From NCBI GenBank assembly GCA_027493055.1, contig JAPUDO010000126.1:11901-75900 (forward strand): DNA of 64,000 nucleotides, read 5' to 3'. The notes under the pieces were generated by a model. It worked only from the letters and a program-made list of their open reading frames with translations, was not told the origin of the DNA and made no database searches. This DNA comes from Niabella sp. GTDB taxonomy: Bacteria > Bacteroidota > Bacteroidia > Chitinophagales > Chitinophagaceae. Within the stretch, counting starts at the first letter, position 1; each line of letters starts with the position of its first letter. Below, in pieces: positions 1 through 64,000 of this stretch. The position numbers and the translations under genes are program-made.

Positions 1-433
1 CAAAGCTAAATTCAGGACAGGCATCTATATCAGCCAGTGCAAAAATACCTTCAAGCAGCATCTTAAGGTTCCCCGGCTTAAAAAAGGTAGGTGTACCACC
101 ACCCAGATGCAATTCTTTTATTTTAGGCCGGTTGCCTAAAACATCCACATACATTTTCCATTCTTTCAGTACGGTTTCAATGTAAGGCTCTTCTACCCTA
201 TGCTGTTTGGTAATACGCTTGTGGCAGGCACAGAAAGTACACAGGCTTTCACAAAAAGGAAGATGTATATAAATGCTGATACCATCTGTATCATTCGTTT
301 CCTCAAAACTTCTTTTTAAAGTATCCATCCATTGATCCGCTGAAAACAAATCTTCTTCCCAATAAGGCACAGTGGGGTAGCTTGTGTACCGCGGGCCGGG
401 AATATTATATTTATTTACGAGCGATTGGTTCAT
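1..433 (-). CDS. hemN: Oxygen-independent coproporphyrinogen III oxidase (radical SAM), 5' part; runs off the window edge
   Basis: Not in the ORF track. Manual translation from ATG at 433 gives MNQSLVNKYNIPGPRYTSYPTVPYW...IYIHLPFCESLCTFCACHK...ELHLGGGTPTFF, with the GPRYTSYP motif, CxxxCxxC and GGGTP. Confidence 0.95.
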   Translation of the reverse strand, partial: MNQSLVNKYNIPGPRYTSYPTVPYWEEDLFSADQWMDTLKRSFEETNDTDGISIYIHLPFCESLCTFCACHKRITKQHRVEEPYIETVLKEWKMYVDVLGNRPKIKELHLGGGTPTFFKPGNLKMLLEGIFALADIDACPEFSF

Positions 434-501
434 AGTTTATGGATCATAGCTTATCGCTTTCTATAAAAGGAAAATGATCTGTAACAATTATTAATTTTTA
501 A

Positions 502-1491
502 TTACAAATTATTAATTAATAACCTTGCCGCATCTTTGGCAAAATAAGTAGCGATCAGATCGGCACCGGCTCTTTTAATGGAAGTGAGGCTTTCAATAAC
601 AGCTTTAGGCTCATCTAACCAGCCACGCTCTGCCGCAGCTTTTATCATAGCATATTCTCCACTTACATGATAAGCTGAAACCGGCACTGTTACTGCATTT
701 CTTACTTCCCGGATGATATCCAGATAAGCCATTGCAGGTTTCACCATTACAATATCTGCTCCCTGCTCCACATCCTGTAAAGTTTCATTGACAGCTTCAA
801 TACGGTTAGCATAGTTCATCTGGTAAGTTTTCTTATCTCCAAAACCAGGTGCGCTGTCCAAAGCATCTCTGAACGGGCCATAAAAACAGCTTGCATATTT
901 GGCACTATAACTCATGATCCCTGTATCAGTAAAACCGTTCTCTTCCAGCGCTTTTCTGAAAGCGCCGATACGCCCGTCCATCATATCACTGGGTGCAATA
1001 AAGTCCGCGCCTGCCTCAGCATGGGAAAGGCTCATTAATGTCAGTGCTTCCACCGTTTGATCATTGAGGATGGTGCCTTTTTCAATGTCAACAATACCAT
1101 CATGCCCGTAAACAGAATATGGGTCTAATGCCACATCCGTCATTACCACCATTCCGGGAACAGCATTTTTTATTTCTTTAATAGCACGCTGCATCAGGCC
1201 ATCAGGGTTCCAGGCTTCTTTGCCGGTATTGTCTTTTACTTCGTCTTTTGCTTTTACAAACAATAAAACGCATTTAACACCCAGGCTCCACAATTCTTTT
1301 ACTTCTTTTACAGTCAAATCCAGGCTGCGTCTGTAATAGCCGGGCATAGAGGTAATTGCTGTTTTTACATTTTCGCCCTCATCAATAAACAAAGGGATTA
1401 TAAAATCATTGGGCGATAAAACGGTTTCTGCCACCAGGCTCCGTATAGCAGCAGATTTACGAAGAATTCTGTTACGTTTTTGAAGATACAT
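502..1491 (-). CDS. hemB: Porphobilinogen synthase (ALA dehydratase)
   Basis: TDVALDPYS..GHDG, APSDMMDGRI, YSAKYASCFYGPFRDA and MVKPA motifs; heme cluster context. Confidence 0.97.
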   Translation of the reverse strand: MYLQKRNRILRKSAAIRSLVAETVLSPNDFIIPLFIDEGENVKTAITSMPGYYRRSLDLTVKEVKELWSLGVKCVLLFVKAKDEVKDNTGKEAWNPDGLMQRAIKEIKNAVPGMVVMTDVALDPYSVYGHDGIVDIEKGTILNDQTVEALTLMSLSHAEAGADFIAPSDMMDGRIGAFRKALEENGFTDTGIMSYSAKYASCFYGPFRDALDSAPGFGDKKTYQMNYANRIEAVNETLQDVEQGADIVMVKPAMAYLDIIREVRNAVTVPVSAYHVSGEYAMIKAAAERGWLDEPKAVIESLTSIKRAGADLIATYFAKDAARLLINNL

Positions 1492-1497
1492 TTTAGT

Positions 1498-1979
1498 ATT
1501 TATGATGTAGGATATAGGATTTCAATAGTCCTTTCCTTATCCTGTTATTATTTATTCCTGATTTTTGATTTATCTGTAGCTGCAAAAATAGCTGTTAGTT
1601 CATTAGCCTCTTTAATCAACCTATCCACCTCTATTCCTGTTTTCAACTCAGCTTCTTTTACTACTTCAAGCCAATAATGACTTTCATCCGCTTCTTCTAA
1701 CACCACTTCAATCTTATATAAAAAGTCCGCCGCAGACTTTGTTCTTACTGTTGCCCTGTAATTTGCACCTACCGAACCTGCAGCTCTTATTAATTGTTTT
1801 GCAGTTTCAAAACCTGCTGTATTTCTGGGGAAATACGCACAAAGTCTAATAACATCAATATGAAATTTCTTTGCTCTGTTTTGTAATTCTTTTCTGTCCA
1901 TAATAAAACGTTTTAGTGCTTAACATTAGTGTTTAGTTTTATAAACTAACGCTCACATCAGACATCCTAGATCATAAAT
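1498..1979. repeat. Inverted heptamer-derived arms enclosing the four-helix-bundle gene
   Basis: ATTTATGATGTAGGAT (1498-1513) and ATCCTAGATCATAAAT (1964-1979) are reverse complements at 15/16; both lie in 7-bp-periodic arrays. Confidence 0.85.
1548..1901 (-). CDS. Four-helix-bundle protein (23S rRNA IVS / TIGR02436 / Avd-like family)
   Basis: 117 aa with KQLIRAAGSVGANYRA...FLYKIEVVLEEADESHYWLE, typical of the family. Confidence 0.88.
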   Translation of the reverse strand: MDRKELQNRAKKFHIDVIRLCAYFPRNTAGFETAKQLIRAAGSVGANYRATVRTKSAADFLYKIEVVLEEADESHYWLEVVKEAELKTGIEVDRLIKEANELTAIFAATDKSKIRNK

Positions 1980-1999
1980 CCGGCATCACAGATAATAAC

Positions 2000-2947
2000 T
2001 TACACCCATTCTTTCGGATGCTTACAGGCCTGCAACAACTTATCTTCTTCACTTCCAGGCTCTGGGTGATAGTCATATACAAATTTCACGGTAGGTGGCA
2101 GGCTCATTAAAATACTTTCCGTTCTGCCTTTTGTTTTTATACCAAATATGGTACCCCTGTCGTGCAACAAATTAAACTCAACATAACGTCCACGCCTTAT
2201 CTCCTGCCAGGTTTTATTTTCCGTGGTATGAGGCATATTTTTTCTTCGCTGCACAATGGGCAAATACGCTTTTAAAAAGGCGTTCCCGTTAGCTTCCTGG
2301 AAAGCAAATAACCTTGTGGCCTCCTCTTCATTACTTACTTTTAAGTGGTCGTAAAAAACACCTCCTAACCCGCGCATTTCATTATCCCGATGGGTATTGG
2401 AGAAATACTCATCACATTGCTTTTTATAAAGAGGATATAGCTCCGTACCAAAAGGATCGATCGCGTCCTTAAACATTGTATGAAAATGAACAACGTCTTC
2501 CTCAAATAAATAATACGGTGTCAGATCCGCACCACCTCCAAACCACCTGTCAATCACGTTGCCTGCTTCATCGTGCAGCTCAAAATAGCGCCAGTTAGCA
2601 TGCACAGCCGGCACAAACGGATTTTGTGTATGCAGCACCAGGCTGATGCCACAGGCAAACCAGGATCCTTCACCGGACGAAAGACCAATATTGAGAACCT
2701 TCTTCATTTTGTCGGTTAACCTGCCGTACACAACAGAGACATTCACCCCTGCCTTTTCAAACACCGCCCCGTTTTCCATAATGCGCGAAACGCCGCCACC
2801 ACCACGGCCTTTGGCGCGCTCCCAATTATCAGTTTTGAATTGTGCACCGCCATCTTCGGCTTCAAGGGCAGTACAAATTTCATCCTGTAAATTATATACA
2901 AAACGGATCCAGTTATCCCTGAATGCTTTTGTTTCTTCCTTTTTCAT
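2000..2947 (-). CDS. hemF: Oxygen-dependent coproporphyrinogen III oxidase
   Basis: FEKAGVNVSVVYG, NPFVPAVHANWRYFE, WFGGGADLTPYY, RRGRYVEFNLLHDRGTIFG and ESILMSLPP. Confidence 0.97.
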   Translation of the reverse strand: MKKEETKAFRDNWIRFVYNLQDEICTALEAEDGGAQFKTDNWERAKGRGGGGVSRIMENGAVFEKAGVNVSVVYGRLTDKMKKVLNIGLSSGEGSWFACGISLVLHTQNPFVPAVHANWRYFELHDEAGNVIDRWFGGGADLTPYYLFEEDVVHFHTMFKDAIDPFGTELYPLYKKQCDEYFSNTHRDNEMRGLGGVFYDHLKVSNEEEATRLFAFQEANGNAFLKAYLPIVQRRKNMPHTTENKTWQEIRRGRYVEFNLLHDRGTIFGIKTKGRTESILMSLPPTVKFVYDYHPEPGSEEDKLLQACKHPKEWV

Positions 2948-3013
2948 TTTTTAAAATTTCAAAAAGTAAAAAAGCCTTGCTGCTCTTAAGTACATTCTAT
3001 TGTATCAGGTCCG

Positions 3014-4099
3014 TCAGACCGAGACGGTCAGACGGGGTGAATATTCCTTCACCGTATCCACAAATGCTTTTGCATGGTCTACAGGCACATTAGGCAGAAT
3101 ACCATGACCCAGATTGGCTATATGCCTGCCAGGGCCAAAAGCCTGCAACATTTCCTTCACCTCCTTTTGTATAACAGGAATGGGCGATAAGAGTTTGGCG
3201 GGATCAAAATTTCCCTGTAAAGCCCCCTTCCAGCTTTCCCCGGAGGAGGAAGAGGCAGTAGCTGTAAGCTGCCTTGCCATTTGCGGCTCTATGCACCAAT
3301 CTATGCCTAAACCATGAGCGCCGGTTGCGGCCATTTCACCTAAAGAGCTCCAGGCGCCTTTTGCAAAAATGATCGTTGGCGCTTCTTCTTTCACAGCCGC
3401 AACAATCTGCCTGATATATTGCAATGAGAACGTTTCAAAATCCTTTTTACCCAACAAGCCACCCCAGCTATCGAAGATCTGTACCAGATCCGCACCCGCG
3501 GCAATTTGTCCTTTTAAATAACTGATAGTAGTATCAGTGATCATCTGTAATAAAGTATGTGCAAGATCAGGGTTTTGATAACAAAAACCCTTGGCTTCAT
3601 CAAAGGTTTTGCTGCCCTTCCCCTGAACCATATAGCACAGCAACGTCCAGGGAGCGCCGGCAAAGCCGATCAATGGTACACGCCCGTTCAGCTCCTGCTT
3701 TATTAGTTTGATCGCATCAAATACATAATGAAGCGTATCATTTACATCGGGTACCTGTATACGCTTTAAGTCCTGCTGTGTTTTAATAGGCTGCGGTAGT
3801 AATGGCCCCTGCTTTTCTATCAGTTGCACTTCCATACCCATTGCCTGCGGCACTACTAAAATATCCGAAAACAAAATAGCAGCATCCACGCCAATAATAT
3901 CTACCGGCTGCAAAGTGATCTCGCAGGCCAGCTCCGGGTTCTGGCACCTTTCAAAGAAAGAGTATTTTTCTCTTAGTTTAATGTATTCGGGTAAATATCT
4001 CCCTGCCTGACGCATCATCCACACCGGGGTCCGTTCTGTTGCCTCACCTATTAAGGTTCTGACCAGTAAATCGTTCTTTAAATTTTTATTTCTTTTCAT
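3014..4099 (-). CDS. hemE: Uroporphyrinogen decarboxylase
   Basis: [40 protein letters not shown] and NLGHGILP. Confidence 0.97.
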
Positions 4100-4770
4100 G
4101 ATTCACCTATTTTTTCAAGCATCGAATGTATGCTCGGTTTCTCAGCTACAACAATATTTTCCTTGCTATACTTTAATAAAGCTTTTACCGTAGTAGTTCC
4201 TATACAATAATATTTTTGATGGGACGATGGGCTGTTCAGCTGAAAATAGCTTTCCACACCCGATGGACTGTAAAACATAATCCCCTCATAATGCTGCTCC
4301 GCTTTTTTCGGACTTGCTATGTTGTTATAGCAGATCACTTCTGATAACCTCAATTGCTGCTGCTGTAAAAAATCAGGGATAGTTGGTAACCTTTTATCCC
4401 CGCAAAATAAGACATAGCGGGCTTTTTCATCCACCTCTATTAACCGTATCAATTCACTGGCATAGTCTGCAGTAGCTATTACATTCAAAGAGGTTTGCTT
4501 TATCGCGTTACAAGTAGCCCCGGATATGCAATAAGTTTTATTTGTCAGTTCTTTTAAAATCTCAAACGCTGCCTGCACCGCATGCTGACTGGTAAAAATA
4601 AAAATATCGCCGGAAGTAATATCTCCCAGTTGCTGACGAATATCGGCTATGGATCTGTAATGAATATCAATAAAAGGAATACAATCTATAAGAATACCGC
4701 TCTCCTTTGCTTCATTTATTATAGCAGGGTCTAAAATTCTTGTGCTTAATATGGATATTGCAGACTTCAA
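4096..4770 (-). CDS. hemD: Uroporphyrinogen-III synthase (TTG start)
   Basis: IFTSQHAV and [11 protein letters not shown] motifs; lies between hemC and hemE; 4-nt overlap with hemE. Confidence 0.88.
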
Positions 4771-4771
4771 A

Positions 4772-5074
4772 CTATTTTTTGTGAAACGGATTTTTTGAAG
4801 GACGCATTCTTGTATCGTACATATTGAGCACTTCTATTGTATTGTTATTTATACGATAATAGAGTCTGTTATGTTTAGTTAATAGTATGGAACGACAATT
4901 CTTTCTACCGGAATTTGCTCCAACAAATGGATGGTTAGATAGCACAATCAGTCTTTTCAAAAGTTGCTCTTCAAATTTATTGGCAACACGTTCTCCCCAA
5001 TTTAATTCAAGATAATGCAGCAAACGAGAAACTTTATTAGCAAATCGTTTTGTTGCTATTATTTGGTACGCCAT
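4772..5074 (-). CDS. RelE/ParE-family type II toxin
   Basis: 100 aa basic protein with YLELNWGERV...HPFVG...RSILLTKHNRLYYRI...VLNMYDTR; overlaps the upstream small acidic ORF. Confidence 0.8.
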   Translation of the reverse strand: MAYQIIATKRFANKVSRLLHYLELNWGERVANKFEEQLLKRLIVLSNHPFVGANSGRKNCRSILLTKHNRLYYRINNNTIEVLNMYDTRMRPSKNPFHKK

Positions 5075-5301
5075 TGGGCTATTACTTTTTTAAAATCCTC
5101 AAATGATATCGCATCTTCTCCAAAAGGCTTATCGAGCATTTCCATTAATTCTGTGCTATCTTTTTCAGAAAGTTCGGGGAAAGTATCTTGCTGGCTTTGC
5201 GCATTAAAGTATTCAAAATCTATACTTAATAATTCCAAAAGATTTTCATTATTTGTTTTAGAAATTTTATCCAACAGATCCTGCTTTAAAGTAGTTTCCA
5301 T
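5059..5301 (-). CDS. Putative cognate antitoxin
   Basis: 80 aa acidic ORF directly upstream of the toxin and overlapping it by 16 nt; C-terminal ISFEDFKKVIAQW is typical of Bacteroidota antitoxins. Confidence 0.7.
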   Translation of the reverse strand: METTLKQDLLDKISKTNNENLLELLSIDFEYFNAQSQQDTFPELSEKDSTELMEMLDKPFGEDAISFEDFKKVIAQWRTK

Positions 5302-5327
5302 AATTTTTTTTTAAAGGTACAAAAAAC

Positions 5328-6284
5328 TCAGCCTCGTATTTTTTTTAGAATCCCGTTCATATCCTTTAAACATATTTCCTCAGCTGCGTATTTCCCGGCA
5401 TCATAACTATCTGCTTTGTCAAAAATCTTTTCTACTTCAACCTTATCTTTTCCATCAGGAGAAATAATATTTCCTTTAAATAATATTTCTCCGTTCGCTA
5501 TTTGAGCACGAGCGCTGATAGGTGTGGAGCATCCGCCCATTAAAGCACTTAGAAAATCGCGCTCTATTTTTACACAGGTTGCCGTATCAATGTCATTTAA
5601 AGCTGAACAGGCCGCAAGTGTATGGGTATCGTCAGTTCTGCCAACCACCATGATCGCGCCTTGCGCAGGAGCAGGCAACATCCAATCCAGGTCTATACTA
5701 TTTTCCGGCCGAAGGTTAATACGTTCCAAACCCGCTGCTGCAAAAATGGCCCCATCCCAATTACTTTCCGCCACTTTTTTCAAACGCGTATTTACATTAC
5801 CCCGCAGGTTTTCAATAGTCGTATTAGGGAAACGGTGCAGCCACTGTGCGCGGCGGCGGATACTGCTGGTGGCAATAGTAAGAGATGACAGTTGACGGTT
5901 GACAGTTGACAGGTTTTCTTCCTCTAAAACAATGAGGCTGTCATCTGTCATCTGTCCTCTGTGAACTAATATATCCTTATAATTCGCCCTTTTTAATACT
6001 GCAGCCTGGCTGATGCCCTGTGGCAATTGTACCGGCACATCTTTCATACTATGTACAGCAATATCAATCTTTTCTCCAAGGAGGGCAATATCAAGGCTGC
6101 GGGTAAACACACCCTGTACGCCCATTGCATATAATGGCGTTACCAGGTCTATATCACCTTCGCTTTTTATATAAACCAGCTCAGCCTTATGGCCATTACG
6201 TTCCAGCAAACTTTTTACAAGATCGGCCTGCCATACGGCCAGCTGGCTCTCGCGGGTACCTATTCGGATGGGGTTATTTTGCAT
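5328..6284 (-). CDS. hemC: Porphobilinogen deaminase
   Basis: IGTRESQLAVWQA, DIAVHSMKDVP, LRGNVNTRL, LPAPAQGA and GGCSTPI. Confidence 0.97.
   Translation of the reverse strand: MQNNPIRIGTRESQLAVWQADLVKSLLERNGHKAELVYIKSEGDIDLVTPLYAMGVQGVFTRSLDIALLGEKIDIAVHSMKDVPVQLPQGISQAAVLKRANYKDILVHRGQMTDDSLIVLEEENLSTVNRQLSSLTIATSSIRRRAQWLHRFPNTTIENLRGNVNTRLKKVAESNWDGAIFAAAGLERINLRPENSIDLDWMLPAPAQGAIMVVGRTDDTHTLAACSALNDIDTATCVKIERDFLSALMGGCSTPISARAQIANGEILFKGNIISPDGKDKVEVEKIFDKADSYDAGKYAAEEICLKDMNGILKKIRG
5883..5963. repeat. Heptamer palindrome (RG[A/T]TGAC)n inside the hemC coding sequence
   Basis: AGATGACAGTTGACGGTTGACAGTTGACAG (5883-5912) faces CTGTCATCTGTCATCTGTC (5938-5956). Confidence 0.85.
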
Positions 6285-7525
6285 CAGGACATTTGCAGGT
6301 AGTCATTAATCAAATTAATAAACTGGCAGCCTTTATCATTCTTTGTTTTGAGATTTACGGCTAATTGCTTCACCGCTTTCTGGGCTTTTAAAGTCTGCTC
6401 TTTCAGCACAACATCTTTAGCAAACTCACAGGAGAAATCCTGCATTTTATCAATTTCCTGCAACTTGCTTTTCCATGTTTTAAGGTGAAGCACATAGCGA
6501 TAATCTTTCAGCCACTGCCAGAACTCCTGTGTATAATGCGCAATGATGGCTTCGGCCTTAGGCACTTCTGCACGGCGGCGCGCCAGGGTCTTATCTAAGA
6601 TAGTAGAAGAAATTTCATCAACATCTATCACCAGCTTACCCTTCATCTGCTTTACATCAGGATGTACATTTACAGGAATAGAAAGATCTAATATCAGCTT
6701 ATCATCGGCTTCATTGAAATGCCCGGGCATCACTGTAGGCTCATTAGCATTTGTGCACACAATGACCACATCAGCGGCGGCAATAGCTTCCCTCCTGGCC
6801 TTATACTCACAAAAATGAATGCCGTTCGCTTTTGATAAAGCCAGTGCAGTATCATCAGTACGGTTCATTACCGTAAGCTTCACGGTCGGGAAATAACTGA
6901 TCAGGTTTTTACAAACATTAGAACCAAATTTACCCGCACCAATTACCAGTATCTTTTTAGAAGCAATATCAGGCATTGCCTGCAACAGCTCTATAGCAGC
7001 AAAAGAAACAGACACCGTACCATTGCTCAGCTCCGTTTCTGTTTTAATTCTTTTCGAAGCCTGGAAAACAAAATTCAGCGTACGGTCCATAACCGGGCCA
7101 ATTAGTTCATAAGCCTTTGCCAGTTCTACCGATTTCTTGATCTGTCCCAGTATTTCATAATCTCCCAGTATCTGGGAATCCAGGCCGGCTGATACCTGGA
7201 ACAGGTGCTGTAAAGCAGTATTACCGTTTTTTAAATAGGCATACTCAAAAAAAGTCTTACGGTCGGCCTTGCAATGCTCCAGCAACAGGTTCACCAATTG
7301 TATTACAGACTCTGCAAACCCGTAAATTTCGGTACGGTTGCATGTAGACACCACAAAAATGCTTTTTATCCCCGCTGCTTTGGCTTCCTGCGCCAGGACC
7401 GCGAATTCCTCATTATTAATAGAAAACAATCCACGTGTGGCCGCATCAGCTTTATGATAGTTGATCCCGGCAACACAAAACCTGTCGAGCACCTGTTTTG
7501 AAATATGAAAATCTTCTGCAGACAT
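6284..7525 (-). CDS. hemA: Glutamyl-tRNA reductase
   Basis: VSTCNRTEIY, GLDSQILGDYEILGQ, VSVSFAA and IGAGKFG; TGATG overlap with hemC. Confidence 0.97.
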   Translation of the reverse strand: MSAEDFHISKQVLDRFCVAGINYHKADAATRGLFSINNEEFAVLAQEAKAAGIKSIFVVSTCNRTEIYGFAESVIQLVNLLLEHCKADRKTFFEYAYLKNGNTALQHLFQVSAGLDSQILGDYEILGQIKKSVELAKAYELIGPVMDRTLNFVFQASKRIKTETELSNGTVSVSFAAIELLQAMPDIASKKILVIGAGKFGSNVCKNLISYFPTVKLTVMNRTDDTALALSKANGIHFCEYKARREAIAAADVVIVCTNANEPTVMPGHFNEADDKLILDLSIPVNVHPDVKQMKGKLVIDVDEISSTILDKTLARRRAEVPKAEAIIAHYTQEFWQWLKDYRYVLHLKTWKSKLQEIDKMQDFSCEFAKDVVLKEQTLKAQKAVKQLAVNLKTKNDKGCQFINLINDYLQMS

Positions 7526-7535
7526 TTGAGTGCTG

Positions 7536-7543
7536 CAAATGTA
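7536..7543 (-). promoter_or_regulatory. Bacteroidota -7 box (TACATTTG) for the hemA operon
   Basis: Matches TAnnTTTG 10 nt upstream of the hemA ATG. Confidence 0.65.
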
Positions 7544-7667
7544 TATAAGGTTCTTTTTGTTAGCGTCATAATATTGTCATCTGGCAATAAAAAAAATATC
7601 ATTGTTTTTTATGACCATAATCATGTTTACAAATCCTAAATTTCTATGTCTCACCATAACAATTTGC

Positions 7668-7675
7668 TACCTTTG
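7668..7675 (+). promoter_or_regulatory. Bacteroidota -7 box (TACCTTTG) for hemH
   Basis: Matches TAnnTTTG and implies a ~135 nt 5' leader. Confidence 0.6.
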
Positions 7676-7693
7676 CGTAAATTTTTTTGAACC

Positions 7694-7804
7694 CGGCAAG
7701 TGAATATACATGTAACGGTCTTGCGTCGCACAGCGTTATCTGCAATACTACTATCAATCCACCTATTTGATAGTGATGTTTTCACAGGATATATTCATTT
7801 GCCG
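7694..7804 (+). ncRNA. Candidate structured leader RNA of hemH (unassigned)
   Basis: 15-bp closing stem 7694-7708/7790-7804 (one G-U) encloses stems GTAACG/CGTTAT and ACTATCAA/TTGATAGT. Confidence 0.5.
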
Positions 7805-7816
7805 ATCTGATAATAA

Positions 7817-8860
7817 ATGAAAAGAGGAATTATATTAATGAACCTGGGCTCGCCGGACTCTACCAGCCGCAGCGACGTAAAAGAGTACTTAGATGAGTTC
7901 TTAATGGATGAGCGGGTGATCGACAAGCCTTACCTGCTACGGTTATTGCTGGTAAGAGGCATCATCACTCCTTTCAGGGCGGCTAAATCGGCAGAGGCTT
8001 ATAAAACTATCTGGTGGGACGAAGGCTCGCCGCTGATAGTGCTTACCGAGCGCCTGAAAGAAACATTACAGCCCAGGGTGGAGGCCCCGGTGGAAATAGC
8101 CATGCGGTACCGTAAACCGCATCCCAAAACTGCCTACGACAACCTGCTGGCCAAAATGCCGGGATTAGAGGAAGTGATTTTAGTACCGCTGTATCCCCAT
8201 TATGCCATGAGCAGTTGGGAAACGGCTGTTGAGTACATGAAGGAAATTCATGCTAAACATAAATACAGCTTTAAGCTGAAAACCGTACCGCCGTTTTATA
8301 AGCACCCGGCATACATTAATGCCCTGGCAGAAAGTATGAAACCTTATTTGCAGGATGATTATGACCAGCTGCTATTTAGTTACCACGGCATTCCTGAACG
8401 GCATGTATTAAAATCAGACCCTACCAAAAGTCACTGTATGCAGGTGGAGAATTGCTGCTACAAATCAAGCGCTTCACACTCTACCTGCTACCGCCACCAG
8501 GTAACCATGACCAGTGAACTGGTAGCCAAAAAGCTGGGGCTGAAAAAAAATCAATGGGCACAAAGCTATCAAAGCCGCCTGGGGCGCGACCCGTGGCTTT
8601 TACCGAGCACACAGGAGCGACTGCCCAACCTGCCTAAAGAGGGGGTTAAAAAAATAAAAGTGGTTTGTCCTTCTTTTATCAGCGACTGCCTGGAAACGCT
8701 GGAAGAGATTGAAGAGCGCGGTAAGGAAGACTTTATCGCCAATGGCGGAGAAAAGTACGAATACATTCCCTGTGTTAATACAAATGAAGTATGGGTAGAT
8801 GCCCTGGTGCAATTGATAGAAGAGGCAGTTGATACACATTATGAGAAAAACGTAACTTAG
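7817..8860 (+). CDS. hemH: Ferrochelatase
   Basis: LMNLGSPDS, VPLYPHYAMSS, LLFSYHGIPERH, YQSRLGRDPWL and FISDCLETLEEI. Confidence 0.97.
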   Translation: MKRGIILMNLGSPDSTSRSDVKEYLDEFLMDERVIDKPYLLRLLLVRGIITPFRAAKSAEAYKTIWWDEGSPLIVLTERLKETLQPRVEAPVEIAMRYRKPHPKTAYDNLLAKMPGLEEVILVPLYPHYAMSSWETAVEYMKEIHAKHKYSFKLKTVPPFYKHPAYINALAESMKPYLQDDYDQLLFSYHGIPERHVLKSDPTKSHCMQVENCCYKSSASHSTCYRHQVTMTSELVAKKLGLKKNQWAQSYQSRLGRDPWLLPSTQERLPNLPKEGVKKIKVVCPSFISDCLETLEEIEERGKEDFIANGGEKYEYIPCVNTNEVWVDALVQLIEEAVDTHYEKNVT

Positions 8861-8913
8861 TATCAGAAAACGAAGGTTCGTCTCAAAAAGGACTTTAAAA
8901 TTAAATATTTTTT

Positions 8914-8936
8914 AAGCCGCAGTTGCGGCTTTTTTT
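8914..8936 (+). terminator. Intrinsic terminator after hemH
   Basis: AAGCCGC-AGTT-GCGGCTT followed by a T tract. Confidence 0.7.
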
Positions 8937-8941
8937 ACATT

Positions 8942-9424
8942 ATGAACATGAGCAGGCAGCACCATTACAGCGTTAAAATTGCATGGAAAAGCGAAACCGG
9001 AACAGTTGATTATAAAAGCTATCATCGAGACCATACAATAAGCGTTACAAATAAACCCATTATTGAAGCATCGTCAGATCCTTCGTTCAGGGGTAACCCC
9101 ACTAAATATAACCCCGAGGAATTGTTTGTTGCTTCTATTGCCAATTGCCACATGCTTTGGTATTTACATTTATGCGCCATTAACAACATCGTTGTCATTA
9201 AATATGAGGACAGCGTCAGGGGTATAATGGCTGAACAAGCAGACGGCAGCGGCAGGTTTACCGAAGTAGTGCTGTATCCGATTGTAACGGTTTTGTCAAA
9301 AGAGATGATAAACAAAGCAGAAAGTCTTCATAAGGAAGCAAATAAGTTTTGTTTTATCGCCAATTCCCTCAACTTTGCGGTTACTCATCAACCAAAGACG
9401 ATCGTCAAAGAAAACAATGTCTAA
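8942..9424 (+). CDS. OsmC/Ohr-family protein
   Basis: NPEELFVASIANCHMLWYL and ANKFCFIANS two-Cys signature. Confidence 0.88.
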   Translation: MNMSRQHHYSVKIAWKSETGTVDYKSYHRDHTISVTNKPIIEASSDPSFRGNPTKYNPEELFVASIANCHMLWYLHLCAINNIVVIKYEDSVRGIMAEQADGSGRFTEVVLYPIVTVLSKEMINKAESLHKEANKFCFIANSLNFAVTHQPKTIVKENNV

Positions 9425-9977
9425 CGCATATCTATACTTTAAGGCCATTCACATCATCTTTGTAGTTACCTGGTTCGCGGGTTTATTTTATATGCCGCGC
9501 CTGCTCATTTATAATGTAGAGGCTAATGATAAACCGAAAGCGATAAAAGAAGCACTGCAAAGCCAGTTTGGCATTATGATGAAAAGATTATGGTATGGCA
9601 TTACCTGGCCTTCGGCCATTCTTACCCTGATATTCGGGCTGATCGTTTTGTTTAAAAGTGCCTGGATGTCCCTGTTATTTGAAAAAGCCGGGTTTTGGCT
9701 ATTGCTTAAGCTGATATTAGTTGTATTTCTCTATGCATACCAGTTTGCAACACATATTATTCTCAAACAGCAGCTTAAAGGTGTTTTTAAACTCAGCTCC
9801 CAGCAACTGCGTATGTGGAATGAAATAGCTACTATCTTTCTTATATGTATTGTAATGCTGGTAGTAGTAAAACAGGGAATCAGTTTGCTATGGGGGATAG
9901 TGGGTACCGTGCTGCTGGTAGTAATACTAATACTTGCTATAAGGATCTATAAACGTATCAGGAATAAAAATCAATAA
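9417..9977 (+). CDS. hemJ: Protoporphyrinogen IX oxidase HemJ (CopD-like membrane protein)
   Basis: KAIHIIFVVTWFAGLFYMPRL and RMWNEIAT; start moved to ATG 9417, overlapping the osmC stop. Confidence 0.92.
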   Translation: MSNAYLYFKAIHIIFVVTWFAGLFYMPRLLIYNVEANDKPKAIKEALQSQFGIMMKRLWYGITWPSAILTLIFGLIVLFKSAWMSLLFEKAGFWLLLKLILVVFLYAYQFATHIILKQQLKGVFKLSSQQLRMWNEIATIFLICIVMLVVVKQGISLLWGIVGTVLLVVILILAIRIYKRIRNKNQ

Positions 9978-9979
9978 TC

Positions 9980-11200
9980 ATGTCTGTAAAACGCAGGGAA
10001 TTTATCGGTAATATTTCCAAAGCCGGGATATTAGGCGCTTTAGGTGTTGGGAATGGTACAGCACTTATAAAAGATGTGAACGAACTTACGGCCCGGCCCG
10101 GAGAGGGGCATATATTTTTATCGCAGCCTTACCTGCAGGCTCCTGCAAGCAACAGCATAAATATTTTATGGATCACCAACAAGCTTTGCTATAGCTGGGT
10201 GGAATACGGTGAGGGTGATAAACTGGATCAGAAAGCACATGAAGTAACTAACGGTTTGGTAAACGCCTACAACCGTATCAACAATGTGCACCTGCCTAAC
10301 TTAAAGCCTGGTACCCGGTATAGCTACCGTGTTGTATCAAAAGAAATTACCGGTTTTCAACCTTATAAAATTACTTATGGGGAAACCATTACCAGCGATA
10401 CAAAAACTTTCACAACACTGAACCCCAATGCAACGGAAGTAAGCTGGCTGGTGCTGAACGATGTACACGACCGTCCCCATTCTTTTGAGCACCTGGTAAA
10501 ATTGAATGGCAATGATCCTTATGATTATATTTTTCTGAACGGAGATATGTTCGACTACCAAACCGATGAACAACAGCTCATTGATCACTTATTAAACCCC
10601 TGTACAGATGTTTTTGCCGCAAAAACGCCATTCCTTTTTGTACGCGGCAACCACGAAACCAGAGGTAAATTTGCACGCGATATTGCTGATTACTTTGCAT
10701 CACCATCAGGCAAATATTATTACAGCTACCAGTGGGGGCCTGTTTACAATATTGTATTAGATACCGGCGAAGATAAACCCGATGACCACGAGGTATATGC
10801 AGGTATTGTTGACTTTGATTCCTACAGAAGGCAACAGGCCGCATGGCTTGAAAAAGAAATGCAAAGCAAAGCTTTTAAAGCAGCACCTTTCAGGGTAGTA
10901 ATGATGCATATTCCGCATTTCTATTCGGGCGACTGGCATGGCACCTTGCATTGCCGTGAACTGTTCGCCCCGCTATTTGATAAATATAAAGTAGATCTGT
11001 TCATTGCAGGGCATACCCATAAATACGGCGTTTTTGCTCCTGAAAAAGGGAAGCACAATTATCCTATCATTATTGGCGGAGGCCCAAAGGAAGGGAACAG
11101 AACACTTATAAAAGTAAAAGCCAGCCAGCAGGAAATCAACCTCAGGATGATCAGAGATGACGGCACCGAAGTGGGCAGCTACCAGGTGAAAAGAAGGTAA
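9980..11200 (+). CDS. Purple-acid-phosphatase-like metallophosphoesterase with Fn3-type N-domain and Tat-like signal
   Basis: KRREFI twin-arginine-like leader; LNDVH, NGDMFD, RGNHE and AGHTH metal motifs. Confidence 0.88.
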   Translation: MSVKRREFIGNISKAGILGALGVGNGTALIKDVNELTARPGEGHIFLSQPYLQAPASNSINILWITNKLCYSWVEYGEGDKLDQKAHEVTNGLVNAYNRINNVHLPNLKPGTRYSYRVVSKEITGFQPYKITYGETITSDTKTFTTLNPNATEVSWLVLNDVHDRPHSFEHLVKLNGNDPYDYIFLNGDMFDYQTDEQQLIDHLLNPCTDVFAAKTPFLFVRGNHETRGKFARDIADYFASPSGKYYYSYQWGPVYNIVLDTGEDKPDDHEVYAGIVDFDSYRRQQAAWLEKEMQSKAFKAAPFRVVMMHIPHFYSGDWHGTLHCRELFAPLFDKYKVDLFIAGHTHKYGVFAPEKGKHNYPIIIGGGPKEGNRTLIKVKASQQEINLRMIRDDGTEVGSYQVKRR

Positions 11201-11236
11201 AGCACCTTAATTCTTTTCAATTCTTAAACAGCACAT

Positions 11237-13831
11237 ATGAGAAACTGGTTCATTTGCACATTTCTGTTTCTATTACAGCCCTTTGCAGGCAAAGCAACGC
11301 AATGGGAAGACCCTTATTTTGAAGAGGCAGTAAAACAATCCAGCCTGATTTGTGTAGGTAAAGTTAATCACTCTAACCCGCGTACAACAACAATAACTTT
11401 ATTAAATATTTTTAAGGGTGCTGAGAAAACAGGAGATTCGGTGGTTATTCACAGGTCAAAAATAATTGGTGTAGGACACAGTAATGACCATTTAGAGCAG
11501 GGCGATACACTTTTTTTTATGCTGAAAAGCCGGCCTAAGAGCAATGGCTATACTTCCCATACAGATTCCTACTGGCATTTTTATGTAGACAAGAAAAGAT
11601 ATATCGTCCCTATCAGAGATCCCTCTTCATATATTGAGATTGAAAGATCAGACTTCGAAACATTTTTGCGCCTGGTGGTAAACAAAAGCATTCCGAAAGA
11701 TGCTGCCGGATTTGTGAACAAAACACTAACTAAAGTTTTATCGGCCCAGGTGCTTACCAAAAAAGAATCAGCAATAGAGTTACAGGTTTTTGGATTTGAA
11801 GTGCTTTACTACTTTGGGACACCGGATTACACACCTAAAATATCCCGCTTCCTGGCCTCTCCTTATTACCAGGTCCGATGGTCATGCCTAAGAGCAATCG
11901 GGACCTGCAAAGGAAAAGGCGCGGATAATGAACTGCTGAAAGCCTTAAAAGAAGAAGACATTCCTATTATCCAGCATCTTTTAGGGAAAGAGATTTTTAA
12001 TCGAAATATAACAGCTGCAAAACCACTATTAGAAAAATTAATTCCTGAAACATCCAATGAACCGATATTTCTGTCAGCTGATTTTATGAGTGCCAGTGTC
12101 AATACGGAGCCTTACTCAGCCCGCTCGTCTTATATAGCAGCTTTAATGAAGCTAAACGGAGAATCAGGAAGTTTTGAGAATCTTATTAAACATTCCGAAG
12201 CTTATATAAAATCATACAAAAACATACAGCTGCCAATACTTGAAGGTAAAAAGTATTATTACGAACTCGATAAGGCACTGGCAGAACCTGATTCAGTTTA
12301 TGTGCTATCGCTAAAAAGAGAAACTAAAAAAGACTTCGAGCTTTCACCATCAGTATTTCCCAATCTTAAAGATCTGTCTGTAGATGGATTTGATTCCCCA
12401 GGCATCTTCACACATCTGTCAGAATTCGGGTTGATTGAGTTATCATTAAGCAACTTAAAAACAAAAGAAATCCCAAAAGAAGTTTTTGAATGCGAAACGA
12501 TTGAGAAGCTGTCAATATCATTAAGTAAGATAAAAGCATTACCACCTGAAATCGGCAAATTAAAAAACCTGAAAATTTTAGACTTGAGGATAAATGACCT
12601 GGACTCACTTCCCAAAGAAATTGGTATGCTTCAACATCTCCGGGAAATTGATCTTTACGGTAATAAATTTTCAAAGTTTCCAGAAATACTCTTAAAATGT
12701 AATTCACTAAAAAGAATTAATCTTTCCTCGAATAGAATAAAAGAGTTGCCGTCTAACGTACAAAGCTCAGCCAATCTCCGTTTTATTGATTTATCCTATA
12801 ACAAACTAACCTCTAAAGAAATAACTAAAATAGAAAAACTCAATGCGCATATTGTAATAAATACGGAAAGAGGGCCCTACCGGGATGATCTCATTGATGC
12901 ACTTAATGATCCGCTATCTGGCGGTAAAGAACTGGTTGACGATAGAAAAGATTTTTCGAAAATCAATACAAGTGGTAAGCGGCTCCGGAAATATGAATCT
13001 GTAAAGCTAACCAGGTATAATTTAACCCAAATCCCATTCCATATATTGGATACCACTTCTTTGCAAAAACTCAATTTGTCTAACAATCAAATTAAAACAA
13101 TACCCGATAGTATAGAAAAGCTGGCGCTTTTAACTGAACTAAACCTGAGCCATAACGCCATAACTGCAATACCGGGAAACCTGAAAAATGTATCCCTGGA
13201 AATTTTAGATCTAAGTAATAATCCTATCAAAGACTTTACCCCACTGGACAGCCTGACAATGCTGAGACGATTGCATCTTGAAAATAATAATATCTTTGAA
13301 TTTCCGGATGTCTTAACCCGGTTGCCCCAGCTTTCGGAATTATATTTAAGTAGAAATTTTATTGCTGCTGTACCTATGTCTTTGGCTAATATGAAACTCC
13401 TTTATTGCCTTGATCTTAGTAATAATGCGCTATCGGAATTCCCTAAAGCCATTTCTGAATTAAAAATTTTCATCCTCAACTTATCACATAATGCAATAAC
13501 AGAAGTACCGGAAGATGCCAGAAAGATTAAAAACTTTAATTTATTAAACCTGTCCTATAATAAATTAATCAAATTTCCCGAAGCGCTGTCCGATATAAAC
13601 ATTAATACACTTTGGTTAAATAACAATCAGATGGAAAGCATTTCAGCAGGTATTGGTAAAATGAAACATTTACAATACCTGGATTTGAGGAACAACAAAC
13701 TCACTTCCCTGCCTAATGAAATCGGCGCTATTGGTTTAAAAAAGATTGAACTTAATGGGAACAATTTTAGTGAAGAGGAAAAAAAGAAAATTGAAAACCT
13801 GTTACCGGCAAGCTGCGAAATTATCTGGTAA
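11237..13831 (+). CDS. Exported leucine-rich-repeat protein (N-terminal unknown and HEAT-like domains, two LRR blocks)
   Basis: Sec-type leader MRNWFICTFLFLLQPFAGKA; about 19-20 LxxLxLxxNxLxxxP units; C-cap NNFSEEEKKKIENLLPASCEIIW. Confidence 0.85.
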   Translation: MRNWFICTFLFLLQPFAGKATQWEDPYFEEAVKQSSLICVGKVNHSNPRTTTITLLNIFKGAEKTGDSVVIHRSKIIGVGHSNDHLEQGDTLFFMLKSRPKSNGYTSHTDSYWHFYVDKKRYIVPIRDPSSYIEIERSDFETFLRLVVNKSIPKDAAGFVNKTLTKVLSAQVLTKKESAIELQVFGFEVLYYFGTPDYTPKISRFLASPYYQVRWSCLRAIGTCKGKGADNELLKALKEEDIPIIQHLLGKEIFNRNITAAKPLLEKLIPETSNEPIFLSADFMSASVNTEPYSARSSYIAALMKLNGESGSFENLIKHSEAYIKSYKNIQLPILEGKKYYYELDKALAEPDSVYVLSLKRETKKDFELSPSVFPNLKDLSVDGFDSPGIFTHLSEFGLIELSLSNLKTKEIPKEVFECETIEKLSISLSKIKALPPEIGKLKNLKILDLRINDLDSLPKEIGMLQHLREIDLYGNKFSKFPEILLKCNSLKRINLSSNRIKELPSNVQSSANLRFIDLSYNKLTSKEITKIEKLNAHIVINTERGPYRDDLIDALNDPLSGGKELVDDRKDFSKINTSGKRLRKYESVKLTRYNLTQIPFHILDTTSLQKLNLSNNQIKTIPDSIEKLALLTELNLSHNAITAIPGNLKNVSLEILDLSNNPIKDFTPLDSLTMLRRLHLENNNIFEFPDVLTRLPQLSELYLSRNFIAAVPMSLANMKLLYCLDLSNNALSEFPKAISELKIFILNLSHNAITEVPEDARKIKNFNLLNLSYNKLIKFPEALSDININTLWLNNNQMESISAGIGKMKHLQYLDLRNNKLTSLPNEIGAIGLKKIELNGNNFSEEEKKKIENLLPASCEIIW

Positions 13832-13887
13832 ATATTCATTGAAAGCAGGAAGAAGAAATCATATCCATCCCAGCGGGCTGTTTCCAT

Positions 13888-13916
13888 AAAAAAAGTCTGC
13901 AAAAAATTGCAGACTT
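13888..13916 (-). terminator. Intrinsic terminator after atpH
   Basis: AAGTCTGCAA/TTGCAGACTT stem with an A tract that reads as a U tract on the minus strand. Confidence 0.7.
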
Positions 13917-13937
13917 CATAAATATTATTACAGAAAC

Positions 13938-14501
13938 TTATCTTACGTTAAAGATAAAATCATTGTTCTTAAACTGTTTAGCTACCTCACGCAGATCATA
14001 GGCAATGCTGGCGTCTACCATTTTATCGCCCATTTCCAGTACAAAGCCCCCAATAATATCAGGGTTTACTTTTTCCTCAAGCTCTACCTTTTCTACGCCG
14101 GCCGCTTTTTTAACCTGTGCTATAATGCTGTTTTTAATAGCATCACTTACCGGTACTGCCGTAGTCAATGTTACCGTATTGATATCATTGTGCTTTTTGT
14201 AAAGCAGCACAAACTCAGTCAGCATTTCAGGCAAATGAGCCTCGCGGCCTTTTATAATCAGCAGCCTGATAAATCCCTGCATAATCTCACCAATATTAGA
14301 TTTAGCCACGGCCTCCACAATCTTTTGCTTCTTATCCGCTTTAATAATAGGACTTCTAAGCAGACTTACAAAATCACTGTTGCTTTTGCAAACAGCCTGT
14401 AACCACTGCACATCGGCAAATACCTGCTCCAGTTGCCCTTTTTCTATAGCTATATCTAATAAGGCTTTTGCGTACCTGTGTGCTAAACGAGGATTAAGCA
14501 T
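13938..14501 (-). CDS. atpH: ATP synthase F1 delta subunit
   Basis: RLAHRYAKALL and IIGGFVLEMGDKMVDASI. Confidence 0.96.
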   Translation of the reverse strand: MLNPRLAHRYAKALLDIAIEKGQLEQVFADVQWLQAVCKSNSDFVSLLRSPIIKADKKQKIVEAVAKSNIGEIMQGFIRLLIIKGREAHLPEMLTEFVLLYKKHNDINTVTLTTAVPVSDAIKNSIIAQVKKAAGVEKVELEEKVNPDIIGGFVLEMGDKMVDASIAYDLREVAKQFKNNDFIFNVR

Positions 14502-14561
14502 TTTCTATTTGAAATTTAATATGTTGAATGTAATATAACCTGCCACCTTCCAGGGCTCCGC

Positions 14562-15056
14562 TTAATTCAGCTTAACGCTATCTACCAGGCTATTAATGTG
14601 AGCTTCCTGTTTAGCCGGGCTGCTTAACTCTTCTCTCAGCACTCTCTCACTTACTTCTACAACCAGTTTACCCACTTCGTTTTTAACTTCGGTTAATGCC
14701 GCCATTTTTTGGGCATTGATAGCCAGCTGGGCATCTGCAATAATTTTAGACGCTTCAGTTTTAGCCTGCTCTTTAGCTTCGTTAATGATCTTGTCTTTGG
14801 TTTCGCGGGCCTCTTTTAAAAGAAGCGCTCTTTCTTCGCGGGCTTTAGCTAACAAAGCTTCGTTCTCACTCTGTAACTGAGCCATTTCGGCCTTTACTTT
14901 TTCAGCAGTTGCAATGGCGCCTGCAATATTTTGCTCCCGCTCGTTCAGCATTTTCAAAATGGGCTTCCATGCAAACTTTTTAAGTATAAAAAATACTGCT
15001 AAAAAGGCTACAAGCGCCCAAACAAAATAACCGAGGTCTGGTGTAACTAATCCCAT
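14562..15056 (-). CDS. atpF: ATP synthase Fo b subunit
   Basis: MGLVTPDLG..W...ILKKFAWKPIL..ERE; start moved to ATG 15056. Confidence 0.96.
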   Translation of the reverse strand: MGLVTPDLGYFVWALVAFLAVFFILKKFAWKPILKMLNEREQNIAGAIATAEKVKAEMAQLQSENEALLAKAREERALLLKEARETKDKIINEAKEQAKTEASKIIADAQLAINAQKMAALTEVKNEVGKLVVEVSERVLREELSSPAKQEAHINSLVDSVKLN

Positions 15057-15135
15057 TGTTTTATAAAATTGATAAGTTATAATTTGAAAAGTTGACAAGT
15101 ACAACCCTTGTTAACCCAATAAAAAGAGCTAAAGA

Positions 15136-15172
15136 TTATCGCACCCGCCGCCCTTTGCTTTAGGTGCGATAA
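15136..15172 (-). promoter_or_regulatory. Hairpin between atpE and atpF (possible mRNA stability element or partial terminator)
   Basis: TTATCGCACC/GGTGCGATAA 10-bp stem. Confidence 0.55.
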
Positions 15173-15189
15173 AGTTTTTGGTGAAGCTA

Positions 15190-15459
<270 letters not shown>

Positions 15460-15478
15460 TTAAAAATAAAAAACAATT

Positions 15479-16624
15479 TTAATGATGCGCCTGCACATCG
15501 TCTTCAAAATGATGATCGCCAATAGCACCGCCAATAAATACTGCTGTAAGCACTGTAAAAATGTAAGCCTGGATAAAGGCAACCAAAATTTCTATCACAT
15601 AAATAAATACTGCGAATGCTATCGAAACAGGAGAGAAGGCATAACCCGCTACCTGGCTCATTTCACCAAAAATGAAAATAAGGCTTATGAAACTCAGGAT
15701 AATGATATGCCCTGCTGTCATATTTGCAAACAAACGCACAATAAGCGCAAAAGGTTTGGTAAATACTCCCAGTAACTCAACCGGGATCATCAAAATTTTT
15801 ACGGGAAGCGGTACACCGGGGAACCAGAATATATGTCCCCAATAATGTTTATTGGTGCTGAACAGGATCACAAAGAAGGATATAATGCCCATTACGGCAG
15901 TAAAAGCAATGTTACCAGTAACATTAGCTGCACCAGGCAACAGTCCAAAAATATTATTGATCAGGATAAAAAAGAATACAGTAAGCAGGTAAGGCAAATA
16001 CTTTTTATATTTAGGCCCAAGATTAGGTTTTGCAATATCATCACGCACATAAGTAATCACCGGCTCTATAGCATTTTGAAAGCCTTTGGGAGCTGTAGTA
16101 ACACCCTGTCCTTTCTGGTATTTTTTAGCAATAGAAGTTAGTATCAACACTAAAACGATCAAAGCCAGCAGCATTTGCGATACGTTTTTTGTGATGGAGA
16201 AATCATACACTTTTACAGATTCGTCTACATTTCCGTTTGCATCTACAGCCACTACTTTGTCATGATCCAGTTTATACCCGTTATACATTTCATGGCCATG
16301 ATGGAATTTAGAAGACATGAAAGCAGAAAAACCCCTTTGAGGCGAATATACCAGCACCGGTAAAGGCAAAGTAGCGTGAAATTCGCTGCCATCACTTTTT
16401 TTGTGGCTAAAAAAATGGAACTCATGCGAATCTGCAATATGATGTAAAATGGCATCTCCGGGCTTAAAAGCTTCTTTTTCGGCAGTGTCATGGCCTGCTG
16501 TGCTATGTTCTGTTGCTGCTCCGTGAGGCGCTTCTTCCTGCTGAGCAAAAGCCGTTAGTGTTGCAAACGTTAAAAAAAGGCTGAAAGCCGCTATTGTAAA
16601 GGATTTGAAGCCAGTATATCCCAT
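15479..16624 (-). CDS. atpB: ATP synthase Fo a subunit (long Bacteroidota-type N-terminus)
   Basis: VRLFANMTAGH and LVAFIQAYIFTVLTAVFI; His-rich N- and C-terminal segments. Confidence 0.96.
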   Translation of the reverse strand: MGYTGFKSFTIAAFSLFLTFATLTAFAQQEEAPHGAATEHSTAGHDTAEKEAFKPGDAILHHIADSHEFHFFSHKKSDGSEFHATLPLPVLVYSPQRGFSAFMSSKFHHGHEMYNGYKLDHDKVVAVDANGNVDESVKVYDFSITKNVSQMLLALIVLVLILTSIAKKYQKGQGVTTAPKGFQNAIEPVITYVRDDIAKPNLGPKYKKYLPYLLTVFFFILINNIFGLLPGAANVTGNIAFTAVMGIISFFVILFSTNKHYWGHIFWFPGVPLPVKILMIPVELLGVFTKPFALIVRLFANMTAGHIIILSFISLIFIFGEMSQVAGYAFSPVSIAFAVFIYVIEILVAFIQAYIFTVLTAVFIGGAIGDHHFEDDVQAHH

Positions 16625-16736
16625 AACTTAGTGAAATTTGGCGCAAAGATAAGGGGAGTATAGGAAAGTTGGAAAAGTTTATAGGTTGAAAAGTTAGAAA
16701 GAATAACGGTACTGCCTGCATTTTGTCAACTGCCTG

Positions 16737-17213
16737 CTATAAGCCTTCGTTTTGCCGGATTTCTTTAATTCGTTCCAGGTAAATCACATCTATTTGATCT
16801 TTAGGCCCATTAACAGCTTTTTTATTGACTATCAGGTGGTTAATATGCAAAAAAGGCACTAAAAAGCCAGCAATACCGGCCAGTTTAAGGCATTGCTCAA
16901 AAGAGTAACCTTCCAGCCCTTTCATATTTACCATTAAATCGAGCTTGTAGCCATTATTCAAATAGAGACATTTCCATCCCGGAACGATCTGCATGGTGTT
17001 GATCATGTAATAATTTTCGCCGGAATAGTCTTCATAAGCTTTGCGAAAGTTCTCTCTGTTGGCTTTCGTTTCTTTTAGCCAAACATCCACGTCTTCAGTA
17101 GATCGTTGATAGCCGTTCAAATTGGTAGCAACGCCTCCCACCATGATATATTTGACCTTTCGCTTATTAAGGCAGGCCCAGAAGCCTAGCAACTCTGCGT
17201 CGAATATATCCAT
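16737..17213 (-). CDS. Nucleotidyltransferase-like protein (DUF6036-type)
   Basis: YIMVGGVATNLNGYQRSTEDVDVW and C-terminal LIVNKKAV..PKDQID. Confidence 0.75.
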   Translation of the reverse strand: MDIFDAELLGFWACLNKRKVKYIMVGGVATNLNGYQRSTEDVDVWLKETKANRENFRKAYEDYSGENYYMINTMQIVPGWKCLYLNNGYKLDLMVNMKGLEGYSFEQCLKLAGIAGFLVPFLHINHLIVNKKAVNGPKDQIDVIYLERIKEIRQNEGL

Positions 17214-17232
17214 AACAGTACACTACTATTTA

Positions 17233-17441
17233 TTATTTATAAGGCTTATAGGTGATTTTAGCATTTTTGAACATTATGCTTCGTTTCATAAGTGTTGTTA
17301 TTACCAAAAACGTTCTTTATGGCTGCGCTTTAAAGCGGCCCGCAACAGGTCATCCTCAGCCTTCCGAAAATAAAATTCTTCCGGCGCATTCATTACTGGG
17401 AGAAGTTCTTCTGTAATCTGGTATTTTTTTGCTACCGCCAT
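17233..17441 (-). pseudogene. Frameshifted small partner gene of the nucleotidyltransferase
   Basis: Not in the ORF track. ATG 17441 gives MAVAKKY...LKRSHKERFW*. One extra T in the T5 run (+ strand A5, 17306-17310) restores ...ERFLVITTLMKRSIMFKNAKITYKPYK*. Confidence 0.65.
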
Positions 17442-17482
17442 TTCTACCGCAATTTACTAATTTTTTTGGCTAGCCGGAGGCT

Positions 17483-18040
17483 CTACTTCACTCTTCCCGG
17501 GTTTTTCTTTATGAAATCGTCCCAGCCTTTAAAATCACTGGTAGAAGGAACAGGCGATAATAACTGATAATGATGGCATACTGCCACAGCAAGGGCATCG
17601 GTAGCGTCAAAATAATCCGGCAATTCTTTCAGGTTTAACGTCTGTTGCAGCATTTTCCATACCTGTTCTTTGCTTGCATTGCCGTTTCCGGTTACTGCCT
17701 GCTTTACTTTTTTGGGGGAATATTCTGTTATAGGAAGATTGAAGTGCATAGCTGCGGCAATAGCCACTCCCTGGGCACGCCCCAGCTTTAGCATACTTTG
17801 CACGTTTTTACCAAAAAAAGGCGCTTCAATAGCAAACTCAGTAGGTTTATATAATTGTATTAATTCGGTCACCCGCTGGTATATCTGGCTCAGCCGCTCA
17901 TAATTACTTTTACGCGCAGGCAATTTCAGGCCCTGCATTTCCAGCAACTGTATTTTTTTTTGGCGGCATAATATAACGCCATACCCCATTATAATTGTTC
18001 CGGGGTCTATTCCCAGGATTATTTTAGAAGATTGTTGCAA
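17483..18040 (-). CDS. ruvC: Holliday junction resolvase RuvC
   Basis: ILGIDPG, AIEAPFFGKNVQSMLKLGRAQG, YSPKKVKQAVTGNG and DATDALAVA; likely TTG start at 18040. Confidence 0.96.
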   Translation of the reverse strand: MQQSSKIILGIDPGTIIMGYGVILCRQKKIQLLEMQGLKLPARKSNYERLSQIYQRVTELIQLYKPTEFAIEAPFFGKNVQSMLKLGRAQGVAIAAAMHFNLPITEYSPKKVKQAVTGNGNASKEQVWKMLQQTLNLKELPDYFDATDALAVAVCHHYQLLSPVPSTSDFKGWDDFIKKNPGRVK

Positions 18041-18062
18041 ACAGGTACTATTTTTACCGGCT

Positions 18063-19064
18063 GTGAAGGTGAACAAAAATATTAAAATATTCTTCAACTA
18101 TTTTTTAGGACCATTATTATTTATATGGCTGGCCTGGTCTATTTATAAACAGGTCAGCAACCAGGAAGGGTTAGAAGAATCTTTGCTTGAGATCAGGCAT
18201 TCACTCTCCAGCGCCCACATACTGTATCTTGTGCTTACCATACTATTTATGATGGTAAACTGGGGTCTGGAAGCCTGGAAGTGGATGCTGGCCGTGCGGA
18301 AAGTGCAGGAAATTAGTTTTGTAAGAGCATTTAAAGCTGTTTTTTCAGGTATTTCTTTCTCTGTAAGCACTCCTAATTCAATAGGGGAATATGTAGGAAG
18401 GGTTCTTTATATGAGCGAAGGGAACCGGATCAAAGCCATATCCCTGACTATTATTGCCAACATGAGCCAGCTGATCATCACCTTTTTAATGGGAACTGTA
18501 GCGCTCTTTTTTTTAAAAGATCATCTCACAGCAGAAAGCAATATACCACGCGCTCTTGCCAACGGAATTTTGTACACTTCAGCTTTTATTGTCATTACAT
18601 TAACATTATTTTATTTCAGGTTGCCGTGGTTGATAAAAATTATTGATAAATTGCCGCAGGTCAGCAGGTTTTCGTGGGCAATAGAAGCTATTGAACATAT
18701 CAATGCAACGTTGCTTTTGAAATTCCTGTCCTTATCCGTAGCACGTTTTGTAGTATTCAGTCTGCAATATTTTTTACTGTTTCAACTATTTAAAGTAGAT
18801 GTTAGTATATTACAAAGCTGGATGGGAATAAGCGTCATGTTTTTAATAATGGCTATTATACCTACCATTGCATTATTTACAGATCTTGGATTAAAAAACG
18901 AATTAAGCATCAGGCTAATGGGATTATTTACAACCAATCATTTAGGAGTGAGCTTAACTTCGTTAAGTATATGGTTAATAAACCTGGTGGTTCCTGCCTT
19001 AATTGGCAGTTTACTGATACTGGGAATAAAAAATATTTTTAAAAGCAGGAATGAAGGCACTTAA
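18063..19064 (+). CDS. Lysylphosphatidylglycerol-synthase TM / flippase-like membrane protein
   Basis: NWGLEAWKW, STPNSIGEYVGR and WLINLVVPALIG; multi-TM. Confidence 0.78.
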   Translation: MKVNKNIKIFFNYFLGPLLFIWLAWSIYKQVSNQEGLEESLLEIRHSLSSAHILYLVLTILFMMVNWGLEAWKWMLAVRKVQEISFVRAFKAVFSGISFSVSTPNSIGEYVGRVLYMSEGNRIKAISLTIIANMSQLIITFLMGTVALFFLKDHLTAESNIPRALANGILYTSAFIVITLTLFYFRLPWLIKIIDKLPQVSRFSWAIEAIEHINATLLLKFLSLSVARFVVFSLQYFLLFQLFKVDVSILQSWMGISVMFLIMAIIPTIALFTDLGLKNELSIRLMGLFTTNHLGVSLTSLSIWLINLVVPALIGSLLILGIKNIFKSRNEGT

Positions 19065-19881
19065 ATTATCAACTTTAGCAGTATTCACCATTGCAACAAT
19101 GGCCAATACAAAAATACCGGCTAACCAGGACACTGAGCCTGTAGAAAAAAATTGCGGAATAACCAATACATCTTTCAAAGCGGGAGAAAAAGTAGGTTTT
19201 ATTGTTTATTATACCGCCGCAAAGATTATTAATGTGGCTGCCGGGGCCGGTTCTTTTACTACCACCCTGGAAAAGCTGAATGGCAAACAGGTTTACCATG
19301 TGGAAGGAGAAGGTCATACTTTACCCTCTTATGAATGGGCTTATAAAGCCAAAGACATTTATGAAACTTACATGGATGCAGAAACACTCCTGCCCTTAAA
19401 GTTTGTACGAAACATAAATGAAGGAGACTATAAGAAATACCAGAATGTAAGCTTTAACAGGTCTGCTAATACTGCCATCAGTAAGGAAGGGGTTTTTAAA
19501 GTACCTGAATGCGTGCATGATGTGGTAAGCGCTGTATTTTGGGCCAGGAATATAGATTTTAATTTATTAAAGCCCAATACAGATAAAGTACCTGTTAAAA
19601 TTTTTTTAGATAATGAAATACACACTCTTTATGTAAGGTACCTGGGAAAAGAAACCATAACCACCAAATACGGCAAGTTTAAAACCATTAAAATAAAACC
19701 CAGTACTATAAAAGGCACCATATTCAAAGATGATGATAAAATGACCGTTTGGATCAGTGATGATGCCAACCGCGTACCCGTAAGGGTGGAAAGCCCCATC
19801 ATTGTAGGAAAAGTAAGAATAGATATGACAAGCTTTGAAAACCTTCGAAGCCCGATGACTGCGCTGGTGAAGAAGAATTAA
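19051..19881 (+). CDS. DUF3108-family exported protein
   Basis: Signal peptide; FKAGEKV, HDVVSAVFWAR and VWISDDANRVPVRVES..VG. Confidence 0.8.
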   Translation: MKALKLSTLAVFTIATMANTKIPANQDTEPVEKNCGITNTSFKAGEKVGFIVYYTAAKIINVAAGAGSFTTTLEKLNGKQVYHVEGEGHTLPSYEWAYKAKDIYETYMDAETLLPLKFVRNINEGDYKKYQNVSFNRSANTAISKEGVFKVPECVHDVVSAVFWARNIDFNLLKPNTDKVPVKIFLDNEIHTLYVRYLGKETITTKYGKFKTIKIKPSTIKGTIFKDDDKMTVWISDDANRVPVRVESPIIVGKVRIDMTSFENLRSPMTALVKKN

Positions 19882-19928
19882 GCCAGGCCCAGATTCCACA
19901 TTGAAATATTCAAAGTGCGTTGCTCAAA

Positions 19929-20345
19929 ATTCCCCGGAGGGAGGGGGTATAGATTGACAGATGACGGTTAACCGATGCCAGTGGTCATTCTGCATTCAAT
20001 GTCGTTTGCTTAACGTTTCAGTGTAGTTGAGGGTGAATATAATATACGATGCAAGATGTACGTTGTACGAAATAAAGGCTAAAAGCTGAATGCAGAAAGC
20101 CTTATGCTTCAAGCCTCCGGCCTTTAGCCATAAATCATAATAGTACAGAAATTCTATACTTGAATAATCAACAATCCCCGCCTGACCGGATTGGCAGAAA
20201 GGTTCAATATTCATTGGAAATTGGTTTCGGGGACACTTTTTACATTTAACATTTAATATTTTACATTCTACATTTTATCCCTGCACTATTAATAATCGCC
20301 CCCTCTCCCCTCCGGGGACTTTTGATCTTACACTTTCAAACTCTA
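19929..20345. repeat. Mosaic of short palindromic and heptamer repeats bracketed by a GC-rich inverted pair
   Basis: TCCCCGGAGGG near 19930 is inverted to CCCTCCGGGGA near 20310; several 7-bp-periodic arrays lie between them. Confidence 0.65.
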
Positions 20346-20353
20346 TATGGGGC

Positions 20354-21832
20354 CTAATAAGCCCTTGCAAAAAGCACTCTTCTTTTCGATGGCCTGCCAC
20401 TCAAAATACAGTTACCGTCTTCTATGCCCGTATCATCTACAGGAATGCAACGTATGGTTGCCTTGGTCCTTTCCTTTATTTCATTTTCAGTTGCGGCCGT
20501 ACCATCCCAATGGGCCAGCACAAATCCTCCCTTTTCATCCAGTAATTTTACAAACTCATCCCATGTATCCGCTTTTGTAATATGTTCATCGCGGTAGGTT
20601 TTCGCTTTATTGAACATATTGTTTTGAATATCGAGTAGTAGCCCATCAATGTACTGACTTATTCCGTCTGCATGGATCGTTTCCTTAGTCTTTGTATCCC
20701 TTCTGGCCACTTCTATCTGGTTGTTGGCCAGGTCGCGCGCGCCCAATGTTACACGCACCGGCACTCCCTTCAGTTCATATTCGGCAAATTTCCAGCCCGG
20801 GCGGGTATTATCATTATCATCATATTTGGCACGGATACCCATTGTTTTAAGGTTGGCCAGAATTTCCTCTGCTTTGGCATCGATCAGCGCTTTTTGCTCT
20901 TCGCCCTTATAAATAGGCACAATCACTACCTGTAACGGTGCTATTTTAGGAGGCAGGATCAGCCCCTCATCATCACTATGCGCCATTACCAGCGCTCCCA
21001 CCAGCCTGGTGCTTACTCCCCAGCTGGTAGCCCATACATATTCCTGTTTATTTTCTTTATTCAGAAACTGCACATCAAATGCTTTTGCAAAATTCTGCCC
21101 CAAAAAATGAGAAGTTCCGGCCTGTAAAGCCTTGCCATCCTGCATCAGGGCCTCAATGCAATAAGTGTCAATAGCTCCCGCAAACCTTTCACTTTCTGTT
21201 TTCACTCCTTTTATTACAGGCACAGCCATAAATTCCTCTACAAACTGTGCATATACATCCAGCATCTTTTTAGCCTCTTCTTCTGCCTCCTGTTGTGTGG
21301 CATGCGCTGTGTGCCCTTCCTGCCATAGAAATTCTGCCGTACGCAAAAACAGGCGGGTTCTCATTTCCCATCTCACCACATTGGCCCACTGGTTTACCAG
21401 GATAGGCAGATCGCGGTAGCTTTGGATCCAATCCTTATAAGTATTCCAGATGATGGTTTCGCTGGTAGGTCGTACAATCAGCTCTTCCTCCAGCTTAGCT
21501 TCGGGGTCTACCACCACTCCTTTGCCATCGGGATCGTTTTTGAGCCTGTAATGGGTTACCACGGCACACTCTTTAGCAAACCCTTCTACATGTGCAGCCT
21601 CTTTACTTAAAAAGCTCTTAGGTATAAAAAGCGGAAAATAAGCGTTCACATGCCCCGTGTCCTTAAACATTTTATCAAGCGCATCGCGCATATTTTCCCA
21701 AAGGGTGAATCCATAAGGCTTTATTACCATACATCCCCTTACGGCAGAATAATCGGCCAGCCCGCCTTTTAATACAAGATCATTATACCATTGGGAATAA
21801 TCCTGCGCCCTGGAAGTAATTTCTTTGCTCAT
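20354..21832 (-). CDS. proS: Prolyl-tRNA synthetase (archaeal/eukaryote-like type, as usual in Bacteroidota)
   Basis: [53 protein letters not shown] and TSWGVSTRL. Confidence 0.98.
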
Positions 21833-22000
21833 ATTTATTTTAACAAAAAATGTTGTGAATTAACAGCCATTTGTGCATCCTTTTATATCATTTTATCGTC
21901 ACAAACAATAAGGAATATATACTATTTTTACACCCTTGCTGTTTAAAGGACGGCAAATGTAAATTTTAAAGCCAATTAAAACAATTATTAAAATATATAA

Positions 22001-22999
22001 ATGGCCAAGATGAAAATAAAATCCACAACCCTGTTGCTTCTTTTAGGCGCTATAATAGCCGTAAGCGGCTGTTCTACTGCCTATAGAACCGGGCAAACTC
22101 CGGACGATGTGTACAGCTCGCCCGCTCCCCCGGAAGAAGAGTATGCCAAAGTCAGAAAAACAGATGAAAAACGGTATCGTACTTACGATGATTCCTATAA
22201 TGATTATGAGGACTATGATGACCGCTATCTGCGTATGAAAGTGCGTAACCGTAACCGCTGGAGCTCTCTGGACGATTGGTATTATTATGGTGATCGCTAT
22301 AATTTCAGCTATTATAACAACTGGTCTTACTGGAACGACCCCTGGTACTGGAATAACCCGTGGAGCCCTGTAAGCTACTGGAATATGTGGTACAATCCCT
22401 GGTACACCGGCTGGTATGGTGGTTGGGGCCCCGGTTGGGGCTGGAACAATCCCTGGTATGGTGGCTGGGGCGGAGGATGGTACGCCGGCTGGGGCGGATG
22501 GTATGGCAGCCGCTGGGGCGGATGGTATGATCCCTGGTACAATGGCTGGTATGGTCCCGGATGGGGATGGGGTGGCTGGTATGGTGGAAGCATTGTTGGC
22601 CGCCGGGCAGATTATGGCCCCAGAACAACCAACCTGAATACCTATAACAGGGGGAATATTAACACAGGCAATGGCCGCACCAGCAATGGATACACCAGCC
22701 GGCCGGGAAGCGGGTATGTAAGCTCTTACGGGATAAGAAACGGCTCAAGCGTTAATACCAACAGCGGCAACTCAGGTTTAAACTCCCGTTCTGTTTCCGG
22801 CCGCTATTCCAACACAGGAAGTTATAACAACAGGTCTTACTCAAATGATACTTATTCATCGCCAAGATCTACGTATTCTACACCTTCCAATAATTCTCCG
22901 TCTTACTCGGCGCCTTCCTCCTCTTCTTCATCATCTTCTTCCGGAGGTGGCGGCGGTAGAAGCTCCGGAGGTGGCGGTGGAAGCGGCAGAAGGTTCTGA
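22001..22999 (+). CDS. Lipoprotein with W/Y/G-rich and S/G/N-rich low-complexity regions
   Basis: Lipobox VSG-C (start may be ATG 22010); PDDVY motif; tandem GWYGG/PWY units; Ser/Gly tail. Confidence 0.85.
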   Translation: MAKMKIKSTTLLLLLGAIIAVSGCSTAYRTGQTPDDVYSSPAPPEEEYAKVRKTDEKRYRTYDDSYNDYEDYDDRYLRMKVRNRNRWSSLDDWYYYGDRYNFSYYNNWSYWNDPWYWNNPWSPVSYWNMWYNPWYTGWYGGWGPGWGWNNPWYGGWGGGWYAGWGGWYGSRWGGWYDPWYNGWYGPGWGWGGWYGGSIVGRRADYGPRTTNLNTYNRGNINTGNGRTSNGYTSRPGSGYVSSYGIRNGSSVNTNSGNSGLNSRSVSGRYSNTGSYNNRSYSNDTYSSPRSTYSTPSNNSPSYSAPSSSSSSSSSGGGGGRSSGGGGGSGRRF

Positions 23000-23055
23000 T
23001 AGGAAGTATGGTGCGCTTTAAATTCGATGCTTTTAACCTTATTTAAATTTTATAA

Positions 23056-24567
23056 ATGAAAAAAATTTTCCTGGCTGCAACGTTGATCGCTGCATATAGT
23101 ATTTCCCAGGCCCAGACTCCCGAAGATGCGTTGAGATACTCCTGGCTGCAGGCTTCAGGGACGGCCCGCTCACAGGCTATTGGTAATGCCAATGGCGCTA
23201 TAGGCGGGGAGATATCTACTATTTTTTCCAACCCTGCCAATATCGGGTTTTATAAAACCGGCGATTTTGTGATTTCTGCAGGTAGTAATATGATGAACAA
23301 TAACAGTACCTACCTTGGCACATCAGAAAAGGAAAGCAAATCTTCCGGATTTTTTGGGACCACAGGTTTTGTATTAGGTAAACCTACTTATGGTAAGGGT
23401 TCTGTTAAAGGCTCTGCGTTTGGTATTGCCATCAACAGGCTTGCCGATTTTAACAACCGGGTTGTTTATTCCAACAAAGGCGGGCAGCTGAGCCGCAGCT
23501 CTATGGCAGATTATTTTATTGAAGATGCCATAGCGAATGGTTTAAACGACTATGGCTCTGGCCTGGCTATGGATGCTGGCTGGATCAAAGAAAATGGAGA
23601 GGATGGAAACGGCAGAATAAAGCTGGCTTCACCTGCCGTAGACCTGGCTATGGCAAGCGGCCTTGAACAAAAACAGCTCATAAGCACCAATGGCGGGATT
23701 ACAGAGCTGGCTTTAGCCGGCGCCGTTAATCTGAATGAGCGGGTATTTTTAGGCGGTACAGTTGGTTTTCCTATGCTAAGGTATGGGGCCAACAGGCAAT
23801 ATACAGAACAGGATCCTACAAGCAATGACAATGGCTTTGATGCCGCCTGGTTTGATGATGACCTCGTTACAAAAGGCGTTGGCTTTAATGTTAAAGCCGG
23901 TATCGTTTTTAAAGCTACTGATAACCTGAGATTAGGTTTTGCAGCCCACTCTCCAACCTTCTATTCCTTAAGCGATAGCTATGTAGCTTCTGCCGGCGCC
24001 AACCTTGATGCCGGACCTAACGGCGACAAAACCTATAATAGCAAAGAATTGGTATATGATTACAATCTGCATACACCTTACAAGCTGATGGGCAGCTTTT
24101 CCTTATTATTTGGTAATATTCATGATGTAAGCACACAAAAAGGCTTTTTATCCGGCGATGTAGAGTATGTGAACTATATGGCGTCCAATTTCAGAACAAC
24201 ATCTGATGACAGGGGTTCTAATAATGGTTACTTTACCGACCTGAACCGGGCTATTGATAATGCTTACAAAGGAGCTGTAAATGCACGCCTGGGGGCTGAG
24301 CTAAAATTCAGCCCGATAGCAGTACGCTTTGGCGGCGCCTATTATGGCAACCCTTATAAAGATATAGCGGGCGAAAAAGGAAGCATCACCCAGGCTACCG
24401 GCGGTTTAGGTTACAGGAACAAAGGCTTCTTTATTGACCTGGGCTATGTACATACTTTGGGTAAAGATGTATTGTTCCCTTACCGCTTAACAAGCGCACC
24501 TTTTTCTTCTGCCGCTGTTAAAAGCACAAATTCAAGAATACTGCTTACACTTGGTTTTAAAATTTAG
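23056..24567 (+). CDS. OmpP1/FadL-like outer-membrane beta-barrel
   Basis: Signal peptide; PEDALRYS..GTARSQAIGNA.GAIGGE...NPANIG N-terminal hatch; C-terminal LTLGFKI. Confidence 0.85.
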   Translation: MKKIFLAATLIAAYSISQAQTPEDALRYSWLQASGTARSQAIGNANGAIGGEISTIFSNPANIGFYKTGDFVISAGSNMMNNNSTYLGTSEKESKSSGFFGTTGFVLGKPTYGKGSVKGSAFGIAINRLADFNNRVVYSNKGGQLSRSSMADYFIEDAIANGLNDYGSGLAMDAGWIKENGEDGNGRIKLASPAVDLAMASGLEQKQLISTNGGITELALAGAVNLNERVFLGGTVGFPMLRYGANRQYTEQDPTSNDNGFDAAWFDDDLVTKGVGFNVKAGIVFKATDNLRLGFAAHSPTFYSLSDSYVASAGANLDAGPNGDKTYNSKELVYDYNLHTPYKLMGSFSLLFGNIHDVSTQKGFLSGDVEYVNYMASNFRTTSDDRGSNNGYFTDLNRAIDNAYKGAVNARLGAELKFSPIAVRFGGAYYGNPYKDIAGEKGSITQATGGLGYRNKGFFIDLGYVHTLGKDVLFPYRLTSAPFSSAAVKSTNSRILLTLGFKI

Positions 24568-24587
24568 GCAATCATACTTTTACATAC

Positions 24588-24622
24588 AAAAATCCCCGCT
24601 ATAATATACAGCGGGGATTTTT
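24588..24622. terminator. Bidirectional intrinsic terminator
   Basis: AAAAATCCCCGCT/AGCGGGGATTTTT between convergent genes. Confidence 0.85.
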
Positions 24623-24650
24623 TATGGATATCAGCCTTTGATATCGCGGG

Positions 24651-25445
24651 CTAATCAAAATCCGATTTTTCACTCACTTCAATATCCGGATCGCGGTCTT
24701 CCGGCTCTACATATTCCAGAATAAAATTATTCTTACCCTCGCCGGTCATGATCTTTAAGAAATTTTGCTGCACCAGCTCCAATACAGAGAGGAACATGAA
24801 TATGGCCTGAACACGGTTTTCTGCTATTTCAAACAGTTTCTCAAAAGAAAGATTCTTTTGAGTTTGTGCCATTTCCATAACCTGACCACGGCTGGTTTCC
24901 ATGGTATAGCTGTACCTTACTACCGTATGTACAGGTTTGTTCACCCTGTCGCTATACTTCTGCATCGCCTTTTCAAAGGCTTTCATCAGCTTAAATAGTG
25001 AGAGTGCCTGTATCTCGGTGCCTTCACCGGCGTCCTCTCCTACCCGGGACAATTCTTTCTGAATATTGCCCCTTTTAATCATCAGCATACGTAAAGCCTC
25101 CTGCTCGGCTAACTGGGCAGCTGCTTCCTTGAACTTTTTATATTCAAGAATCTTATTGACCAGCTCTTCGCGGGGATCGATCTCATTACCCTGGGCATCC
25201 AGTTCTTTGCGGGGTATCAGCATTTTAGCCTTGATACGCATAAGCGTGGAAACAAACAGGATAAACTCACTTGAAAGCTCAATATTCAATGTTTCCTGGT
25301 TATGGATATAATTCAGGAAATCGTTGGTGATCTGGGTAATAGGAATATTGTAAATATCCAGCTCATCCCGCTCTATGAAAAAAAGTAAAAGATCGAAAGG
25401 GCCTTCAAATTGCGAAAGTTTGATCTGGTAAGTAGAATTTGCCAC
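24651..25445 (-). CDS. scpA: Segregation/condensation protein A
   Basis: FEGPFDLLLFFIERDELDIYNIPI, IKAKMLIP and FLSVLEL. Confidence 0.93.
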   Translation of the reverse strand: MANSTYQIKLSQFEGPFDLLLFFIERDELDIYNIPITQITNDFLNYIHNQETLNIELSSEFILFVSTLMRIKAKMLIPRKELDAQGNEIDPREELVNKILEYKKFKEAAAQLAEQEALRMLMIKRGNIQKELSRVGEDAGEGTEIQALSLFKLMKAFEKAMQKYSDRVNKPVHTVVRYSYTMETSRGQVMEMAQTQKNLSFEKLFEIAENRVQAIFMFLSVLELVQQNFLKIMTGEGKNNFILEYVEPEDRDPDIEVSEKSDFD

Positions 25446-25545
25446 TAACTTATTTTTATACTGATAAAATAATAAAGTCCTGCAATAAAGCAGGACCTTA
25501 CAAAAGTAATGAAATACTTTCCCCGTTAAGTGTAAAAATCAGGAA

Positions 25546-25923
25546 TCAGGGCCTTTTCTTTAATTCATCTCTTATTTCGGCTAATAATTTATCAGTAGAA
25601 GAAGGCTCTGCAGGTGGTGCTTCTACTTCTTTTTTCTTAAATCCATTTGCCAATCTTATTAATAAGAATAAAATAAATGCGATTATAATGAATTTAATAA
25701 CAGCCGCTAAAAATTTCCCATATAAAATTCCGTTCCATGCCAATTTTTCTATATTCTCGGCTCCTGCAGCTTTTAACGCAGGATTTAAAATAAGCGGTGT
25801 AATAACATCATCAACCAATGATGTTACTATTGCTCCAAAAGCGCCGCCGATAATAACAGCAACCGCAAGATCAATGACATTGCCTTTTAAGGCAAATTCT
25901 TTAAAATCTTTAAGGAATCCCAT
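25546..25923 (-). CDS. mscL: Large-conductance mechanosensitive channel
   Basis: FKEFALKGNVIDLAVAVIIGGAFGAIVTSLV and LLAEIRDELK. Confidence 0.97.
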   Translation of the reverse strand: MGFLKDFKEFALKGNVIDLAVAVIIGGAFGAIVTSLVDDVITPLILNPALKAAGAENIEKLAWNGILYGKFLAAVIKFIIIAFILFLLIRLANGFKKKEVEAPPAEPSSTDKLLAEIRDELKKRP

Positions 25924-26155
25924 ATAAATAGCGTTTTATTAAAACAAATATATAATTTATTTCTCTTGTATATTTATTATTATTTTTGGCCAAGAGGCAC
26001 CTTTCCTGCCCGACTATTATTAAAAATATCTATTGTGGTCAGGCGGGGATGAAATTTCTCAGGCTTCCTTTGTGTAATTTAAGCCTGTTCAAAGAACTCC
26101 TTTGGAGAAAAATTTCATGTCGGTTTGATAGGAAAATACAATTTTTACTACTCCG

Positions 26156-26899
26156 TTATTGCTGCAGAGCAGGATACTTCATATCTAATTGCTCCAATGT
26201 TTGCTTCAGCGCTTTTGCAATAGTGTATTCTTTATACCAATTTTGATCAGAAGGCACTATCATCCATTCCGGGTCATTGCATTTTTTAAAACAAGCTTCA
26301 TAATATTCATAGTATTTCTCACGCAGTTTAGCTTCCTCAAAATCGTTTTTATTGTACTTCCACATTTTTGCCGGGTTGCTCATGCGCTCCTGTAGCCGCA
26401 GTGCCTGTTCTTCTGCAGAAACATGTAAATAGAATTTTAAAATAACAGTATTATTTTGCTGCAGTATTTTTTCAAATGCGTTTATGGCCTCAAAACGTTT
26501 TTTAGCCAATTCGTTGTTACACCACCCATGTACCCTTGTAACCAATACATCTTCATAATGTGAACGGTTGAAAACCTGTATATGTCCTTTGGACGGAGTA
26601 TTTTTATGTATTCTCCATAAAAAATCATGGGCGGCCTCTTCCTGGGTGGGCACTTTAAATGAAGTTACCTGCACACCCTGTGGATTCATGGTACCAAAAA
26701 TATTTTTTATAGCACCATCCTTTCCGCTGGCATCCATACCTTGCAAGATCACTAAAATGGCATGTTTCCCTTCGGCATATAAAAGATTTTGTAAAACATT
26801 AAGATCTTCCAGATTTTTTTGGGTTTGCTCTTTAAAATCCTGTTTGAATGCACTTTTTGGCGCCCGGGTTGATATTTTGGTAAGTTGATATTTTGCCAT
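26156..26899 (-). CDS. ppk2: Polyphosphate kinase 2 family protein
   Basis: QGMDASGKDG Walker A, HDFLWRIH, FNRSHYEDVL and KFYLHVSAEEQ. Confidence 0.92.
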   Translation of the reverse strand: MAKYQLTKISTRAPKSAFKQDFKEQTQKNLEDLNVLQNLLYAEGKHAILVILQGMDASGKDGAIKNIFGTMNPQGVQVTSFKVPTQEEAAHDFLWRIHKNTPSKGHIQVFNRSHYEDVLVTRVHGWCNNELAKKRFEAINAFEKILQQNNTVILKFYLHVSAEEQALRLQERMSNPAKMWKYNKNDFEEAKLREKYYEYYEACFKKCNDPEWMIVPSDQNWYKEYTIAKALKQTLEQLDMKYPALQQ

Positions 26900-26908
26900 A
26901 CCCCGTTG

Positions 26909-27472
26909 TTAAATAGCCATAATCTCTTTTTCCTTGGCAGCAAGATGTTTTTCTACTATAGCTATGTAATTATCAGTAAGCTGCTGAACAGTGGCCTCGG
27001 CATCCTTTGCGGCATCCTCGCTCAGCCCTTCCTTCTGAAGTTTTTTAATAGCTTCAATAGCATCCCTTCTTCCTCCTCTTACCCCCACTTTGGAAGTTTC
27101 TCCTTCACCCTGGCACCGCTTCACCAGTTCTTTTCTCCTCTCTTCAGTAAGATGAGGCAGGTATAACCTTATATTTATACCATCATTCTGCGGATTGATC
27201 CCAATATTAGCCGCAATAATGGCTCTTTCTATGGGTTGCAGCATATTTTTTTCCCAGGGCTGTATATTAATGGTGCGGGCGTCCATAACAGTGATATTAC
27301 CAACCTGGTTAACAGGAACAGGAGATCCGTAATAATCCACCATAATTCCATCTACAATTTGAGGAGTAGCTTTACCGGCACGTATTTTTGCCAATTCTGC
27401 TTCCAGGTGGCCAATGGCCTTTTTCATGCTCTCTTCAGAAGCCTTTACTATCTTATCTATTTGATCTTGCAT
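26909..27472 (-). CDS. frr: Ribosome recycling factor
   Basis: IRAGKATP, IQPWEK and LTEERRKELVK. Confidence 0.97.
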   Translation of the reverse strand: MQDQIDKIVKASEESMKKAIGHLEAELAKIRAGKATPQIVDGIMVDYYGSPVPVNQVGNITVMDARTINIQPWEKNMLQPIERAIIAANIGINPQNDGINIRLYLPHLTEERRKELVKRCQGEGETSKVGVRGGRRDAIEAIKKLQKEGLSEDAAKDAEATVQQLTDNYIAIVEKHLAAKEKEIMAI

Positions 27473-27539
27473 ACATTATCATTTGAAGTATGCAAAGCTA
27501 ATAAAATGCCTGAAGATTAAGAAACTGCATAGCAGAAAA

Positions 27540-28679
27540 TTAGCCCTGCACTTTTTCGAGAGGCTGCTTTGTAGAAAGGTCAATAACCTTGGAAGTGGCT
27601 CTTTTGGCCTGCAGGTCGGAAATGATCTGCCTTTGCATAACCAGCTTGCGCCGTGATAAAGTAGAATAAAGGAGGCCAATGATGACAAATGAAAAAGCAA
27701 ACATAGTGATGAGCATCAGCGTATCATTTGATCCTTTAGCAAAATAGACAGCAGCAATAACTGTAATATTAACAGAAACACAGATCAAAGTAATAGCAGA
27801 ATGGCTCAAACCTTTATCTAATAATATGTGATGAATATGATTCCTGTCAGGAGAGAACGGCGAACGGCCTTTTAATATTCTTATAGAAAATACTCTTATA
27901 GTATCTACCAACGGGATAAGTATAAGCGAGATGCCGATAACAGTAGCGGAGGGAATAGGCAATACAGCAGCCGGACTGGAAGCTGTATTAATAAATTTTA
28001 ACACCAGCACAGAACAGATCAGCCCTACTAATAATGACCCGCAATCCCCCATAAAAATTTTGGCAGGATGAAAATTAAAAATTAAAAAGGCCAGTAATGC
28101 TGCTGATAAAGAAAATGAAAGGGCTGCGTAGGCGGCTAAACCGGCAAAACCAAAATAAGTTCCTAACAGTAAAGACACCATCAGGCCTAAGCCGCCAGCC
28201 AGCCCGTCAATACCATCAATTAAGTTAAAAGCATTAATAACCAATATCATGGTTATATAAGTTAAAGGGATACTATACATAGGAACCAGCTCATCAACAC
28301 CAAAAAGACCATACAGACTTTCAATCCTTATACCGCCAAAATGTATAATAATACCCGCGGCTATGATCTGGGCTACAAATTTTTTAAAAGCCGAAAGCGC
28401 TATAATATCATCTCTAAGCCCTATAAAAAAAATAATGAACATGGAAGCAAAAAAATATTGAAATTCAGGGAAAGACTGAAAATCAGCACTTACAAGGCAG
28501 GAAAAAACTATAGCTATAAACACACCTATGCCTCCCAAAGAAGCGATTGTATGCTTATGAAGCTTTCTTTCATCGGGTATATCGTATAATTTCTTTTTAT
28601 CCGCAATATGTATTATTACAGGTATCGCCAGAAAAGCAACTATAAACGAAATTATAGCGGTTACGAGTAGCTGGGGCAT
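27540..28679 (-). CDS. MraY/WecA-family polyprenyl-phosphate HexNAc-1-phosphate transferase
   Basis: NAFNLIDGIDGLA, FNFHPAKIFMGDCGS and PFSPDRNHIHH. Confidence 0.92.
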   Translation of the reverse strand: MPQLLVTAIISFIVAFLAIPVIIHIADKKKLYDIPDERKLHKHTIASLGGIGVFIAIVFSCLVSADFQSFPEFQYFFASMFIIFFIGLRDDIIALSAFKKFVAQIIAAGIIIHFGGIRIESLYGLFGVDELVPMYSIPLTYITMILVINAFNLIDGIDGLAGGLGLMVSLLLGTYFGFAGLAAYAALSFSLSAALLAFLIFNFHPAKIFMGDCGSLLVGLICSVLVLKFINTASSPAAVLPIPSATVIGISLILIPLVDTIRVFSIRILKGRSPFSPDRNHIHHILLDKGLSHSAITLICVSVNITVIAAVYFAKGSNDTLMLITMFAFSFVIIGLLYSTLSRRKLVMQRQIISDLQAKRATSKVIDLSTKQPLEKVQG

Positions 28680-28829
28680 TCAATAAGGATTAAGGTGGCA
28701 CAAAAGTAGACATTCTTACTCCTAAAAACAACTTTCGAGCCATTTTTTTAGATTTGGGCATCCATCAAACATTATTTCAACCTTTTATAAAAAAACCTCA
28801 TTTTTGCATTTCATCAAAAAACAGAAGCG

Positions 28830-29663
28830 ATGGCAACTTTGCAGGAAATAGCATCTCAGGTACGAAGAGATATAGTAAGAATGGTACATGGCGCCCAAAG
28901 CGGGCATCCTGGCGGCTCATTAGGCTGTGCCGATTTTTTAACCGCCCTTTATTTTAAAACAATGGAACATGATCCTTCTTTTAATATGGAAGGTAAAAAT
29001 GAAAACCTTTTCTTTCTATCCAACGGGCATATTTCCCCGGTATTTTATTCGGTATTGGCGCGATCTGGTTATTTTGACGTAAAAGAACTGGCCACTTTCA
29101 GAAAAATCAACAGCCGTCTTCAGGGACATCCAGCCACTCATGAGCACTTACCAGGCATTAGGGTAGCCAGCGGATCTTTAGGCCAGGGGCTAAGCGTAGC
29201 TATTGGCGCAGCATTAGCAAAAAAACTGAACGGAGATGACAAACTGGTTTATTCCCTGCATGGCGATGGAGAGTTGAACGAAGGGCAAATATGGGAAGCT
29301 ATCATGTTTGCCGCACATCACAAAGTGGATAACCTGATCAGTACTGTAGACTGGAATGGCCAGCAAATTGACGGGCCTACCGAAAAAGTCTTAAATATGG
29401 GTAACCTGCATGAAAAATTTGAAGTTTTCGGATGGCATGTATTAGAGATGAATGGTAACGATATGGACGATGTTATAGCTGTTTTAGATAAAGCTAAAGC
29501 TGCATCAGGACAAGGCAAACCTGTTGCCATTATGATGCATACTATAATGGGCAAGGGTGTAGATTTTATGGAAAACGACCACGGATGGCATGGTATTGCT
29601 CCCAATGATGAGCAGCTTTCCAAAGCGCTGGCGCAGCTGCCCGAAACATTAGGTGACTATTAA
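28830..29663 (+). CDS. Transketolase N-terminal (TPP-binding) subunit
   Basis: SGHPGGSLG, SGSLGQGLS, GDGELNEGQIWEA and WHG; split-type transketolase whose C-subunit is not adjacent. Confidence 0.93.
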   Translation: MATLQEIASQVRRDIVRMVHGAQSGHPGGSLGCADFLTALYFKTMEHDPSFNMEGKNENLFFLSNGHISPVFYSVLARSGYFDVKELATFRKINSRLQGHPATHEHLPGIRVASGSLGQGLSVAIGAALAKKLNGDDKLVYSLHGDGELNEGQIWEAIMFAAHHKVDNLISTVDWNGQQIDGPTEKVLNMGNLHEKFEVFGWHVLEMNGNDMDDVIAVLDKAKAASGQGKPVAIMMHTIMGKGVDFMENDHGWHGIAPNDEQLSKALAQLPETLGDY

Positions 29664-29701
29664 AATATCAATTGCATTGCATACAAAAGCCTGGATATAC
29701 T

Positions 29702-30445
29702 TTATTCAGGCTTTTCTTTATATAAGCTTCCGTTCAAAAGTCTCATCCGATAGGCATTCATAGCTGTTTTGCCCAGCTTTTTGACAAGCGTATAGTTGGC
29801 AATTATACCAACCGGAGCGCCAATTACCGGTAAAAGCTGCGCCATTTTTGCAAGATCAAGATAGTCCCTGTATTCCTGCTGAAATTTACGCCACTCAAAC
29901 TGGTTGATGTCTTCAGGAAGCTGGTCTGCAATATTGTTCCAGTCAGCCAGCCTTTGATAGACTTCTTTACTGTGCCGGCGGCCCGAAAATGCCAGCTCGA
30001 AAATGTGAAGCAAATAAACCCGCTCTTTATAACCGTTCAGATCAAAGCCATAAGTAGCTGCTATTTCATATAACAGCTTTAGCTTAAGCGCCAGCAAAAC
30101 AGGAAAATCAGCAAGCCCGAGAAATATACCCCCGGCTCCTGTAATGCCACCCTCTATAGCAGCGGTACTGCGGTAAAACTTTATCTTTTCTTTTACTACC
30201 AGCTCTCTTTCAAACAAAGTAGCATTTTGCAGGGGTTTTGGCGTGGTATATTTTGCACCAAACAATACAGCCTTTACCATTTGCCTGATCGTTGCAGTAA
30301 TAGCGTTGTGTACTTTTTCCGGGATATATGAGTTGATTTTATCCTGGGTTCCCTTGGATAACCTGCTGAACAACCCCGGATTTCTCATCATATCAATCTG
30401 CCATTTCCGCAACTCGTTCTGTGCCGTTATTTCATAACCCGTCAT
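29702..30445 (-). CDS. EcsC-family protein
   Basis: EGGITGAGGIFLGLADFP and WRKFQQEYRDYLDLAKMAQLLPVIGA. Confidence 0.85.
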   Translation of the reverse strand: MTGYEITAQNELRKWQIDMMRNPGLFSRLSKGTQDKINSYIPEKVHNAITATIRQMVKAVLFGAKYTTPKPLQNATLFERELVVKEKIKFYRSTAAIEGGITGAGGIFLGLADFPVLLALKLKLLYEIAATYGFDLNGYKERVYLLHIFELAFSGRRHSKEVYQRLADWNNIADQLPEDINQFEWRKFQQEYRDYLDLAKMAQLLPVIGAPVGIIANYTLVKKLGKTAMNAYRMRLLNGSLYKEKPE

Positions 30446-30489
30446 ACTTATATCCTTTCAAAAACTATACCCTGCCTCAGCCTTAAATA

Positions 30490-30527
30490 AAAATACCGGC
30501 CGGAAGCAATTTCCGGCCGGTAAAAAG
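30490..30527 (-). terminator. Intrinsic terminator after the ara operon
   Basis: TACCGGCCGGAA/TTCCGGCCGGTA 12-bp stem with flanking A tracts. Confidence 0.8.
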
Positions 30528-30543
30528 TAAAATATGCTACACA

Positions 30544-32277
30544 CTACCAGAACCTTACATATATGGCAGTCAGCAGCAATAAAGTAACTACAATCAGGAT
30601 CATTGTTCTTGGATCTACCTTGAACATTTTACTATCTATTGCGAATGCTTTTGGATTCACCTTAGGTCCTGCAAGGCTGATAGCAATCATAACGGCAACC
30701 GTAATTACAAACGACCAGCCCATATTAATGAGGAATGGTATTTCAGTAATGGTGTGCACTACGCCTTTCTCCATCTTTTCATAAGTAAATGCTGTGTACA
30801 TCCATGTTTCTTTACCAAACAGCTCTACCGCATACCCGTTAAAAAATATGGCCAGCAGGAAGCCCAGTATCACACCCACAAGAGCAGCCGTACCGGTTGT
30901 CCGCTTCCAGAACATGCCTAACAGGAACATGGCAAATACGCCGGGGCTGATAAATCCTGTGTATTTCTGAATAAAAGTAAAGCCACCCTCGCCGCCAATG
31001 CCTAAAGCATCAGTCCACGTAAAGGCCAGGGCAATTAACATGGAAATAATAATAGCCCATCTGCCCGTTCTTACCATTTGAATTTCAGTAGCCTCTTTTT
31101 TCAGATACTTTTTGAAAATATCAAGAGTATAAATAGTAGAAATGCTGTTTACCTTTCCGGCTAAAGAGGCAACAATAGCCGCAGTAAGAGCCGCCACAGC
31201 CAACCCTTTAAGGCCTACCGGTAAAAAGCCCAGTATGGCAGAATACGCCCCGTCCTTAACACCGCTGAAACCTGGCAACTGCCCTTTAGTATATAATACA
31301 TAAGCAGCAATACCGGGAAGCATTACAATGATAGGCATGAACAGCTTCAGAAATCCTGCGAATAAGATACCTGTACGGGCTGTCTTCAGATCAGCACCCA
31401 AAGCACGTTGAGTGATGTACTGGTTGCAACCCCAATAATTCAGGTTTACAATCCACTGTCCCGCAAAATACATTGCCAGGCCAGGCAACACCACGTACTT
31501 CTGCACATCAAGGTTTTCCGGCATACTTAAAGTGGTAGTGGTAACCGTTGGCTTGTCAAGCATTAGCTTAAAGTGCTGGGGAGCTTCGCTCATCAGGGCT
31601 TTAAACCCGGCAATAGCGCTCCCGGTTACAGCACCATTGATACGCTGATCCACAATTTGCAAAGCCATATACACAGTTGCAAATCCGCCAATAATAAGTA
31701 CCGCCACCTGGATAACATCTGTATAACCAATCACCTTCATACCGCCCAAACCAATCAGCAATGCCATCACCAGCAGCACAATCATTATAATATGCAGATA
31801 ACCTCCGCCTAATAATGTATCTATTGCCAGAGCACCCAGGTAAAGTATGGACGTAAGGTTTACTATAACATATAAAAACAGCCAGAATACCGCCATAATG
31901 AGCGACACAGACTTATTATACCTTGTTTCCAGGAACTGGGGCATGGTATAAATCTTATTCTTTAAATAGATGGGAATAAACCATACCGCAATAATAATCA
32001 GCGCAATGGCGGCAATCCATTCATAAGCAGCCACAGCTACTCCCACAAAAAAACCTTCCCCGCTCATACCAATAAATTGCTCAGCAGAAATGTTGGAAGC
32101 GATCAGCGATGCCCCGATAGCCCACCATGTCAAAGACCCTTCTGCCAGAAAATAATCATGTGAAGCTGAAACAGTTGCCTTTTTCTTACGCATATAAACC
32201 CAATAACCATAAGATGCAACAAGAATAAAATACACGAAAAAGACAACATAGTCCAGTGTGCCCAAGTTACTACTCAT
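30544..32277 (-). CDS. Sodium:solute (sugar) symporter, probably L-arabinose uptake
   Basis: SSS motifs DYFLAEGSLTWWAIGASLIASNISAEQFIG and YWGCNQYITQRAL; last gene of the ara operon. Confidence 0.92.
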   Translation of the reverse strand: MSSNLGTLDYVVFFVYFILVASYGYWVYMRKKKATVSASHDYFLAEGSLTWWAIGASLIASNISAEQFIGMSGEGFFVGVAVAAYEWIAAIALIIIAVWFIPIYLKNKIYTMPQFLETRYNKSVSLIMAVFWLFLYVIVNLTSILYLGALAIDTLLGGGYLHIIMIVLLVMALLIGLGGMKVIGYTDVIQVAVLIIGGFATVYMALQIVDQRINGAVTGSAIAGFKALMSEAPQHFKLMLDKPTVTTTTLSMPENLDVQKYVVLPGLAMYFAGQWIVNLNYWGCNQYITQRALGADLKTARTGILFAGFLKLFMPIIVMLPGIAAYVLYTKGQLPGFSGVKDGAYSAILGFLPVGLKGLAVAALTAAIVASLAGKVNSISTIYTLDIFKKYLKKEATEIQMVRTGRWAIIISMLIALAFTWTDALGIGGEGGFTFIQKYTGFISPGVFAMFLLGMFWKRTTGTAALVGVILGFLLAIFFNGYAVELFGKETWMYTAFTYEKMEKGVVHTITEIPFLINMGWSFVITVAVMIAISLAGPKVNPKAFAIDSKMFKVDPRTMILIVVTLLLLTAIYVRFW

Positions 32278-32350
32278 AATGACAGCATTAAATTTTTTAT
32301 ATAATATTTGCTAATATAACTAATAAATAAATCGTGAAACCTAATTTATT

Positions 32351-33853
32351 TTAAGATTTATTCAATTGATAATATACATCTCTCCACCGTAATTCATTCA
32401 TAAAACGATACCGCTTGGTGTCTTTGCCGATCAATGTAAACTCTATACCCGCCATATCAGCAAAATCTTCCAGGTGCTCAGCTGTCAGGTTTTGAGAATA
32501 ACCGGTATGATGGGCACCGCCAGCTAAAATCCAGGCAGCACAGCCGGTATTCATATCAGGATAAGGCCTCCAGAGTACGCGTGCCACAGGCAATTTCGGC
32601 AAATCATCCTGAGGCTCTAAAGCTTCCACTTCATTTACCAATAAACGGAAACGGTTGCCCATATCCATAATAGAAGCATTTAAAGCGGCGCCACCCGGAG
32701 CATTAAACACCAGCCTTACAGGATCTTCTTTACCGCCAATTCCCAACGGATGCACTTCTACCTTTGCCTTACCGCTGGCAATACTGGGACAGATCTCCAG
32801 CATGTGAGAACCTAATACCAGGGCATTATTGGGATCAAAATGATACGTATAATCCTCCATAAAGCTGTTACCACCCGGCAATCCCGCACCCATCACTTTC
32901 ATAGCACGAACCAAAGCAGCGGTTTTCCAGTCGCCTTCACCGGCAAAACCATAACCGGCGGCCATCATGCGTTGAGAACCAATACCAGGCAGCTGTTTCA
33001 TACCATAAAGGTCTTCAAACGTATCACTGTAGCCTTTAAAATTACCATCCTCAAGAAAATGCTTTAACCCCAGTTCAATCTTTGCTGCATCCAGTAAGGA
33101 CTGATATTGAGGCCCGCGCTGATGCAGGCTTTCCATTACCTCATAGGTTTCAAAATATTCTTTCAGCAACGCCTCTGTTTCGGCGTCTGTTACCTCGTTG
33201 ATCACTTTTACAAGATCGCCGATACCATGTGTATTAACGCTGTATCCAAAGCGCAGTTCAGCTTCTACTTTATCACCGTCAGTTACAGCCACATAACGCA
33301 TATTATCTCCAAAGCGAACAAACCTCGCACCCTGCCAGTCATGCCATCCGGCCGCAGCCCTTGCCCACACAGCAATACGCGCTATAGCATTATCGTCTTT
33401 CCAATGTCCCACTACCACTTTGCGGCGTTTGCGCATACGGCTTACCATAAAACCAAATTCCCTGTCGCCATGTGCCGACTGGTTCGTGTTCATAAAGTCC
33501 ATATCAATAGACCCCCACGGAATATCCCTGTTGTACTGTGTATGGAAATGCAATAATGGCTTATGTAAAATTTTCAACCCATTGATCCACATTTTAGCCG
33601 GAGAAAAAGTGTGCATCCAGGTAATTACGCCAATACAATCCTTACTGTGATTGGCGTCTGAACAAAACGCATAAATTTCTTCGGTAGACTTCAGCGTTCC
33701 TTTGTACACAACCGTCACCGGAATATCGGCATGATCGTTAATATAAGCAGCAATCTCCCTGGAATGCTGATCCACTTCAATGAGCGTTTGCGCTCCGTAA
33801 AGGTTCTGGCTACCTGTTGCAAACCAAACCTCCAGCTTTTTAAGATCTATCAT
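32351..33853 (-). CDS. araA: L-arabinose isomerase
   Basis: [40 protein letters not shown] and GGAHH. Confidence 0.97.
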
Positions 33854-33883
33854 TGAGTTTTTTATTTTGTTATCAACTATTTA

Positions 33884-33946
33884 AGATGACAGTTGAAAGT
33901 TGACAGATGACAGTAGTGCTGTCATCACCTATTCTCCGTCAACTAA
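33884..33946. repeat. Heptamer palindrome at the araD/araA junction
   Basis: AGATGAC AGTTGAA AGTTGAC AGATGAC AG followed by CTGTCATC...GTCAACT; same unit as in hemC. Confidence 0.8.
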
Positions 33947-34651
33947 CTATATTCCCGACTGCCCGTAATAACTGTCCGGACCGTGTTTACGCTCATAATG
34001 CTTATTAATTAAAACATCCTTCAATCTTGGCGCCTGGGGATTGATCTGCTCTGTCAGCAAAGCCATTTTTGCTACCTGTTCCAGCACAGCACTGTTATGC
34101 ACCGCTTTTGCTGCATGCTTTCCCCAGGTAAAAGGTGCATGGTTACCTACCAGAACCATTTCCACTTCTTTATAATCAAGTCCCTTATCATTGAAGCAGT
34201 TCATGATCTGGAACCCTGTTTCATATTCATAATTCCCTTTGATCATTTCATCGCTCATAGGAGGTGCACACGGAATATCAACTGTATTATAATCTGCATG
34301 CGTAGTTCCGAAAATAGGGATATCTCTTTGTGACTGGGCCCACGCAGTAGCATAAGTAGAGTGCGTATGCACAATTCCTCCAATATTTTCCCAGTGCTTA
34401 TATAATACTGCATGGGTTTTGGTATCGGAAGAGGGATTCAATGTTCCTTCCACTGTGTTACCATCAAAGTCCACAATCACCATCTTTTCCGGTGAAAGAT
34501 CATCATAAGCCACACCGCTAGGCTTAATAGCAAAAACACCCTGGCTGCGGTCAGCTTCACTTACGTTTCCAAAAGTAAACAGTACAAGCCCCAGTTTTGG
34601 TAACTGCATGTTGGCCTCATAGGCCGCTTCGCGAATGTATTTGTAGTTCAT
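33947..34651 (-). CDS. araD: L-ribulose-5-phosphate 4-epimerase
   Basis: FTFGNVS, IKPSGV, PSSDTKTH, GIVHTHS and HYERKHG. Confidence 0.97.
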   Translation of the reverse strand: MNYKYIREAAYEANMQLPKLGLVLFTFGNVSEADRSQGVFAIKPSGVAYDDLSPEKMVIVDFDGNTVEGTLNPSSDTKTHAVLYKHWENIGGIVHTHSTYATAWAQSQRDIPIFGTTHADYNTVDIPCAPPMSDEMIKGNYEYETGFQIMNCFNDKGLDYKEVEMVLVGNHAPFTWGKHAAKAVHNSAVLEQVAKMALLTEQINPQAPRLKDVLINKHYERKHGPDSYYGQSGI

Positions 34652-34663
34652 ATTCTGTTATTG

Positions 34664-34710
34664 TGTCCATGGTCGATAGTCCATGGTCCATTGACTATCG
34701 GCTATCGACT
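34664..34710. repeat. Heptamer palindrome at the araB/araD junction
   Basis: GTCCAT GGTCGAT AGTCCAT GGTCCAT TGACTAT CGGCTAT CGACT; GGTCGATAGTC pairs with GGCTATCGACT. Confidence 0.8.
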
Positions 34711-36349
34711 AAATGCTTTCCTCAATAAATTTTCCAAATGCTTCATATTGCTTCATACGTTTTGCGTAATAGGCCACGTTTTCGGGGATAGGATGGTATT
34801 CAGCATCAAAACCCTGGCCCATAGCCTTCATAGCATCGTTGACACTGGGATATAAACCGGCTACAGTTGCAGCAAACATGGCAGCGCCTGCAGCACAGGT
34901 TTGCTCAGATTTATGGATCTTGATAGGCATATTCATTACATCCGCCATTACCTGCATGATATATGGAGATTTCTTAGCTACTCCCCCTACCCCGATCAAT
35001 CCTTTCACCGGCACCCCTTCGCTGATAAACCTGTCAACTATTGCCCGCGCGCCAAAACAACTGGCTTCTACCAAAGCCTTAAAAATAGCAGGGGCATCGC
35101 TGCCCAGGTTCAGCCCCATAATGGCGCCTTTCATTAACTGGCTGGCATCGGGGGTACGGCGGCCGTTAAGCCAATCTACTGCCAGCTCATCTTCCTCATG
35201 CAGGGGAAGTTTAGCAGCAGCTTCCGAAAGTTCTTTTATGATCTTCGATCCAATGGTTTTTTGCAAATCTGCATCATCCAAAAACTGCAATGGCCAGGAA
35301 ATTAGATGCTTAAACCATGCATAAATATCTCCAAAAGCACTTTGTCCGGCTTCCAAACCAATCATTCCGGGAATCACCGAGCCATGCACCTGTCCACAGA
35401 TCCCGCGCACCAGCTTATCTCCAAACTCCTCTACGGGTACCACTAACATATCGCAGGTAGACGTGCCCATTACTTTACTTAGATAGTAAGGCTCTATCTG
35501 GCCGCCAACAGCGCCCATGTGCGCATCAAAAGCACCAATACCTACTATAACATCTGTACTCAGACCTAGTTTTTCTGCCCATTTTTCAGATAAATTTCCG
35601 GCTGCCAGGTCCGCAGTATAGGTATCAGCAGGCAGCTTTGAAGTAAAGCCTTCCAGTAGCGGGTCGAGGGAAGCGAAAAAGTCATTAGGCGGAAACCCTC
35701 CAAATGCTTCTGACCAGATACCTTTATGCCCCGCAGAGCAAACCCCGCGCTTAATATCTTTTACATCCTTTCCCCCCGTAAGAAGAAATGGCAGCCAGTC
35801 GCAATGCTCTACCCAGCTTGCTGTTGCGTTTCGCACTTTTTCATCTTCACGGAATACATGCAGCAGCTTTGCCCAGAACCATTCGCTGGAATATATGCCT
35901 CCTACATATTGCAGGTAGTTGGTATCAAATTTTGCAGCATGCCGGTTTATTTCATCCGCTTCCTTTATAGAAGTGTGGTCTTTCCATAAAACAAACATCG
36001 CATTAGGATTCTCAGCAAACTCAGCACTTAGCGCAAGCGGCGTACCCGTTGCATCTACAGCAACAGGAGTGGAACCCGTTGTGTCCACAGAAATACCTTT
36101 TACATTCCTGGCTACTTCAGGCCCGGCTTTTTCCAGGCACTCCTTAACAGTATGCACCAATCCCTCTACATAATCCAGCGGATGCTGGCGGAACTGGTTG
36201 GCAGCGGGATTACAATACAAACCTTTTTTCCAGCGCGGATATTCAAATACGGCAGCAGCAACTTCTTCCCCGTTACCTGCATTTAAAATAACCGATCTTA
36301 CAGAATCAGATCCGTAATCTACTCCTATTACATAAGCGTATTGAGACAT
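34709..36349 (-). CDS. araB: Ribulokinase
   Basis: GVDYGSDSVR, DTTGSTP, LWKDH, YSSEWFWAK, GAFDAHMGAVG and DWLNGRRTP. Confidence 0.96.
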   Translation of the reverse strand: MSQYAYVIGVDYGSDSVRSVILNAGNGEEVAAAVFEYPRWKKGLYCNPAANQFRQHPLDYVEGLVHTVKECLEKAGPEVARNVKGISVDTTGSTPVAVDATGTPLALSAEFAENPNAMFVLWKDHTSIKEADEINRHAAKFDTNYLQYVGGIYSSEWFWAKLLHVFREDEKVRNATASWVEHCDWLPFLLTGGKDVKDIKRGVCSAGHKGIWSEAFGGFPPNDFFASLDPLLEGFTSKLPADTYTADLAAGNLSEKWAEKLGLSTDVIVGIGAFDAHMGAVGGQIEPYYLSKVMGTSTCDMLVVPVEEFGDKLVRGICGQVHGSVIPGMIGLEAGQSAFGDIYAWFKHLISWPLQFLDDADLQKTIGSKIIKELSEAAAKLPLHEEDELAVDWLNGRRTPDASQLMKGAIMGLNLGSDAPAIFKALVEASCFGARAIVDRFISEGVPVKGLIGVGGVAKKSPYIMQVMADVMNMPIKIHKSEQTCAAGAAMFAATVAGLYPSVNDAMKAMGQGFDAEYHPIPENVAYYAKRMKQYEAFGKFIEESI

Positions 36350-36410
36350 GGCAGCATAAATTTTTAAGTGCGCTAAATTAAGAAAAAAATATTAATTGTA
36401 CCAATTACAA

Positions 36411-37382
36411 TTATTTTATTTTATTTAACATTACTCCTTCGTTTGTAATGATAACCGGCTTTATCAAACCGGCTTTATCAAATTCCATTTTATCTATGCA
36501 AACTACCCTTGCATTTCCATCTTTCTCACCCAAAGGCCTGCGGTGATAAACAATATAATATTCCTCCTTTCCCGGGATTTGCAGTACAGAGTGATGCCCC
36601 GCACCGGTAGCTATAGCGGGATTTTGCTCAAGGATTTTACCAATCCTTTTAAACGGGCCCAAAGGGGAATCAGCAATAGCATAGGCAACACAATAATCAG
36701 GACCGGTCCATCCCCCTTCTGACCACATAAAATAGTATTTTCCGTTCCTGATGAACATAAACGGCCCTTCTACATACTTTTCAGGAGTAACTTCTTTAAA
36801 AACCGAGCCATCCTCAAAAGGAACAAATCCCGTAAAATCCTTTTTTAGTTTCGCAACATTGCAATGACGCCAGCCACCATAATATATATAATACTGCCCA
36901 TCCTTATCTTTAAATACAAACTGGTCAATAGGTTGTGCCCCATTGTAAAATTTATCAATCAGCGGTTTTCCCAGGTAATCTTTATAAGGTCCCCAGGGTT
37001 TGTTGGAAACGCCAATGCCAATACCACCATACTCATTATTACTTTGAATGTCATTAGCTGCAAAAAACAGGAAGTATTTTTTATGTTTCTTCACAATAGC
37101 GGGAGCCCACATAGCTATCCGCGCCCACTTTACGGCGCTTGTGTCAATGATTTTTTCATGTTTTTTCCAGCTGACCAGATCCTTAGACGAAAAGGCATCG
37201 AGGAATACCTGCTTTTCGTAAGGAGCAGAATAAGTAGGAAATATCCAGAAGTTCTTTTTGAACACAGCCACTTCAGGATCGGCATACCAGCCAGGAAAAA
37301 CAGGGTTACCGGGGCCCGGGGCCTGGCCGTATAACCCGGCACCAAAAATCATCCCCATAAAAATTAATATCATTCTTTTCAT
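36411..37382 (-). CDS. Exported glycoside hydrolase family 43 (arabinofuranosidase/arabinanase-like)
   Basis: WYADPE, MWAPA, IDQF, EGPF and GHHSV; start probably ATG 37382. Confidence 0.9.
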   Translation of the reverse strand: MKRMILIFMGMIFGAGLYGQAPGPGNPVFPGWYADPEVAVFKKNFWIFPTYSAPYEKQVFLDAFSSKDLVSWKKHEKIIDTSAVKWARIAMWAPAIVKKHKKYFLFFAANDIQSNNEYGGIGIGVSNKPWGPYKDYLGKPLIDKFYNGAQPIDQFVFKDKDGQYYIYYGGWRHCNVAKLKKDFTGFVPFEDGSVFKEVTPEKYVEGPFMFIRNGKYYFMWSEGGWTGPDYCVAYAIADSPLGPFKRIGKILEQNPAIATGAGHHSVLQIPGKEEYYIVYHRRPLGEKDGNARVVCIDKMEFDKAGLIKPVIITNEGVMLNKIK

Positions 37383-37501
37383 ACGTATATATGCCTGTGC
37401 TTTTTGTAAAGGCAATAGGTACTAAGATACAGAATAGCATTTAACACAAAATCCTTGGTATCAATTTTGTTTAGACTAACTAATACTAAATCAGTTAAAC
37501 T

Positions 37502-38272
37502 ATGAAGGCGATATGGACAGGCGCTATCGGATTTGGGCTGGTTAATATACCGGTAAAGCTCTATTCAGCAACAGAAGAAAGCAACCCCGACCTGGATATG
37601 CTGGATAAAAAAGACCACAGCCGCATCCGGTTTAAAAGAGTGAATGAAAAAACAGGCAGGGAAGTGGAATGGGGAAATATTGTAAAAGGTTATGAGTATG
37701 AGGGGAAGTACGTGGTATTGGATGATAAGGATTTTGAGAAAGCCAGTCCTGAGAAATCTAAAATCCTGTCAATAGACAGCTTCGTAAAAGAAGAAGAGAT
37801 CGACAGCATTTATTTTGAAACACCTTACTATTCAGAGCCGCAGAAAAACGGGGAGGCAGCTTATACCCTCTTGGTGGAAGCGCTGAAAAAGACGCAAATG
37901 GCAGGAGTAGGAACCTTTGTAATGCGCAATAAAGAAGCATTAGGAATATTAAGGCCCTACAATGACATTTTGTTATTTCAACGGATACGTTATGAAGAAG
38001 AGATCAGGAAAACATCGGAGCTTACTATTCCTAAAAGAACCGTAAAACCTGCCGAACTGAAAATGGCCGTTACCTTAATTGATCAGCTCTCAGAAAAATT
38101 TGACATTTCCGCTTATAAAAACACTTATTCTGCCAAACTGATGAAAATAATAGAGGCAAAGGCAAAAGGTAAAAAAGTGGCAGCCCCCAAACTGAGCGTG
38201 GCGCACATTAAATCAAAAGACCTCATGGAACAATTAAAAGCCAGTCTCTCACTGAAGAAGAAAGCCTCATAG
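37502..38272 (+). CDS. ku: NHEJ DNA-end-binding protein Ku
   Basis: MKAIWTGAIGFGLVNIPVKLYSAT and DLMEQLKASL. Confidence 0.96.
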   Translation: MKAIWTGAIGFGLVNIPVKLYSATEESNPDLDMLDKKDHSRIRFKRVNEKTGREVEWGNIVKGYEYEGKYVVLDDKDFEKASPEKSKILSIDSFVKEEEIDSIYFETPYYSEPQKNGEAAYTLLVEALKKTQMAGVGTFVMRNKEALGILRPYNDILLFQRIRYEEEIRKTSELTIPKRTVKPAELKMAVTLIDQLSEKFDISAYKNTYSAKLMKIIEAKAKGKKVAAPKLSVAHIKSKDLMEQLKASLSLKKKAS

Positions 38273-38275
38273 AAT

Positions 38276-38908
38276 ATGCCTGCATTGTCAACATACAAAA
38301 GCAAAAGAAATTTCGGGTCTACAAGCGAGCCTGCAGGAAAAGTGAAGAAAGGCAGCAAACAGCTCCGGTTTGTGGTACAAAGACACGCAGCATCACGCCT
38401 TCATTATGATTTTCGCCTGGAAATGGAAGGGGTGCTGAAGAGCTGGGCCGTGCCCAAAGGCCCATCCCTGAACCCTGCAGATAAAAGGCTTGCTATGATG
38501 GTAGAAGATCACCCTTACGACTACCGGACGTTTGAAGGGACTATACCCGAAGGCAATTATGGCGCAGGCGAAGTGGAAATATGGGACGAGGGTATTTATG
38601 AGGCCCTGCAAAAAGATGCACATAAAAAGGAAGAAACTGTCTTATTGAATGAACTGAAAAAAGGCTCCATAAAATTTATCCTGCACGGCAAAAAGCTAAA
38701 AGGCGAATTTGCCCTTGTAAAAATGCACACAGAAGATGCCGGCAATGCCTGGCTGCTGATCAAACATAAAGACAAGTATGCTGTTACAACCAAATACGAT
38801 GCAGAAAAACTCACTAACAAAACATCAAAAGTAACAAGAGTTGTTGAAGCCAAAGCAGCAAAAAAAGCTGCTGTAAAAAAAAAGCCCCTGAAGCACCAAA
38901 GCATATAA
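38276..38908 (+). CDS. ligD: LigD 3'-phosphoesterase domain (5' part of a frameshifted ligD)
   Basis: YKSKRNF..TSEP, FVVQRHAASRLHYDFRLE..GVLKSWAVPKGPS and VEDHPYDY. Confidence 0.9.
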   Translation: MPALSTYKSKRNFGSTSEPAGKVKKGSKQLRFVVQRHAASRLHYDFRLEMEGVLKSWAVPKGPSLNPADKRLAMMVEDHPYDYRTFEGTIPEGNYGAGEVEIWDEGIYEALQKDAHKKEETVLLNELKKGSIKFILHGKKLKGEFALVKMHTEDAGNAWLLIKHKDKYAVTTKYDAEKLTNKTSKVTRVVEAKAAKKAAVKKKPLKHQSI

Positions 38909-38964
38909 ACAATCATGCGCTGAAGTATTCCGGAGAAAAAAAATTCAGGGATTTCATACACCCT

Positions 38965-40854
38965 ATGCTGGCCAGCCTTAGTAGTCAGCCTTTCAACGAT
39001 CCTGACTGGATCTTTGAAATAAAATGGGATGGCTACCGTGCTATAGCTGAAACAGGAAGTCATTTCAGGTTATATTCCAGGAACGGATTATCCTTTTCAG
39101 AAAAATTTCCTCCTGTGGCAACAGCTTTGCAAAACCAGGAACATGATATGATACTGGATGGTGAAATTGTGGCCTACAACGAAAACAACCTGCCTGATTT
39201 TCAGACCCTGCAACATTTTGGAGAAAATCCTGATACACCATTAGTGTACCAGGTATTTGATCTGCTTTATCTGAACGGGCATAGCACTACCTCGTTATCA
39301 ACAATCGAACGTAAAGAGCTTTTAAAAGAAGCATTGGCAGAAAATGATTTTGTAAAATATTGTGAGCATGTAGAACAAAGGGGCGTTGATTTTTTTAATG
39401 CTGCTAAAGAAAATAATCTTGAAGGTATCATTGCCAAGCGTGCTACAGCGCCTTATTCAGTTGGCAAACGCAGTGGCGACTGGCTTAAAATAAAACATCA
39501 CAATACCGAAGAAGCTGTTATTGCAGGTTTCACTGCACCACGTGGATCACGTAAAAAATTCGGTGCGCTGATACTGGGGCGGTATAAAGATAAAAAGCTG
39601 GTGTATGCGGGGCACACAGGAACTGGTTTTGACCAGCAGTCGCTAACAAAAGTGTATGACCAGTTACAGCCACTCATTACCAAAAAGTCGCCATTTGATA
39701 TAACGCCTAAAACAAATACACCGGCTACCTGGGTTCGGCCCGAACTGGTTTGCAATATAAAGTTCAGTGAACTGACAAAGGAACATATTTTCCGCCACCC
39801 TGTATTTATGGGATTACGTATAGATAAACCAGCCAAAGAAGTAACTATTCCTAAAAATGAAAAAACGATGGCAACAATTAAAAAGGCAGAAGGCAAAAAG
39901 CCTGAAGCAAAAAGCAGGACAGCTAAACATGCCAATAACCTGGAAGACAATCGCACGGTAAAGACCGGGACAAAAGAAGTAAAGCTCACCAACCAAAACA
40001 AAATGTACTGGCCGGACGAAGGGTACACCAAAGGCAACCTGGTTAACTATTATGAAAAAATGCACCCCTATATTCTTCCGTATTTAAAAAACAGGCCGGA
40101 AAGCCTGAACCGCTTTCCCAATGGAATTAAGGGCAGCAGCTTCTATCATAAAGATGCCGGTGATACAGCACCGGATTGGGTTGAATCTGTTGAAATATAT
40201 TCTGAAAGCACACAAAAAAATGTGGATTATATTATCTGCAACGACAAAGCAACACTTATATACCTGGCTATCCTGGTCTGCATTGAAATGTATCCCTTGA
40301 ATAGTACTGTCAACAAATTGGAGTATCCTACCTATATGATCATTGATATTGACCCATCTGGGAAAAACACATTTGACCAGGTAATAGACACCGCCCTGGC
40401 CACCAAACAGGTGCTGGATGAATGTGGGGCAACCTCCTATTGCAAAACATCCGGTGCATCCGGGCTGCATGTATTTGTGCCTATGGGCAACAAATATGAT
40501 TATGAGCAGGTTAAAACCTTTGCACATTTAACTGCTATGAAGATCACAGAATTATTGCCAGACATTACTACCCTGGAGCGCAATCTTAAAAAACGGGGCA
40601 ACAGAAAAATATATGTGGATTATCTGCAAAACCGGAAAGGGCAAACCATTGCCAGCGCTTACAGCGTGCGGCCTAAAAAGGGCGCTACAGTATCCGCCCC
40701 ACTGGACTGGAAGGAAGTAAAAAAAGGCCTGCACCCGTCACAGTTTGATATTAACACGGTCCCTAAGCGTGTAACCAGGCTGGGGGATATTTTTAAACCT
40801 GTGCTGGGAAAAGGCATTGATATTATGAAATGTTTGAAGAAGATGGAGGAGTAG
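38965..40854 (+). CDS. ligD: LigD ATP-dependent ligase plus primase-polymerase domains (3' part; frame open upstream to ~38872)
   Basis: EIKWDGYR, EGIIAKR, DWLKIK, KTSGASGLH and VDYLQNRKGQTIASAYSVRP. Confidence 0.93.
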   Translation: MLASLSSQPFNDPDWIFEIKWDGYRAIAETGSHFRLYSRNGLSFSEKFPPVATALQNQEHDMILDGEIVAYNENNLPDFQTLQHFGENPDTPLVYQVFDLLYLNGHSTTSLSTIERKELLKEALAENDFVKYCEHVEQRGVDFFNAAKENNLEGIIAKRATAPYSVGKRSGDWLKIKHHNTEEAVIAGFTAPRGSRKKFGALILGRYKDKKLVYAGHTGTGFDQQSLTKVYDQLQPLITKKSPFDITPKTNTPATWVRPELVCNIKFSELTKEHIFRHPVFMGLRIDKPAKEVTIPKNEKTMATIKKAEGKKPEAKSRTAKHANNLEDNRTVKTGTKEVKLTNQNKMYWPDEGYTKGNLVNYYEKMHPYILPYLKNRPESLNRFPNGIKGSSFYHKDAGDTAPDWVESVEIYSESTQKNVDYIICNDKATLIYLAILVCIEMYPLNSTVNKLEYPTYMIIDIDPSGKNTFDQVIDTALATKQVLDECGATSYCKTSGASGLHVFVPMGNKYDYEQVKTFAHLTAMKITELLPDITTLERNLKKRGNRKIYVDYLQNRKGQTIASAYSVRPKKGATVSAPLDWKEVKKGLHPSQFDINTVPKRVTRLGDIFKPVLGKGIDIMKCLKKMEE

Positions 40855-40908
40855 TCCATAGTCCATGGACCATCGTCTATGGACTATCGGTCAAATGACT
40901 AAATGATG
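40853..40908. repeat. Heptamer palindrome between ligD and the prfC promoter
   Basis: AGTCCAT AGTCCAT GGACCAT CGTCTAT GGACTAT; AGTCCATAG/CTATGGACT 9-bp perfect stem; TATATTTG -7 box follows at 40910. Confidence 0.8.
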
Positions 40909-40939
40909 GTATATTTGCCGCCTTTTAAGAAAATACACA

Positions 40940-42526
40940 ATGAAGTTTCACGACGAAATAATGAGAAGGCGTACGTTCGCCATCATCAGTCACCCGGATG
41001 CAGGTAAAACTACACTGACGGAAAAATTCCTGCTTTTTGGAGGCGCCATACAGGTAGCAGGCGCTGTAAAAAGCAATAAAATAAAGAAGTCTGCCACATC
41101 AGATTTTATGGAAATTGAGCGCCAGCGTGGTATCTCCGTGGCCACTTCGGTAATGAGCTTCGAGTACAATGGCATTTTGATCAACCTGCTGGATACACCC
41201 GGTCACAAAGACTTTGCTGAAGATACCTACCGTACGCTTACAGCGGTGGACAGTGTAATACTGGTAGTAGACAGCGTAAACGGTGTGGAAGACCAAACCC
41301 GCCGCCTGATGGAAGTGTGCCGTATGCGTGATACGCCGGTGATTGTGTTCATTAATAAAATGGACCGTGATGGTAAAAACCGCTTCGACCTGCTGGAAGA
41401 GATAGAAAAAGAGCTGAGCATTCAGCTGCACCCTATGACCTGGCCTATTAATAGCGGTAAAGACTTTAAAGGGGTTTACAATCTGCATGATAAAAACTTA
41501 CGCCTGTTTGCAGCTAACACTAAAGCTGATGATGAAGATGCCATTGCTATCAGCGATATCAATGATTCGGTTCTGGATGAAAAATTAGGAGCGGCTGACG
41601 CTGCCATTTTACGTGAAGATGTGGAATTGGTTGATGGCGTGAATGGCGAGCTGAACGCAGATGATTATTTAAAAGCAAAAGTATCTCCGGTGTTCTTTGG
41701 AAGCGCCATTAATAACTTTGGCGTGAAGGAAATGCTGGATACTTTTATCCGTATTGCCCCTACCCCGCAAAGTCGTGAAACGAATGCACGTAAAGTAGAT
41801 GTGGAAGAGCCAAAGTTAAGCGGTTTCGTATTTAAAATACATGCCAACCTTGATCCTAAGCACCGCGACCGCATCGCATTTTTCCGTGTGTGCAGCGGCA
41901 GGTTTGAGCGTAATAAATATTTTCACCATGTAAGGCTGGATAAGGAGGTGCGCTTCAGCAATCCTTACTCATTTATGGCGCGTGATAAAAGTGTGATCGA
42001 AGATGCTTATGCCGGCGATGTGGTTGGTTTGTTTGACACGGGCAATTTTAAGATCGGAGATACCCTTACAGAAGGCGAAGATTTTTATTTTACAGGCATT
42101 CCTTCTTTTTCACCAGAGATATTTAAAGAAGTAATTAATAAGGACCCTATGAAGACCAAGCAGTTGGAAAAGGGCTTATTACAATTAACAGATGAAGGCG
42201 TAGCGCAATTGTTTACACAATTTGGCGGTACCAAAAAAATTATAGGCTGTGTGGGTGAGCTGCAGTTTGAGGTAATACAATACCGCTTATTACATGAATA
42301 TGGAGCTTCTGTTGAGTTCCGTGCATTACCATTTTATAAAGCCTGCTGGGTCACCAGTAAGGATGCTAAAAAATTAGATGACTTTACAAAATTTAAGCTG
42401 GCTAACACCGGCGAAGACAAAGACGGGCACCCGGTGTACCTGGCTCAAAGCGAATGGTTCCTGAATACCGAGATCAGCAATAACCCTGATATTGAGTTTC
42501 ATTTTACAAGCGAGATACATAAGTAG
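40940..42526 (+). CDS. prfC: Peptide chain release factor 3
   Basis: [41 protein letters not shown] and GELQFEV. Confidence 0.98.
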
Positions 42527-43020
42527 TCCGGAAGTTGGAAAGTCCGGGGTCCGAAAGATATGTCCTGACAGTTCAAAGTGGTTGAAAAGCTATCGTTGTC
42601 CCGAGGCATCAATTTTTGGTGCAAAATCAATGAAACGATAACCTATCCTTAATCGTCTTTTCAACTGGAATCCCAGGTTACCGGGATGGAGGGAAAAATC
42701 TCGACGTGAAGTTGCCTTTTGTATAAAGCATTATAGGCGGTACAATAAGTTTCAGGTTCACATTGAGACCCCACCCTACAGTCAGTAGAACTATGGGCTA
42801 TCAGTATATTACAAAATATATCATTGGCAGTCCGGAAGTCGGAGGTCGGAAGAAAACGCTTGCACAGTCAACAATCTCACCTTTCCCTTCGGGGAATTTT
42901 GAGTTCCACATTTCGGAACACTATGCAGGGGCCACAAGGTCCGGAAGTCCGAAGTCCGGAAGTCGTAAAGACAAGTGCTGAGAGTTGAAAGTGGTTGAAA
43001 TATCAGTTATTTCCAACTGA
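42525..43020. repeat. Duplicated ~70 bp unit (AGTCCGG-type array plus a 34-bp conserved block) in the prfC/purB gap
   Basis: 42554-42587 and 42967-43000 match at 29/34 without gaps; a third AGTCCGG array lies at 42829-42852. Confidence 0.75.
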
Positions 43021-43256
43021 AGTGGGTCTGGAAATGGGAAATGGCCGGAGTTAGTAAGAAAGCCATCTTCCTTCGTACTTTCATTCATTTTCATACTTTT
43101 AGTGACTAAAATCACCAAAAGTTATTACCAAAGAGAACTTCAGGGCTTTTACAGGACCCGGATAATGATACAAAATCTTCGATGCAGCTTTTTCATGTCT
43201 TTTTGTTGCGGGCATTTTTACAAATGGCATTAATTGCTTAAAAATATTCTCCGCAA

Positions 43257-44594
43257 TTAATATTTCGCAGCTATGCCCGTGTAATTATGCGGCGTAATTT
43301 TCTTTAGCTCTGCCTTTATTGCAGCAGGTACTTTCAAAGACCCAATAAATTTATGTAAGGATTGTTTGGTAATGCCTTCTTTGCCCCTTGTCAAATCTTT
43401 CAAAGCCTCATACGGGTTAGGATATTTTTCCCTGCGCAGAATGGTTTGAATAGCCTCTGCAACTACGGCCCAGTTACCTTCCAGGTCTGCTTTTAAAGCC
43501 GCTTCGTTCAGCACCAGTTTACCTAACCCCTTTTCTATGCTTTTAATAGCAATAATAGTGTGGGCAACAGGTACGCCAATATTGCGCAGCACGGTACTGT
43601 CTGTTAAATCCCTTTGAAGACGACTCACAGGCAATTTAGCCGAAAGATGCTCCAGCAGGGAGTTGGCTATACCCAGGTTGCCTTCTGCATTCTCAAAGTC
43701 AATAGGATTTACTTTATGCGGCATAGCCGATGAACCTACTTCTCCGGCTTTGGTTTGCTGCTTAAAGTATTCCATGCTGATATAGGTCCAGATATCACGG
43801 CACAGATCCAGCAATATGGTATTGATCCGTTTTATACAATCGAAGTGCGCCGCCAGGTTATCGTAATGTTCTATTTGCGTGGTAAACTGCATCCTTTGCA
43901 ATCCCAGCACTTCTTCTACGAAATAGTTCCCGAATTTTATCCAGTCTGTTTTTGGATAAGCAACATGATGCGCATTAAAATTACCGGTAGCACCACCAAA
44001 TTTAGCAGATACAGGGATATAAGAAAACAATTGAACCTGGTTTTCGATCCTTTCTACAAATACCATTATCTCCTTACCCAATCTTGTTGGAGAAGCCGGC
44101 TGGCCGTGCGTTTTGGCCAGCATAGGTATTTCTTTCCATTGCCGGGCCAGCTCGTGTAAATGATTTTGCAGGTTCAGATAAGCGGGTAACAATTCAAACT
44201 CCAAACTATGCTTCCAAAGTAAAGGAATGGCTGTGTTATTAATATCCTGCGAGGTAAGTCCAAAATGGATCCATTCTTTGGCGTCTTTGGCGTCTGTTTT
44301 ATCTAATTCACTTTTCAGGAAATACTCTACCGCTTTTACATCATGATTTGTGGTTTTTTCAATCTCCTTTATGGCTTCAGCATTTTCCACGCTGAAGTGT
44401 TCTATTACATTGCGTAAATGTTTTTTTGCAGAGGCCGTCAGCTTTAAAAACTTTTTATCAGACAATAAAAACAGGTATTCGATCTCTACAATTACCCTGT
44501 ATTTGATAAGGGCATATTCACTGAAATATTCCTGCAGGTTTTGTACCTGTTTGCTGTAGCGGCCGTCTATAGGCGAAATTGCTGTTAAAGACAT
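43257..44594 (-). CDS. purB: Adenylosuccinate lyase
   Basis: LTAISPIDGRY, TNHDVKAVEY, THGQPASPT and GSSAMPHKVNPIDFENAEGN. Confidence 0.98.
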   Translation of the reverse strand: MSLTAISPIDGRYSKQVQNLQEYFSEYALIKYRVIVEIEYLFLLSDKKFLKLTASAKKHLRNVIEHFSVENAEAIKEIEKTTNHDVKAVEYFLKSELDKTDAKDAKEWIHFGLTSQDINNTAIPLLWKHSLEFELLPAYLNLQNHLHELARQWKEIPMLAKTHGQPASPTRLGKEIMVFVERIENQVQLFSYIPVSAKFGGATGNFNAHHVAYPKTDWIKFGNYFVEEVLGLQRMQFTTQIEHYDNLAAHFDCIKRINTILLDLCRDIWTYISMEYFKQQTKAGEVGSSAMPHKVNPIDFENAEGNLGIANSLLEHLSAKLPVSRLQRDLTDSTVLRNIGVPVAHTIIAIKSIEKGLGKLVLNEAALKADLEGNWAVVAEAIQTILRREKYPNPYEALKDLTRGKEGITKQSLHKFIGSLKVPAAIKAELKKITPHNYTGIAAKY

Positions 44595-44599
44595 TTTTA

Positions 44600-45080
44600 T
44601 TTAGTTGATAGTTCATGGTTGATGGTTCATGGAAGAACAAATCCAACCTATTACATAGATTCTCTGAGTTTGGTTATCATTTTACATAACAATTCATACT
44701 CGTTATAATACTTTTTAAACGATTCTTCGGTAATATAAGTTCTCATTTTTGACAGAAAAAGACAGGCCACAACCTCTATTGATGATTCTAAGTGCAATAT
44801 TTAAAAACCTCTTAAACTCTGGCACGGATTGCCCTGTGCTTCCCTCTGCAATATTCAATACAACAGAATCCGCCGCCCGTTTTATTTGAGAAGCAAGGTT
44901 AAAACGCTCTTCCACGGAAAACTGCCTTGCCAGCAAATCTATCTCGTTTGACAATTCCGCGGTTTTATGCCACACCTTCAAATCTTCAAATCTAAACGCC
45001 ATAGTTGAGAGTTAATAGTTCATTGCTTATAGTTCATAGCCTGTTCTGTGCGAACCATGAACCATGAACCATGAACTAAA
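44600..45080. repeat. Inverted (RGTT[C/G]AT)n arms enclosing the second four-helix-bundle gene
   Basis: 44600-44628 and 45052-45080 are reverse complements at 26/29; a third array at 45003-45039 can also pair with 45052-45080. Confidence 0.85.
44651..45002 (-). pseudogene. Four-helix-bundle (IVS/Avd-like) gene with a +1 frameshift
   Basis: MAFRFEDLKVW...SQIKRAADSVVLNIAEGS...FKRFLNIALR. Removing one A at ~44786 restores SSIEVVACLFLSKMRTYITEESFKKYYNEYELLCKMITKLRESM* ending at 44651. Confidence 0.8.
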
Positions 45081-45110
45081 AAGCTATCTTCGCAAAAATA
45101 AGCATTACAA

Positions 45111-45854
45111 GTGGAAGAAAAGATAAGAGTAGGCATTGTTAGTTATTTAAACACACGACCGCTGATCTATGGCCTGGAACGGCTCTCGATAAAAGATAAG
45201 ATAGCGCTGATAGAAGAACATCCCGCCTTATTGGCAGACAAGCTCAAAAACGGAGAGATTGACCTGGGGTTAGTGCCTGTGGCTGTAATCCCAAAGCTAC
45301 CTCAGAGCTATATCAACGGGAATTATTGCATAGGATCGGTTGGTGATGTGGCCTCTGTAGCGCTCTTTAGTGAAGCGCCGGTTGAACATATCCGGAAAAT
45401 ATATCTTGATTACCAGAGCCGCTCATCGGTGCAACTCCTGCAATGGCTGATAAAGCATCACTGGAAAACAGATCCTGAATATATTACCGCTAATGACGAA
45501 AGCTACATAAAAGAAATAAAGGGTGATACAGCAGCCCTGATCATCGGAGACAGGGCATTAAAACAGCGGCAACACTCGAAATATATTTACGACCTGGCCG
45601 GCGAATGGAAAGCAGCCACCGGCCTGCCTTTTGTATTTGCGGCCTGGGTAAGCACACGGGAACTGCCTGGCGGGTTTATTAAAGAATTTGATGAAGCCAA
45701 TGGATATGGGTTACAGCATATAGATGAAATAGCCGCCGAGCATGATAATGGTATTTATGATTTAAAGAAATATTTTTCGCATAATCTCAGCTATGAGCTG
45801 GACGAAGAGAAAAGAAAAGGGCTGGAGCTGTTTTTGAACAGTATTATGCAATAA
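45111..45854 (+). CDS. mqnA: Chorismate dehydratase (futalosine menaquinone pathway)
   Basis: VGIVSYLNTRPLIYG, LIIGDRAL and DLAGEWKAATGLPFVFAAW. Confidence 0.9.
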   Translation: MEEKIRVGIVSYLNTRPLIYGLERLSIKDKIALIEEHPALLADKLKNGEIDLGLVPVAVIPKLPQSYINGNYCIGSVGDVASVALFSEAPVEHIRKIYLDYQSRSSVQLLQWLIKHHWKTDPEYITANDESYIKEIKGDTAALIIGDRALKQRQHSKYIYDLAGEWKAATGLPFVFAAWVSTRELPGGFIKEFDEANGYGLQHIDEIAAEHDNGIYDLKKYFSHNLSYELDEEKRKGLELFLNSIMQ

Positions 45855-45884
45855 TGCATTTGTCTGAATCCGGAATATGATCCT

Positions 45885-46321
45885 TTATCTCATATATTTC
45901 ACATCAAAATAACCAGAGTCTTTTCCACCGGTTAAATTCAGCCACTTTCCTGAAACAAGTGTGCGTTTCTTTCGGTCATATACCCGTCAGTCTTTGCTCT
46001 ACACCAATATTGTGATAAATCCCATAAAGTGTCTTTATCGTACCGGAAAAAATTGAATCATTGGTCAGGGACCAGGTTCCTATTGCAAAATGTTTTACGC
46101 CTAATGCTAACCCCTCTGTTGTAATAACGCCATCCGGCTTGATATAAAAAGTCCATTTATCGGGGACCTTATTTAAAATAAAACTGGCATACTCTCCTTC
46201 CCTAAAACCAGCTATAGGAAGATCGGGGGGCTACAGTTTTGTCTTTTTTACAACCAACAACAAATAAGAATAGCAGTCCAACAACAAGCGCTATACCTGG
46301 CTTAATAAATATAACGCTCAT
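45885..46321 (-). pseudogene. Decayed lipoprotein gene (two frameshifts)
   Basis: Not in the ORF track. ATG 46321 gives a signal peptide with VVG-CKKDK. Shifts at the G6 run (46225-46230) and at ~45980 join ...WTFYIKPDGVITTEG...GTWSLTNDSIFSGT... to ...SGKWLNLTGGKDSGYFDVKYMR*. Confidence 0.65.
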
Positions 46322-46437
46322 ATTGCAAATACAAGTAGCAGGATAACCTCTCAATGATTTTCAAAATATTAACTGTAAAGGTATTAAAAACTATCAACAA
46401 AGGCTATTTTTGCGGGAAGCTACAAATTAGTGCATAA

Positions 46438-47214
46438 ATGAAAGTTGTAATATTTGCCGGTGGATTGGGAACCCGCCTGTCCGAAGAAACCGATGTGCGG
46501 CCTAAGCCCATGGTGGAAATTGGCGGCAAACCTATTATTTGGCATATTATGAAGATATACAGCCATTATGGGTTTAACGATTTTGTGGTGTGCCTGGGAT
46601 ATAAGGGATACGTAATAAAGGAGTATTTCATGAATTACTTTTTGCACAATACAGATCTGACAATTGATATAAAGAATAATAAAGTAGCCTATCATGCCAG
46701 CAAAAACGAAGATTTCAAGATAACATTGGTAGACACAGGAACCGATACTAAAACCGCCGGCCGTTTGCAAAGGGTTAAAAAGTACATTGGAGATGAAGAT
46801 TTTATGTTAACCTATGGCGATGGTGTAAGTGACATAAACATTAATGAGCTATTGGCCTTTCATCAAAAAGGAGGAAAAATTGCAACAGTAACAGCTATAC
46901 AAATGGACTCCCGTTTTGGGGGTATGGATATAGATGCATCGGGGGATGTATCTTCCTTTAAAGAGAAGGCAAAGGACGAAAGTAAATGGATCAATGGTGG
47001 TTTTTTTGTATTAAAATCCGAAGTTTTCAATTACCTCGAAGAAGACATGACGGATATGATGTGGGAAGATGCCCCGTTAGAGCAGCTTGCAGCCGATGGC
47101 CAACTGCAGGCATTCCGGCACAGAGGGTTCTGGAAACCCATGGATGCGCTCAGGGATAAAATAGAACTGGAACAATTGTGGCAAACTGGTAAAGCAAAGT
47201 GGAAACTGTGGTAA
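46438..47214 (+). CDS. rfbF: Glucose-1-phosphate cytidylyltransferase
   Basis: AGGLGTRLSEET..RPKPMVEIGG, LTYGDG and GFWKPMDALRDK. Confidence 0.95.
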   Translation: MKVVIFAGGLGTRLSEETDVRPKPMVEIGGKPIIWHIMKIYSHYGFNDFVVCLGYKGYVIKEYFMNYFLHNTDLTIDIKNNKVAYHASKNEDFKITLVDTGTDTKTAGRLQRVKKYIGDEDFMLTYGDGVSDININELLAFHQKGGKIATVTAIQMDSRFGGMDIDASGDVSSFKEKAKDESKWINGGFFVLKSEVFNYLEEDMTDMMWEDAPLEQLAADGQLQAFRHRGFWKPMDALRDKIELEQLWQTGKAKWKLW

Positions 47215-48281
47215 ATAAAGAACAATTACAGCGGGCATTTGCCGGTAAAAAGATTTTTATCACCGGTCATACAGGATTTAAAGGCACTTGGCTAAGTCTG
47301 ATCTTAAACCTGCTTGGAGCAGAAATAAAGGGTTACGCACTTGCCCCGGAAGGTGAACAATCTATTTATAGTATAACGCAGCCATTAACCGGTGATCGAT
47401 CTGTAATTGCGGACATACGGGATAAAAGCCGTTTGACACAGGAAATTGATGATTTCAATCCTGACTATATCTTTCACCTGGCCGCGCAGCCTTTGGTACG
47501 CCGCAGTTATGAGATTCCTGCCGAAACATTTGAAGTGAATGCCATAGGCACTGCCAACCTTTTGGAGGCTTTGATCAGCATCGGCAAAAAATGCACTACT
47601 GTTGTTGTTACCACAGATAAAGTGTATGAGAACAAAGAACAGGATATTTTATACAAAGAGGAGGACCGTTTAGGAGGATATGATCCATACAGCGCCAGCA
47701 AAGCATGTACAGAAATAGTGATTGATTCTTTCAGAAATTCTTTTTTTAATACCGCCAATTATCAAAAGCATCAAAAAGCCATTGCCAGTGTAAGAGCAGG
47801 TAATGTAATAGGAGGAGGCGATTTTAGCAGGGACAGGATTATTCCTGATATTGTACAGGCATTACAGGCTAACAGAACCATTGAGGTAAGAAACCCCTAC
47901 GCCGTAAGGCCCTGGCAGCACGTATTGGAACCGTTGATGGGCTACCTGCTGCTGGCTATGAAGCTGGATGAAGATATTCAATATTCCGGAGCCTATAATT
48001 TCGGTCCCAGGCCGCAGGATCATCTGCAGGTAAAAGACCTGGTAACACATGCGGTTCAATCATGGGGCAGTGGCGAATGGGCGGATATATCCGGCAATGC
48101 GCAGCCTCACGAGGCCACTTTGCTAAAGCTGGATATTGGAAAAGCGCTACAGGTTTTACAGTGGCAGCCTAAATTAGAGGCTGCTGAGGCCATTAGCTGG
48201 ACCATTGATTGGTATAAAAGCGCCGCTATTGATGCATCTTCTTACACACAAAAACAAATAGAAACCTATTTAGCACTATGA
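47199..48281 (+). CDS. rfbG: CDP-glucose 4,6-dehydratase
   Basis: ITGHTGFKGTWL, HLAAQPLVRRSY, TTDKVY, YSASKA and RPWQHVLEP. Confidence 0.95.
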   Translation: METVVNKEQLQRAFAGKKIFITGHTGFKGTWLSLILNLLGAEIKGYALAPEGEQSIYSITQPLTGDRSVIADIRDKSRLTQEIDDFNPDYIFHLAAQPLVRRSYEIPAETFEVNAIGTANLLEALISIGKKCTTVVVTTDKVYENKEQDILYKEEDRLGGYDPYSASKACTEIVIDSFRNSFFNTANYQKHQKAIASVRAGNVIGGGDFSRDRIIPDIVQALQANRTIEVRNPYAVRPWQHVLEPLMGYLLLAMKLDEDIQYSGAYNFGPRPQDHLQVKDLVTHAVQSWGSGEWADISGNAQPHEATLLKLDIGKALQVLQWQPKLEAAEAISWTIDWYKSAAIDASSYTQKQIETYLAL

Positions 48282-48802
48282 CCTTTGAGCCCACACCTTT
48301 ACAAGGGAGCTATATCGTTACCTTATTACCCAAAGGTGATAACAGGGGTTGGTTTATGCGCAGCTTCTGCAAAAAGGAATTCGGCGCTATCGGGCATATA
48401 AAAGAATGGGTACAGATGAACCATTCTTTTACAGCAACAAAAGGTACTATAAGAGGCATGCATTTCCAGGAGGCGCCGTACCAGGAAATCAAAATGGTAA
48501 GGTGCATAGCAGGCAGTGTATTTGATGTGATCGTTGACATAAGAGCACAATCTCCTACTTACCTGCACTGGTTTGGCACAGAACTCTCCGCAGCTAATAA
48601 ACAAATGTTATACATACCCGAAGGCTTCGCACATGGATTTCAAACATTAACTGATAATGCAGAGCTGCTTTACCATCATAGCGCTTTTTATGAGCCGGGG
48701 CATGAGTCGGGCATTTTGTATAACGATCCTAAAATAAATATACGGTGGCCACTACCTGTAGCAGAGATTTCTGAACGGGATAAAAAACATCAGCCACTTT
48801 AA
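48278..48802 (+). CDS. rfbC: NDP-4-keto-6-deoxyhexose 3,5-epimerase (RmlC/RfbC cupin)
   Basis: DNRGWF, GTIRGMHFQ, DVIVDIR and IPEGFAHGFQTL. Confidence 0.92.
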   Translation: MTFEPTPLQGSYIVTLLPKGDNRGWFMRSFCKKEFGAIGHIKEWVQMNHSFTATKGTIRGMHFQEAPYQEIKMVRCIAGSVFDVIVDIRAQSPTYLHWFGTELSAANKQMLYIPEGFAHGFQTLTDNAELLYHHSAFYEPGHESGILYNDPKINIRWPLPVAEISERDKKHQPL

Positions 48803-48820
48803 TGAATATAAATTGTATCC

Positions 48821-50050
48821 ATGAATTGCAGATTTTGTAATACAACGCTTGAAGATGTTTTTATTGATTTAGGTAACTCACCGGCCTCAAATTCTTTTTT
48901 AACTGAACAGCAGCTAAATGAGCCTGAAACTTTTTATCCTTTAAAAGTTTACACCTGTAAAAAATGTTTTTTGGTACAGGTAGATGAGTATAAAAAATCT
49001 GATGCCATATTCAATAACCAATACGTTTATTTTTCATCTTATTCAACCAGCTGGCTGGCACATGCTAAAAAGTACACAGATGATATGCAGCAGCGTTTCG
49101 GGCTGGACGAAAAATCCTTTGTGGTGGAAGTAGCCAGTAATGATGGGTACCTCCTTCAGTATTTTAAAGAAAAGAACATACCGGTTTTAGGGATTGAGCC
49201 TACAGCTAATACGGCGGAAGCGGCAGCTCAGAAAGGCATTGAAAGTGTAGTGGATTTTTTTGGGGTAAGGCTGGCAAGAGAACTATCTGCAAAAGGCATA
49301 CAGGCCGACCTCCTGTTAGGCAACAATGTACTGGCGCATGTGCCGGATATTGTAGATTTTGTGGGAGGAATGAAAATATTGCTGAGAAAAGGCGGTATGA
49401 TTACTATGGAATTCCCTCATCTGCTGCAACTCTTGCAGAATAACCAATTCGATACTATTTACCATGAACATTTTTCCTACCTCTCTTTTTATACGGTAAA
49501 GCAGATTTTTGAATCGCAGGGGCTGGAAATGTTTGATGTTGAAGAGCTGTCTACTCACGGAGGCTCTTTAAGAATTTATGCAAAGCATAAGGATGACACA
49601 GCTCATACTATTACAGCACATGTACAAAATATGCTGGATAAAGAAGCAGAGGCCGGGCTTACCCATACAGAGACTTACAAAGGCTTCCAGCAAAAGGCAT
49701 TACATATAAAGCTGGAGCTGCTTGGTTTTTTAATAGAGCAGAAACGAGCTGGTAAAAAAGTAGCCGCATATGGTGCAGCCGCTAAAGGCAATACCTTATT
49801 GAATTTTTGCGGCGTGAAGAATGATCTGATCAGCTTTGTTGTGGATGCCAATCCGCATAAGCAAAACAAGTATTTACCCGCCAGCCATATACCTGTATTG
49901 AATGAGGCGGCTTTAAAATCCGCAAAGCCTGATTATGTGATCATCCTGCCCTGGAACTTAAAAGAGGAGATCGTGAATCAGCTTGAATATATTAAAGATT
50001 GGAGTGGAAAATTTGTAGCAGCTATTCCCAACCTTCAAATCATAGGATAA
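48821..50050 (+). CDS. NDP-hexose C-methyltransferase (Zn-binding, class I SAM-dependent)
   Basis: CRFC...CKKCFLVQ Zn knuckle, EVASNDGYLL, NNVLAHVPD, QFDTIYHEH, THGGSLR and YGAAAKG. Confidence 0.9.
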   Translation: MNCRFCNTTLEDVFIDLGNSPASNSFLTEQQLNEPETFYPLKVYTCKKCFLVQVDEYKKSDAIFNNQYVYFSSYSTSWLAHAKKYTDDMQQRFGLDEKSFVVEVASNDGYLLQYFKEKNIPVLGIEPTANTAEAAAQKGIESVVDFFGVRLARELSAKGIQADLLLGNNVLAHVPDIVDFVGGMKILLRKGGMITMEFPHLLQLLQNNQFDTIYHEHFSYLSFYTVKQIFESQGLEMFDVEELSTHGGSLRIYAKHKDDTAHTITAHVQNMLDKEAEAGLTHTETYKGFQQKALHIKLELLGFLIEQKRAGKKVAAYGAAAKGNTLLNFCGVKNDLISFVVDANPHKQNKYLPASHIPVLNEAALKSAKPDYVIILPWNLKEEIVNQLEYIKDWSGKFVAAIPNLQIIG

Positions 50051-50054
50051 AGCC

Positions 50055-50900
50055 ATGAAGGTATTAGTTACAGGAGCAACCGGCTTTATTGGCAGCTATG
50101 TGGTAATGGAATTACTGCAAAAAGGGCATACTGTAATCGCTACATCATTAAACAAAGAAAAAGCGCGGCAAAAGTCATGGTTTGCGCAAACGCAATACAT
50201 CCCTTTTGATATTAAAATGATCAGTGAGGTAGATGACCTCTTCGGATATTTTAACCAGCCCAATTGTGTCATTCATCTTGCATGGGAGGGACTGCCCAAT
50301 TACAGGTCGGAGCATCATTTAAAAAACAATCTTCCGCTGCACCAGCAATTCATTGAAAAACTGGTACGCGGAGGTACGCAGAATATAAATGTAACCGGCA
50401 CCTGCTTTGAGTATGGCATGCAGGAAGGTTGCCTTAGGGAAGACATGCCCGCTGTGCCTGAGAACAATTATGCAAAAGCAAAAAACGGGTTGAGGATTTT
50501 TATCGAAGACCTTCAAAAGCAGTTTCCTTGTTCGTTTAAATGGCTACGGCTCTTTTATATGTATGGAGAGGGTCAGGCGGCCAATTCATTAATACCCCAA
50601 TTGGAAGCAGCTTTGCAAAGAGGCGATGAGACATTTAATATGAGCGGTGGTGAGCAAACCCGGGATTTTATGCATGTAACAGAAGTTGCGGAAAATATCG
50701 TAAAGATCGCCTTACAGGACCGGGTAACCGGCATTATAAACATCGCTACCAACCGGCCCATAACTGTAAAACAGTTTGTTTCAGACTATATCCTGTCGAA
50801 GAATAAAACAATTCAGCTAAATTTGGGCGTTTACCCCTATCCCGATTTTGAGCCGATGCATTTTTGGGGTAACAACGAAAAATTAAAATCAATACAATAA
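50055..50900 (+). CDS. NAD-dependent sugar epimerase/4-ketoreductase (extended SDR)
   Basis: VTGATGFIG, YAKAK and RLFYMYGEGQ. Confidence 0.9.
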   Translation: MKVLVTGATGFIGSYVVMELLQKGHTVIATSLNKEKARQKSWFAQTQYIPFDIKMISEVDDLFGYFNQPNCVIHLAWEGLPNYRSEHHLKNNLPLHQQFIEKLVRGGTQNINVTGTCFEYGMQEGCLREDMPAVPENNYAKAKNGLRIFIEDLQKQFPCSFKWLRLFYMYGEGQAANSLIPQLEAALQRGDETFNMSGGEQTRDFMHVTEVAENIVKIALQDRVTGIINIATNRPITVKQFVSDYILSKNKTIQLNLGVYPYPDFEPMHFWGNNEKLKSIQ

Positions 50901-50907
50901 TAATTCA

Positions 50908-51648
50908 ATGAGTAACCCGGTACAGGAATTTGTTCAGGAATGCAAGAACAGAGTAAGCAGCTATGAAAACAATGAGGAATTACAAAATGCGGCAGCTAAA
51001 TTTAATACCGCTTCCAATAAAGCCCAGTATTCTTATAATTTTAAATGGATGGGGCGTCCGATCATCCAGTATCCGCAGGATATGATTGCTATGCAGGAGC
51101 TTATTTGGGACATACAACCCGACCTGATCATTGAAACCGGGATTGCCCATGGAGGTTCTCTTATATTTTACGCCTCTTTGCTGGAACTTATCGGAAAGGG
51201 AGAAGTACTGGGAATTGACATTGACATCCGGGAGCACAACCGAATTGAGATTGAAAAACATCCCATGTTCAAACGTATTAAAATGATCCAGGGCTCCTCA
51301 ATCGATCCGCAAACCGTGGAACAGGTAAAAGCAGCCGCAGCCGGAAAAGAAAAGATAGTAGTAGTGCTGGACTCTAATCATACGCACGAACATGTACTGG
51401 AAGAATTGCGCTACTACGCGCCGCTGGTTTCAGTGGGATCCTATATTGTGGTGTTTGACACGATCGTTGAAAACCTGCCCGACAATTATATTCCCGGTAT
51501 GAAGCGCCCCTGGGGCATAGGCGATAACCCGATGACAGCCGTAGACGCGTTTCTCAAAGAAAATGACCAGTTTGAGATCAATAAAGACATTGACAATAAA
51601 ATACTGATCAGTGTAGCGCCAGGAGGCTACCTGAAAAGAACAAAATAA
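50908..51648 (+). CDS. CmcI / cephalosporin-hydroxylase-family (putative sugar O-methyltransferase)
   Basis: YSYNFKWMGRPIIQYPQD, ETGIAHGGSL and LDSNHTHEHVLEEL. Confidence 0.88.
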   Translation: MSNPVQEFVQECKNRVSSYENNEELQNAAAKFNTASNKAQYSYNFKWMGRPIIQYPQDMIAMQELIWDIQPDLIIETGIAHGGSLIFYASLLELIGKGEVLGIDIDIREHNRIEIEKHPMFKRIKMIQGSSIDPQTVEQVKAAAAGKEKIVVVLDSNHTHEHVLEELRYYAPLVSVGSYIVVFDTIVENLPDNYIPGMKRPWGIGDNPMTAVDAFLKENDQFEINKDIDNKILISVAPGGYLKRTK

Positions 51649-51652
51649 GCTG

Positions 51653-52681
51653 TTGCTGATGGAACAACCTTTAATAAGTTTTTGTATGAGCACCTATAAG
51701 AGAGGTGAGACCCTAACAAAAACATTAAGAAGTATTCAACTACAGACATTTGCCAACTTTGAAGTCATTATTACAGATAATGATGAAGAGCAAAGCGGGA
51801 AACCCTTTGTAGCTGTGCTTAATGATCCACGCTTCAAATACTTTCCTAACAATCAAAATATGGGGATGAAGCCTAGTTTTAACAGAGCATTAAGTCTTGC
51901 CTCAGGTAAATTTATTGTGATGATTGCAGATGATGATCCGGTTTACCCCTTTATGCTCGAAACACTTGTCAGACTCAAAGATGAGTATCCAGGTTACGGT
52001 ATGTATATGGGAGGATGCGATTGGTTTTGTGAAGCACACGAAATAGCCCGATTATATAAAATGAAAGTTGGAACAAACTCCTGCTTATCCAACAATATGG
52101 ACCTGAGCGAAATAAAAGTTTACAGTTCCAGCTCCTTTTTAAAAATCCTTTTCACTTTTGGATTGTTTACTCACTTTTTATGGTCCACATGTATCGTGAA
52201 AAAAGAGCTTCTTTTGAAAATGGGCGGCGTTCCTGATTATGGCACGGCATTTCTTGGAGATTATGCCTACATGAGTATTTCATGTATGGATCAGGGTTGC
52301 GTTATCATCAATAAATCACTAGGTCAACAAACATTACATAAAGAAAATTTCGGACGAACACAAAATGAGCAGCTGCCGGTTCTTATGAGAAACTTTATCC
52401 CCTTTTTAAGTGACAGATTGAACAGTGTAAGCGATTGGCCAGAAATCAAAGTTTATATAACCAGATTTCTTGGATCCTGGATTACAGGGCATATGGCGTT
52501 TCTTTATCACTATAACAAAGAAAATTCAATTGCAGATCAGTCTTTTTATTCAATGGAAAAAGAGGTTTTAAAATATCCCGAAGTAAAACCTTTTTTAAAA
52601 AAATACCACATTAAAAAACGGTTCCCCCAACTACACGACAATATTGTACTTTTAAAGGCTTTATTTAGAAAAAAAACATAG
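51653..52681 (+). CDS. Glycosyltransferase family 2
   Basis: ISFCMSTYKR, IITDNDE and MIADDD. Confidence 0.88.
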   Translation: MLMEQPLISFCMSTYKRGETLTKTLRSIQLQTFANFEVIITDNDEEQSGKPFVAVLNDPRFKYFPNNQNMGMKPSFNRALSLASGKFIVMIADDDPVYPFMLETLVRLKDEYPGYGMYMGGCDWFCEAHEIARLYKMKVGTNSCLSNNMDLSEIKVYSSSSFLKILFTFGLFTHFLWSTCIVKKELLLKMGGVPDYGTAFLGDYAYMSISCMDQGCVIINKSLGQQTLHKENFGRTQNEQLPVLMRNFIPFLSDRLNSVSDWPEIKVYITRFLGSWITGHMAFLYHYNKENSIADQSFYSMEKEVLKYPEVKPFLKKYHIKKRFPQLHDNIVLLKALFRKKT

Positions 52682-52682
52682 A

Positions 52683-53690
52683 TTGCAACAATACACCATT
52701 ATACTACCGGTAAAAAACGGAAGCAATCACATTCAAGAATGCATTGTCAGCATTTTAAATCAAACTATTCCGGATTTTGAATTAATTATACTGGAAAACC
52801 AGAGTACCGACAATACATTAGAAATTATACACTCATTTAATGACTCAAGAATAAAAATTATTCCTTCTGAAAAGTCGTTAAGTATTGAAGATAACTGGGC
52901 GCGGATTACAAGAATCCCAAAAAAGGAATTTATAACCCTCATCGGGCACGACGACGTTTTAGAAAAGAATTATTTGGAAACCATGAGTCAATTAATCAGC
53001 AGGTTTCCGGATGCTACTCTTTTCCAAACACATTTCAGGTACATTAATGCAAATGGCAAAGAACTTAAAAAGTGCAAACCTATGCCTGAAAAAATATTCC
53101 CTGCCGAAGTCATATCCATGTTCATGACCGATAAAATAAGTCTTATGGGTACAGGGTTTATGATGCGATCAGCTCACTATGACAAAAGTGGAGGAATTCC
53201 TCCTTATCCCAAACTACTTTTTGCTGATATGGAACTATTTATAAAGTTATCCTTATTAGGTTACATGGCAGTAGCTTCAGAAGAATGTTTTTCCTATAGA
53301 ATTCATGCTTCTGCTACTACATCTGTTTCTTCTGATAAAGCATTTGTTGAAGGATTCGGGAACCTTGTGTCCTTTTTGGAATCTTTAAAGAAAATAAGCC
53401 CAGAAATAGATAATATCGTTAGCCATAATGCAGATTTTATACTTCGTACCTACTGTCAGGGTATCTCTCACAAAATATTAAAAACGCCAAAATCCAATCG
53501 AGAAACACCTTCGGTCGGTCAGATCATTGAACAATTCCGTATTTATGGCAAACGTTTAAAAGGTAATGATCTTTTTAATCCTCTTTCCTATAGAAAAATA
53601 CGCCTGGGAAAAGTCATTGACGAAACCCCCCTTTATTACCATCTTTTCCAGTTATTGAAAAAAATTTATAAAAAACCAATATTTTCATAG
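52683..53690 (+). CDS. Glycosyltransferase family 2 (TTG start)
   Basis: IILPVKNG and LIGHDDVL. Confidence 0.86.
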   Translation: MQQYTIILPVKNGSNHIQECIVSILNQTIPDFELIILENQSTDNTLEIIHSFNDSRIKIIPSEKSLSIEDNWARITRIPKKEFITLIGHDDVLEKNYLETMSQLISRFPDATLFQTHFRYINANGKELKKCKPMPEKIFPAEVISMFMTDKISLMGTGFMMRSAHYDKSGGIPPYPKLLFADMELFIKLSLLGYMAVASEECFSYRIHASATTSVSSDKAFVEGFGNLVSFLESLKKISPEIDNIVSHNADFILRTYCQGISHKILKTPKSNRETPSVGQIIEQFRIYGKRLKGNDLFNPLSYRKIRLGKVIDETPLYYHLFQLLKKIYKKPIFS

Positions 53691-53705
53691 CCTATTTCTG
53701 TGTAA

Positions 53706-54710
53706 ATGTGCTACTCCATCATTATAGTTAATTATAAAACCCCACAACTCGTTATAGATTGTGTCAGTTCCATATATAAAGACGTAGTGGCAAATAACAT
53801 AGAAATCATTGTGGTGGACAATGATTCAAACGACAACAGTAAAGATGTTATTTTATCAGCCTACCCAAACATCAGGTGGATTGAAATGAATTATAACAGT
53901 GGCTTTGCAAGAGCCAACAATGCAGGTATAAGAGCTGCTCAGGGGAACATTGTTTTGTTGCTCAACTCCGATACTCTAAACGAAGACGGAGCAATCGGTA
54001 AATGTTTTACCCGGTTTGAAAACGATGACTGTATCGCCGCCGGTGTTCAGTTACTAAACGCAGACAGAACGCCACAAATATCCGGCAACTATGTACTAAC
54101 CGGCGGACTCAATTATCTTATGGCATTGCCGTATATAGGCAGATTGATAAGAAAAGCCGGGTTACTCTTCGGAGTAAAAAAAACCAATATTGCTAATGCC
54201 ACGACAACCGCCGATGTGGATTGGATAAATGGCGCCTTTTTGATGGTAAAAAAATCAGCGATAGAGAATGCAGGATATTTAGATGAAGATTTCTTTCTTT
54301 ACTCTGAAGAAGCCGAATGGTGCAGCCGGTTAAAACGGGTTGGTAAACTTCGTATTTACGGAGACCTGCACGTGGTGCATTTAGAAGGTGGAAGCTCGGG
54401 TGATGCCTACAACTCTAAAACAAAAGGTTATCAAAATTTATCCGACAAAAAAGGTTACCAGATCATGCTCTCCAACTTTGTAAGATTTAGAAAAGAGTTC
54501 GGCTCATTCTGGTACCTGTTTCATTTGCTGATCAACATAATAACTATTGTAATAGCCTTTGTTACAGTCGTTATAAAAACACTGCTGCTCAGACCAGATA
54601 TAAGATCTGCGTGGAAAAACTGGCGGGGATATGCCGCTAATATAATACGCTCCTTACAATATTTTTTTACTATACTATCAAACAAACCTCATTTTTACAA
54701 AATATTATAG
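53706..54710 (+). CDS. Glycosyltransferase family 2 (rhamnosyltransferase-like)
   Basis: IIIVNY, VVDNDS, GFARANN, LLNSD, DWINGAF and DEDFFLYSEEAEW. Confidence 0.9.
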   Translation: MCYSIIIVNYKTPQLVIDCVSSIYKDVVANNIEIIVVDNDSNDNSKDVILSAYPNIRWIEMNYNSGFARANNAGIRAAQGNIVLLLNSDTLNEDGAIGKCFTRFENDDCIAAGVQLLNADRTPQISGNYVLTGGLNYLMALPYIGRLIRKAGLLFGVKKTNIANATTTADVDWINGAFLMVKKSAIENAGYLDEDFFLYSEEAEWCSRLKRVGKLRIYGDLHVVHLEGGSSGDAYNSKTKGYQNLSDKKGYQIMLSNFVRFRKEFGSFWYLFHLLINIITIVIAFVTVVIKTLLLRPDIRSAWKNWRGYAANIIRSLQYFFTILSNKPHFYKIL

Positions 54711-55835
54711 TGCATTAATCTTGCTTACAGCCTTCCCTGCAATATTATCCCAGCTGAAATGCTCAAAAAACGCCTGAGGTATCTCTTCTTTTGGTAAACG
54801 CAATTGCTGAACAATAGCATTGGCAAAACCGCTGCTATCACCATCGGGAATGACCGCTAAGCAATTTCCTGCTACTGCTGCGGGGATTCCATAGGCACCA
54901 GCTTTAAAGGAAACAGCAGAAGTATTAGCTCCCAAAGCCTCTACCAGCTTGGTTTTAATACCGCCGCCGTCCGTAACAGGATTAATAAAAAGATCCGCTG
55001 CTTTAAAATACAGATCTATATCTTCCACAAAACCTTTATAAATAATGTGCTGCTCTTTGTAAGCTTTTAGCTCATCGTAGCGCTCCGGCAATCGTAAACC
55101 ACAAATAACAATCCTGTAAGAAAATGAACAGGCTTTGAGCAATTCAGGATTGATCTCATTCAGTATCCTGTCAAGCGCGTCCCTGTTTGGTGCATAGTCA
55201 AGCGTACCATTAAAAAGAATGAGCTTCGTATCTGCCGGCAAGTCTAACTCTTTGCAAACCGATTGCCGGCATTGTTCTTTATCGGTTAGCGCAGGAGCTT
55301 GTGTTGCCTCAATACCATAAGTAATGACCGCGCATTTACCGGCATTTAACTTATATTCCTTTATAGCGTACTCCCGGTCTTCTTCCGTAATAAAAAAATT
55401 AAAATCGGCTGTTTGATGCGCAAATTTTTCATAGCGATACATAATGGGCCACCACCATTTACCCATCGACTTAAACCTGGCAGCTTCAATATTATGTGAA
55501 TGAAAGATCAGCTTTAGACCGCCATATTTTTTTAACAGGTACCCTAACCAGGCATAATAAGGATGCTCTATAATAACATGTTTGATCCCTCTTGTTTTAC
55601 AGGCTTTTTTTATTTTATTAAAGATAGAAAAATCAGCATAACGAGATTTTTCCCCAGTGCTGCCCAAAACATCTATAAAATCAATACCCTCTTCTTTACC
55701 AGTATTTTCAGAAACAGTAAAACAGGTTACGGGCGCATATCTGGCTACATGCTTTAAAAAATAATAAATACCCTTCTCCCCTCCCTTTATGGCAGGGATT
55801 ATTTTGTAGGGTACTATGGATGCAATGTTGCTCAA
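54705..55835 (-). CDS. Glycosyltransferase family 4
   Basis: IFHSHNIEA, FNGTLDYAPN and GGGIKTKLVEAL; likely TTG start at 55835, because the longer ORF runs into a repeat. Confidence 0.88.
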   Translation of the reverse strand: MSNIASIVPYKIIPAIKGGEKGIYYFLKHVARYAPVTCFTVSENTGKEEGIDFIDVLGSTGEKSRYADFSIFNKIKKACKTRGIKHVIIEHPYYAWLGYLLKKYGGLKLIFHSHNIEAARFKSMGKWWWPIMYRYEKFAHQTADFNFFITEEDREYAIKEYKLNAGKCAVITYGIEATQAPALTDKEQCRQSVCKELDLPADTKLILFNGTLDYAPNRDALDRILNEINPELLKACSFSYRIVICGLRLPERYDELKAYKEQHIIYKGFVEDIDLYFKAADLFINPVTDGGGIKTKLVEALGANTSAVSFKAGAYGIPAAVAGNCLAVIPDGDSSGFANAIVQQLRLPKEEIPQAFFEHFSWDNIAGKAVSKINAL

Positions 55836-55844
55836 GAACAAATA

Positions 55845-55925
55845 ACAGATGACAGTTGACCGTAGCGGCAAAGCCATCCACATTATTAATTATTAATTAT
55901 TAATTGTTAATTACTAATTGCTAAC
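55845..55925. repeat. Two heptamer arrays at the yfhO/GT4 junction
   Basis: ACAGATGACAGTTGACCG (hemC-type unit) and (ATTATTA)n at 55882-55925, which overlaps the yfhO stop. Confidence 0.75.
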
Positions 55926-58402
55926 TTCTTTTTATCCACCCACCATTGCATCAGGAATCCACCCACTACTATAACGATCAGCAGCCATGAGCTGAGATAA
56001 GAAATTGTCACTCCCTTTTTTACTGTTTCCGGCTCAAAAACAAGCTTTATAGTATGCTGCCCCTGCGGAATAAGTAAGCCCCGCATAAAATAGTTGGCTT
56101 TAACAATATTGGTTTTCTTTCCATCGATATAAGCATTCCACCCGGCAGGATAATACACTTCGCTGAAAACGGCAAATCCGCCGGTGGAAGTGCTGGCCGT
56201 ATATTCTATTTCGTCATTCGTGTACTTCACCAGTTTTATGACAGAAGAAGAATCTGCTGTTGTATTGCCTGCATTTTCCAGGAAAGACCTTTGCACCACA
56301 GCAGTATCTTTTAAATTGATATTTCCAATAAGCTGCAGTTCTTCCACTTCATTTGCAACCGGCTTCACCGCTTTTACAAACCAGGCGGCTCCATAAGCAT
56401 TGGGATTAGGAATAATATGCTGCTGCCCGTTTTGATCGGTGTTAATAATATACCGTACATCAAGCGCGTTCAGGATCTGCTCATTGGGAGCTCCTGTAAA
56501 GTACCTTTCTATAATATCCTGGTATATCCGAAGCTTCACAGCCGAATATCCTAATGCCGAACGATGAAAATAAGAAACCCTGTTACTGTTCAGCCCCGCC
56601 ACGTCGTACACCCTGAAATGCGGGTCTTTATCCTTTAAAATTTCCAAGTCAATTGGAGTGGGTGCCTCAATCTGGCTGGCTATTTCATCTTTAGCAATAT
56701 AATGGTCATCGCTGAAATATTGTTTGTCTACCACCCAAAGATCTATAATACTGATCGCCGCAAAAGCTATTACTGCTATTGCCGGCCTGATCATATTCTT
56801 TAATACGGCATAAACAACACCCAATACGATCAACATAAATAAAACAGCTCTAAGTACCTGACCGCCAAACGCTGCCTGCCTGTCGGCCTTCATTCCGGCT
56901 ACTATAGCACGGTTAAAGGTATCCCCTCCATTGGGATCAAGTTGCATCTGCATTATCTGCTCATCAAATCCCGAAACGTAACTCTGACCGATGTATAATA
57001 AAGCCAGCACCGCAGCAATACCGCCCAGCGTGTACAATATTTTTTTAAAATTAGCTTGTAAAAACTCCTGGGCATTTTTTGAAAAAAATAATGTATAAAC
57101 TGTGATCACGGCCATTAACGGCATAGTAAAGCCAGCTATTACCAAAGCCATGGAAGGTGCACGAAATTTATTGTAAAAGGGTAATGTATTCAGCAAGAAC
57201 TCATTAAACCCTAAAAAATATTTACCCCAGCTCATTACAATAGAAAGGACTGTTACAATCAGCAACGCCCACTTTAATGGCCCTCGAACTACCACAAAAC
57301 CAATAATTGCCAAAATAAAAATGATGGCTCCTATATAGGGAGGTCCGGCTGTTCCCACCTCACCAGGCCCTATCATTCCTCCCCAATAAGCAGGTAATTG
57401 GGATATAAATTGAGCGGCCTGTGTTTCGGGAACACCTGCGGATACTAATTTCTCCACCACTTTTGAATCTTCCTTAAGCGTTGTACTAATTCCTCCGCCT
57501 ACTGCCCGGGGCATTAACATTACAAGCGGCTCTACCTTACTCATACTGTATTGCATTGCATAGTCCGCGTCTAAGCCGGTTGTATTAACCGCTTTTACCT
57601 CATTGCCTTTTATCTCCACACTTTTGCCCCCGCGCATAGTATATTTTGTGTATTCATTTGTTGTAAGATACGCCAGGGAATAGCAGCCCAATCCTACCAA
57701 TGCAGCCACTGCGCTAAGTCCAAAAACAATAGCTATATGTTTATACTCCTTATTTTTTATCCAAACTACAAGGTAACCTATTGTAACTGCAGCCGCAATC
57801 AAAAAGAAATAGTATGCTATCTGGGGGTGATTAGCCATCAGTTCCAGCATTGCACCCAGCGTGGCTACAGCCAGCCCTATCCAGTATCTTTTATTAAATA
57901 TCAGCAGCAGCCCTGCAAGCAATAAAGGCATATAGGCAATGGCCATCATCTTGGTTTCGTGACCGGCACTTATGATCAGCGGGTTGTAAGTAGCATAAGC
58001 ATAGGTTAATGCTCCAAAAATTCCAATGGCCGGGTTAAAGCGCAATACCACACATAAAATATAAAAACAAACGCAGGCCATAAAAAAGAAGTTCATTGGT
58101 TTGGGTAAGCCCAGGTTAAACACTTTGTTCAGATCAAAGGGTAACGCAGACTTACCCTCCATAACAATCTGGTAATTAGGCATTCCGCTGAATACGCTGG
58201 TGCTCCACAGGGGCATTTTGCCGGTCTTTTCTTTTACATCAAAAGCATTTTGAGCCGATCCGCGCCAGCCAACTATACCAGTATCATGCTGGTTCAGCAC
58301 TTTCCCATCCAGCACCGGTTTACAAAAAAGTACGGTTACTACTAAAAAAACAAGAATAGCGGCCACATGGGGCAGCGCTTTTTTCAACCAGCTATTATTC
58401 AT
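55907..58402 (-). CDS. YfhO-family multi-TM GT-C glycosyltransferase
   Basis: LWSTSVFSGMPNYQ, AGHETK, NHPQIAYY, YNKFRAPSM and FSEVYYPAGWNAYIDG...ANYFMRGL. Confidence 0.9.
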   Translation of the reverse strand: MNNSWLKKALPHVAAILVFLVVTVLFCKPVLDGKVLNQHDTGIVGWRGSAQNAFDVKEKTGKMPLWSTSVFSGMPNYQIVMEGKSALPFDLNKVFNLGLPKPMNFFFMACVCFYILCVVLRFNPAIGIFGALTYAYATYNPLIISAGHETKMMAIAYMPLLLAGLLLIFNKRYWIGLAVATLGAMLELMANHPQIAYYFFLIAAAVTIGYLVVWIKNKEYKHIAIVFGLSAVAALVGLGCYSLAYLTTNEYTKYTMRGGKSVEIKGNEVKAVNTTGLDADYAMQYSMSKVEPLVMLMPRAVGGGISTTLKEDSKVVEKLVSAGVPETQAAQFISQLPAYWGGMIGPGEVGTAGPPYIGAIIFILAIIGFVVVRGPLKWALLIVTVLSIVMSWGKYFLGFNEFLLNTLPFYNKFRAPSMALVIAGFTMPLMAVITVYTLFFSKNAQEFLQANFKKILYTLGGIAAVLALLYIGQSYVSGFDEQIMQMQLDPNGGDTFNRAIVAGMKADRQAAFGGQVLRAVLFMLIVLGVVYAVLKNMIRPAIAVIAFAAISIIDLWVVDKQYFSDDHYIAKDEIASQIEAPTPIDLEILKDKDPHFRVYDVAGLNSNRVSYFHRSALGYSAVKLRIYQDIIERYFTGAPNEQILNALDVRYIINTDQNGQQHIIPNPNAYGAAWFVKAVKPVANEVEELQLIGNINLKDTAVVQRSFLENAGNTTADSSSVIKLVKYTNDEIEYTASTSTGGFAVFSEVYYPAGWNAYIDGKKTNIVKANYFMRGLLIPQGQHTIKLVFEPETVKKGVTISYLSSWLLIVIVVGGFLMQWWVDKKKLAISN

Positions 58403-58478
58403 TGTCAGAAACTTTATTATTTATTGGCCCTGCACGGGTACAATCCCGGGCAAAATAATACTATTTTATACGAAACCC

Positions 58479-58532
58479 TGCTGAAATTTTCAGGATTATA
58501 TTTATTTTATAAAAGGCTGAAAAATTTCAGCA
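58479..58532. promoter_or_regulatory. Inverted repeat in the divergent promoter region (possible operator)
   Basis: TGCTGAAATTTTCAG (58479-58493) and CTGAAAAATTTCAGCA (58517-58532); each half is itself nearly palindromic. Confidence 0.5.
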
Positions 58533-58582
58533 AGCTTCATCCCGGATAAAATAAATAATAAATTTGCCGGATAAATTTGCTA

Positions 58583-58885
58583 ATGCGCTGGTTAATATTT
58601 TTATCAAGGGTGGCCTTTATCTGTGGCGTTTTTATGCTGCTGGCATTTTCCCTGCTTTTTACTTCGGTGAATAAAGCAGAGACTATTTCATCCACTATTA
58701 TTATGGCCGGCTATGGGTTAGCCATGGTAATACTGCCCTTAACAGGCTTCTTTTATTTAATATTTACAATTACCGGTAAAAAGCCAGCGCAATATGTGCC
58801 ACGCTGGCTTATGCTTGCAAATATTTTCCTGCTTTTTATTTTTCTACTTTTTACTTTTTACATCAATGATCCGTACTATCATTAA
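58583..58885 (+). CDS. Small hypothetical membrane protein (about 3 TM)
   Basis: Hydrophobic ~100 aa ORF overlapping the yhhQ start by 20 nt. Confidence 0.65.
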   Translation: MRWLIFLSRVAFICGVFMLLAFSLLFTSVNKAETISSTIIMAGYGLAMVILPLTGFFYLIFTITGKKPAQYVPRWLMLANIFLLFIFLLFTFYINDPYYH

Positions 58886-59663
58886 AGATAAGCCTACCAG
58901 GCTGTATATTTTATTGGGAGGTTTTTTTATAGCCAATGCCATTATTGCTGAAGTAATTGGGGTTAAAATCTTTTCCCTGGAAAAAACACTTGATATTGCT
59001 CCATTTGACATCAGCCTGTTTGGCAATAGTTTTTCTTTCAATCTTACTGCGGGTGTTTTGCTCTGGCCTGTTGTTTTTATAATGACAGATATTATTAACG
59101 AGTATTATGGTATGAAAGGAGTGCGCTTTTTGTCGCTGATTGCCGCTGTGCTGATTGCTTACACCTTTATTGCGTTCCAGGGCGCTATAGGCCTTGCCCC
59201 TGCCGACTTCTGGACGACCAATTACAGGCATCAGCATATAAACGATGCAAATGATGCTTACCGCATTATTTTAGGGCAGGGCTCCTGGATTATTATTGGC
59301 TCGCTGGCAGCATTTTTAGCCGGGCAGGTTTTGGATGTACTGATTTTTCACAGCATTAAAAAAGCCACAGGCGAAAAAGCTATATGGTTAAGGGCTACCG
59401 GCAGTACACTGGTTTCTCAGTTAATAGATAGCTTCGTGGTTTTATTCATTGCATTTTATATAGGTCCGCGCGTATCTGCCAACCAGGGTGAGCCCTGGAG
59501 CCTGAACCTGGTAATGGCTATTTGCGTGGGTAATTATATTTATAAGTTTATAGTAGCCATAGCAATGACACCGGTAATTTACCTGGTACATAGCATTATA
59601 GAAAGATACCTGGGTGCAGGGCTGGCAGCAGAAATGAAAAGGGACGCAATGGGGAGAAGTTAG
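58866..59663 (+). CDS. yhhQ: Queuosine precursor transporter (YhhQ/VUT family)
   Basis: AEVIGVKIF, VFIMTDIINEYYG, GSLAAFLAGQVLD and RATGSTLVSQLIDS; start moved to ATG 58866. Confidence 0.9.
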   Translation: MIRTIIKDKPTRLYILLGGFFIANAIIAEVIGVKIFSLEKTLDIAPFDISLFGNSFSFNLTAGVLLWPVVFIMTDIINEYYGMKGVRFLSLIAAVLIAYTFIAFQGAIGLAPADFWTTNYRHQHINDANDAYRIILGQGSWIIIGSLAAFLAGQVLDVLIFHSIKKATGEKAIWLRATGSTLVSQLIDSFVVLFIAFYIGPRVSANQGEPWSLNLVMAICVGNYIYKFIVAIAMTPVIYLVHSIIERYLGAGLAAEMKRDAMGRS

Positions 59664-59936
59664 CTGATTTGCTGATTATTACAATTCCCAATTTTGATAT
59701 TTATGAGTTTAGGAGGAGCGCCCAAACGCGTAATCTACTCGGGGAAATCGGTATCTTTGGAAATAATTATGATATTACCAGCAATCTTTGCCAGATTATA
59801 AATTTCTGCATCTGTTTTAACTATGCAAGTTGAGGCTGTAAGCGGATTTAACCAATTGTCCTGTGTCATCTTGCATCCATTTAGCTATAATGGGTGAAAT
59901 ATTTGAATCCAGCCATATTTCCCATTCAGGCTGCAT
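59660..59936 (-). pseudogene. DUF5615/PIN-like toxin remnant
   Basis: Not in the ORF track. MQPEWEIWLDSNISPIIAKW...[shift ~59820]...DAEIY...IISKDTDFPE*ITRLGAPPKLINIKIGNCNN; in-frame TAG at 59735-59737. Confidence 0.75.
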
Positions 59937-60166
59937 GAAAGACTACTGTATTCTTCATTTTTAACGATGCATAAAGTAATGCAGCATTTATATCATCAGG
60001 CTCCAGGAGGGGATGTTGTTCCAAAATTTGCTCATTTGATAAACCGGTAGCCAGGAGCTCTAATATATTACTCACAGGAAAGCGCATCCCTCGGATTATG
60101 GGTTTACCAGACATAATACCAGGGTTTATTGTAATACGTTGCAAAAGCTCTTCCTGTTTTATTCAT
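59926..60166 (-). pseudogene. DUF433-family antitoxin; N-terminus frameshifted (or expressed from TTG 60144)
   Basis: RITINPGIMSGKPIIRGMRFPV..ILELLA.G...EQILEQHPLLE..DI; ATG 60166 is out of frame by one A in an A4 run. Confidence 0.75.
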
Positions 60167-60381
60167 TCAAATAAATTATACTTCAATTTACAAAATCTCA
60201 GGGGCTTTATAAGTTGTGATCCGTTATGTTTATAAATTTTGGAATTACCCTCATTAAATCCAGATTTTTCGCCCTATTTTTGCACGATTTTTTTTTGTTG
60301 ATATTTATTCATCAGCACAAGAGTGCGACGCAAGAAAGATGCTATAAGCACTAAGGCTGGCTACATAAAAAAGAAAAATAA

Positions 60382-61494
60382 ATGCCTGATACTCAAACAC
60401 AGTCCCGCGCTATTTTATTGTTACAGGATGGCACCATTGCCGAAGGTTTTGCCTTTGGCGCTATTGGCACCACTACCGGAGAAATTTGTTTTAATACCGG
60501 CATGACCGGCTACCAGGAGGTGTTTACTGACCCCAGTTATTATGGACAGATCGTAATTATGAACGCTGTGCATGTAGGCAATTACGGAGTGATCCCCGAA
60601 GACGTGGAAAGCGACAGCGTAAAGGTATTGGGCGTAATTGCTAAAAACCTGAACGAGAATTATTCCCGCAAAAGGGCCGAAGGCTCTCTGGACGCCTATC
60701 TGAAAAAGAATAATATTGTTTCCATTCATGGTGTAGATACCCGTGCCCTGGTAGCCCATATCCGCACCAAAGGCGCCATGAACTGCATTATATCTTCTGA
60801 AACCTTTGATATTGAAGAGCTGAAACAACGGCTGGCAGCAACACCCGATATGAGCGGCCAGGAGCTGGCTTCAAAAGTTTCTACCAAAGAAGCTTATGAG
60901 CTGGGCGATGCCAATGCTGCTATAAAAATTGCAGTAATGGATTACGGCACCAAGCAGCATATTTTAAAATGTATGGCAGATAGGGGTGCGCATGTAAAAG
61001 TATTTCCCGCCAAAACTCCTCTTGAAGAAGTAAAAAGCTTTAACCCCGATGGCTATTTTATATCCAATGGCCCGGGCGATCCTGCCGCTATGGATTATGC
61101 TGTCAACACCGTTAAAGATATTTTAAACGAAAACAAACCTGTTTTTGGTATTTGCCTGGGCCACCAGTTGCTGGCATTAGCCAATGGCATAGAAACCTTC
61201 AAAATGCATCATGGCCACAGGGGATTGAACCACCCGGTAAAAAACCTTATTACGGGGAAATCTGAAATCACTACCCAAAACCATGGTTTTGGCGTAAGCC
61301 CTGAATCAATAAAAGCATCGGATAAGGTAGAGGTAACGCATGTGAACCTGAATGACCAGTCCATAGAGGGCATACGGGTAAAAGGCAGGCCCGCCTTTTC
61401 CGTACAGTACCACCCCGAAAGCACACCTGGCCCTCATGATTCGAGGTACCTGTTTGATGATTTTATTGAGATGATCAAAGCTTCAAAAAATTAA
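60382..61494 (+). CDS. carA: Carbamoyl-phosphate synthase small subunit
   Basis: GEICFNTGMTGYQEVFTDPSY, SNGPGDP, FGICLGHQ, HGHRGLNHPV and SVQYHPE. Confidence 0.98.
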   Translation: MPDTQTQSRAILLLQDGTIAEGFAFGAIGTTTGEICFNTGMTGYQEVFTDPSYYGQIVIMNAVHVGNYGVIPEDVESDSVKVLGVIAKNLNENYSRKRAEGSLDAYLKKNNIVSIHGVDTRALVAHIRTKGAMNCIISSETFDIEELKQRLAATPDMSGQELASKVSTKEAYELGDANAAIKIAVMDYGTKQHILKCMADRGAHVKVFPAKTPLEEVKSFNPDGYFISNGPGDPAAMDYAVNTVKDILNENKPVFGICLGHQLLALANGIETFKMHHGHRGLNHPVKNLITGKSEITTQNHGFGVSPESIKASDKVEVTHVNLNDQSIEGIRVKGRPAFSVQYHPESTPGPHDSRYLFDDFIEMIKASKN

Positions 61495-61512
61495 TTAAAA
61501 AAGTATCGTAAT

Positions 61513-61542
61513 GCCGCCTCAAAATAACTGGGGCGGTTTTTT
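61513..61542 (+). terminator. Intrinsic terminator after carA
   Basis: GCCGCCTC/GGGGCGGT stem followed by a T tract. Confidence 0.7.
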
Positions 61543-61676
61543 CATGGCTATACGCAGCTAAAAAACCAGAACATTCTGCACGTTTCATCTTTTTTTTGCA
61601 AAAATTATCAGCTTTTTGCGGGTTTTTGCAGGAAATTATATTATCTTTAGCTTGCCATTAACAAAATACCCAAAGA

Positions 61677-62426
61677 TTGCTAAAAAAAGAAAGACAGGCG
61701 TATATACTTCATGAGCTCAATCTTCATAATAAAGTATTGAGTGTTGATTTATGTAATGAGATAGCAGTTTCGGAAGATACCATAAGAAGAGATTTGCACG
61801 AGCTATCAGAGGCAGGGCAATTGATAAAAGTACATGGCGGCGCGCTCTCCATGGCTTTTAACGGCATACAGTTCAAACCAGTAAATGTTTATTCGCAGTC
61901 ACAAAAAAAGACCATTGTAAATAAGGCGTTGCAATTGATAAAAGACGGGATGTTTGTGCTCACCAGCGGGGGAACCACTATTCTTGAGCTGATAAGGGCT
62001 TTACCACCCCATCTTAAGTTAACCATCATGACAGGCAGTGTTCCTGTTATTAATGCCTGCCTGGCGCATCCGAAACTTGAAGTAGTGGTAATAGGCGATA
62101 AATTATCAAAAGATTCGAGGTTAACAGTGGGAGCAGAAGCTATTGAGAAAATCAGCAATGTAAACGCAGATCTGTGCTTTTTGGGAACAAATGCTATTGA
62201 TGTGGAGCGTGGTGTTACCGATAATGACTGGGAAGTAGTGCAGGTAAAAAAAGCTATGATAAGCTCAGCCGCCAGGGTGATCAGCATGATCATTTCAGAA
62301 AAGCTGGGAACCTGGCAGCCTATAAGTGTGTGCGGATTGGATAAAATAGACTACCTGGTTACAGAGCTGGAGCCTTTAAACCCTGCATTAGCAACCTTTA
62401 GAGAAGCTGGTGTAACAGTATTGTAG
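61677..62426 (+). CDS. DeoR/GlpR-family transcriptional regulator (TTG start)
   Basis: MLKKERQAYIL, VSEDTIRRDL..L, VHGGA and GGTT. Confidence 0.93.
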   Translation: MLKKERQAYILHELNLHNKVLSVDLCNEIAVSEDTIRRDLHELSEAGQLIKVHGGALSMAFNGIQFKPVNVYSQSQKKTIVNKALQLIKDGMFVLTSGGTTILELIRALPPHLKLTIMTGSVPVINACLAHPKLEVVVIGDKLSKDSRLTVGAEAIEKISNVNADLCFLGTNAIDVERGVTDNDWEVVQVKKAMISSAARVISMIISEKLGTWQPISVCGLDKIDYLVTELEPLNPALATFREAGVTVL

Positions 62427-62462
62427 AAATTCAGAATAACTATACTTTTAAATTAGAGAACT

Positions 62463-64000
62463 ATGAGGAAAACAATTACTAATGCTGTATTCCTGTGGCT
62501 GTTTTGCTGTTTGCTGCACAGTATGGCATTTGCTCAGATCCGAACAATAACAGGTACTGTTACTGATGATGGCGGAAAAGCAATTTACGGCGCCACAGTT
62601 TCTGTAAAAGGAACTGTAAAGGCCACCTCTACCGATCAGGAAGGAGCTTTTTCTATTTCAGCTTCTGCAGGTGATGTACTCGAATTTACAGTTGTTGGCT
62701 ATAAAAGCCATAGTGTTACTGTAGGTGCATCAGATTTTATTTCGGTCAGCCTTACACCCAGCGATGCAAACCTGGATGAGGTAGTAGTAGTAGGTTATGG
62801 TATGCAAAAGAAAAGCAATATTACCGGCGCTATTACCAATGTAAATGTAGAAAAAACGCTTGGCAGCAGGCCCATTGCTGATATAGGTCGCGGCCTGCAG
62901 GGCGCTGTTCCCGGTTTATCAGTACGTATTCCCAGCGGTGAAGTGGGCTCTGACCCTTTAATGCGTATTCGCGGATTTGTAGGCTCTATACAGGGTTCAA
63001 GTGCACCACTGCTGTTGGTAGATAACGTAGAAGTGCCCAGCATCCAGGTGCTTAATCCCAATGATGTAGAAAGCATAACCGTATTAAAAGACGCTTCTTC
63101 TGCCTCTATTTACGGCGCTAAAGCGGCTTTTGGCGTAATATTGATCACTACCAAAAAAGGGGCAAAAAAAGAAGGTGCTGAACTGACTTACTCCAATAAC
63201 TTCTCCTGGCAAACTCCATTCAAAGAGTTGAAGCTGGCAGGCATTGACGGTTTGCAATATACGGTAGACGCTTATAAAAATTCGGGGGGCGCCGGTCCGG
63301 CTGGCGGTTTTTGGCGTGTAGACAGCGCCAGCCTGGAAAAAGCCAGGGAATGGCAGCGCTTATATGGCAATACAGTAAAACCTACTGATCCTGTTGTATA
63401 TGGCAGGGACTGGTACTGGGATGGCATTCAGAAATTTGGCTACCGGATTTATGATCCCATCAACACCATGATAAAAAAATACACTTTTACGCAGAATCAT
63501 AATATTTCACTCAACGGCAAGTCCAATAAAACACTTTATAATGTAGGATTTGGTTATCTCAATCAAACCGGTATGATGAAGCCGGCCGAGCATGATGATT
63601 TTAACAGGTACACGGCTAATTTTAAGGTTTCAAGCCAGGTGAATGATTTTGTGGCGGTGAGGGCAGGCGGTTTGTATTCCGATCGTACCAAACGTTATCC
63701 CAACTCAACCAATAGCTCCGGTTTTGGAGCCGATCCCTGGCTGTACCTGTATCGCTGGAGCCTTCTGTTTCCCACAGGAGTAAAAGAGCTGGGTGAGGAA
63801 ATACGTGACCCGTATTGGGATGCAAAAAATACCAACACAGTTACGGATCAGAAAAAATATATAAACCTGAATTTTGGTACCACTATAGATATCACAAAGA
63901 ACTGGCAGCTAATAGCCGATTATACTTACGACTTCCGAAACGAGGCCAGCAAGTCTTCCTTGCCGCAAATAACCCTGAGGGAACATTGGTATGGCGTTAT
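62463..64000 (+). CDS. susC: SusC/RagA TonB-dependent transporter, 5' part; runs off the window edge
   Basis: Not in the ORF track because no stop lies in the window. ATG 62463 gives a signal peptide, RTITGTVTD, LDEVVVVGYGMQKKSNITGAI, MRIRG, PLLLVDNV and ESITVLKDASSASIYGAKAAFGVILITTKKG. Confidence 0.95.
   Translation, partial: MRKTITNAVFLWLFCCLLHSMAFAQIRTITGTVTDDGGKAIYGATVSVKGTVKATSTDQEGAFSISASAGDVLEFTVVGYKSHSVTVGASDFISVSLTPSDANLDEVVVVGYGMQKKSNITGAITNVNVEKTLGSRPIADIGRGLQGAVPGLSVRIPSGEVGSDPLMRIRGFVGSIQGSSAPLLLVDNVEVPSIQVLNPNDVESITVLKDASSASIYGAKAAFGVILITTKKGAKKEGAELTYSNNFSWQTPFKELKLAGIDGLQYTVDAYKNSGGAGPAGGFWRVDSASLEKAREWQRLYGNTVKPTDPVVYGRDWYWDGIQKFGYRIYDPINTMIKKYTFTQNHNISLNGKSNKTLYNVGFGYLNQTGMMKPAEHDDFNRYTANFKVSSQVNDFVAVRAGGLYSDRTKRYPNSTNSSGFGADPWLYLYRWSLLFPTGVKELGEEIRDPYWDAKNTNTVTDQKKYINLNFGTTIDITKNWQLIADYTYDFRNEASKSSLPQITLREHWYGV

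Follow-up and report, generated by a model that had tools for sequence, protein, structure and literature searches.

In the hem operon of Niabella sp., a small gene for a four-helix-bundle (4HB) protein lies between hemF and hemB, enclosed by an inverted repeat that is built of 7-nt units. This arrangement raises the question of whether the repeats belong to the gene, to the site that it occupies or to the control of the downstream gene hemB. The protein is of the same family as those encoded in rRNA intervening sequences (IVS); to our knowledge, the function of rRNA intervening-sequence proteins has been unknown since 1993, and we know of no established origin for bacterial heptamer repeats either. 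Here we describe the locus in its window, a stretch of 64,000 nucleotides (GCA_027493055.1 JAPUDO010000126.1:11901-75900) from whose first letter all positions given without a contig are counted, and compare it with other loci of the same genome, with genomes of the same genus and with the closest relatives of the encoded protein.

The cassette in the hem operon

The window opens with the hem operon region, a stretch of 6.3 kb in which every gene is encoded on the minus strand. The first in transcription order is hemC (5328–6284), followed by genes for a RelB-like protein (80 aa, 5059–5301) and a ParE toxin (100 aa, PF05016, 4772–5074), which form a pair between hemC and hemD, and then by hemD (4096–4770) and hemE (3014–4099). 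The cassette (1498–1979, 482 bp) is located between two co-oriented neighbours, hemF directly upstream (2000–2947; coproporphyrinogen III oxidase; PF01218, E = 8.8e-124) and hemB directly downstream (502–1491; delta-aminolevulinate dehydratase; PF00490, E = 1.2e-141). Beyond hemB, a HemN-like open reading frame (ORF), assigned from its N-terminal sequence only, runs off the window at position 2. In three other genomes (G011, G014 and G006), the hemC–hemD junction lacks the RelB-like/ParE pair (4772–5301), and in one of them, G011, hemD and hemE are separated by a gene for a membrane protein of 265 aa.

In the direction of transcription, the cassette begins 20 nt after the hemF stop codon with the upstream, hemF-proximal (5') arm (1957–1979, sense strand ATTTATGATCTAGGATGTCTGAT; core 1964–1979), which consists of G/T-rich 7-nt units of the GATnTnn type. 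A spacer (1902–1956), which forms a small local hairpin in the predicted fold, leads to the ATG of the 117-aa 4HB gene (1548–1901; TIGR02436/PF05635), the sole ORF between the arms. The downstream, hemB-proximal (3') arm (1498–1520, sense strand ATCCTATATCCTACATCATAAAT; core 1498–1513) consists of A/C-rich units and is separated from the hemB ATG by an A-rich leader of 6 nt, ACTAAA (1492–1497). The core arms, ATTTATGATGTAGGAT at 1498–1513 and ATCCTAGATCATAAAT at 1964–1979, are complementary at 15 of 16 positions, and an inverted-repeat search extended the pair to 23 nt (1498–1520 and 1957–1979), of which 19 (83%) are paired at a distance of 436 nt. The arm has a period-7 self-match of 0.78. 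Of 394 windows of 318 nt that were drawn at random from the genome and scored identically, 0.5% had a flanking inverted repeat at the level of this cassette (score of at least 13) and 5% had one with a score of at least 11. Direct reading, the repeat search and the profile matches together bear out the initial annotation, which had described a 482-bp unit whose 15/16 arms enclose a lone 117-aa 4HB gene and end 6 nt before the hemB ATG.

The 117-aa protein scores 76 bits against TIGR02436 (cut-off 24) and 54.9 bits against PF05635 (cut-off 33.8), and is therefore a member of this family. Among solved structures, the closest to it in sequence is PDB 2RLD (E = 2.4e-13), an entry with five chains, and the S23p protein of X. 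campestris is a pentamer (cited in PMC4990558); by similarity to these, the 4HB protein encoded here is predicted to form a pentameric ring. The defence-system models of PADLOC gave 0 matches to the protein at E ≤ 0.01, and for this reason a reading of the cassette as an anti-phage defence system was dropped.

Inverted heptamer arrays as a rule of the 4HB family

Arms around 4HB genes are a family rule and not a product of chance. This genome (5.75 Mb, 131 contigs) contains about 18 TIGR02436 loci, and flanking inverted arms, each with a score of at least 11 and with spans of 396–536 bp, were identified at 18 of 18. Their sequences differ from locus to locus, and nearly all are tandem arrays of 7-nt units. 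Another 110 loci, taken from 34 genomes of the genus, brought the sample to 125 distinct loci, 86 of which have clear arms, so that the initial proposal to look for complementary arms at other 4HB genes was answered in the affirmative both in the genome and in the genus. The best period was 7 in 68 of these 86 loci and 8 in 14; the arms have a median length of 27 nt, or about four units, and the armed cassettes a median span of 493 bp. In 67 of the 86, G and T are more frequent in the 5' arm than in the 3' arm, a polarity that reads alike on both strands. Neighbouring genes in the genus are mostly co-oriented with the cassette (77/84 downstream, 59/84 upstream), and the distance from the end of the 3' arm to the next start codon has a median of 10 nt in the genus and 8.5 nt among the close relatives described below. 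We refer to heptamer-armed 4HB cassettes, about 0.4–0.55 kb in total, as a working class and not as a published family; the cassette at hemF–hemB belongs to it, with its 4HB gene between inverted 7-nt arrays of about four units each, directly upstream of a co-oriented gene.

A second cassette of like design was found in the window on the minus strand (44609–45078), with arms at 44609–44632 and 45055–45078 made of GTTCATG units. Its 4HB gene is truncated or frameshifted (95-aa ORF at 44715–45002); purB (43257–44594) follows 14 nt downstream of the cassette, and a menaquinone-synthesis gene at 45111 lies on the other side in divergent orientation. In another genome (G010, contig C13), two loci 1.7 kb apart (L070 and L071) have 4HB genes that are 95% identical: one has both arms, and the other has no 5' arm and an expanded 3' array of about 80 nt composed of AATTCGT/AATTCAT units.

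Arms follow the gene lineage

Among the 71 scorable loci of close relatives, arms are present in 57, and 54 of these have period 7. In every class of site (hemF–hemB, cysD–cysN, hemH and others), the units are of the GATGTCT, GATGTAG or GATnTnn type and are read as AGACATC in the 3' arm. Other 4HB lineages of the genus rarely have the motif GATGnnnGATG, which occurs in only 7 of their 85 armed loci; their units include GACAGTT, GTTCATG, AGTCCGG, TGAGTGA and more. The unit sequence is thus specific to the gene lineage, the lineage of the hem cassette having GATGTCT/GATGTAG units on the 5' side and AGACATC units on the 3' side, and copies related to the hem cassette have arrived at further junctions within operons, cysD–cysN among them. 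Short-term co-inheritance alone would also keep a gene lineage and its arm type together. In the GACAG-type and AGTGG/AGTAGG-type lineages, the homology of relatives is likewise confined to the cassette.

A case of copying is found in this genome in another lineage, where three decayed paralogues are 82–88% identical from arm to arm and have unrelated flanks. Because their homology starts and stops at the arms, the whole armed unit must have been copied, and the arms belong to the unit and not to the insertion site. The suggestion in the initial annotation that the arms could serve as ends of a unit is supported by these three copied units, from the occurrence of the same heptamer type at other sites and from the empty, intact, broken and remnant junctions described in the next section. 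No target-site duplication was seen at the three copied units, and no enzyme for movement of the cassette was identified. A transposon or MITE with terminal inverted repeats was ruled out: there is no transposase (the 4HB gene is the only gene), the arms differ between lineages, and only three related copies, in one lineage and with no visible target duplication, were found. The hem cassette itself is single-copy in the genome, and its arm 14-mers recur at one other site; since it is single-copy and nearly all of its inheritance is vertical, the term 'mobile' rests here on rare events over family-level time.

History of the hemF–hemB junction

Seven states of the hemF–hemB junction were found within the genus. 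The junction is empty, with spacers of 39–52 nt, in G014, G003 and G023, and also in the outgroups (6–18 nt), so the empty sites in relatives that the initial annotation had proposed to look for do exist. The cassette is intact in G000, G011, G006 and G016; in G018, G022, G004 and G017 it is present, but its gene has suffered a frameshift or an internal deletion. In G012 (101 nt), G001 (153 nt), G020 (175 nt) and G024, the gene is gone and the arms are kept; the final ~12 codons of the 4HB gene are still present in the G001 and G024 remnants, which shows that these two sites once contained the gene and were not gene-free hairpins from the outset. A solo heptamer array accompanied by a 298-aa gene is found in G008, G009 and G013 (L019, L017 and L018), an unrelated small ORF in G007, and in G021 and G002 hemB does not adjoin hemF. 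The solo arrays of G008, G009 and G013 consist of 5–8 AAATCTC/AAATCTG heptamers right after the hemF stop codon, with neither an inverted partner nor a 4HB gene.

A gene for a secreted protein of about 298 aa shares the junction with the cassette in G004, G006, G016 and G024 (L005, L007, L008 and L021), two of which, G006 and G016, have the intact cassette. The same four genomes have a second 3'-end remnant of a 4HB gene (..FAATDK..stop) directly upstream of the 5' arm, which may reflect repeated insertion at one spot.

In a maximum-likelihood tree of hemB and hemF (a topology without support values), filled and remnant states occur in all three clades, with the empty ones nested among them; recombination at the hem locus is likely. 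Searching species-level genomes with the single 4HB protein as the query, we found that its 80 closest relatives all come from Chitinophagaceae/Chitinophagales, including the genera Lacibacter, Terrimonas, Segetibacter, Niabella, Parafilimonas and Ferruginibacter. Fifty-eight of the 80 are located at hemF–hemB, 6 at cysD–cysN, 3 beside hemH and about 11 elsewhere. The states of the junction in the genus, the hemB and hemF tree and the 58 relatives at the same junction together indicate that the insertion is old, mostly vertically inherited and repeatedly decayed. The cassette entered a short hemF–hemB spacer before the present genera of Chitinophagaceae diverged and has since been transmitted mostly vertically, and in many relatives it is decaying, through frameshifts, internal deletions or loss of all but the arms or a short hairpin.

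Constraint on the arms

Such widespread decay would be expected if the cassette had no function and were a neutral relic of one ancient insertion whose inverted repeat is slow to disappear: the gene is broken at half of the filled hem sites, and at several it has gone altogether. Similarly, the S23p ORF of Coxiella is apparently untranslated and degenerating (PMC4990558). Substitution rates in orthologous cassettes point the other way. The arms have accumulated 0.160 substitutions per site, compared to 0.182 in the spacer between the 5' arm and the ATG, 0.145 in the gene overall and 0.277 at third codon positions; because they evolve more slowly than third codon positions, the arms appear to be constrained. 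Stem pairs changed on both sides number 17 of 493 (8.1 expected), and Watson-Crick pairing is kept in 10 of them (2.7 expected; p = 0.027), an excess of compensatory changes which indicates that arm pairing matters to some degree. Single-sided arm changes far exceed compensatory ones (201 versus 24), as a relic would have it. Nevertheless, the 4HB gene at the hem site is intact here and in many genera, with 64–84% identity, and the heptamer type has been kept across a bacterial family. Taken with the slow arms and the compensatory excess, this makes a functionless relic very improbable.

Pairing of the arms as RNA or DNA

The main suggestion of the initial annotation concerned RNA. In a pure RNA device of this kind, pairing of the arms in the mRNA would fold the cassette out of the hem transcript, and expression of hemB would be set either by occlusion of the leader or by cleavage with RNase III; the gene would be a cofactor or cargo. 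Several observations fit such a scheme. Minimum-energy and centroid folds of the predicted RNA both close the cassette via its arms, compensatory changes are in excess, the 3' arm ends 6 nt from the hemB ATG with a spacing that recurs across the family, and the downstream genes of the genus loci are co-oriented in 77 of 84 cases. The genome encodes one RNase III, and excision by this enzyme has a precedent in the IVS (PMC4990558).

Other observations speak against it. The energy of the predicted fold is no better than that of shuffled sequences (z = -0.63). Selection on an RNA stem usually leaves a bias of G:U over A:C mismatches. On the sense strand, this bias is absent both in the standing arms (85 versus 88, with 212 transversions) and among the changes between orthologues (62 versus 52), and pairing at the DNA level or recognition of the unit sequence is therefore at least as likely as a sense-RNA stem. 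Duplex energies calculated for RNA on 210-nt flanks favoured the sense strand at 13 of 18 loci, but these duplexes are sprawling and the counts of mismatch types are to be preferred. Moreover, the heptamer sequence is kept across sites and genera to a greater extent than structure needs; the same design precedes unrelated genes (hemB, purB, cysN and others) and hence is not hem-specific; and hemB stays beside hemF in relatives in which the junction is empty or the cassette has decayed. We therefore regard a pure RNA device as rather unlikely.

The cassette does not appear to bring a promoter of its own. Armed cassettes show no enrichment of the Bacteroidetes -7 box (TAnnTTTG), which was found in 6 of the 86 versus 5.9 expected and not in this one, and sigma-70 scans were at the level of shuffled sequences, so the own-promoter hypothesis was dropped. 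Terminator scans were likewise at the shuffle level, with no terminator between hemF and hemB, and Rfam contained no RNA family matching positions 1300–2200 of the window. The gap of 6 nt between the arm and the hemB ATG is the norm of the family and provides no evidence of a hemB-specific switch; it is largely what would be expected from insertion into a short operon spacer, because the empty spacers themselves measure 39–52 nt, and 6–18 nt in the outgroups. A regulatory role of the cassette specific to hemB is no more than a possibility.

Heptamer arrays in the rest of the genome

Tandem arrays with a TRF score of at least 32 number 483 at period 7 in this genome, 283 at period 8, 232 at period 9 and 192 at period 10, and the period-7 arrays have a modal copy number of 4–4.5 units. 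Gene-less arrays outnumber 4HB genes by about 25 to 1 (483 versus 18), suggesting that arrays may have a life of their own. When 14-mers from the arms of 4HB cassettes were searched, they were found at 175 other sites of the genome, versus 40 with shuffled arms, and many of the 175 are gene-less hairpins or patchworks of solo arrays. A search for arm copies with 11-mers stayed at the chance level for a 5.7-Mb genome, and pairing of TRF arrays by consensus unit suffered from too much noise, as the units of a single arm are not alike.

Among six genomes of the genus, those with 0, 1, 1, 11, 12 and 18 4HB genes have 2.7, 0.2, 0.5, 3.2, 11.0 and 8.4 period-7 arrays per 100 kb, respectively. The rank correlation between the density of period-7 arrays and the number of 4HB genes (Spearman rho 0.75, p = 0.08, n = 6; rho 0.06 for periods 8–10) makes this link at the genome level suggestive only.

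Short-unit arrays also occur in other settings. Within hemC (5886–5962, minus strand), an in-frame gene-less hairpin consists of GACAGAT GACAGAT GACAG, a 25-nt loop and CTGTCAA CTGTCAA CCGTCAA CTGTCAT, and encodes a linker, RGQMTDDSLIVLEEENLSTVNRQLSSLT, between DILVH and IATSS. The hemC linker of G006 is homologous, that of G014 is shorter and different, and that of G011 is longer with a KSEIS...KSEIS repeat. Further intergenic period-7/8 arrays of the window are located at 33887–33914, 34665–34711, 40852–40877 and 42833–42964 (TGACAGT, GTCCATG, TAGTCCA and GTCCGGAA), and intergenic patchworks of several array types were seen elsewhere in the genome, for example, at C100:6200 and C87:10000. 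In G000, small genes with a GxxExxY motif (C46:125641-126112 and C75:20648-21310), PD-(D/E)XK-like by motif only, are boxed by inverted 8-nt arrays (CACATAGG / CACAGATG) in the same layout as the 4HB cassettes, and a 108-aa ORF of Rieske/NirD type, as judged by eye, lies between inverted arrays of ACTCATT-type heptamers (C106:26614-27030).

These arrays suggest a different order of events, in which the hairpin came first and the gene second: heptamer hairpins would be an independent class of repeats, like the cyanobacterial STRR or the heptamers of Xanthomonas, the arms would belong to the site, and the 4HB gene would be a passenger. The excess of 483 period-7 arrays over 18 4HB genes, the many gene-less hairpins and solo-array patchworks and the translated hairpin in hemC can all be read in this way, as can the boxing of other small genes (GxxExxY-type, Rieske-like) by inverted short-unit arrays and, at hemF–hemB itself, the short arm-loop-arm hairpins of G024 and G012. 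Arms that belonged to the site would not, however, accompany a protein lineage, as the GATGTCT-type arms do at cysD–cysN, hemH and other unrelated sites, nor would the arms and the limits of the unit be common to the three copies in this genome. Of the hairpins at the hem junction, those of G001 and G024 retain the last 4HB codons, and genomes with 0–1 4HB genes contain almost no heptamer arrays. On balance, a passenger gene in a pre-existing hairpin appears improbable, slightly more so than the RNA device.

Comparison with known systems

The closest described counterpart of the cassette is the ORF-bearing 23S rRNA IVS, known in Leptospira and Coxiella burnetii (PMC4990558). We take a 23S IVS to be a unit of about 0.4–0.8 kb in a 23S rRNA helix (9, 25 or 45) that has terminal inverted repeats and an S23p/IVP ORF and is excised by RNase III without religation. 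The IVS of C. burnetii, in helix 45, measures 428–444 nt and has a 28-bp terminal stem, three tandem GACAGAT heptamers and an S23p ORF, and is excised by RNase III (PMC4990558). Our cassette shares with the ORF-bearing IVS the S23p/PF05635 family, the size class (482 bp here), the terminal inverted repeats and the ORF in the loop, and with that of Coxiella also the tandem heptamers in the arm region and an ORF that is often degenerating. In contrast to an IVS, it is located in the hemF–hemB spacer of an mRNA operon, and RNase III excision is proven for the IVS only; its relatives reach up to 18 copies per genome, each lineage has its own heptamer, and gene-less arrays are dispersed throughout the genome. 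Because the cassette lies in an mRNA operon spacer and not in an rRNA helix, the defining location of the class, we do not file it as an IVS. ORFs of the 23S_rRNA_IVP type are also found in rRNA insertions of CPR bacteria (PMC11270868). Literature searches yielded no account of a 4HB gene flanked by inverted heptamer arrays within an operon of protein-coding genes.

Diversity-generating retroelements (DGRs) encode an accessory protein, Avd, a pentameric, basic 4HB protein that binds nucleic acid and the reverse transcriptase of the retroelement. Avd belongs to the same Pfam family as the protein encoded here. In the hem cassette, by contrast, the 4HB gene stands alone between inverted heptamer arrays, and no reverse transcriptase (RVT_1) was detected in the whole 99.99%-complete genome, whereas controls in E. 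coli, B. thetaiotaomicron and M. acetivorans were positive. The lack of a genomic reverse transcriptase shows that this is not a DGR/Avd system.

In REP/REPIN systems, a RAYT transposase gene is flanked by inverted REPs, and many gene-less REP doublets are found in the genome. On paper, the likeness is considerable: a single gene is bracketed by its own inverted repeat, the type of repeat is that of the lineage, and gene-less copies are scattered between genes. Unlike RAYT, the 4HB protein has no known catalytic motif and is not a Y1 HUH transposase, and no movement has been observed; unlike REPs, which are single palindromic units, the arms are tandem 7-nt arrays.

The intergenic heptamer repeats of Xanthomonas and Nostoc (GGGNATC and STRR) prefer about four units, lie between co-oriented genes and near gene ends, and are mostly transcribed (PMC4692102). 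The arrays described here resemble them in being tandem 7-nt repeats of about four units that are enriched between co-oriented genes. They differ in forming inverted pairs around a 4HB gene and in a density that tracks the number of 4HB genes within the genus; the study of Xanthomonas and Nostoc linked their heptamers to no gene.

A two-part cassette family

The explanation that we favour, and consider fairly probable as a whole, including the steps that follow, is that the locus is a resident copy of a two-part cassette family, which combines a promoterless 4HB gene with two inverted 7-nt arrays of about four units each. The cassette would be transcribed by read-through of the hem operon, as suggested by its co-oriented neighbours and by the absence of a promoter box and a terminator. 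Its two arms would pair, as RNA or as DNA, in keeping with the compensatory changes. From the fact that the unit sequence itself is conserved, and not only its pairing, we infer that the putatively pentameric 4HB protein would recognise its own heptamer array. Paired arms in the transcript would likely be a substrate of RNase III, by analogy with rRNA intervening sequences of the same protein family, and cleavage would then separate the hemF, cassette and hemB RNAs and leave hemB with a short A-rich leader.

A broader generalisation, which we offer tentatively, is that S23p/IVP pentamers recognise their own 7-nt arrays by sequence, and that gene and arrays constitute a RAYT/REPIN-like class of elements. 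The gene-less arrays, including that of hemC, might then be dispersed products of such elements, and the rRNA IVS might be copies that landed in rRNA.

Together with its relatives, this locus ties the IVS proteins to heptamer repeats: the repeat type tracks the protein lineage, the arms are constrained, and array density tracks gene number. The deep conservation at one junction, the graded series of decay and the link between lineage and heptamer across sites sharpen the connection here. The cassette family also explains why genes annotated as 'four helix bundle protein' turn up repeatedly within essential operons of Bacteroidota. Cultured carriers include Lacibacter cauensis, Segetibacter koreensis, Terrimonas pollutisoli and Niabella hirudinis. 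That the repeat type tracks the protein lineage makes the puzzle of the rRNA IVS proteins testable, by comparing the binding of cognate and non-cognate pairs of protein and array.

Follow-up and report, generated by a model that had tools for sequence, protein, structure and literature searches.

A heptamer-array hairpin translated in frame within a variable loop of porphobilinogen deaminase in Niabella

Results

The hemC gene and its variable loop

The window analysed here is a 64,000-nucleotide stretch of a Niabella sp. genome (G000; contig JAPUDO010000126.1), and coordinates refer to this stretch unless a contig is named. On its minus strand, an open reading frame at 5328-6284 encodes a 318-residue protein that is a bona fide porphobilinogen deaminase (HemC/HMBS). 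Its two Pfam matches both exceed the curated cut-offs (PF01379, E = 5.6e-67, 225.7 bits; PF03900, E = 2.2e-14, 54 bits), E. coli HemC structures are matched at E = 9e-53 (E ~ 1e-52 for PDB entries 1PDA/1YPN), and a search of the genome returned one match, indicating that hemC is single-copy. The catalytic and cofactor motifs HSxKD and TSSxRR and the GGC cysteine are intact on either side of the insert described below, and residues H78, S79, K81, D82, S141, R143, R144, G250, G251 and C252 are invariant in all 88 HemC sequences compared, that of the window included.

A translated variable segment of 87 nt (5877-5963, minus strand), comprising codons H108-T136 (HRGQMTDDSLIVLEEENLSTVNRQLSSLT), separates the strands DILV and IATSS where HemC domain 2 begins. 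The loop that it encodes is 29 residues long, 13 more than the 16-residue repeat-free baseline and 14 more than in E. coli HemC. The AlphaFold2 model retains the overall HemC fold (mean pLDDT 89, pTM 0.88) and predicts two short helices in the insert (residues 114-121 and 128-132), where confidence is lower, mean pLDDT being 81 over residues 111-120 and falling to 62 over residues 121-130, as against 89 for the whole protein. We take the site to be a structurally permissive surface loop, its placement relative to the active site being inferred.

Two converging heptamer arrays form a hairpin

The variable segment coincides with an element (5877-5969) made of two converging arrays of 7-nt units, each a conserved GACAG core plus 2 variable nt, separated by a 25-nt spacer. 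A preliminary description of this DNA had reported a hairpin with arms complementary at 16 of 19 positions around a 25-nt loop, translated in frame within hemC, and both points were confirmed. On the coding strand (the minus strand of the window) the order is GACAGATGACAGATGACAG, the 25-nt spacer and CTGTCAACTGTCAACCGTC, with 16/19 positions complementary, and the hemC reading frame at 5328-6284 (minus) runs through the element as ...DILVHRGQMTDDSLIVLEEENLSTVNRQLSSLTIATSS.... An inverted-repeat search delimited the arms as 5883-5912 and 5938-5967 (30 nt, 77% complementary, 25 nt apart), and TRF found period-7 arrays at 5886-5912 and 5938-5962. Reading of the sequence on both strands revealed no direct repeats flanking the element that would correspond to a target-site duplication.

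Along the plus strand, the element opens with the non-periodic outer lead of arm 1 (AGTAAGAGAT; 5877-5886), which encodes S-L-T on the coding strand and matches the lead ...TAAGAGAT found ahead of the initial GACAG unit in intergenic members of the repeat family described below. Arm 1 itself (5887-5912, sense on the plus strand) comprises four cores at 7-nt spacing (GACAG, GACGG, GACAG and GACAG, joined by TT); its sequence on the strand that codes for HemC is CTGTCAACTGTCAACCGTCAACTGTC, translated as LSTVNRQLS. The spacer (5913-5937), which forms the loop of the hairpin and is assigned to no strand, encodes LIVLEEEN. Arm 2 (5938-5965, sense on the minus, coding strand) consists of CACAG, preceded by TT, and three GACAG cores, joined in turn by AG, AT and AT, and encodes (V)HRGQMTDDS; no stop arises, since the unit that could have supplied a TGA in frame is the GAGG variant. 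At its outer end stands TTAGTT (5964-5969, minus), an alternative outer lead of the family, which here coincides with the conserved hemC codons L106-V107.

Folded as RNA, the hemC segment reaches -28.2 kcal/mol (z = -3.51), and none of 200 dinucleotide shuffles folds as well. An intrinsic terminator was ruled out, since the stem is followed by CUCUUACUAUUGCC on the coding strand and by CUCUGUGAACUAAUAU on the other, neither of which provides a U-run. A scan of 5300-6300 against Rfam 15 returned no family, the only match being mir-192, which scored 18.2 bits (E = 0.36) where the cut-off is 54 bits.

The arms belong to a dispersed, mostly intergenic family

The pattern GACRGNNGACRG occurs seven times in the window against an expectation of 0.08, a number reached in none of 100 shuffles; five of the seven sites lie in hemC and the remaining two at 19956 and 33902. 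A search of G000 for arrays with at least three units G[AG]C[AG]GNN gave 43, of which 41 lie outside hemC, and at most 7 of the 43 fall inside ORFs in a genome that is 86.7% coding (P = 3.5e-25). Period 7 is also dominant among the TRF rows of the genome, with 706 entries, compared with 98 of period 6 and 341 of period 8.

Related units at 19953, 33884 and 55845 had been described as intergenic. All three are present, and the first two are intergenic by a crude ORF map; the third lies in a possible ORF. The copy at 33884-33946 (plus strand) is a hairpin in the 93-nt gap between two minus-strand ORFs, and its first arm (C126 45784-45813) agrees with hemC arm 1 at 27 of 30 nt. The other two are short solo arrays on the plus strand, one at 19953-19975 (GATTGACAGATGACGGTTAAC) and one at 55845-55862 (ACAGATGACAGTTGACCG), the latter at the 5' edge of its possible ORF, no further than ~13 codons from the start of its longest version (54705-55883, minus).

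Across the genome, dispersed copies match the hemC arms at 90-97% over 25-35 nt and never through the spacer, and both arms share with intergenic copies the non-periodic outer lead as well as the order of the unit variants. The consensus of the lead is pronounced, with A at -4 in 38 and G at -3 in 39 of the 41 copies outside hemC, and TAGTT stands directly before the first unit in nine of these. The copy at C10 21180-21214 matches the arm 1 region, lead included, at 91% over 35 nt, and the unit order of arm 2 is that of the intergenic copy at C6 50056-50085 (29/30 nt).

In one case the same type of arm surrounds a gene. At C114 22026-22487, a gene for a 121-residue, four-helix-bundle 23S_rRNA_IVP protein (PF05635, E = 3.8e-38) stands between GACAG-type arms (GACAGTTGACAGTTGATGAATGACAG / CTGTCATCCGTCATCTATCATCTGTCAA) whose outer leads are those of the hemC copy. 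Inverted repeats of heptamer type enclose every one of the ~18 IVP genes in the genome, the unit type being different for each. Taken together, the 43 mostly intergenic arrays, the shared lead and unit order and the presence of the same arms around the C114 gene support the assignment of the hemC arms, on sequence grounds, to a dispersed and overwhelmingly intergenic GACAG family. This membership, along with the lengthening of the loop from 16 to 29 residues, lends support to the earlier proposal that an intergenic repeat family has invaded or expanded within an essential gene while keeping the frame. The hemC copy lacks an IVP gene and holds the 25-nt spacer alone between its arms; since the same arms box the C114 gene, it can be described as a cargo-less cassette. 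A derivation of the spacer from the interior of an IVP cassette by deletion was unsupported (local alignment score 16 versus 14 +/- 2 for shuffles, p = 0.2).

Six Y1 transposase genes (RAYT/IS200-type) are present in G000, and such genes are widespread in the genus. They are flanked by short GC-rich REP-like hairpins, and no heptamer array occurs within 500 nt of any of the six (background 15%); with flanks devoid of such arrays, RAYT/IS200-type Y1 transposases showed no link to the heptamer cassettes and were rejected as their mobilisers. Neither a terminal duplication nor, among the transposases examined (Y1_Tnp), a parent element encoding one was found for the cassettes.

The loop is inherited over short distances and replaced as a unit

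In the nearest relative, L031 (86% amino acid identity), hemC also has the 87-nt segment; the arms there are almost unchanged and the spacer has diverged. Three further Niabella species (L003, L032 and L033) carry a decayed version of the segment. Among 88 Chitinophagales, the segment measures 48 nt without repeats and 60-147 nt with arrays (16 to 49 residues), and the loop length is a multiple of three in every one of the 88 hemC sequences. The unit types found in the loop include CCAYTCA, CTGTCAA, CTGAAAC, AATTTCA, CAATTCT and CCTTCAA. The arrays begin inside the conserved flanking codons, and in some relatives they make up the entire loop. The alignment of HemC with relatives, proposed in the preliminary description as a check, shows a loop that is repeat-built across Chitinophagaceae, with types exchanged between lineages.

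On a tree of the remainder of hemC, the loop types are scattered, and AU tests, for which the groups were chosen after inspection of the first tree, reject a single clade both for GACAG-type carriers (p = 0.0006) and for Niabella carriers of the CCACTCA type (p = 0.0007). The loops of L009 and L003 are unrelated in genes that are 91.6% identical outside them, as are those of L037 and L042 in genes that are 95.7% identical. In L042, a MAG, a perfect 19-bp GC-rich palindrome stands in place of the heptamer hairpin, and its arm occurs in 24 copies in that genome and in none in the control. Elsewhere the site has undergone in-frame re-duplication of 21 nt (3 x 7), giving TPDLISQ repeated 2.5 times in L022 and 7-residue periodic peptides in L018 and L019. 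The comparisons show that the loop is inherited vertically over short distances and is exchanged or replaced as a unit between lineages. The idea that the hemC unit type tracks the most abundant type of each genome was rejected on counter-examples: two Niabella, G006 and G024, have a decayed GACAG loop in hemC and no GACAG array elsewhere, and G003 contains GACAG arrays, yet its hemC loop is of the CCATTCA type. The control pattern of this array count was disregarded, GACAG being identical when reversed.

The hemC hairpin is an old, inherited feature of the loop and not a recent invasion. The preliminary description had suggested a real process of insertion or expansion; a loop built of repeats and kept in frame is what we find, but neither a recent invasion nor insertion as the only process holds up. 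The in-frame 21-nt re-duplications in relatives attest to a second process, as does length-neutral overwriting in this genome, where arrays in hisS and yggS replace ancestral coding sequence with the length unchanged. An insertion event was not caught: there was no target-site duplication, no empty/filled pair among close relatives and, among the Y1 transposases examined, no mobilising enzyme.

The arms are conserved as nucleic acid

In the deeper comparison within Niabella, the three codon positions of the arms diverge equally (14-29%), and the third positions of the arms change about half as fast as those of the flanks (48-60%; p = 0.005-0.13). With divergence in the arms even over the codon positions and below that of nearby silent sites, conservation acts on the nucleic acid and not on the peptide. 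This signal appears only in the deeper comparison and not between the window and L031, where no extra conservation of silent sites was found in the arms (4 of 20 third positions differ, versus 59 of 257). The spacer is without detectable constraint, with 11 of 24 nt differing from the nearest relative and 16-17 of 24 from the next clade.

At the protein level, non-synonymous changes predominate in the insert, and five Niabella genomes have recognisable forms of the peptides that the arms encode, QxTxDS and LSTxNxQLSSL. Conservation of the protein accompanied by silent drift in genomes free of the repeat, which the preliminary description had named as evidence against its reading, was not observed; in G006 and G024 the segment can still be recognised as conserved, but its changes are mostly non-synonymous and evenly distributed over the codon positions. 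Compensatory change in the hairpin was likewise rejected for the closest pair, as both arm differences between the window and L031 break base pairs. In the trio L035, L037 and L039, three double-sided changes occur alongside many broken pairs, and the RNAalifold covariation term is +1.78, so that no convincing covariation was found there.

Discussion

The most probable explanation, and the one we favour, is that 5877-5969 is a cargo-less, in-frame hairpin cassette with GACAG heptamer arms, carried as a tolerated passenger in a permissive loop of HemC. Selection on hemC would act only against versions in which the frame is lost or a stop codon appears. The arrays would change by slippage, with in-frame outcomes such as 21-nt duplications alone surviving, and they may also be replaced from other hairpin repeats, probably via recombination across the conserved flanks or by hairpin-targeted insertion. 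Spreading or conversion in situ fits better than simple insertion, given the length-neutral arrays in hisS and yggS and the hemC loops that consist entirely of array. The nucleotide conservation of the arms is not predicted by a pure passenger model, unless correction from arm to arm or from copy to copy operates.

Arms that are equally diverged over codon positions and slower than neighbouring third positions, on either side of a saturated spacer, are also what one would see if a cis-acting nucleic-acid element were under selection here, with the hairpin or its GACAG cores acting on the hem-operon transcript or DNA. Candidate roles include an RNase III-type processing or decay site, comparable to rRNA intervening-sequence stems, an array bound by an IVP-type protein, and a pause site between HemC domains 1 and 2. 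In keeping with such a role, folding z is negative in 22 of 24 array-bearing hemC loops (down to -9.9), L042 lost the heptamer hairpin and another strong one took over (z = -9.8), and three pairs have double-sided changes among L035, L037 and L039. We nevertheless consider this account unlikely: many Chitinophagales have no insert whatsoever (the 48-nt baseline), the arrays of L041, L013, L016 and L018 are non-complementary or direct with z about 0, both arm differences from the nearest relative break pairs, and the covariation term for L035/37/39 is unfavourable (+1.78). The stem has no trailing U-run and belongs to no Rfam family, and the exchange of one hairpin for another is equally expected where repeats target hairpins.

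Slippage leaves its own traces at the site, namely the in-frame 21-nt re-duplications (L022; L018/L019), arrays that start within conserved flanking codons, and hisS and yggS arrays that stand for ancestral residues without a change in length. These would fit a purely local period-7 simple-sequence repeat, grown from a chance proto-repeat with no transfer from or to intergenic copies. This is less likely still, as slippage gives direct and not inverted repeats, and the non-periodic lead and the unit order are common to both arms and ~40 dispersed copies and recur in the arms of the IVP cassette; moreover, the loop types are incongruent with the gene tree, and L042 has a dispersed palindrome of unrelated sequence in this position. 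That the 29 residues are an adaptive loop, kept for a new property of HemC (interaction, stability or regulation), seems very improbable. The two predicted helices and the peptides recognisable in five Niabella genomes would suit it, but the changes in the insert are mostly non-synonymous with no codon-position pattern, sequence and length differ wholly between close relatives, and pLDDT is lowest in the second half of the insert.

A broader and rather doubtful possibility is that heptamer hairpins are footprints of an unrecognised IVP-linked (Avd-like) system, with the hemC hairpin serving the hem operon in cis, as a site of processing, decay or pausing. Such a system would write, homogenise and replace hairpins at favoured positions, some of them in frame within essential genes, and the arms would be kept because they are recognised by the IVP protein or by an RNase III-type nuclease. 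If true, IVP-linked machinery would explain both the spread of rRNA intervening sequences and the origin of cyanobacterial-type heptamer repeats.

The translation of selfish palindromic repeats within essential genes is a classic curiosity, for which Rickettsia is the main source. The Rickettsia palindromic elements (RPE), reported in 2000, are dispersed palindromes that lie in intergenic DNA and also, kept in frame, within unrelated housekeeping genes (reviewed in PMC10969869). The family described here resembles them in its dispersed palindromic nature, in having intergenic and in-frame copies, and in leaving the host protein intact by sitting where the fold tolerates an insert; the likeness is one of way of working only, not of sequence membership. 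RPEs are about 100-150 bp long, are not built of tandem 7-nt units and have a conserved peptide in each family, whereas the hemC element has arms of heptamer arrays, an unconserved peptide, a site that is rewritten by different unit types, and full-length relatives that carry an IVP gene. As with REPINs/REP and MITEs, these are short dispersed hairpins of which 'empty' copies far outnumber those that carry a gene (PMC3116915); unlike in REPIN/RAYT systems, the hairpins beside the Y1 transposase genes are of another kind, short and GC-rich, and heptamer arrays are lacking there. A further parallel is offered by ORF-bearing 23S rRNA intervening sequences (PF05635, distantly bAvd-like), in which inverted terminal repeats form a long stem around a four-helix-bundle gene, although the hemC copy is gene-less and lies not in rRNA but in the coding region of an mRNA, where excision would destroy the message.

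Heptanucleotide tandem repeats are familiar as the STRR of heterocystous cyanobacteria, and long simple-sequence repeats (LSSR) of period 7 were reportedly described by Mrazek and co-workers. The repeats studied here share with these and with the published cases named below a strong excess of period 7, a mostly intergenic location, often near gene ends, and an occasional arrangement as inverted pairs. Their unit sequences (GACAGWT and others) differ from those of published heptamer repeats, and some STRR units of cyanobacteria, CAACAGT and TTGGTCA for instance, are presumably one base away from units found here. Published cases include TAACTGA in Beggiatoaceae, Cyanobacteria and Bacteroidetes (PMC4679880) and GGGNATC in Xanthomonas and Nostoc (PMC4692102); these papers describe heptamer repeats as under-represented in coding regions, and contain no report of translated hairpins in essential genes or of a link to IVP genes. 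Within the limited literature searched, no paper on translated heptamer hairpins in Chitinophagaceae was found.

The outcome known from Rickettsia is reached here from tandem 7-base arrays, a different kind of repeat, in free-living soil Bacteroidota. A single site that can be traced through ~90 genomes provides a natural time series of loop lengthening, overwriting and swapping (16 to 49 residues) in an enzyme that, judging from its sequence, would still be functional. It links heptamer repeats, an old cyanobacterial puzzle, with gene-carrying rRNA intervening sequences and with in-frame repeat insertions, and the conservation of the arms at the nucleic-acid level, together with the exchange of loop cassettes between species, offers concrete hypotheses.

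hemC carries a translated heptamer hairpin

The hemC gene (5328–6284, minus strand) is an ORF of 318 aa whose product contains both porphobilinogen-deaminase Pfam domains and matches E. coli HemC structures (E ~ 1e-52); it is single-copy in the 5.75-Mb genome. At 5877–5969, two converging arrays of GACAG-type heptamers surround a 25-nt spacer. The coding strand reads GTT CAC AGA GGA CAG ATG ACA GAT GAC AGC, followed by the 25-nt spacer region and then by CTG TCA ACT GTC AAC CGT CAA CTG TCA TCT CTT ACT; direct reading bears out the preliminary description in its arm strings, its peptide, the 25-nt loop and the complementarity of 16/19. An inverted-repeat search places the arms at 5883–5912 and 5938–5967 (30 nt each, 77% complementary), TRF finds two period-7 arrays in the element, and its RNA folds at -28.2 kcal/mol (z = -3.5). 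In the window, GACRGNNGACRG occurs 7 times against 0.08 expected. Three canonical GACAGAT units in a row on the coding strand would create an in-frame TGA; here a GAGG variant (AGA GGA, not AGA TGA) occupies the place of the would-be stop, so the frame stays open. Since this variant is also common in intergenic GACAG copies, its presence here fits selection without proving it.

In the protein, the segment between strands DAFVS and IVGTSS is 14 residues longer than in E. coli HemC. An AlphaFold2 model built on 88 homologues retains the HemC fold (pLDDT 89.3, pTM 0.88) and gives the insert two short helices (residues 114–121 and 128–132), with a mean pLDDT of 81 over residues 111–120 and 62 over residues 121–130. 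From the known architecture of HemC, the loop probably lies at the surface, away from the cofactor cleft.

GACAG arrays across the genome

TRF returned 706 period-7 rows for the whole genome, versus 98 for period 6 and 341 for period 8. The genome contains 43 GACAG-type arrays with at least three units, 41 of them outside hemC, and no more than 7 of the 43 fall within ORFs, which make up about 87% of the genome (P = 3.5e-25). The copies have in common a non-periodic outer lead with the consensus TTTAAG(W)T or TTTTAGTT (A at -4 in 38/41 copies, G at -3 in 39/41), and the order of unit variants (AG/AT/TT spacers) recurs among them; with this shared lead and unit order, they are more than plain microsatellites. 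Both hemC arms have the lead, AGTAAGAGAT on the plus strand and TTAGTT, read as codons L106–V107, on the minus strand. The arms match dispersed copies at 90–97% over 25–35 nt (for example, 29/30 at 50056–50085 of contig C6), while no match among the dispersed GACAG copies extends through the spacer. The hemC arms thus belong to one repeat family.

The arrays are also polar relative to genes (e.g., C61:11905, C68:122522, C106:18576, C118:102774, and 33884 in the window): 18 of 39 intergenic arrays start within 25 nt (16 within 10 nt) downstream of a same-strand ORF stop codon, often supplied or abutted by the array lead (TAAG.. or TAG..), and none of the 39 has an ORF within 25 nt of its 3' side. 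The array at 55845–55862, previously called intergenic, lies within some 13 codons of the start of the longest ORF possible there (54705–55883, minus strand). In a genus-wide pattern search (G000, the present genome, to G024), overlapping GACAG matches numbered 58 in G000, 21 in G020 and 10 in G003, the family being absent or nearly absent in the remaining 22 Niabella genomes searched; heptamer families therefore wax and wane fast between species.

Similar arms enclose IVP genes

We searched the genome for converging GACAG arrays to test a link with small four-helix-bundle genes. A complete GACAG-armed cassette lies on contig C114 (22026–22487, outside the window), where a 121-aa gene is enclosed by arms GACAGTTGACAGTTGATGAATGACAG and CTGTCATCCGTCATCTATCATCTGTCAA whose leads are identical to those of hemC. 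Its product is a 23S_rRNA_IVP protein (PF05635, E = 3.8e-38) with weak bAvd-like similarity. The genome has 20 IVP matches, and inverted heptamer-like repeats, of a unit type differing per gene, were found in 18 of the 18 whose flanks were inspected; two such boxed genes, with arms seen, lie inside the window (about 1498–1979 and 44600–45080). One flank unit type, TGAGTGA, is the reverse complement of the CCACTCA-like type filling hemC in other species. By its sequence, the hemC hairpin is the pair of arms of an IVP-type cassette, with the 25-nt spacer in the gene's place. The similarity of this spacer to the C114 cassette interior is not significant and so gives no support to an origin as a deletion derivative. 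In build, the cassette matches the ORF-bearing intervening sequences of rRNA.

A separate REP/RAYT-like system is present in the genome as well: its six transposase genes of the Y1 (IS200/RAYT) type (C53:46630, C76:56314, C31:25641, C35:10681 and others) have short GC-rich stem-loops repeated in their flanks, among them GCCGCTATGCGGC and GCTGCTACGCAGC.

In-frame heptamer arrays also occur in further housekeeping genes of the genome: metG, hisS, yggS, lipB and a metH-like gene. The metG gene (710-aa ORF) carries a full in-frame hairpin of another unit type, GCTGAAA/AAGCC (contig C62, 27704–27801, outside the window; -27.5 kcal/mol), in the linker ahead of the C-terminal tRNA-binding domain. Two five-unit arrays, likewise outside the window, are found in hisS (C12:57521–57555, GACAG-type, encoding NCHLSTANCQLS) and yggS (C74:42448–42483, AATATTG, AQHSTFNIQYSIL). 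The proteins of these two genes are no longer than their solved homologues (6nhi, 6kzw), which implies that ancestral residues were overwritten and that plain insertion cannot be the whole mechanism.

The loop is inherited and swapped between lineages

We aligned the hemC site across 88 Chitinophagales. Repeat-free loops (Chitinophaga, Saprospiraceae and many MAGs) are 48 nt long with the pattern YKxxxxFLxDxxxxAx; array-bearing loops span 60–147 nt, every length a multiple of 3. Unit types vary by lineage and include CTGTCAA (the window's type), CTGAAAC (L015–L019), AATTTCA (L041), CAATTCT (L044) and CCTTCAA (L053), with CCAYTCA the commonest right arm over several genera. The folding z-score is negative in 22 of 24 array-bearing loops (lowest -9.9); the arrays of L041 are non-complementary. 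In a Niabella-group hemC (L013:2060–2110, minus strand), two direct AAATCAG arrays surround a perfect 14-nt palindrome, CCGATAGCTATCGG, which looks like a tiny element inside a heptamer array and presumably resembles the small dispersed repeats described inside Nostoc heptamer arrays. The loop of L022 (1455–1515, genome G018) repeats a 21-nt unit (3 x 7 nt; TPDLISQ) about 2.5 times, an in-frame re-duplication of heptamer-derived sequence as expected of in-frame slippage survivors. Two hemC loci of the same genus matched in pieces: the frame of L014 (G003) is interrupted by one TGA and shifts near residue 245, and L023 (G004, a genome 72% complete) is split over four frames. Either pseudogenes or errors of assembly could account for this.

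The nearest relative, L031 (86% aa identity), shares an 87-nt segment with the window, with one change per arm (arm limits of the preliminary description) and 11/24 spacer positions different; a GACAG loop of unchanged length, but decayed, is seen in L003, L032 (N. hibiscisoli) and L033. When the loop columns are left out of the hemC tree, the loop types fall on it as a mosaic: L009 (CCACTCA type, 63 nt) nests among the GACAG-type L003, L032 and L033 with 99–100% support and, loop aside, shares 91.6% identity with L003, and L002 (CCACTCA type) clusters with the window. For groups defined after the first tree was seen, monophyly is rejected by AU tests both in the GACAG-type carriers (p = 0.0006) and in the CCACTCA-type carriers of Niabella (p = 0.0007). 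The loop is inherited, yet swapped between lineages.

The MAG locus L042 (1807–1887; Chitinophagaceae CANCPA010000259) shares 95.7% identity with L037 when the loop is set aside. In its loop, a GC-rich, perfect palindrome of 19 bp (CCCCCATCCCCTAAAGGGG/CCCCTTTAGGGGATGGGGG, encoding PPSPKGELDSDHNTMPPFRGWGA) replaces L037's heptamer hairpin, and only the last heptamer unit is kept. The palindrome arm has 24 copies in the L042 genome and none in the control. The site has thus held hairpins of two unrelated dispersed families, which speaks for a genuine transfer of repeat DNA to this loop, and for either hairpin-targeted replacement or selection keeping a hairpin.

Conservation of the arms and origin of the element

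Divergence by codon position was compared between the window and L003, L032 and L033. Flanking hemC codons differ in the way normal for coding sequence (48–60% at third, 10–17% at first and second positions) and the spacer is saturated (50–88%). The preliminary description had reasoned that a segment conserved as protein in genomes lacking the repeat, with synonymous changes breaking the 7-bp period, would speak against an insertion or expansion; that scenario falls away, as the arms instead differ by 14–29%, alike at the three codon positions, with chiefly non-synonymous changes. At third positions, the arms have diverged roughly half as much as the flanks (p = 0.005, 0.13 and 0.07, the three comparisons being non-independent). 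This signal, drawn from 63 nt, is suggestive of conservation of the nucleic acid rather than the peptide. It could reflect arm recognition, arm-to-arm templated correction or correction by other copies, the last being improbable for G006 and G024, where further GACAG arrays are absent. No convincing compensatory changes were seen in the arm comparisons.

Under the main rival explanation, the hairpin or the GACAG array would act in cis on the hem-operon transcript; this would account for both the nucleotide-level conservation of the arms and the replacement of one hairpin by another, but sits poorly with the many relatives that lack the insert or carry non-pairing arrays. The closest known phenomenon is that of the Rickettsia palindromic elements (PMC10969869), and in type the repeats are heptanucleotide repeats of the kind described chiefly in cyanobacteria and in a few further groups (PMC4679880, PMC4692102); in the literature searched we found no description of an in-frame palindrome, heptamer repeat and IVS cassette in combination. 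The best-supported account is that the hemC element is a cargo-less heptamer-armed cassette, tolerated as passenger DNA in a permissive HemC loop, where selection would filter for frame and stops only while the cassette would change through slippage and be replaced via exchange with other hairpin repeats.

Follow-up and report, generated by a model that had tools for sequence, protein, structure and literature searches.

A decaying four-helix-bundle gene enclosed by inverted heptamer arrays in the purB leader of a Niabella genome: a probable counterpart of the 23S rRNA intervening sequences

The closest described counterparts of the element reported here are the ORF-bearing intervening sequences (IVS) of 23S rRNA genes. 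In Coxiella burnetii, the IVS resides in helix 45, is 428 nt long, and has a 28-bp stem with an S23p (PF05635) ORF in its loop (PMC4990558). Two to three tandem GACAGAT heptamers precede the ORF, and their copy number varies among strains. The ORF is evolving reductively, and RNase III excises the element from the precursor RNA (PMC4990558). A proposal that IVS are mobile was made by Ralph and McClelland in 1993, as cited in PMC4990558. Known types of ORF-bearing 23S rRNA IVS include those of Coxiella, Leptospira, Brucella, and Xanthomonas.

Tandem heptamers are also found outside of rRNA genes. They are reportedly over-represented among the longer tandem repeats of many bacterial genomes. TAACTGA repeats precede start codons in Beggiatoaceae, in cyanobacteria, and in a few Bacteroidetes (PMC4679880). 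Xanthomonas and Nostoc have GGGAATC and GGGGAYT repeats, including convergent pairs (PMC4692102). Genes of the IVS protein family, annotated as 23S_rRNA_IVP, were noticed inside cas operons (PMC3936711). The same Pfam family contains Avd, the DGR accessory protein, which has a four-helix-bundle fold; the structural relative 2GSC is a pentamer. A literature search found no paper describing PF05635 genes together with inverted heptamer arrays at junctions of protein-coding genes.

The locus described here lies in a window of 64,000 nucleotides, the whole stretch of Niabella sp. DNA that was analyzed. It consists of a 481-bp unit (measured from arm to arm, positions 44600-45080, minus strand) in the leader of purB. 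The features of the locus are as follows, in the order in which they are met on the minus strand.

45111..45854, plus strand: divergent MqnA-like menaquinone biosynthesis gene (PF02621, 1.8e-50), which bounds the other side of the site
45093..45100, minus strand: -7 promoter box, TATTTTTG, a match to the Bacteroidetes-type motif TAnnTTTG
45052..45080, minus strand: arm A (5' arm), TTTAGTTCATGGTTCATGGTTCATGGTTC, G>C, 3.6 units of GTTCATG with period 7 and 100% matches; pairs with arm C in the predicted MFE and centroid structures
45003..45039, minus strand: inner degenerate array B, with the unit in antisense orientation; ends 1 nt before the cargo ATG (45002)
44715..45002, minus strand: N-terminal piece of the cargo gene, a 95-aa ORF for a four-helix-bundle protein (PF05635 positions 1-66, 1.3e-20; TIGR02436 positions 1-63, 4.6e-17)
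44651..44797, minus strand: C-terminal piece of the cargo gene in another frame (PF05635 positions 67-105, 1.6e-5; TIGR02436 positions 62-107, 24.4 bits against a cut-off of 24)
44600..44632, minus strand: arm C (3' arm), CCATGAACCATCAACCATGAACTATCAACTAAA, C>G, seen in the inverted-repeat search and the RNA fold
43257..44594, minus strand: purB (adenylosuccinate lyase; Lyase_1 and ASL_C domains), whose leader holds the cassette

The minus-strand order is thus -7 box, arm A, array B, cargo gene, arm C, and purB ATG. About 12 nt separate the -7 box from arm A, 12 nt separate arm A from array B, and an 18-nt spacer lies between the cargo gene and arm C. The end of arm C (44600) is separated from the purB ATG (44594-44592) by a gap of 5 nt. 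In the inverted-repeat search, the arms span 29 nt each (44600-44628 and 45052-45080), are complementary at 26 of 29 positions (90%), and enclose 423 nt; a core of 24 nt is 96% complementary. Both are period-7 arrays of the unit GTT[C/G]AT[G/A], and a 15-mer pattern made from the arms has six matches in the window where 0.17 are expected. The cassette is co-oriented with purB. Inverted-repeat, ORF, and profile searches together confirmed the anatomy that an earlier reading of the letters alone (the original prediction) had described, including the size of the unit, the arms and their unit, the 5-nt gap, and the frameshifted cargo.

This anatomy resembles that of the 23S rRNA IVS in several respects. 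The two are of the same size class (428 nt in Coxiella, 481 nt here), both are enclosed by a terminal stem of about 28 to 29 bp, and both carry in the loop an S23p/PF05635 ORF that is decaying, here through a frameshift, whereas the stem is retained. Tandem heptamers are present on the 5' side in both, GTTCATG in 3.6 copies here and GACAGAT in two to three copies in Coxiella. The host, however, is the leader of the purB mRNA instead of a helix of the 23S rRNA gene, and both arms are wholly made of heptamer arrays whose unit varies by protein subfamily, unlike the arms of the Coxiella IVS. The claim that this is an undescribed kind of cassette was therefore too strong, because the ORF-bearing 23S rRNA IVS has the same build (PMC4990558). 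As far as the literature was searched, the design of the element is already published for rRNA, whereas its presence at mRNA junctions, its subfamily-specific units, and a stepwise series of decay appear to be new.

Likenesses to the other described systems are partial. The arrays share with the published intergenic heptamers a period of 7, a position that is often only a few nucleotides ahead of a start codon, strand orientation, and sometimes an arrangement in inverted pairs. The published repeats come without a named gene family (PMC4679880, PMC4692102), whereas here the arrays enclose a PF05635 gene or trace to a lost one. The 23S_rRNA_IVP genes of cas operons are similarly same-family genes wedged between co-oriented operon genes, but flanking inverted heptamer arrays are not reported in that paper (PMC3936711). 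Unlike Avd loci, the purB cassette has no adjoining reverse transcriptase or template/variable repeats: the neighbors are purB and the MqnA-like gene, and no reverse transcriptase-like ORF is found among the flanking ORFs.

Two further kinds of known element were considered and rejected. A MITE or IS-type element would not account for the locus, as the 18 cassettes of this genome each have their own arms and no near-identical copies, and the purB cassette has no border repeat and no transposase in its cargo. A riboswitch or attenuator was rejected because array B lies in the least conserved segment (0.67 identity) and is not seen in the paralogous cassette C68, and because Rfam gives no match.

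The reading that we favor, with a probability of about 0.6, is that the purB leader houses an IVS-type four-helix-bundle cassette whose cargo is dying and whose arms persist. In other words, the locus would be a degenerating member of a widespread class, a PF05635/TIGR02436 gene enclosed by inverted tandem heptamer arrays, lodged between the purB promoter and start codon in the 5' leader. In the predicted structure of the leader RNA, a 29-bp terminal stem encloses the cassette in its entirety. RNase III would cut this stem, as it does in the Coxiella and Leptospira IVS, releasing the cassette RNA and leaving the purB mRNA with a short, G-poor leader. The element would then be tolerated, and possibly now needed, in the maturation of purB mRNA. 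RNase III excision was shown for the Coxiella IVS, whereas for the purB cassette we infer it; by analogy, the terminal stem is probably processed by this enzyme, and an rnc gene is present in the genome.

The decay of the cargo can be followed in some detail. The four-helix-bundle gene is split over two frames (45002-44715 and 44797-44651) by a +1 frameshift near 44790, directly after ...NIALR, where the assembled sequence has a single extra base, which could also be an assembly error. The relatives L022 and G020 lack this base and read CTTAGG/CTTAG-ATC in frame. Both pieces match PF05635/TIGR02436 above the curated cut-off, and the conserved core RxxxSxxxNxxE is present in the N-terminal piece as RAADSVVLNIAE. 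Among paralogues, Q39, R42, S46, and N50 are invariant, and the intact paralogue C68 matches the PDB relative 2GSC at 1.7e-13. A profile search found no transposase domain in the cargo. Identity between this genome and L022 by codon position is 0.93/0.92/0.67 for the cargo and 0.91/0.98/0.54 for purB. This coding-type divergence indicates that the cargo was under protein-level selection until recently.

The lesions in relatives are different and independent ones. In L022, a 54-nt in-frame deletion between GAATATTGCA direct repeats removed the conserved core. In L033, a large deletion left only a C-terminal remnant, YYYELQCRMITKCRKD, comparable to the cargo C-terminus YNEYELLCKMITKLRES, between arms of the purB-cassette unit. 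G020, the closest relative (flanks 96% identical), lacks the +1 base and has other indels, although its genome is a draft. The cargo has thus been lost by no fewer than three separate routes, with arrays of the purB unit left in place, which shows that the gene is dispensable at the purB site. The retention of same-unit arrays after loss of the cargo also shows that cargo-less heptamer hairpins can arise from gene-bearing cassettes.

Such hairpins are indeed found at the same site. Orthologues of purB are present in 40 of 41 relatives, and the synteny of the MqnA-like gene and purB is kept across most of the genus. The present cassette occupies the purB leader of this genome, G020, and L022, and in L033 same-unit arms are left around a 75-nt loop in which the remnant remains encoded. 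In L023 and L024, the place is taken by a cassette whose four-helix-bundle gene belongs to another subfamily (25-28% identity) and whose units are GGAT[AG]C[CT]. Cargo-less hairpins of GTTTAAx/GTTCAAA units are found in L025-27, L029, L034-38, L040, and L044, and TTTGAAA-type arrays in L028. No obvious array is present in the purB leader of L030, L031, L032, or L039. These states are scattered in a patchy manner over the purB tree. The purB leader thus offers a natural series at one orthologous site, from an intact-type cassette through frameshift, internal deletion, and remnant loop to a bare hairpin. In other genera, 0 of 77 loci of the same subfamily adjoin purB or mqnA, which indicates that the association with purB is specific to Niabella.

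Are the arms themselves under selection? Between this genome and L022, 53 of 55 arm positions are identical. Relative to G020, the arms have identities of 0.86 and 0.79, the pseudogene 0.86-0.89, and the flanks 0.96, and conservation within the cassette is lowest in the spacer together with array B (0.67). The arms of this genome and G020 differ through gain, loss, and swap of units. The idea of stronger purifying selection on the arms than on the pseudogene holds against L022 and fails against the closer G020, and it was rejected. A compensatory change between the arms of L023 and L024 was rejected as well, as cross-pair scores are as high as cognate scores. Judging from the sequences, what supports selection on the arms is that the unit family persists over deeper divergence, and homogenization through slippage could also account for this.

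The purB cassette is one of many. There are about 18 PF05635 loci in this Niabella genome, and inverted heptamer arms are present at 18 of 18. The arm units are mostly the locus's own (TGACAGT, GACGTTA, GTCCGGA, GAGTAGG, GTCCATA, GAGTGAT, TTTGAAA, TAATTAG, and others). Mean arm scores over the 18 loci are 18.9 for cognate and 11.1 for non-cognate pairs, and the cognate partner is the best in its row at 12 of 18 loci, the exceptions being paralogues with a common unit. The shortest cassette has 412 bp and the longest 599 bp, and the median length is 481.5 bp. The original prediction had remarked on the near-equal size of the purB cassette and another cassette in the window (1498-1979), and the lengths are indeed 481 and 482 bp; this is a property of the family, though, and no special coincidence. 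Protein ORFs lie within 25-240 nt of all 18 cassettes, and 15 of 17 loci are co-oriented with both neighbors. A specific placement at essential genes, which had been proposed from these two instances, did not hold up, as the 18 copies sit at junctions of all kinds.

The class extends well beyond the genus. PF05635 was found in 64 of 81 genomes sampled across the phylum. A search of other genera with a single-protein query recovered 77 loci whose protein belongs to the subfamily of the cargo (MAFKFE...) and is 51-93% identical to C68, in Mucilaginibacter, Pedobacter, Pelobium, Ferruginibacter, Cyclobacteriaceae, Roseivirga, Owenweeksia, and others. Nearly all of them have flanking arrays of the RGTC[C/G]AT type (lag-7 identity 0.6-0.8). 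Most of 29 further loci from the phylum are also armed, with a mean arm score of 21.7 for cognate pairs versus 10.8 for non-cognate pairs and a period of mostly 7, in a few cases 8. The recurrent combination of a PF05635 gene and inverted heptamer arms, which the original prediction drew from its two instances, is thus found at all 18 loci of this genome, at most of the 77, and at most of the 29.

The repeat unit follows the protein subfamily across orders, and not the host, although the coupling is loose. Two or more G[TA][CT][CG]A[TC] units in both flanks with the correct polarity are present at 83% of the 77 same-subfamily loci, compared to 0% of distal flanks, 10% of other PF05635 loci in the phylum, and 6% of other loci in this genome. 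With GTTCATG/GTTGATA, the purB arms depart from the subfamily unit by one base, a variant that L082 and L118 also have. The nearest paralogue of the cargo, C68, has GTCCAT-type units, one base off the purB unit. Within this genome, protein similarity and arm similarity are only weakly related (Mantel r = 0.06, p = 0.21). For example, the C42 protein is closely related to the purB cargo, yet its cassette has GTCCGGA-type units.

Heptamer arrays are also abundant outside of the cassettes. A census of the genome found 383 arrays of period 7, whereas periods 8 and 9 account for 110 and 70. Intergenic DNA makes up about 13% of the genome by crude gene calls and holds 82% of the period-7 arrays. Outside the cassettes there are 371 arrays, of which 140 resemble an arm of one of the 18 cassettes with a score of at least 16; only 23 of the column-permuted controls do. 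The arrays are polar with respect to genes. Where an array ends no more than 40 nt ahead of a start codon, C>G outnumbers G>C by 65 to 13 (background 59% C>G), and the median gap to the start codon is 9 nt. Just past stop codons, 60 arrays are G>C and 29 are C>G (background 53% G>C). In hairpins between co-oriented genes, a G>C arm is on the 5' side 21 times and a C>G arm 4 times; the census of inverted array pairs behind this comparison was a strict one (41 pairs versus 12 in the control) and was used for the polarity test only. Such polarity speaks for a design that is read on the transcript, or at any rate filtered there.

How should the arrays be understood? In one alternative, the cassette is a mobile element acting at the DNA level. 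The arrays would be terminal inverted repeats or DNA-binding sites, the four-helix-bundle protein would be the recognition factor, and the RNA hairpin would be incidental. The covariation of the unit with the protein subfamily across orders is consistent with this, as are the purB leaders of sister species that hold a cassette of a different subfamily (25-28% identity, other unit) or cargo-less hairpins. One subfamily also appears in about 20 different genomic contexts, an RNA-level signature of selection in the form of G.U pairs is lacking in the arms (see below), and a proposal of mobility exists for IVS (Ralph and McClelland, as cited in PMC4990558). However, no transposase or recombinase was found, no target-site duplication or direct repeat is visible at the borders of the purB cassette, and there are no near-identical copies among the 18 cassettes of this genome, each of which is distinct and has its own arms. 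The cassettes are also long-term residents of conserved sites, as 36 Sphingobacteriaceae loci share one context. Furthermore, the strong polarity relative to transcription is unexpected for such an element, unless counter-selection removes the other orientation. We regard a DNA-level mobile element as an unlikely explanation.

A second alternative is a system acting in trans, in which each protein subfamily binds RNA of its own heptamer. The roughly 370 orphan arrays at cistron boundaries would then be a regulon for the RNA stability or translation initiation of downstream genes, and the cassette would be a regulator gene sitting in its own site. The excess of period-7 arrays (383 versus 110 and 70) and their mostly intergenic location (82%), the match of 140 of 371 orphan arrays to cassette arms (23 in permuted controls), and their strand-polar position, ending a median of 9 nt before start codons, all point in this direction, and so does the way in which the unit tracks the protein subfamily. 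Relatives in the family also work with nucleic acids, namely Avd in DGRs and the pentameric toroid 2GSC (PMC10053308). Other observations argue against it. The Mantel correlation within the genome is weak (r = 0.06, p = 0.21), and C42 has different units in spite of being a close relative of the cargo. In addition, the purB arms outlive a dead cargo, so a paralogue would have to serve them, and the nearest one, C68, is one base off. A trans-acting system of this kind is rather improbable on present evidence. Both alternatives are compatible with the IVS-type cassette of the main reading.

A broader scheme can also be considered, which is tentative and in our judgment well short of probable. 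PF05635 proteins and heptamer arrays would be one genetic system with subfamily-recognized units. The armed gene would be the autonomous form, and the hundreds of hairpins and arrays without cargo at cistron boundaries its decayed or non-autonomous derivatives. Arrays would set mRNA processing or translation initiation in bacteria without Shine-Dalgarno sequences, and the 23S rRNA IVS would be copies that landed in rRNA. With respect to such a system, the G-rich arm lies behind the upstream gene, the C-rich arm precedes the next start codon by about 9 nt, and stepwise decay would be what the purB leader series represents. The locus in any case ties together three unexplained things: tandem heptamers, the 23S rRNA IVS, and the PF05635 family, including Avd. 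If either RNase III processing or cognate binding between protein and repeat is true, a widespread layer of mRNA organization would exist at cistron boundaries in Bacteroidota. The purB locus offers substrates with which this can be tested, namely one leader, one essential gene, and defined arms.

The predicted position of the promoter places the whole cassette in the transcript. Upstream of purB, same-genus genomes with retained synteny conserve the -7 box and the sequence that follows it, GCGAAGATAGC, whatever comes after. No second promoter of the TAnnTTTG type was found between the cargo and purB. The sole conserved -7 box is thus upstream of arm A, and by motif the whole cassette is the 5' leader of purB, whose transcription would start just upstream of arm A. 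A start downstream of 45052, which would have spoken against the original prediction, is not what the motif indicates.

In the predicted fold, the 504-nt transcript has an MFE of -131.9 kcal/mol (z = -3.2 versus shuffles), and the A-C stem closes the whole cassette in both the MFE and the centroid structure. Arm A can pair in either of two mutually exclusive ways, as had been pointed out before, with array B (22 nt at 82%) or with arm C (26 of 29). The A:C duplex is worth -36.2 kcal/mol and the A-B hairpin alone -27.8 kcal/mol. Blocking arm C costs 16 kcal/mol and blocking array B costs 5. The expected number of base pairs at equilibrium is 26.2 for A-C and 0.0 for A-B, and the A-B hairpin forms only with arm C absent or blocked. 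A role for A-B as a co-transcriptional intermediate, before C is made, is plausible from the model. Most likely, the inner A-B hairpin is no switch and simply results from the presence of a third array with the same unit. The 29-bp stem, located 5 nt from the ATG, might just as easily inhibit purB translation as help it. A search of Rfam found no family at 44400-45300.

The stem does not appear to be privately tuned. Mismatches in the arms are G.U in 25 cases and A.C in 19 in this genome, and G.U in 79 and A.C in 101 at related loci. There is no excess of G.U, and thus no wobble signature of selection on a sense-RNA helix. Furthermore, arm A and arm C pair with a score of 23, and among the other same-unit arrays of the genome 2 reach at least 23 and 10 at least 20 against arm A, with a maximum of 27. 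The original prediction had named, as a result that would speak against it, an arm complementarity no greater than that between any two arrays of the same unit, and this is what was found. What goes beyond chance at the sequence level is the inverted placement of same-unit arrays around a gene. Because arm A pairs equally with unrelated arrays of the same unit and no G.U excess is seen, the conserved thing may be the unit (for example, as a binding site) or arrays regenerated by slippage, and no particular helix.

A riboregulatory switch, in which arm A pairs either with array B to mask the cargo start or with arm C to mask the purB leader and translation of the cargo decides between the two, as the original prediction proposed, is very improbable: either pairing could form and the two exclude each other, A-B is the first to form as long as arm C has yet to be transcribed, and a weaker A-B hairpin (-18.3 kcal/mol) is present in L022, but nothing beyond possible pairing favors it, A-C is better by about 16 kcal/mol with 0.0 expected pairs left for A-B, the spacer and array B evolve fastest (0.67 identity to G020), the paralogous cassette C68 has no B array and many related loci leave no room between arm and ATG, the arms persist around a cargo that has a frameshift in this genome and deletions in relatives, and no regulatory RNA known to Rfam is present at the locus. 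Two matches to TAnnTTTG are located inside the cargo ORF itself, at 44994 and 44941, and are probably due to chance.

In Sphingobacteriaceae, the cassette of the purB cargo's own PF05635 subfamily was found at one conserved junction, flanked by the same gene on each side, in 36 loci (L053-L102; genera Mucilaginibacter, Pedobacter, and Pelobium). Because a single junction is conserved over all 36 loci, the Sphingobacteriaceae cassette is a long-term resident and not a recent insert.

The window carries a second PF05635 cassette and several heptamer arrays, as follows.

1498-1979, minus strand: cassette 1 (PF05635), 482 bp, upstream of the next gene
5886-5962: cargo-less heptamer array/hairpin
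33887-33946: cargo-less heptamer array/hairpin
34665-34711: cargo-less heptamer array/hairpin
40852-40889: cargo-less heptamer array/hairpin
55882-55924: cargo-less heptamer array/hairpin
42526-43000: direct-repeat region in the spacer (730 nt) that separates the convergent genes prfC and purB
42822-42843: third array of the prfC-purB spacer

Cassette 1 encodes an intact cargo of 117 aa; at the outer ends of its arms, the 16-nt stretches ATTTATGATGTAGGAT and ATTTATGATCTAGGAT pair with each other at 15 of 16 positions. The cargo-less arrays and hairpins are built from the units TGACAGT, GTCCATG/GACTATC, TAGTCCA, and ATTATTA/TAATTGC, which are similar to the arm units of PF05635 cassettes located elsewhere in the same genome (C114, C68, and C76/C104). 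In the prfC-purB spacer, a 62-nt unit occurs twice as direct copies (76% identity, 413 nt apart), both of which open with GTCCGGAAGT-type arrays belonging to the unit family of another cassette of this genome, C42. The spacer contains no inverted partner for its arrays and no detectable PF05635 remnant.

At four PF05635 loci of the Bacteroidota-wide sample (L134, L145, L149, and L152), the units of the inverted arms recur every 8 nt instead of every 7 nt (lag-8 identity 0.5-0.7; for example, CTAAGATG/CTGAGACT); therefore, the period varies within the PF05635 family. Arrays can also grow very long: at one locus, L159, the 5' array extends over ~30 units of GAGACGC/GAGATGC (>200 nt), with a lag-7 identity of 0.86.

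In the C42 cassette itself, a segment comprising the 5' arm and the opening codons of the four-helix-bundle gene is duplicated in tandem.

G000:C42:5906-6223: C42 cassette locus (L003), duplication in the upstream flank

The flank reads ...AGTCGGAAAG...CAGTGGCGTTCAAAG and then, a second time, ...CAGTGGCATTCAAATTT; GTG appears to be the start codon of this gene. In the sister species L022, the 54-nt cargo deletion, located in the cassette interior (aligned to window 44793-44858), is bounded exactly by two copies of GAATATTGCA; the window has these copies at positions 44793 and 44847, as the direct repeat TGCAATATT. The loss is a textbook direct-repeat deletion.
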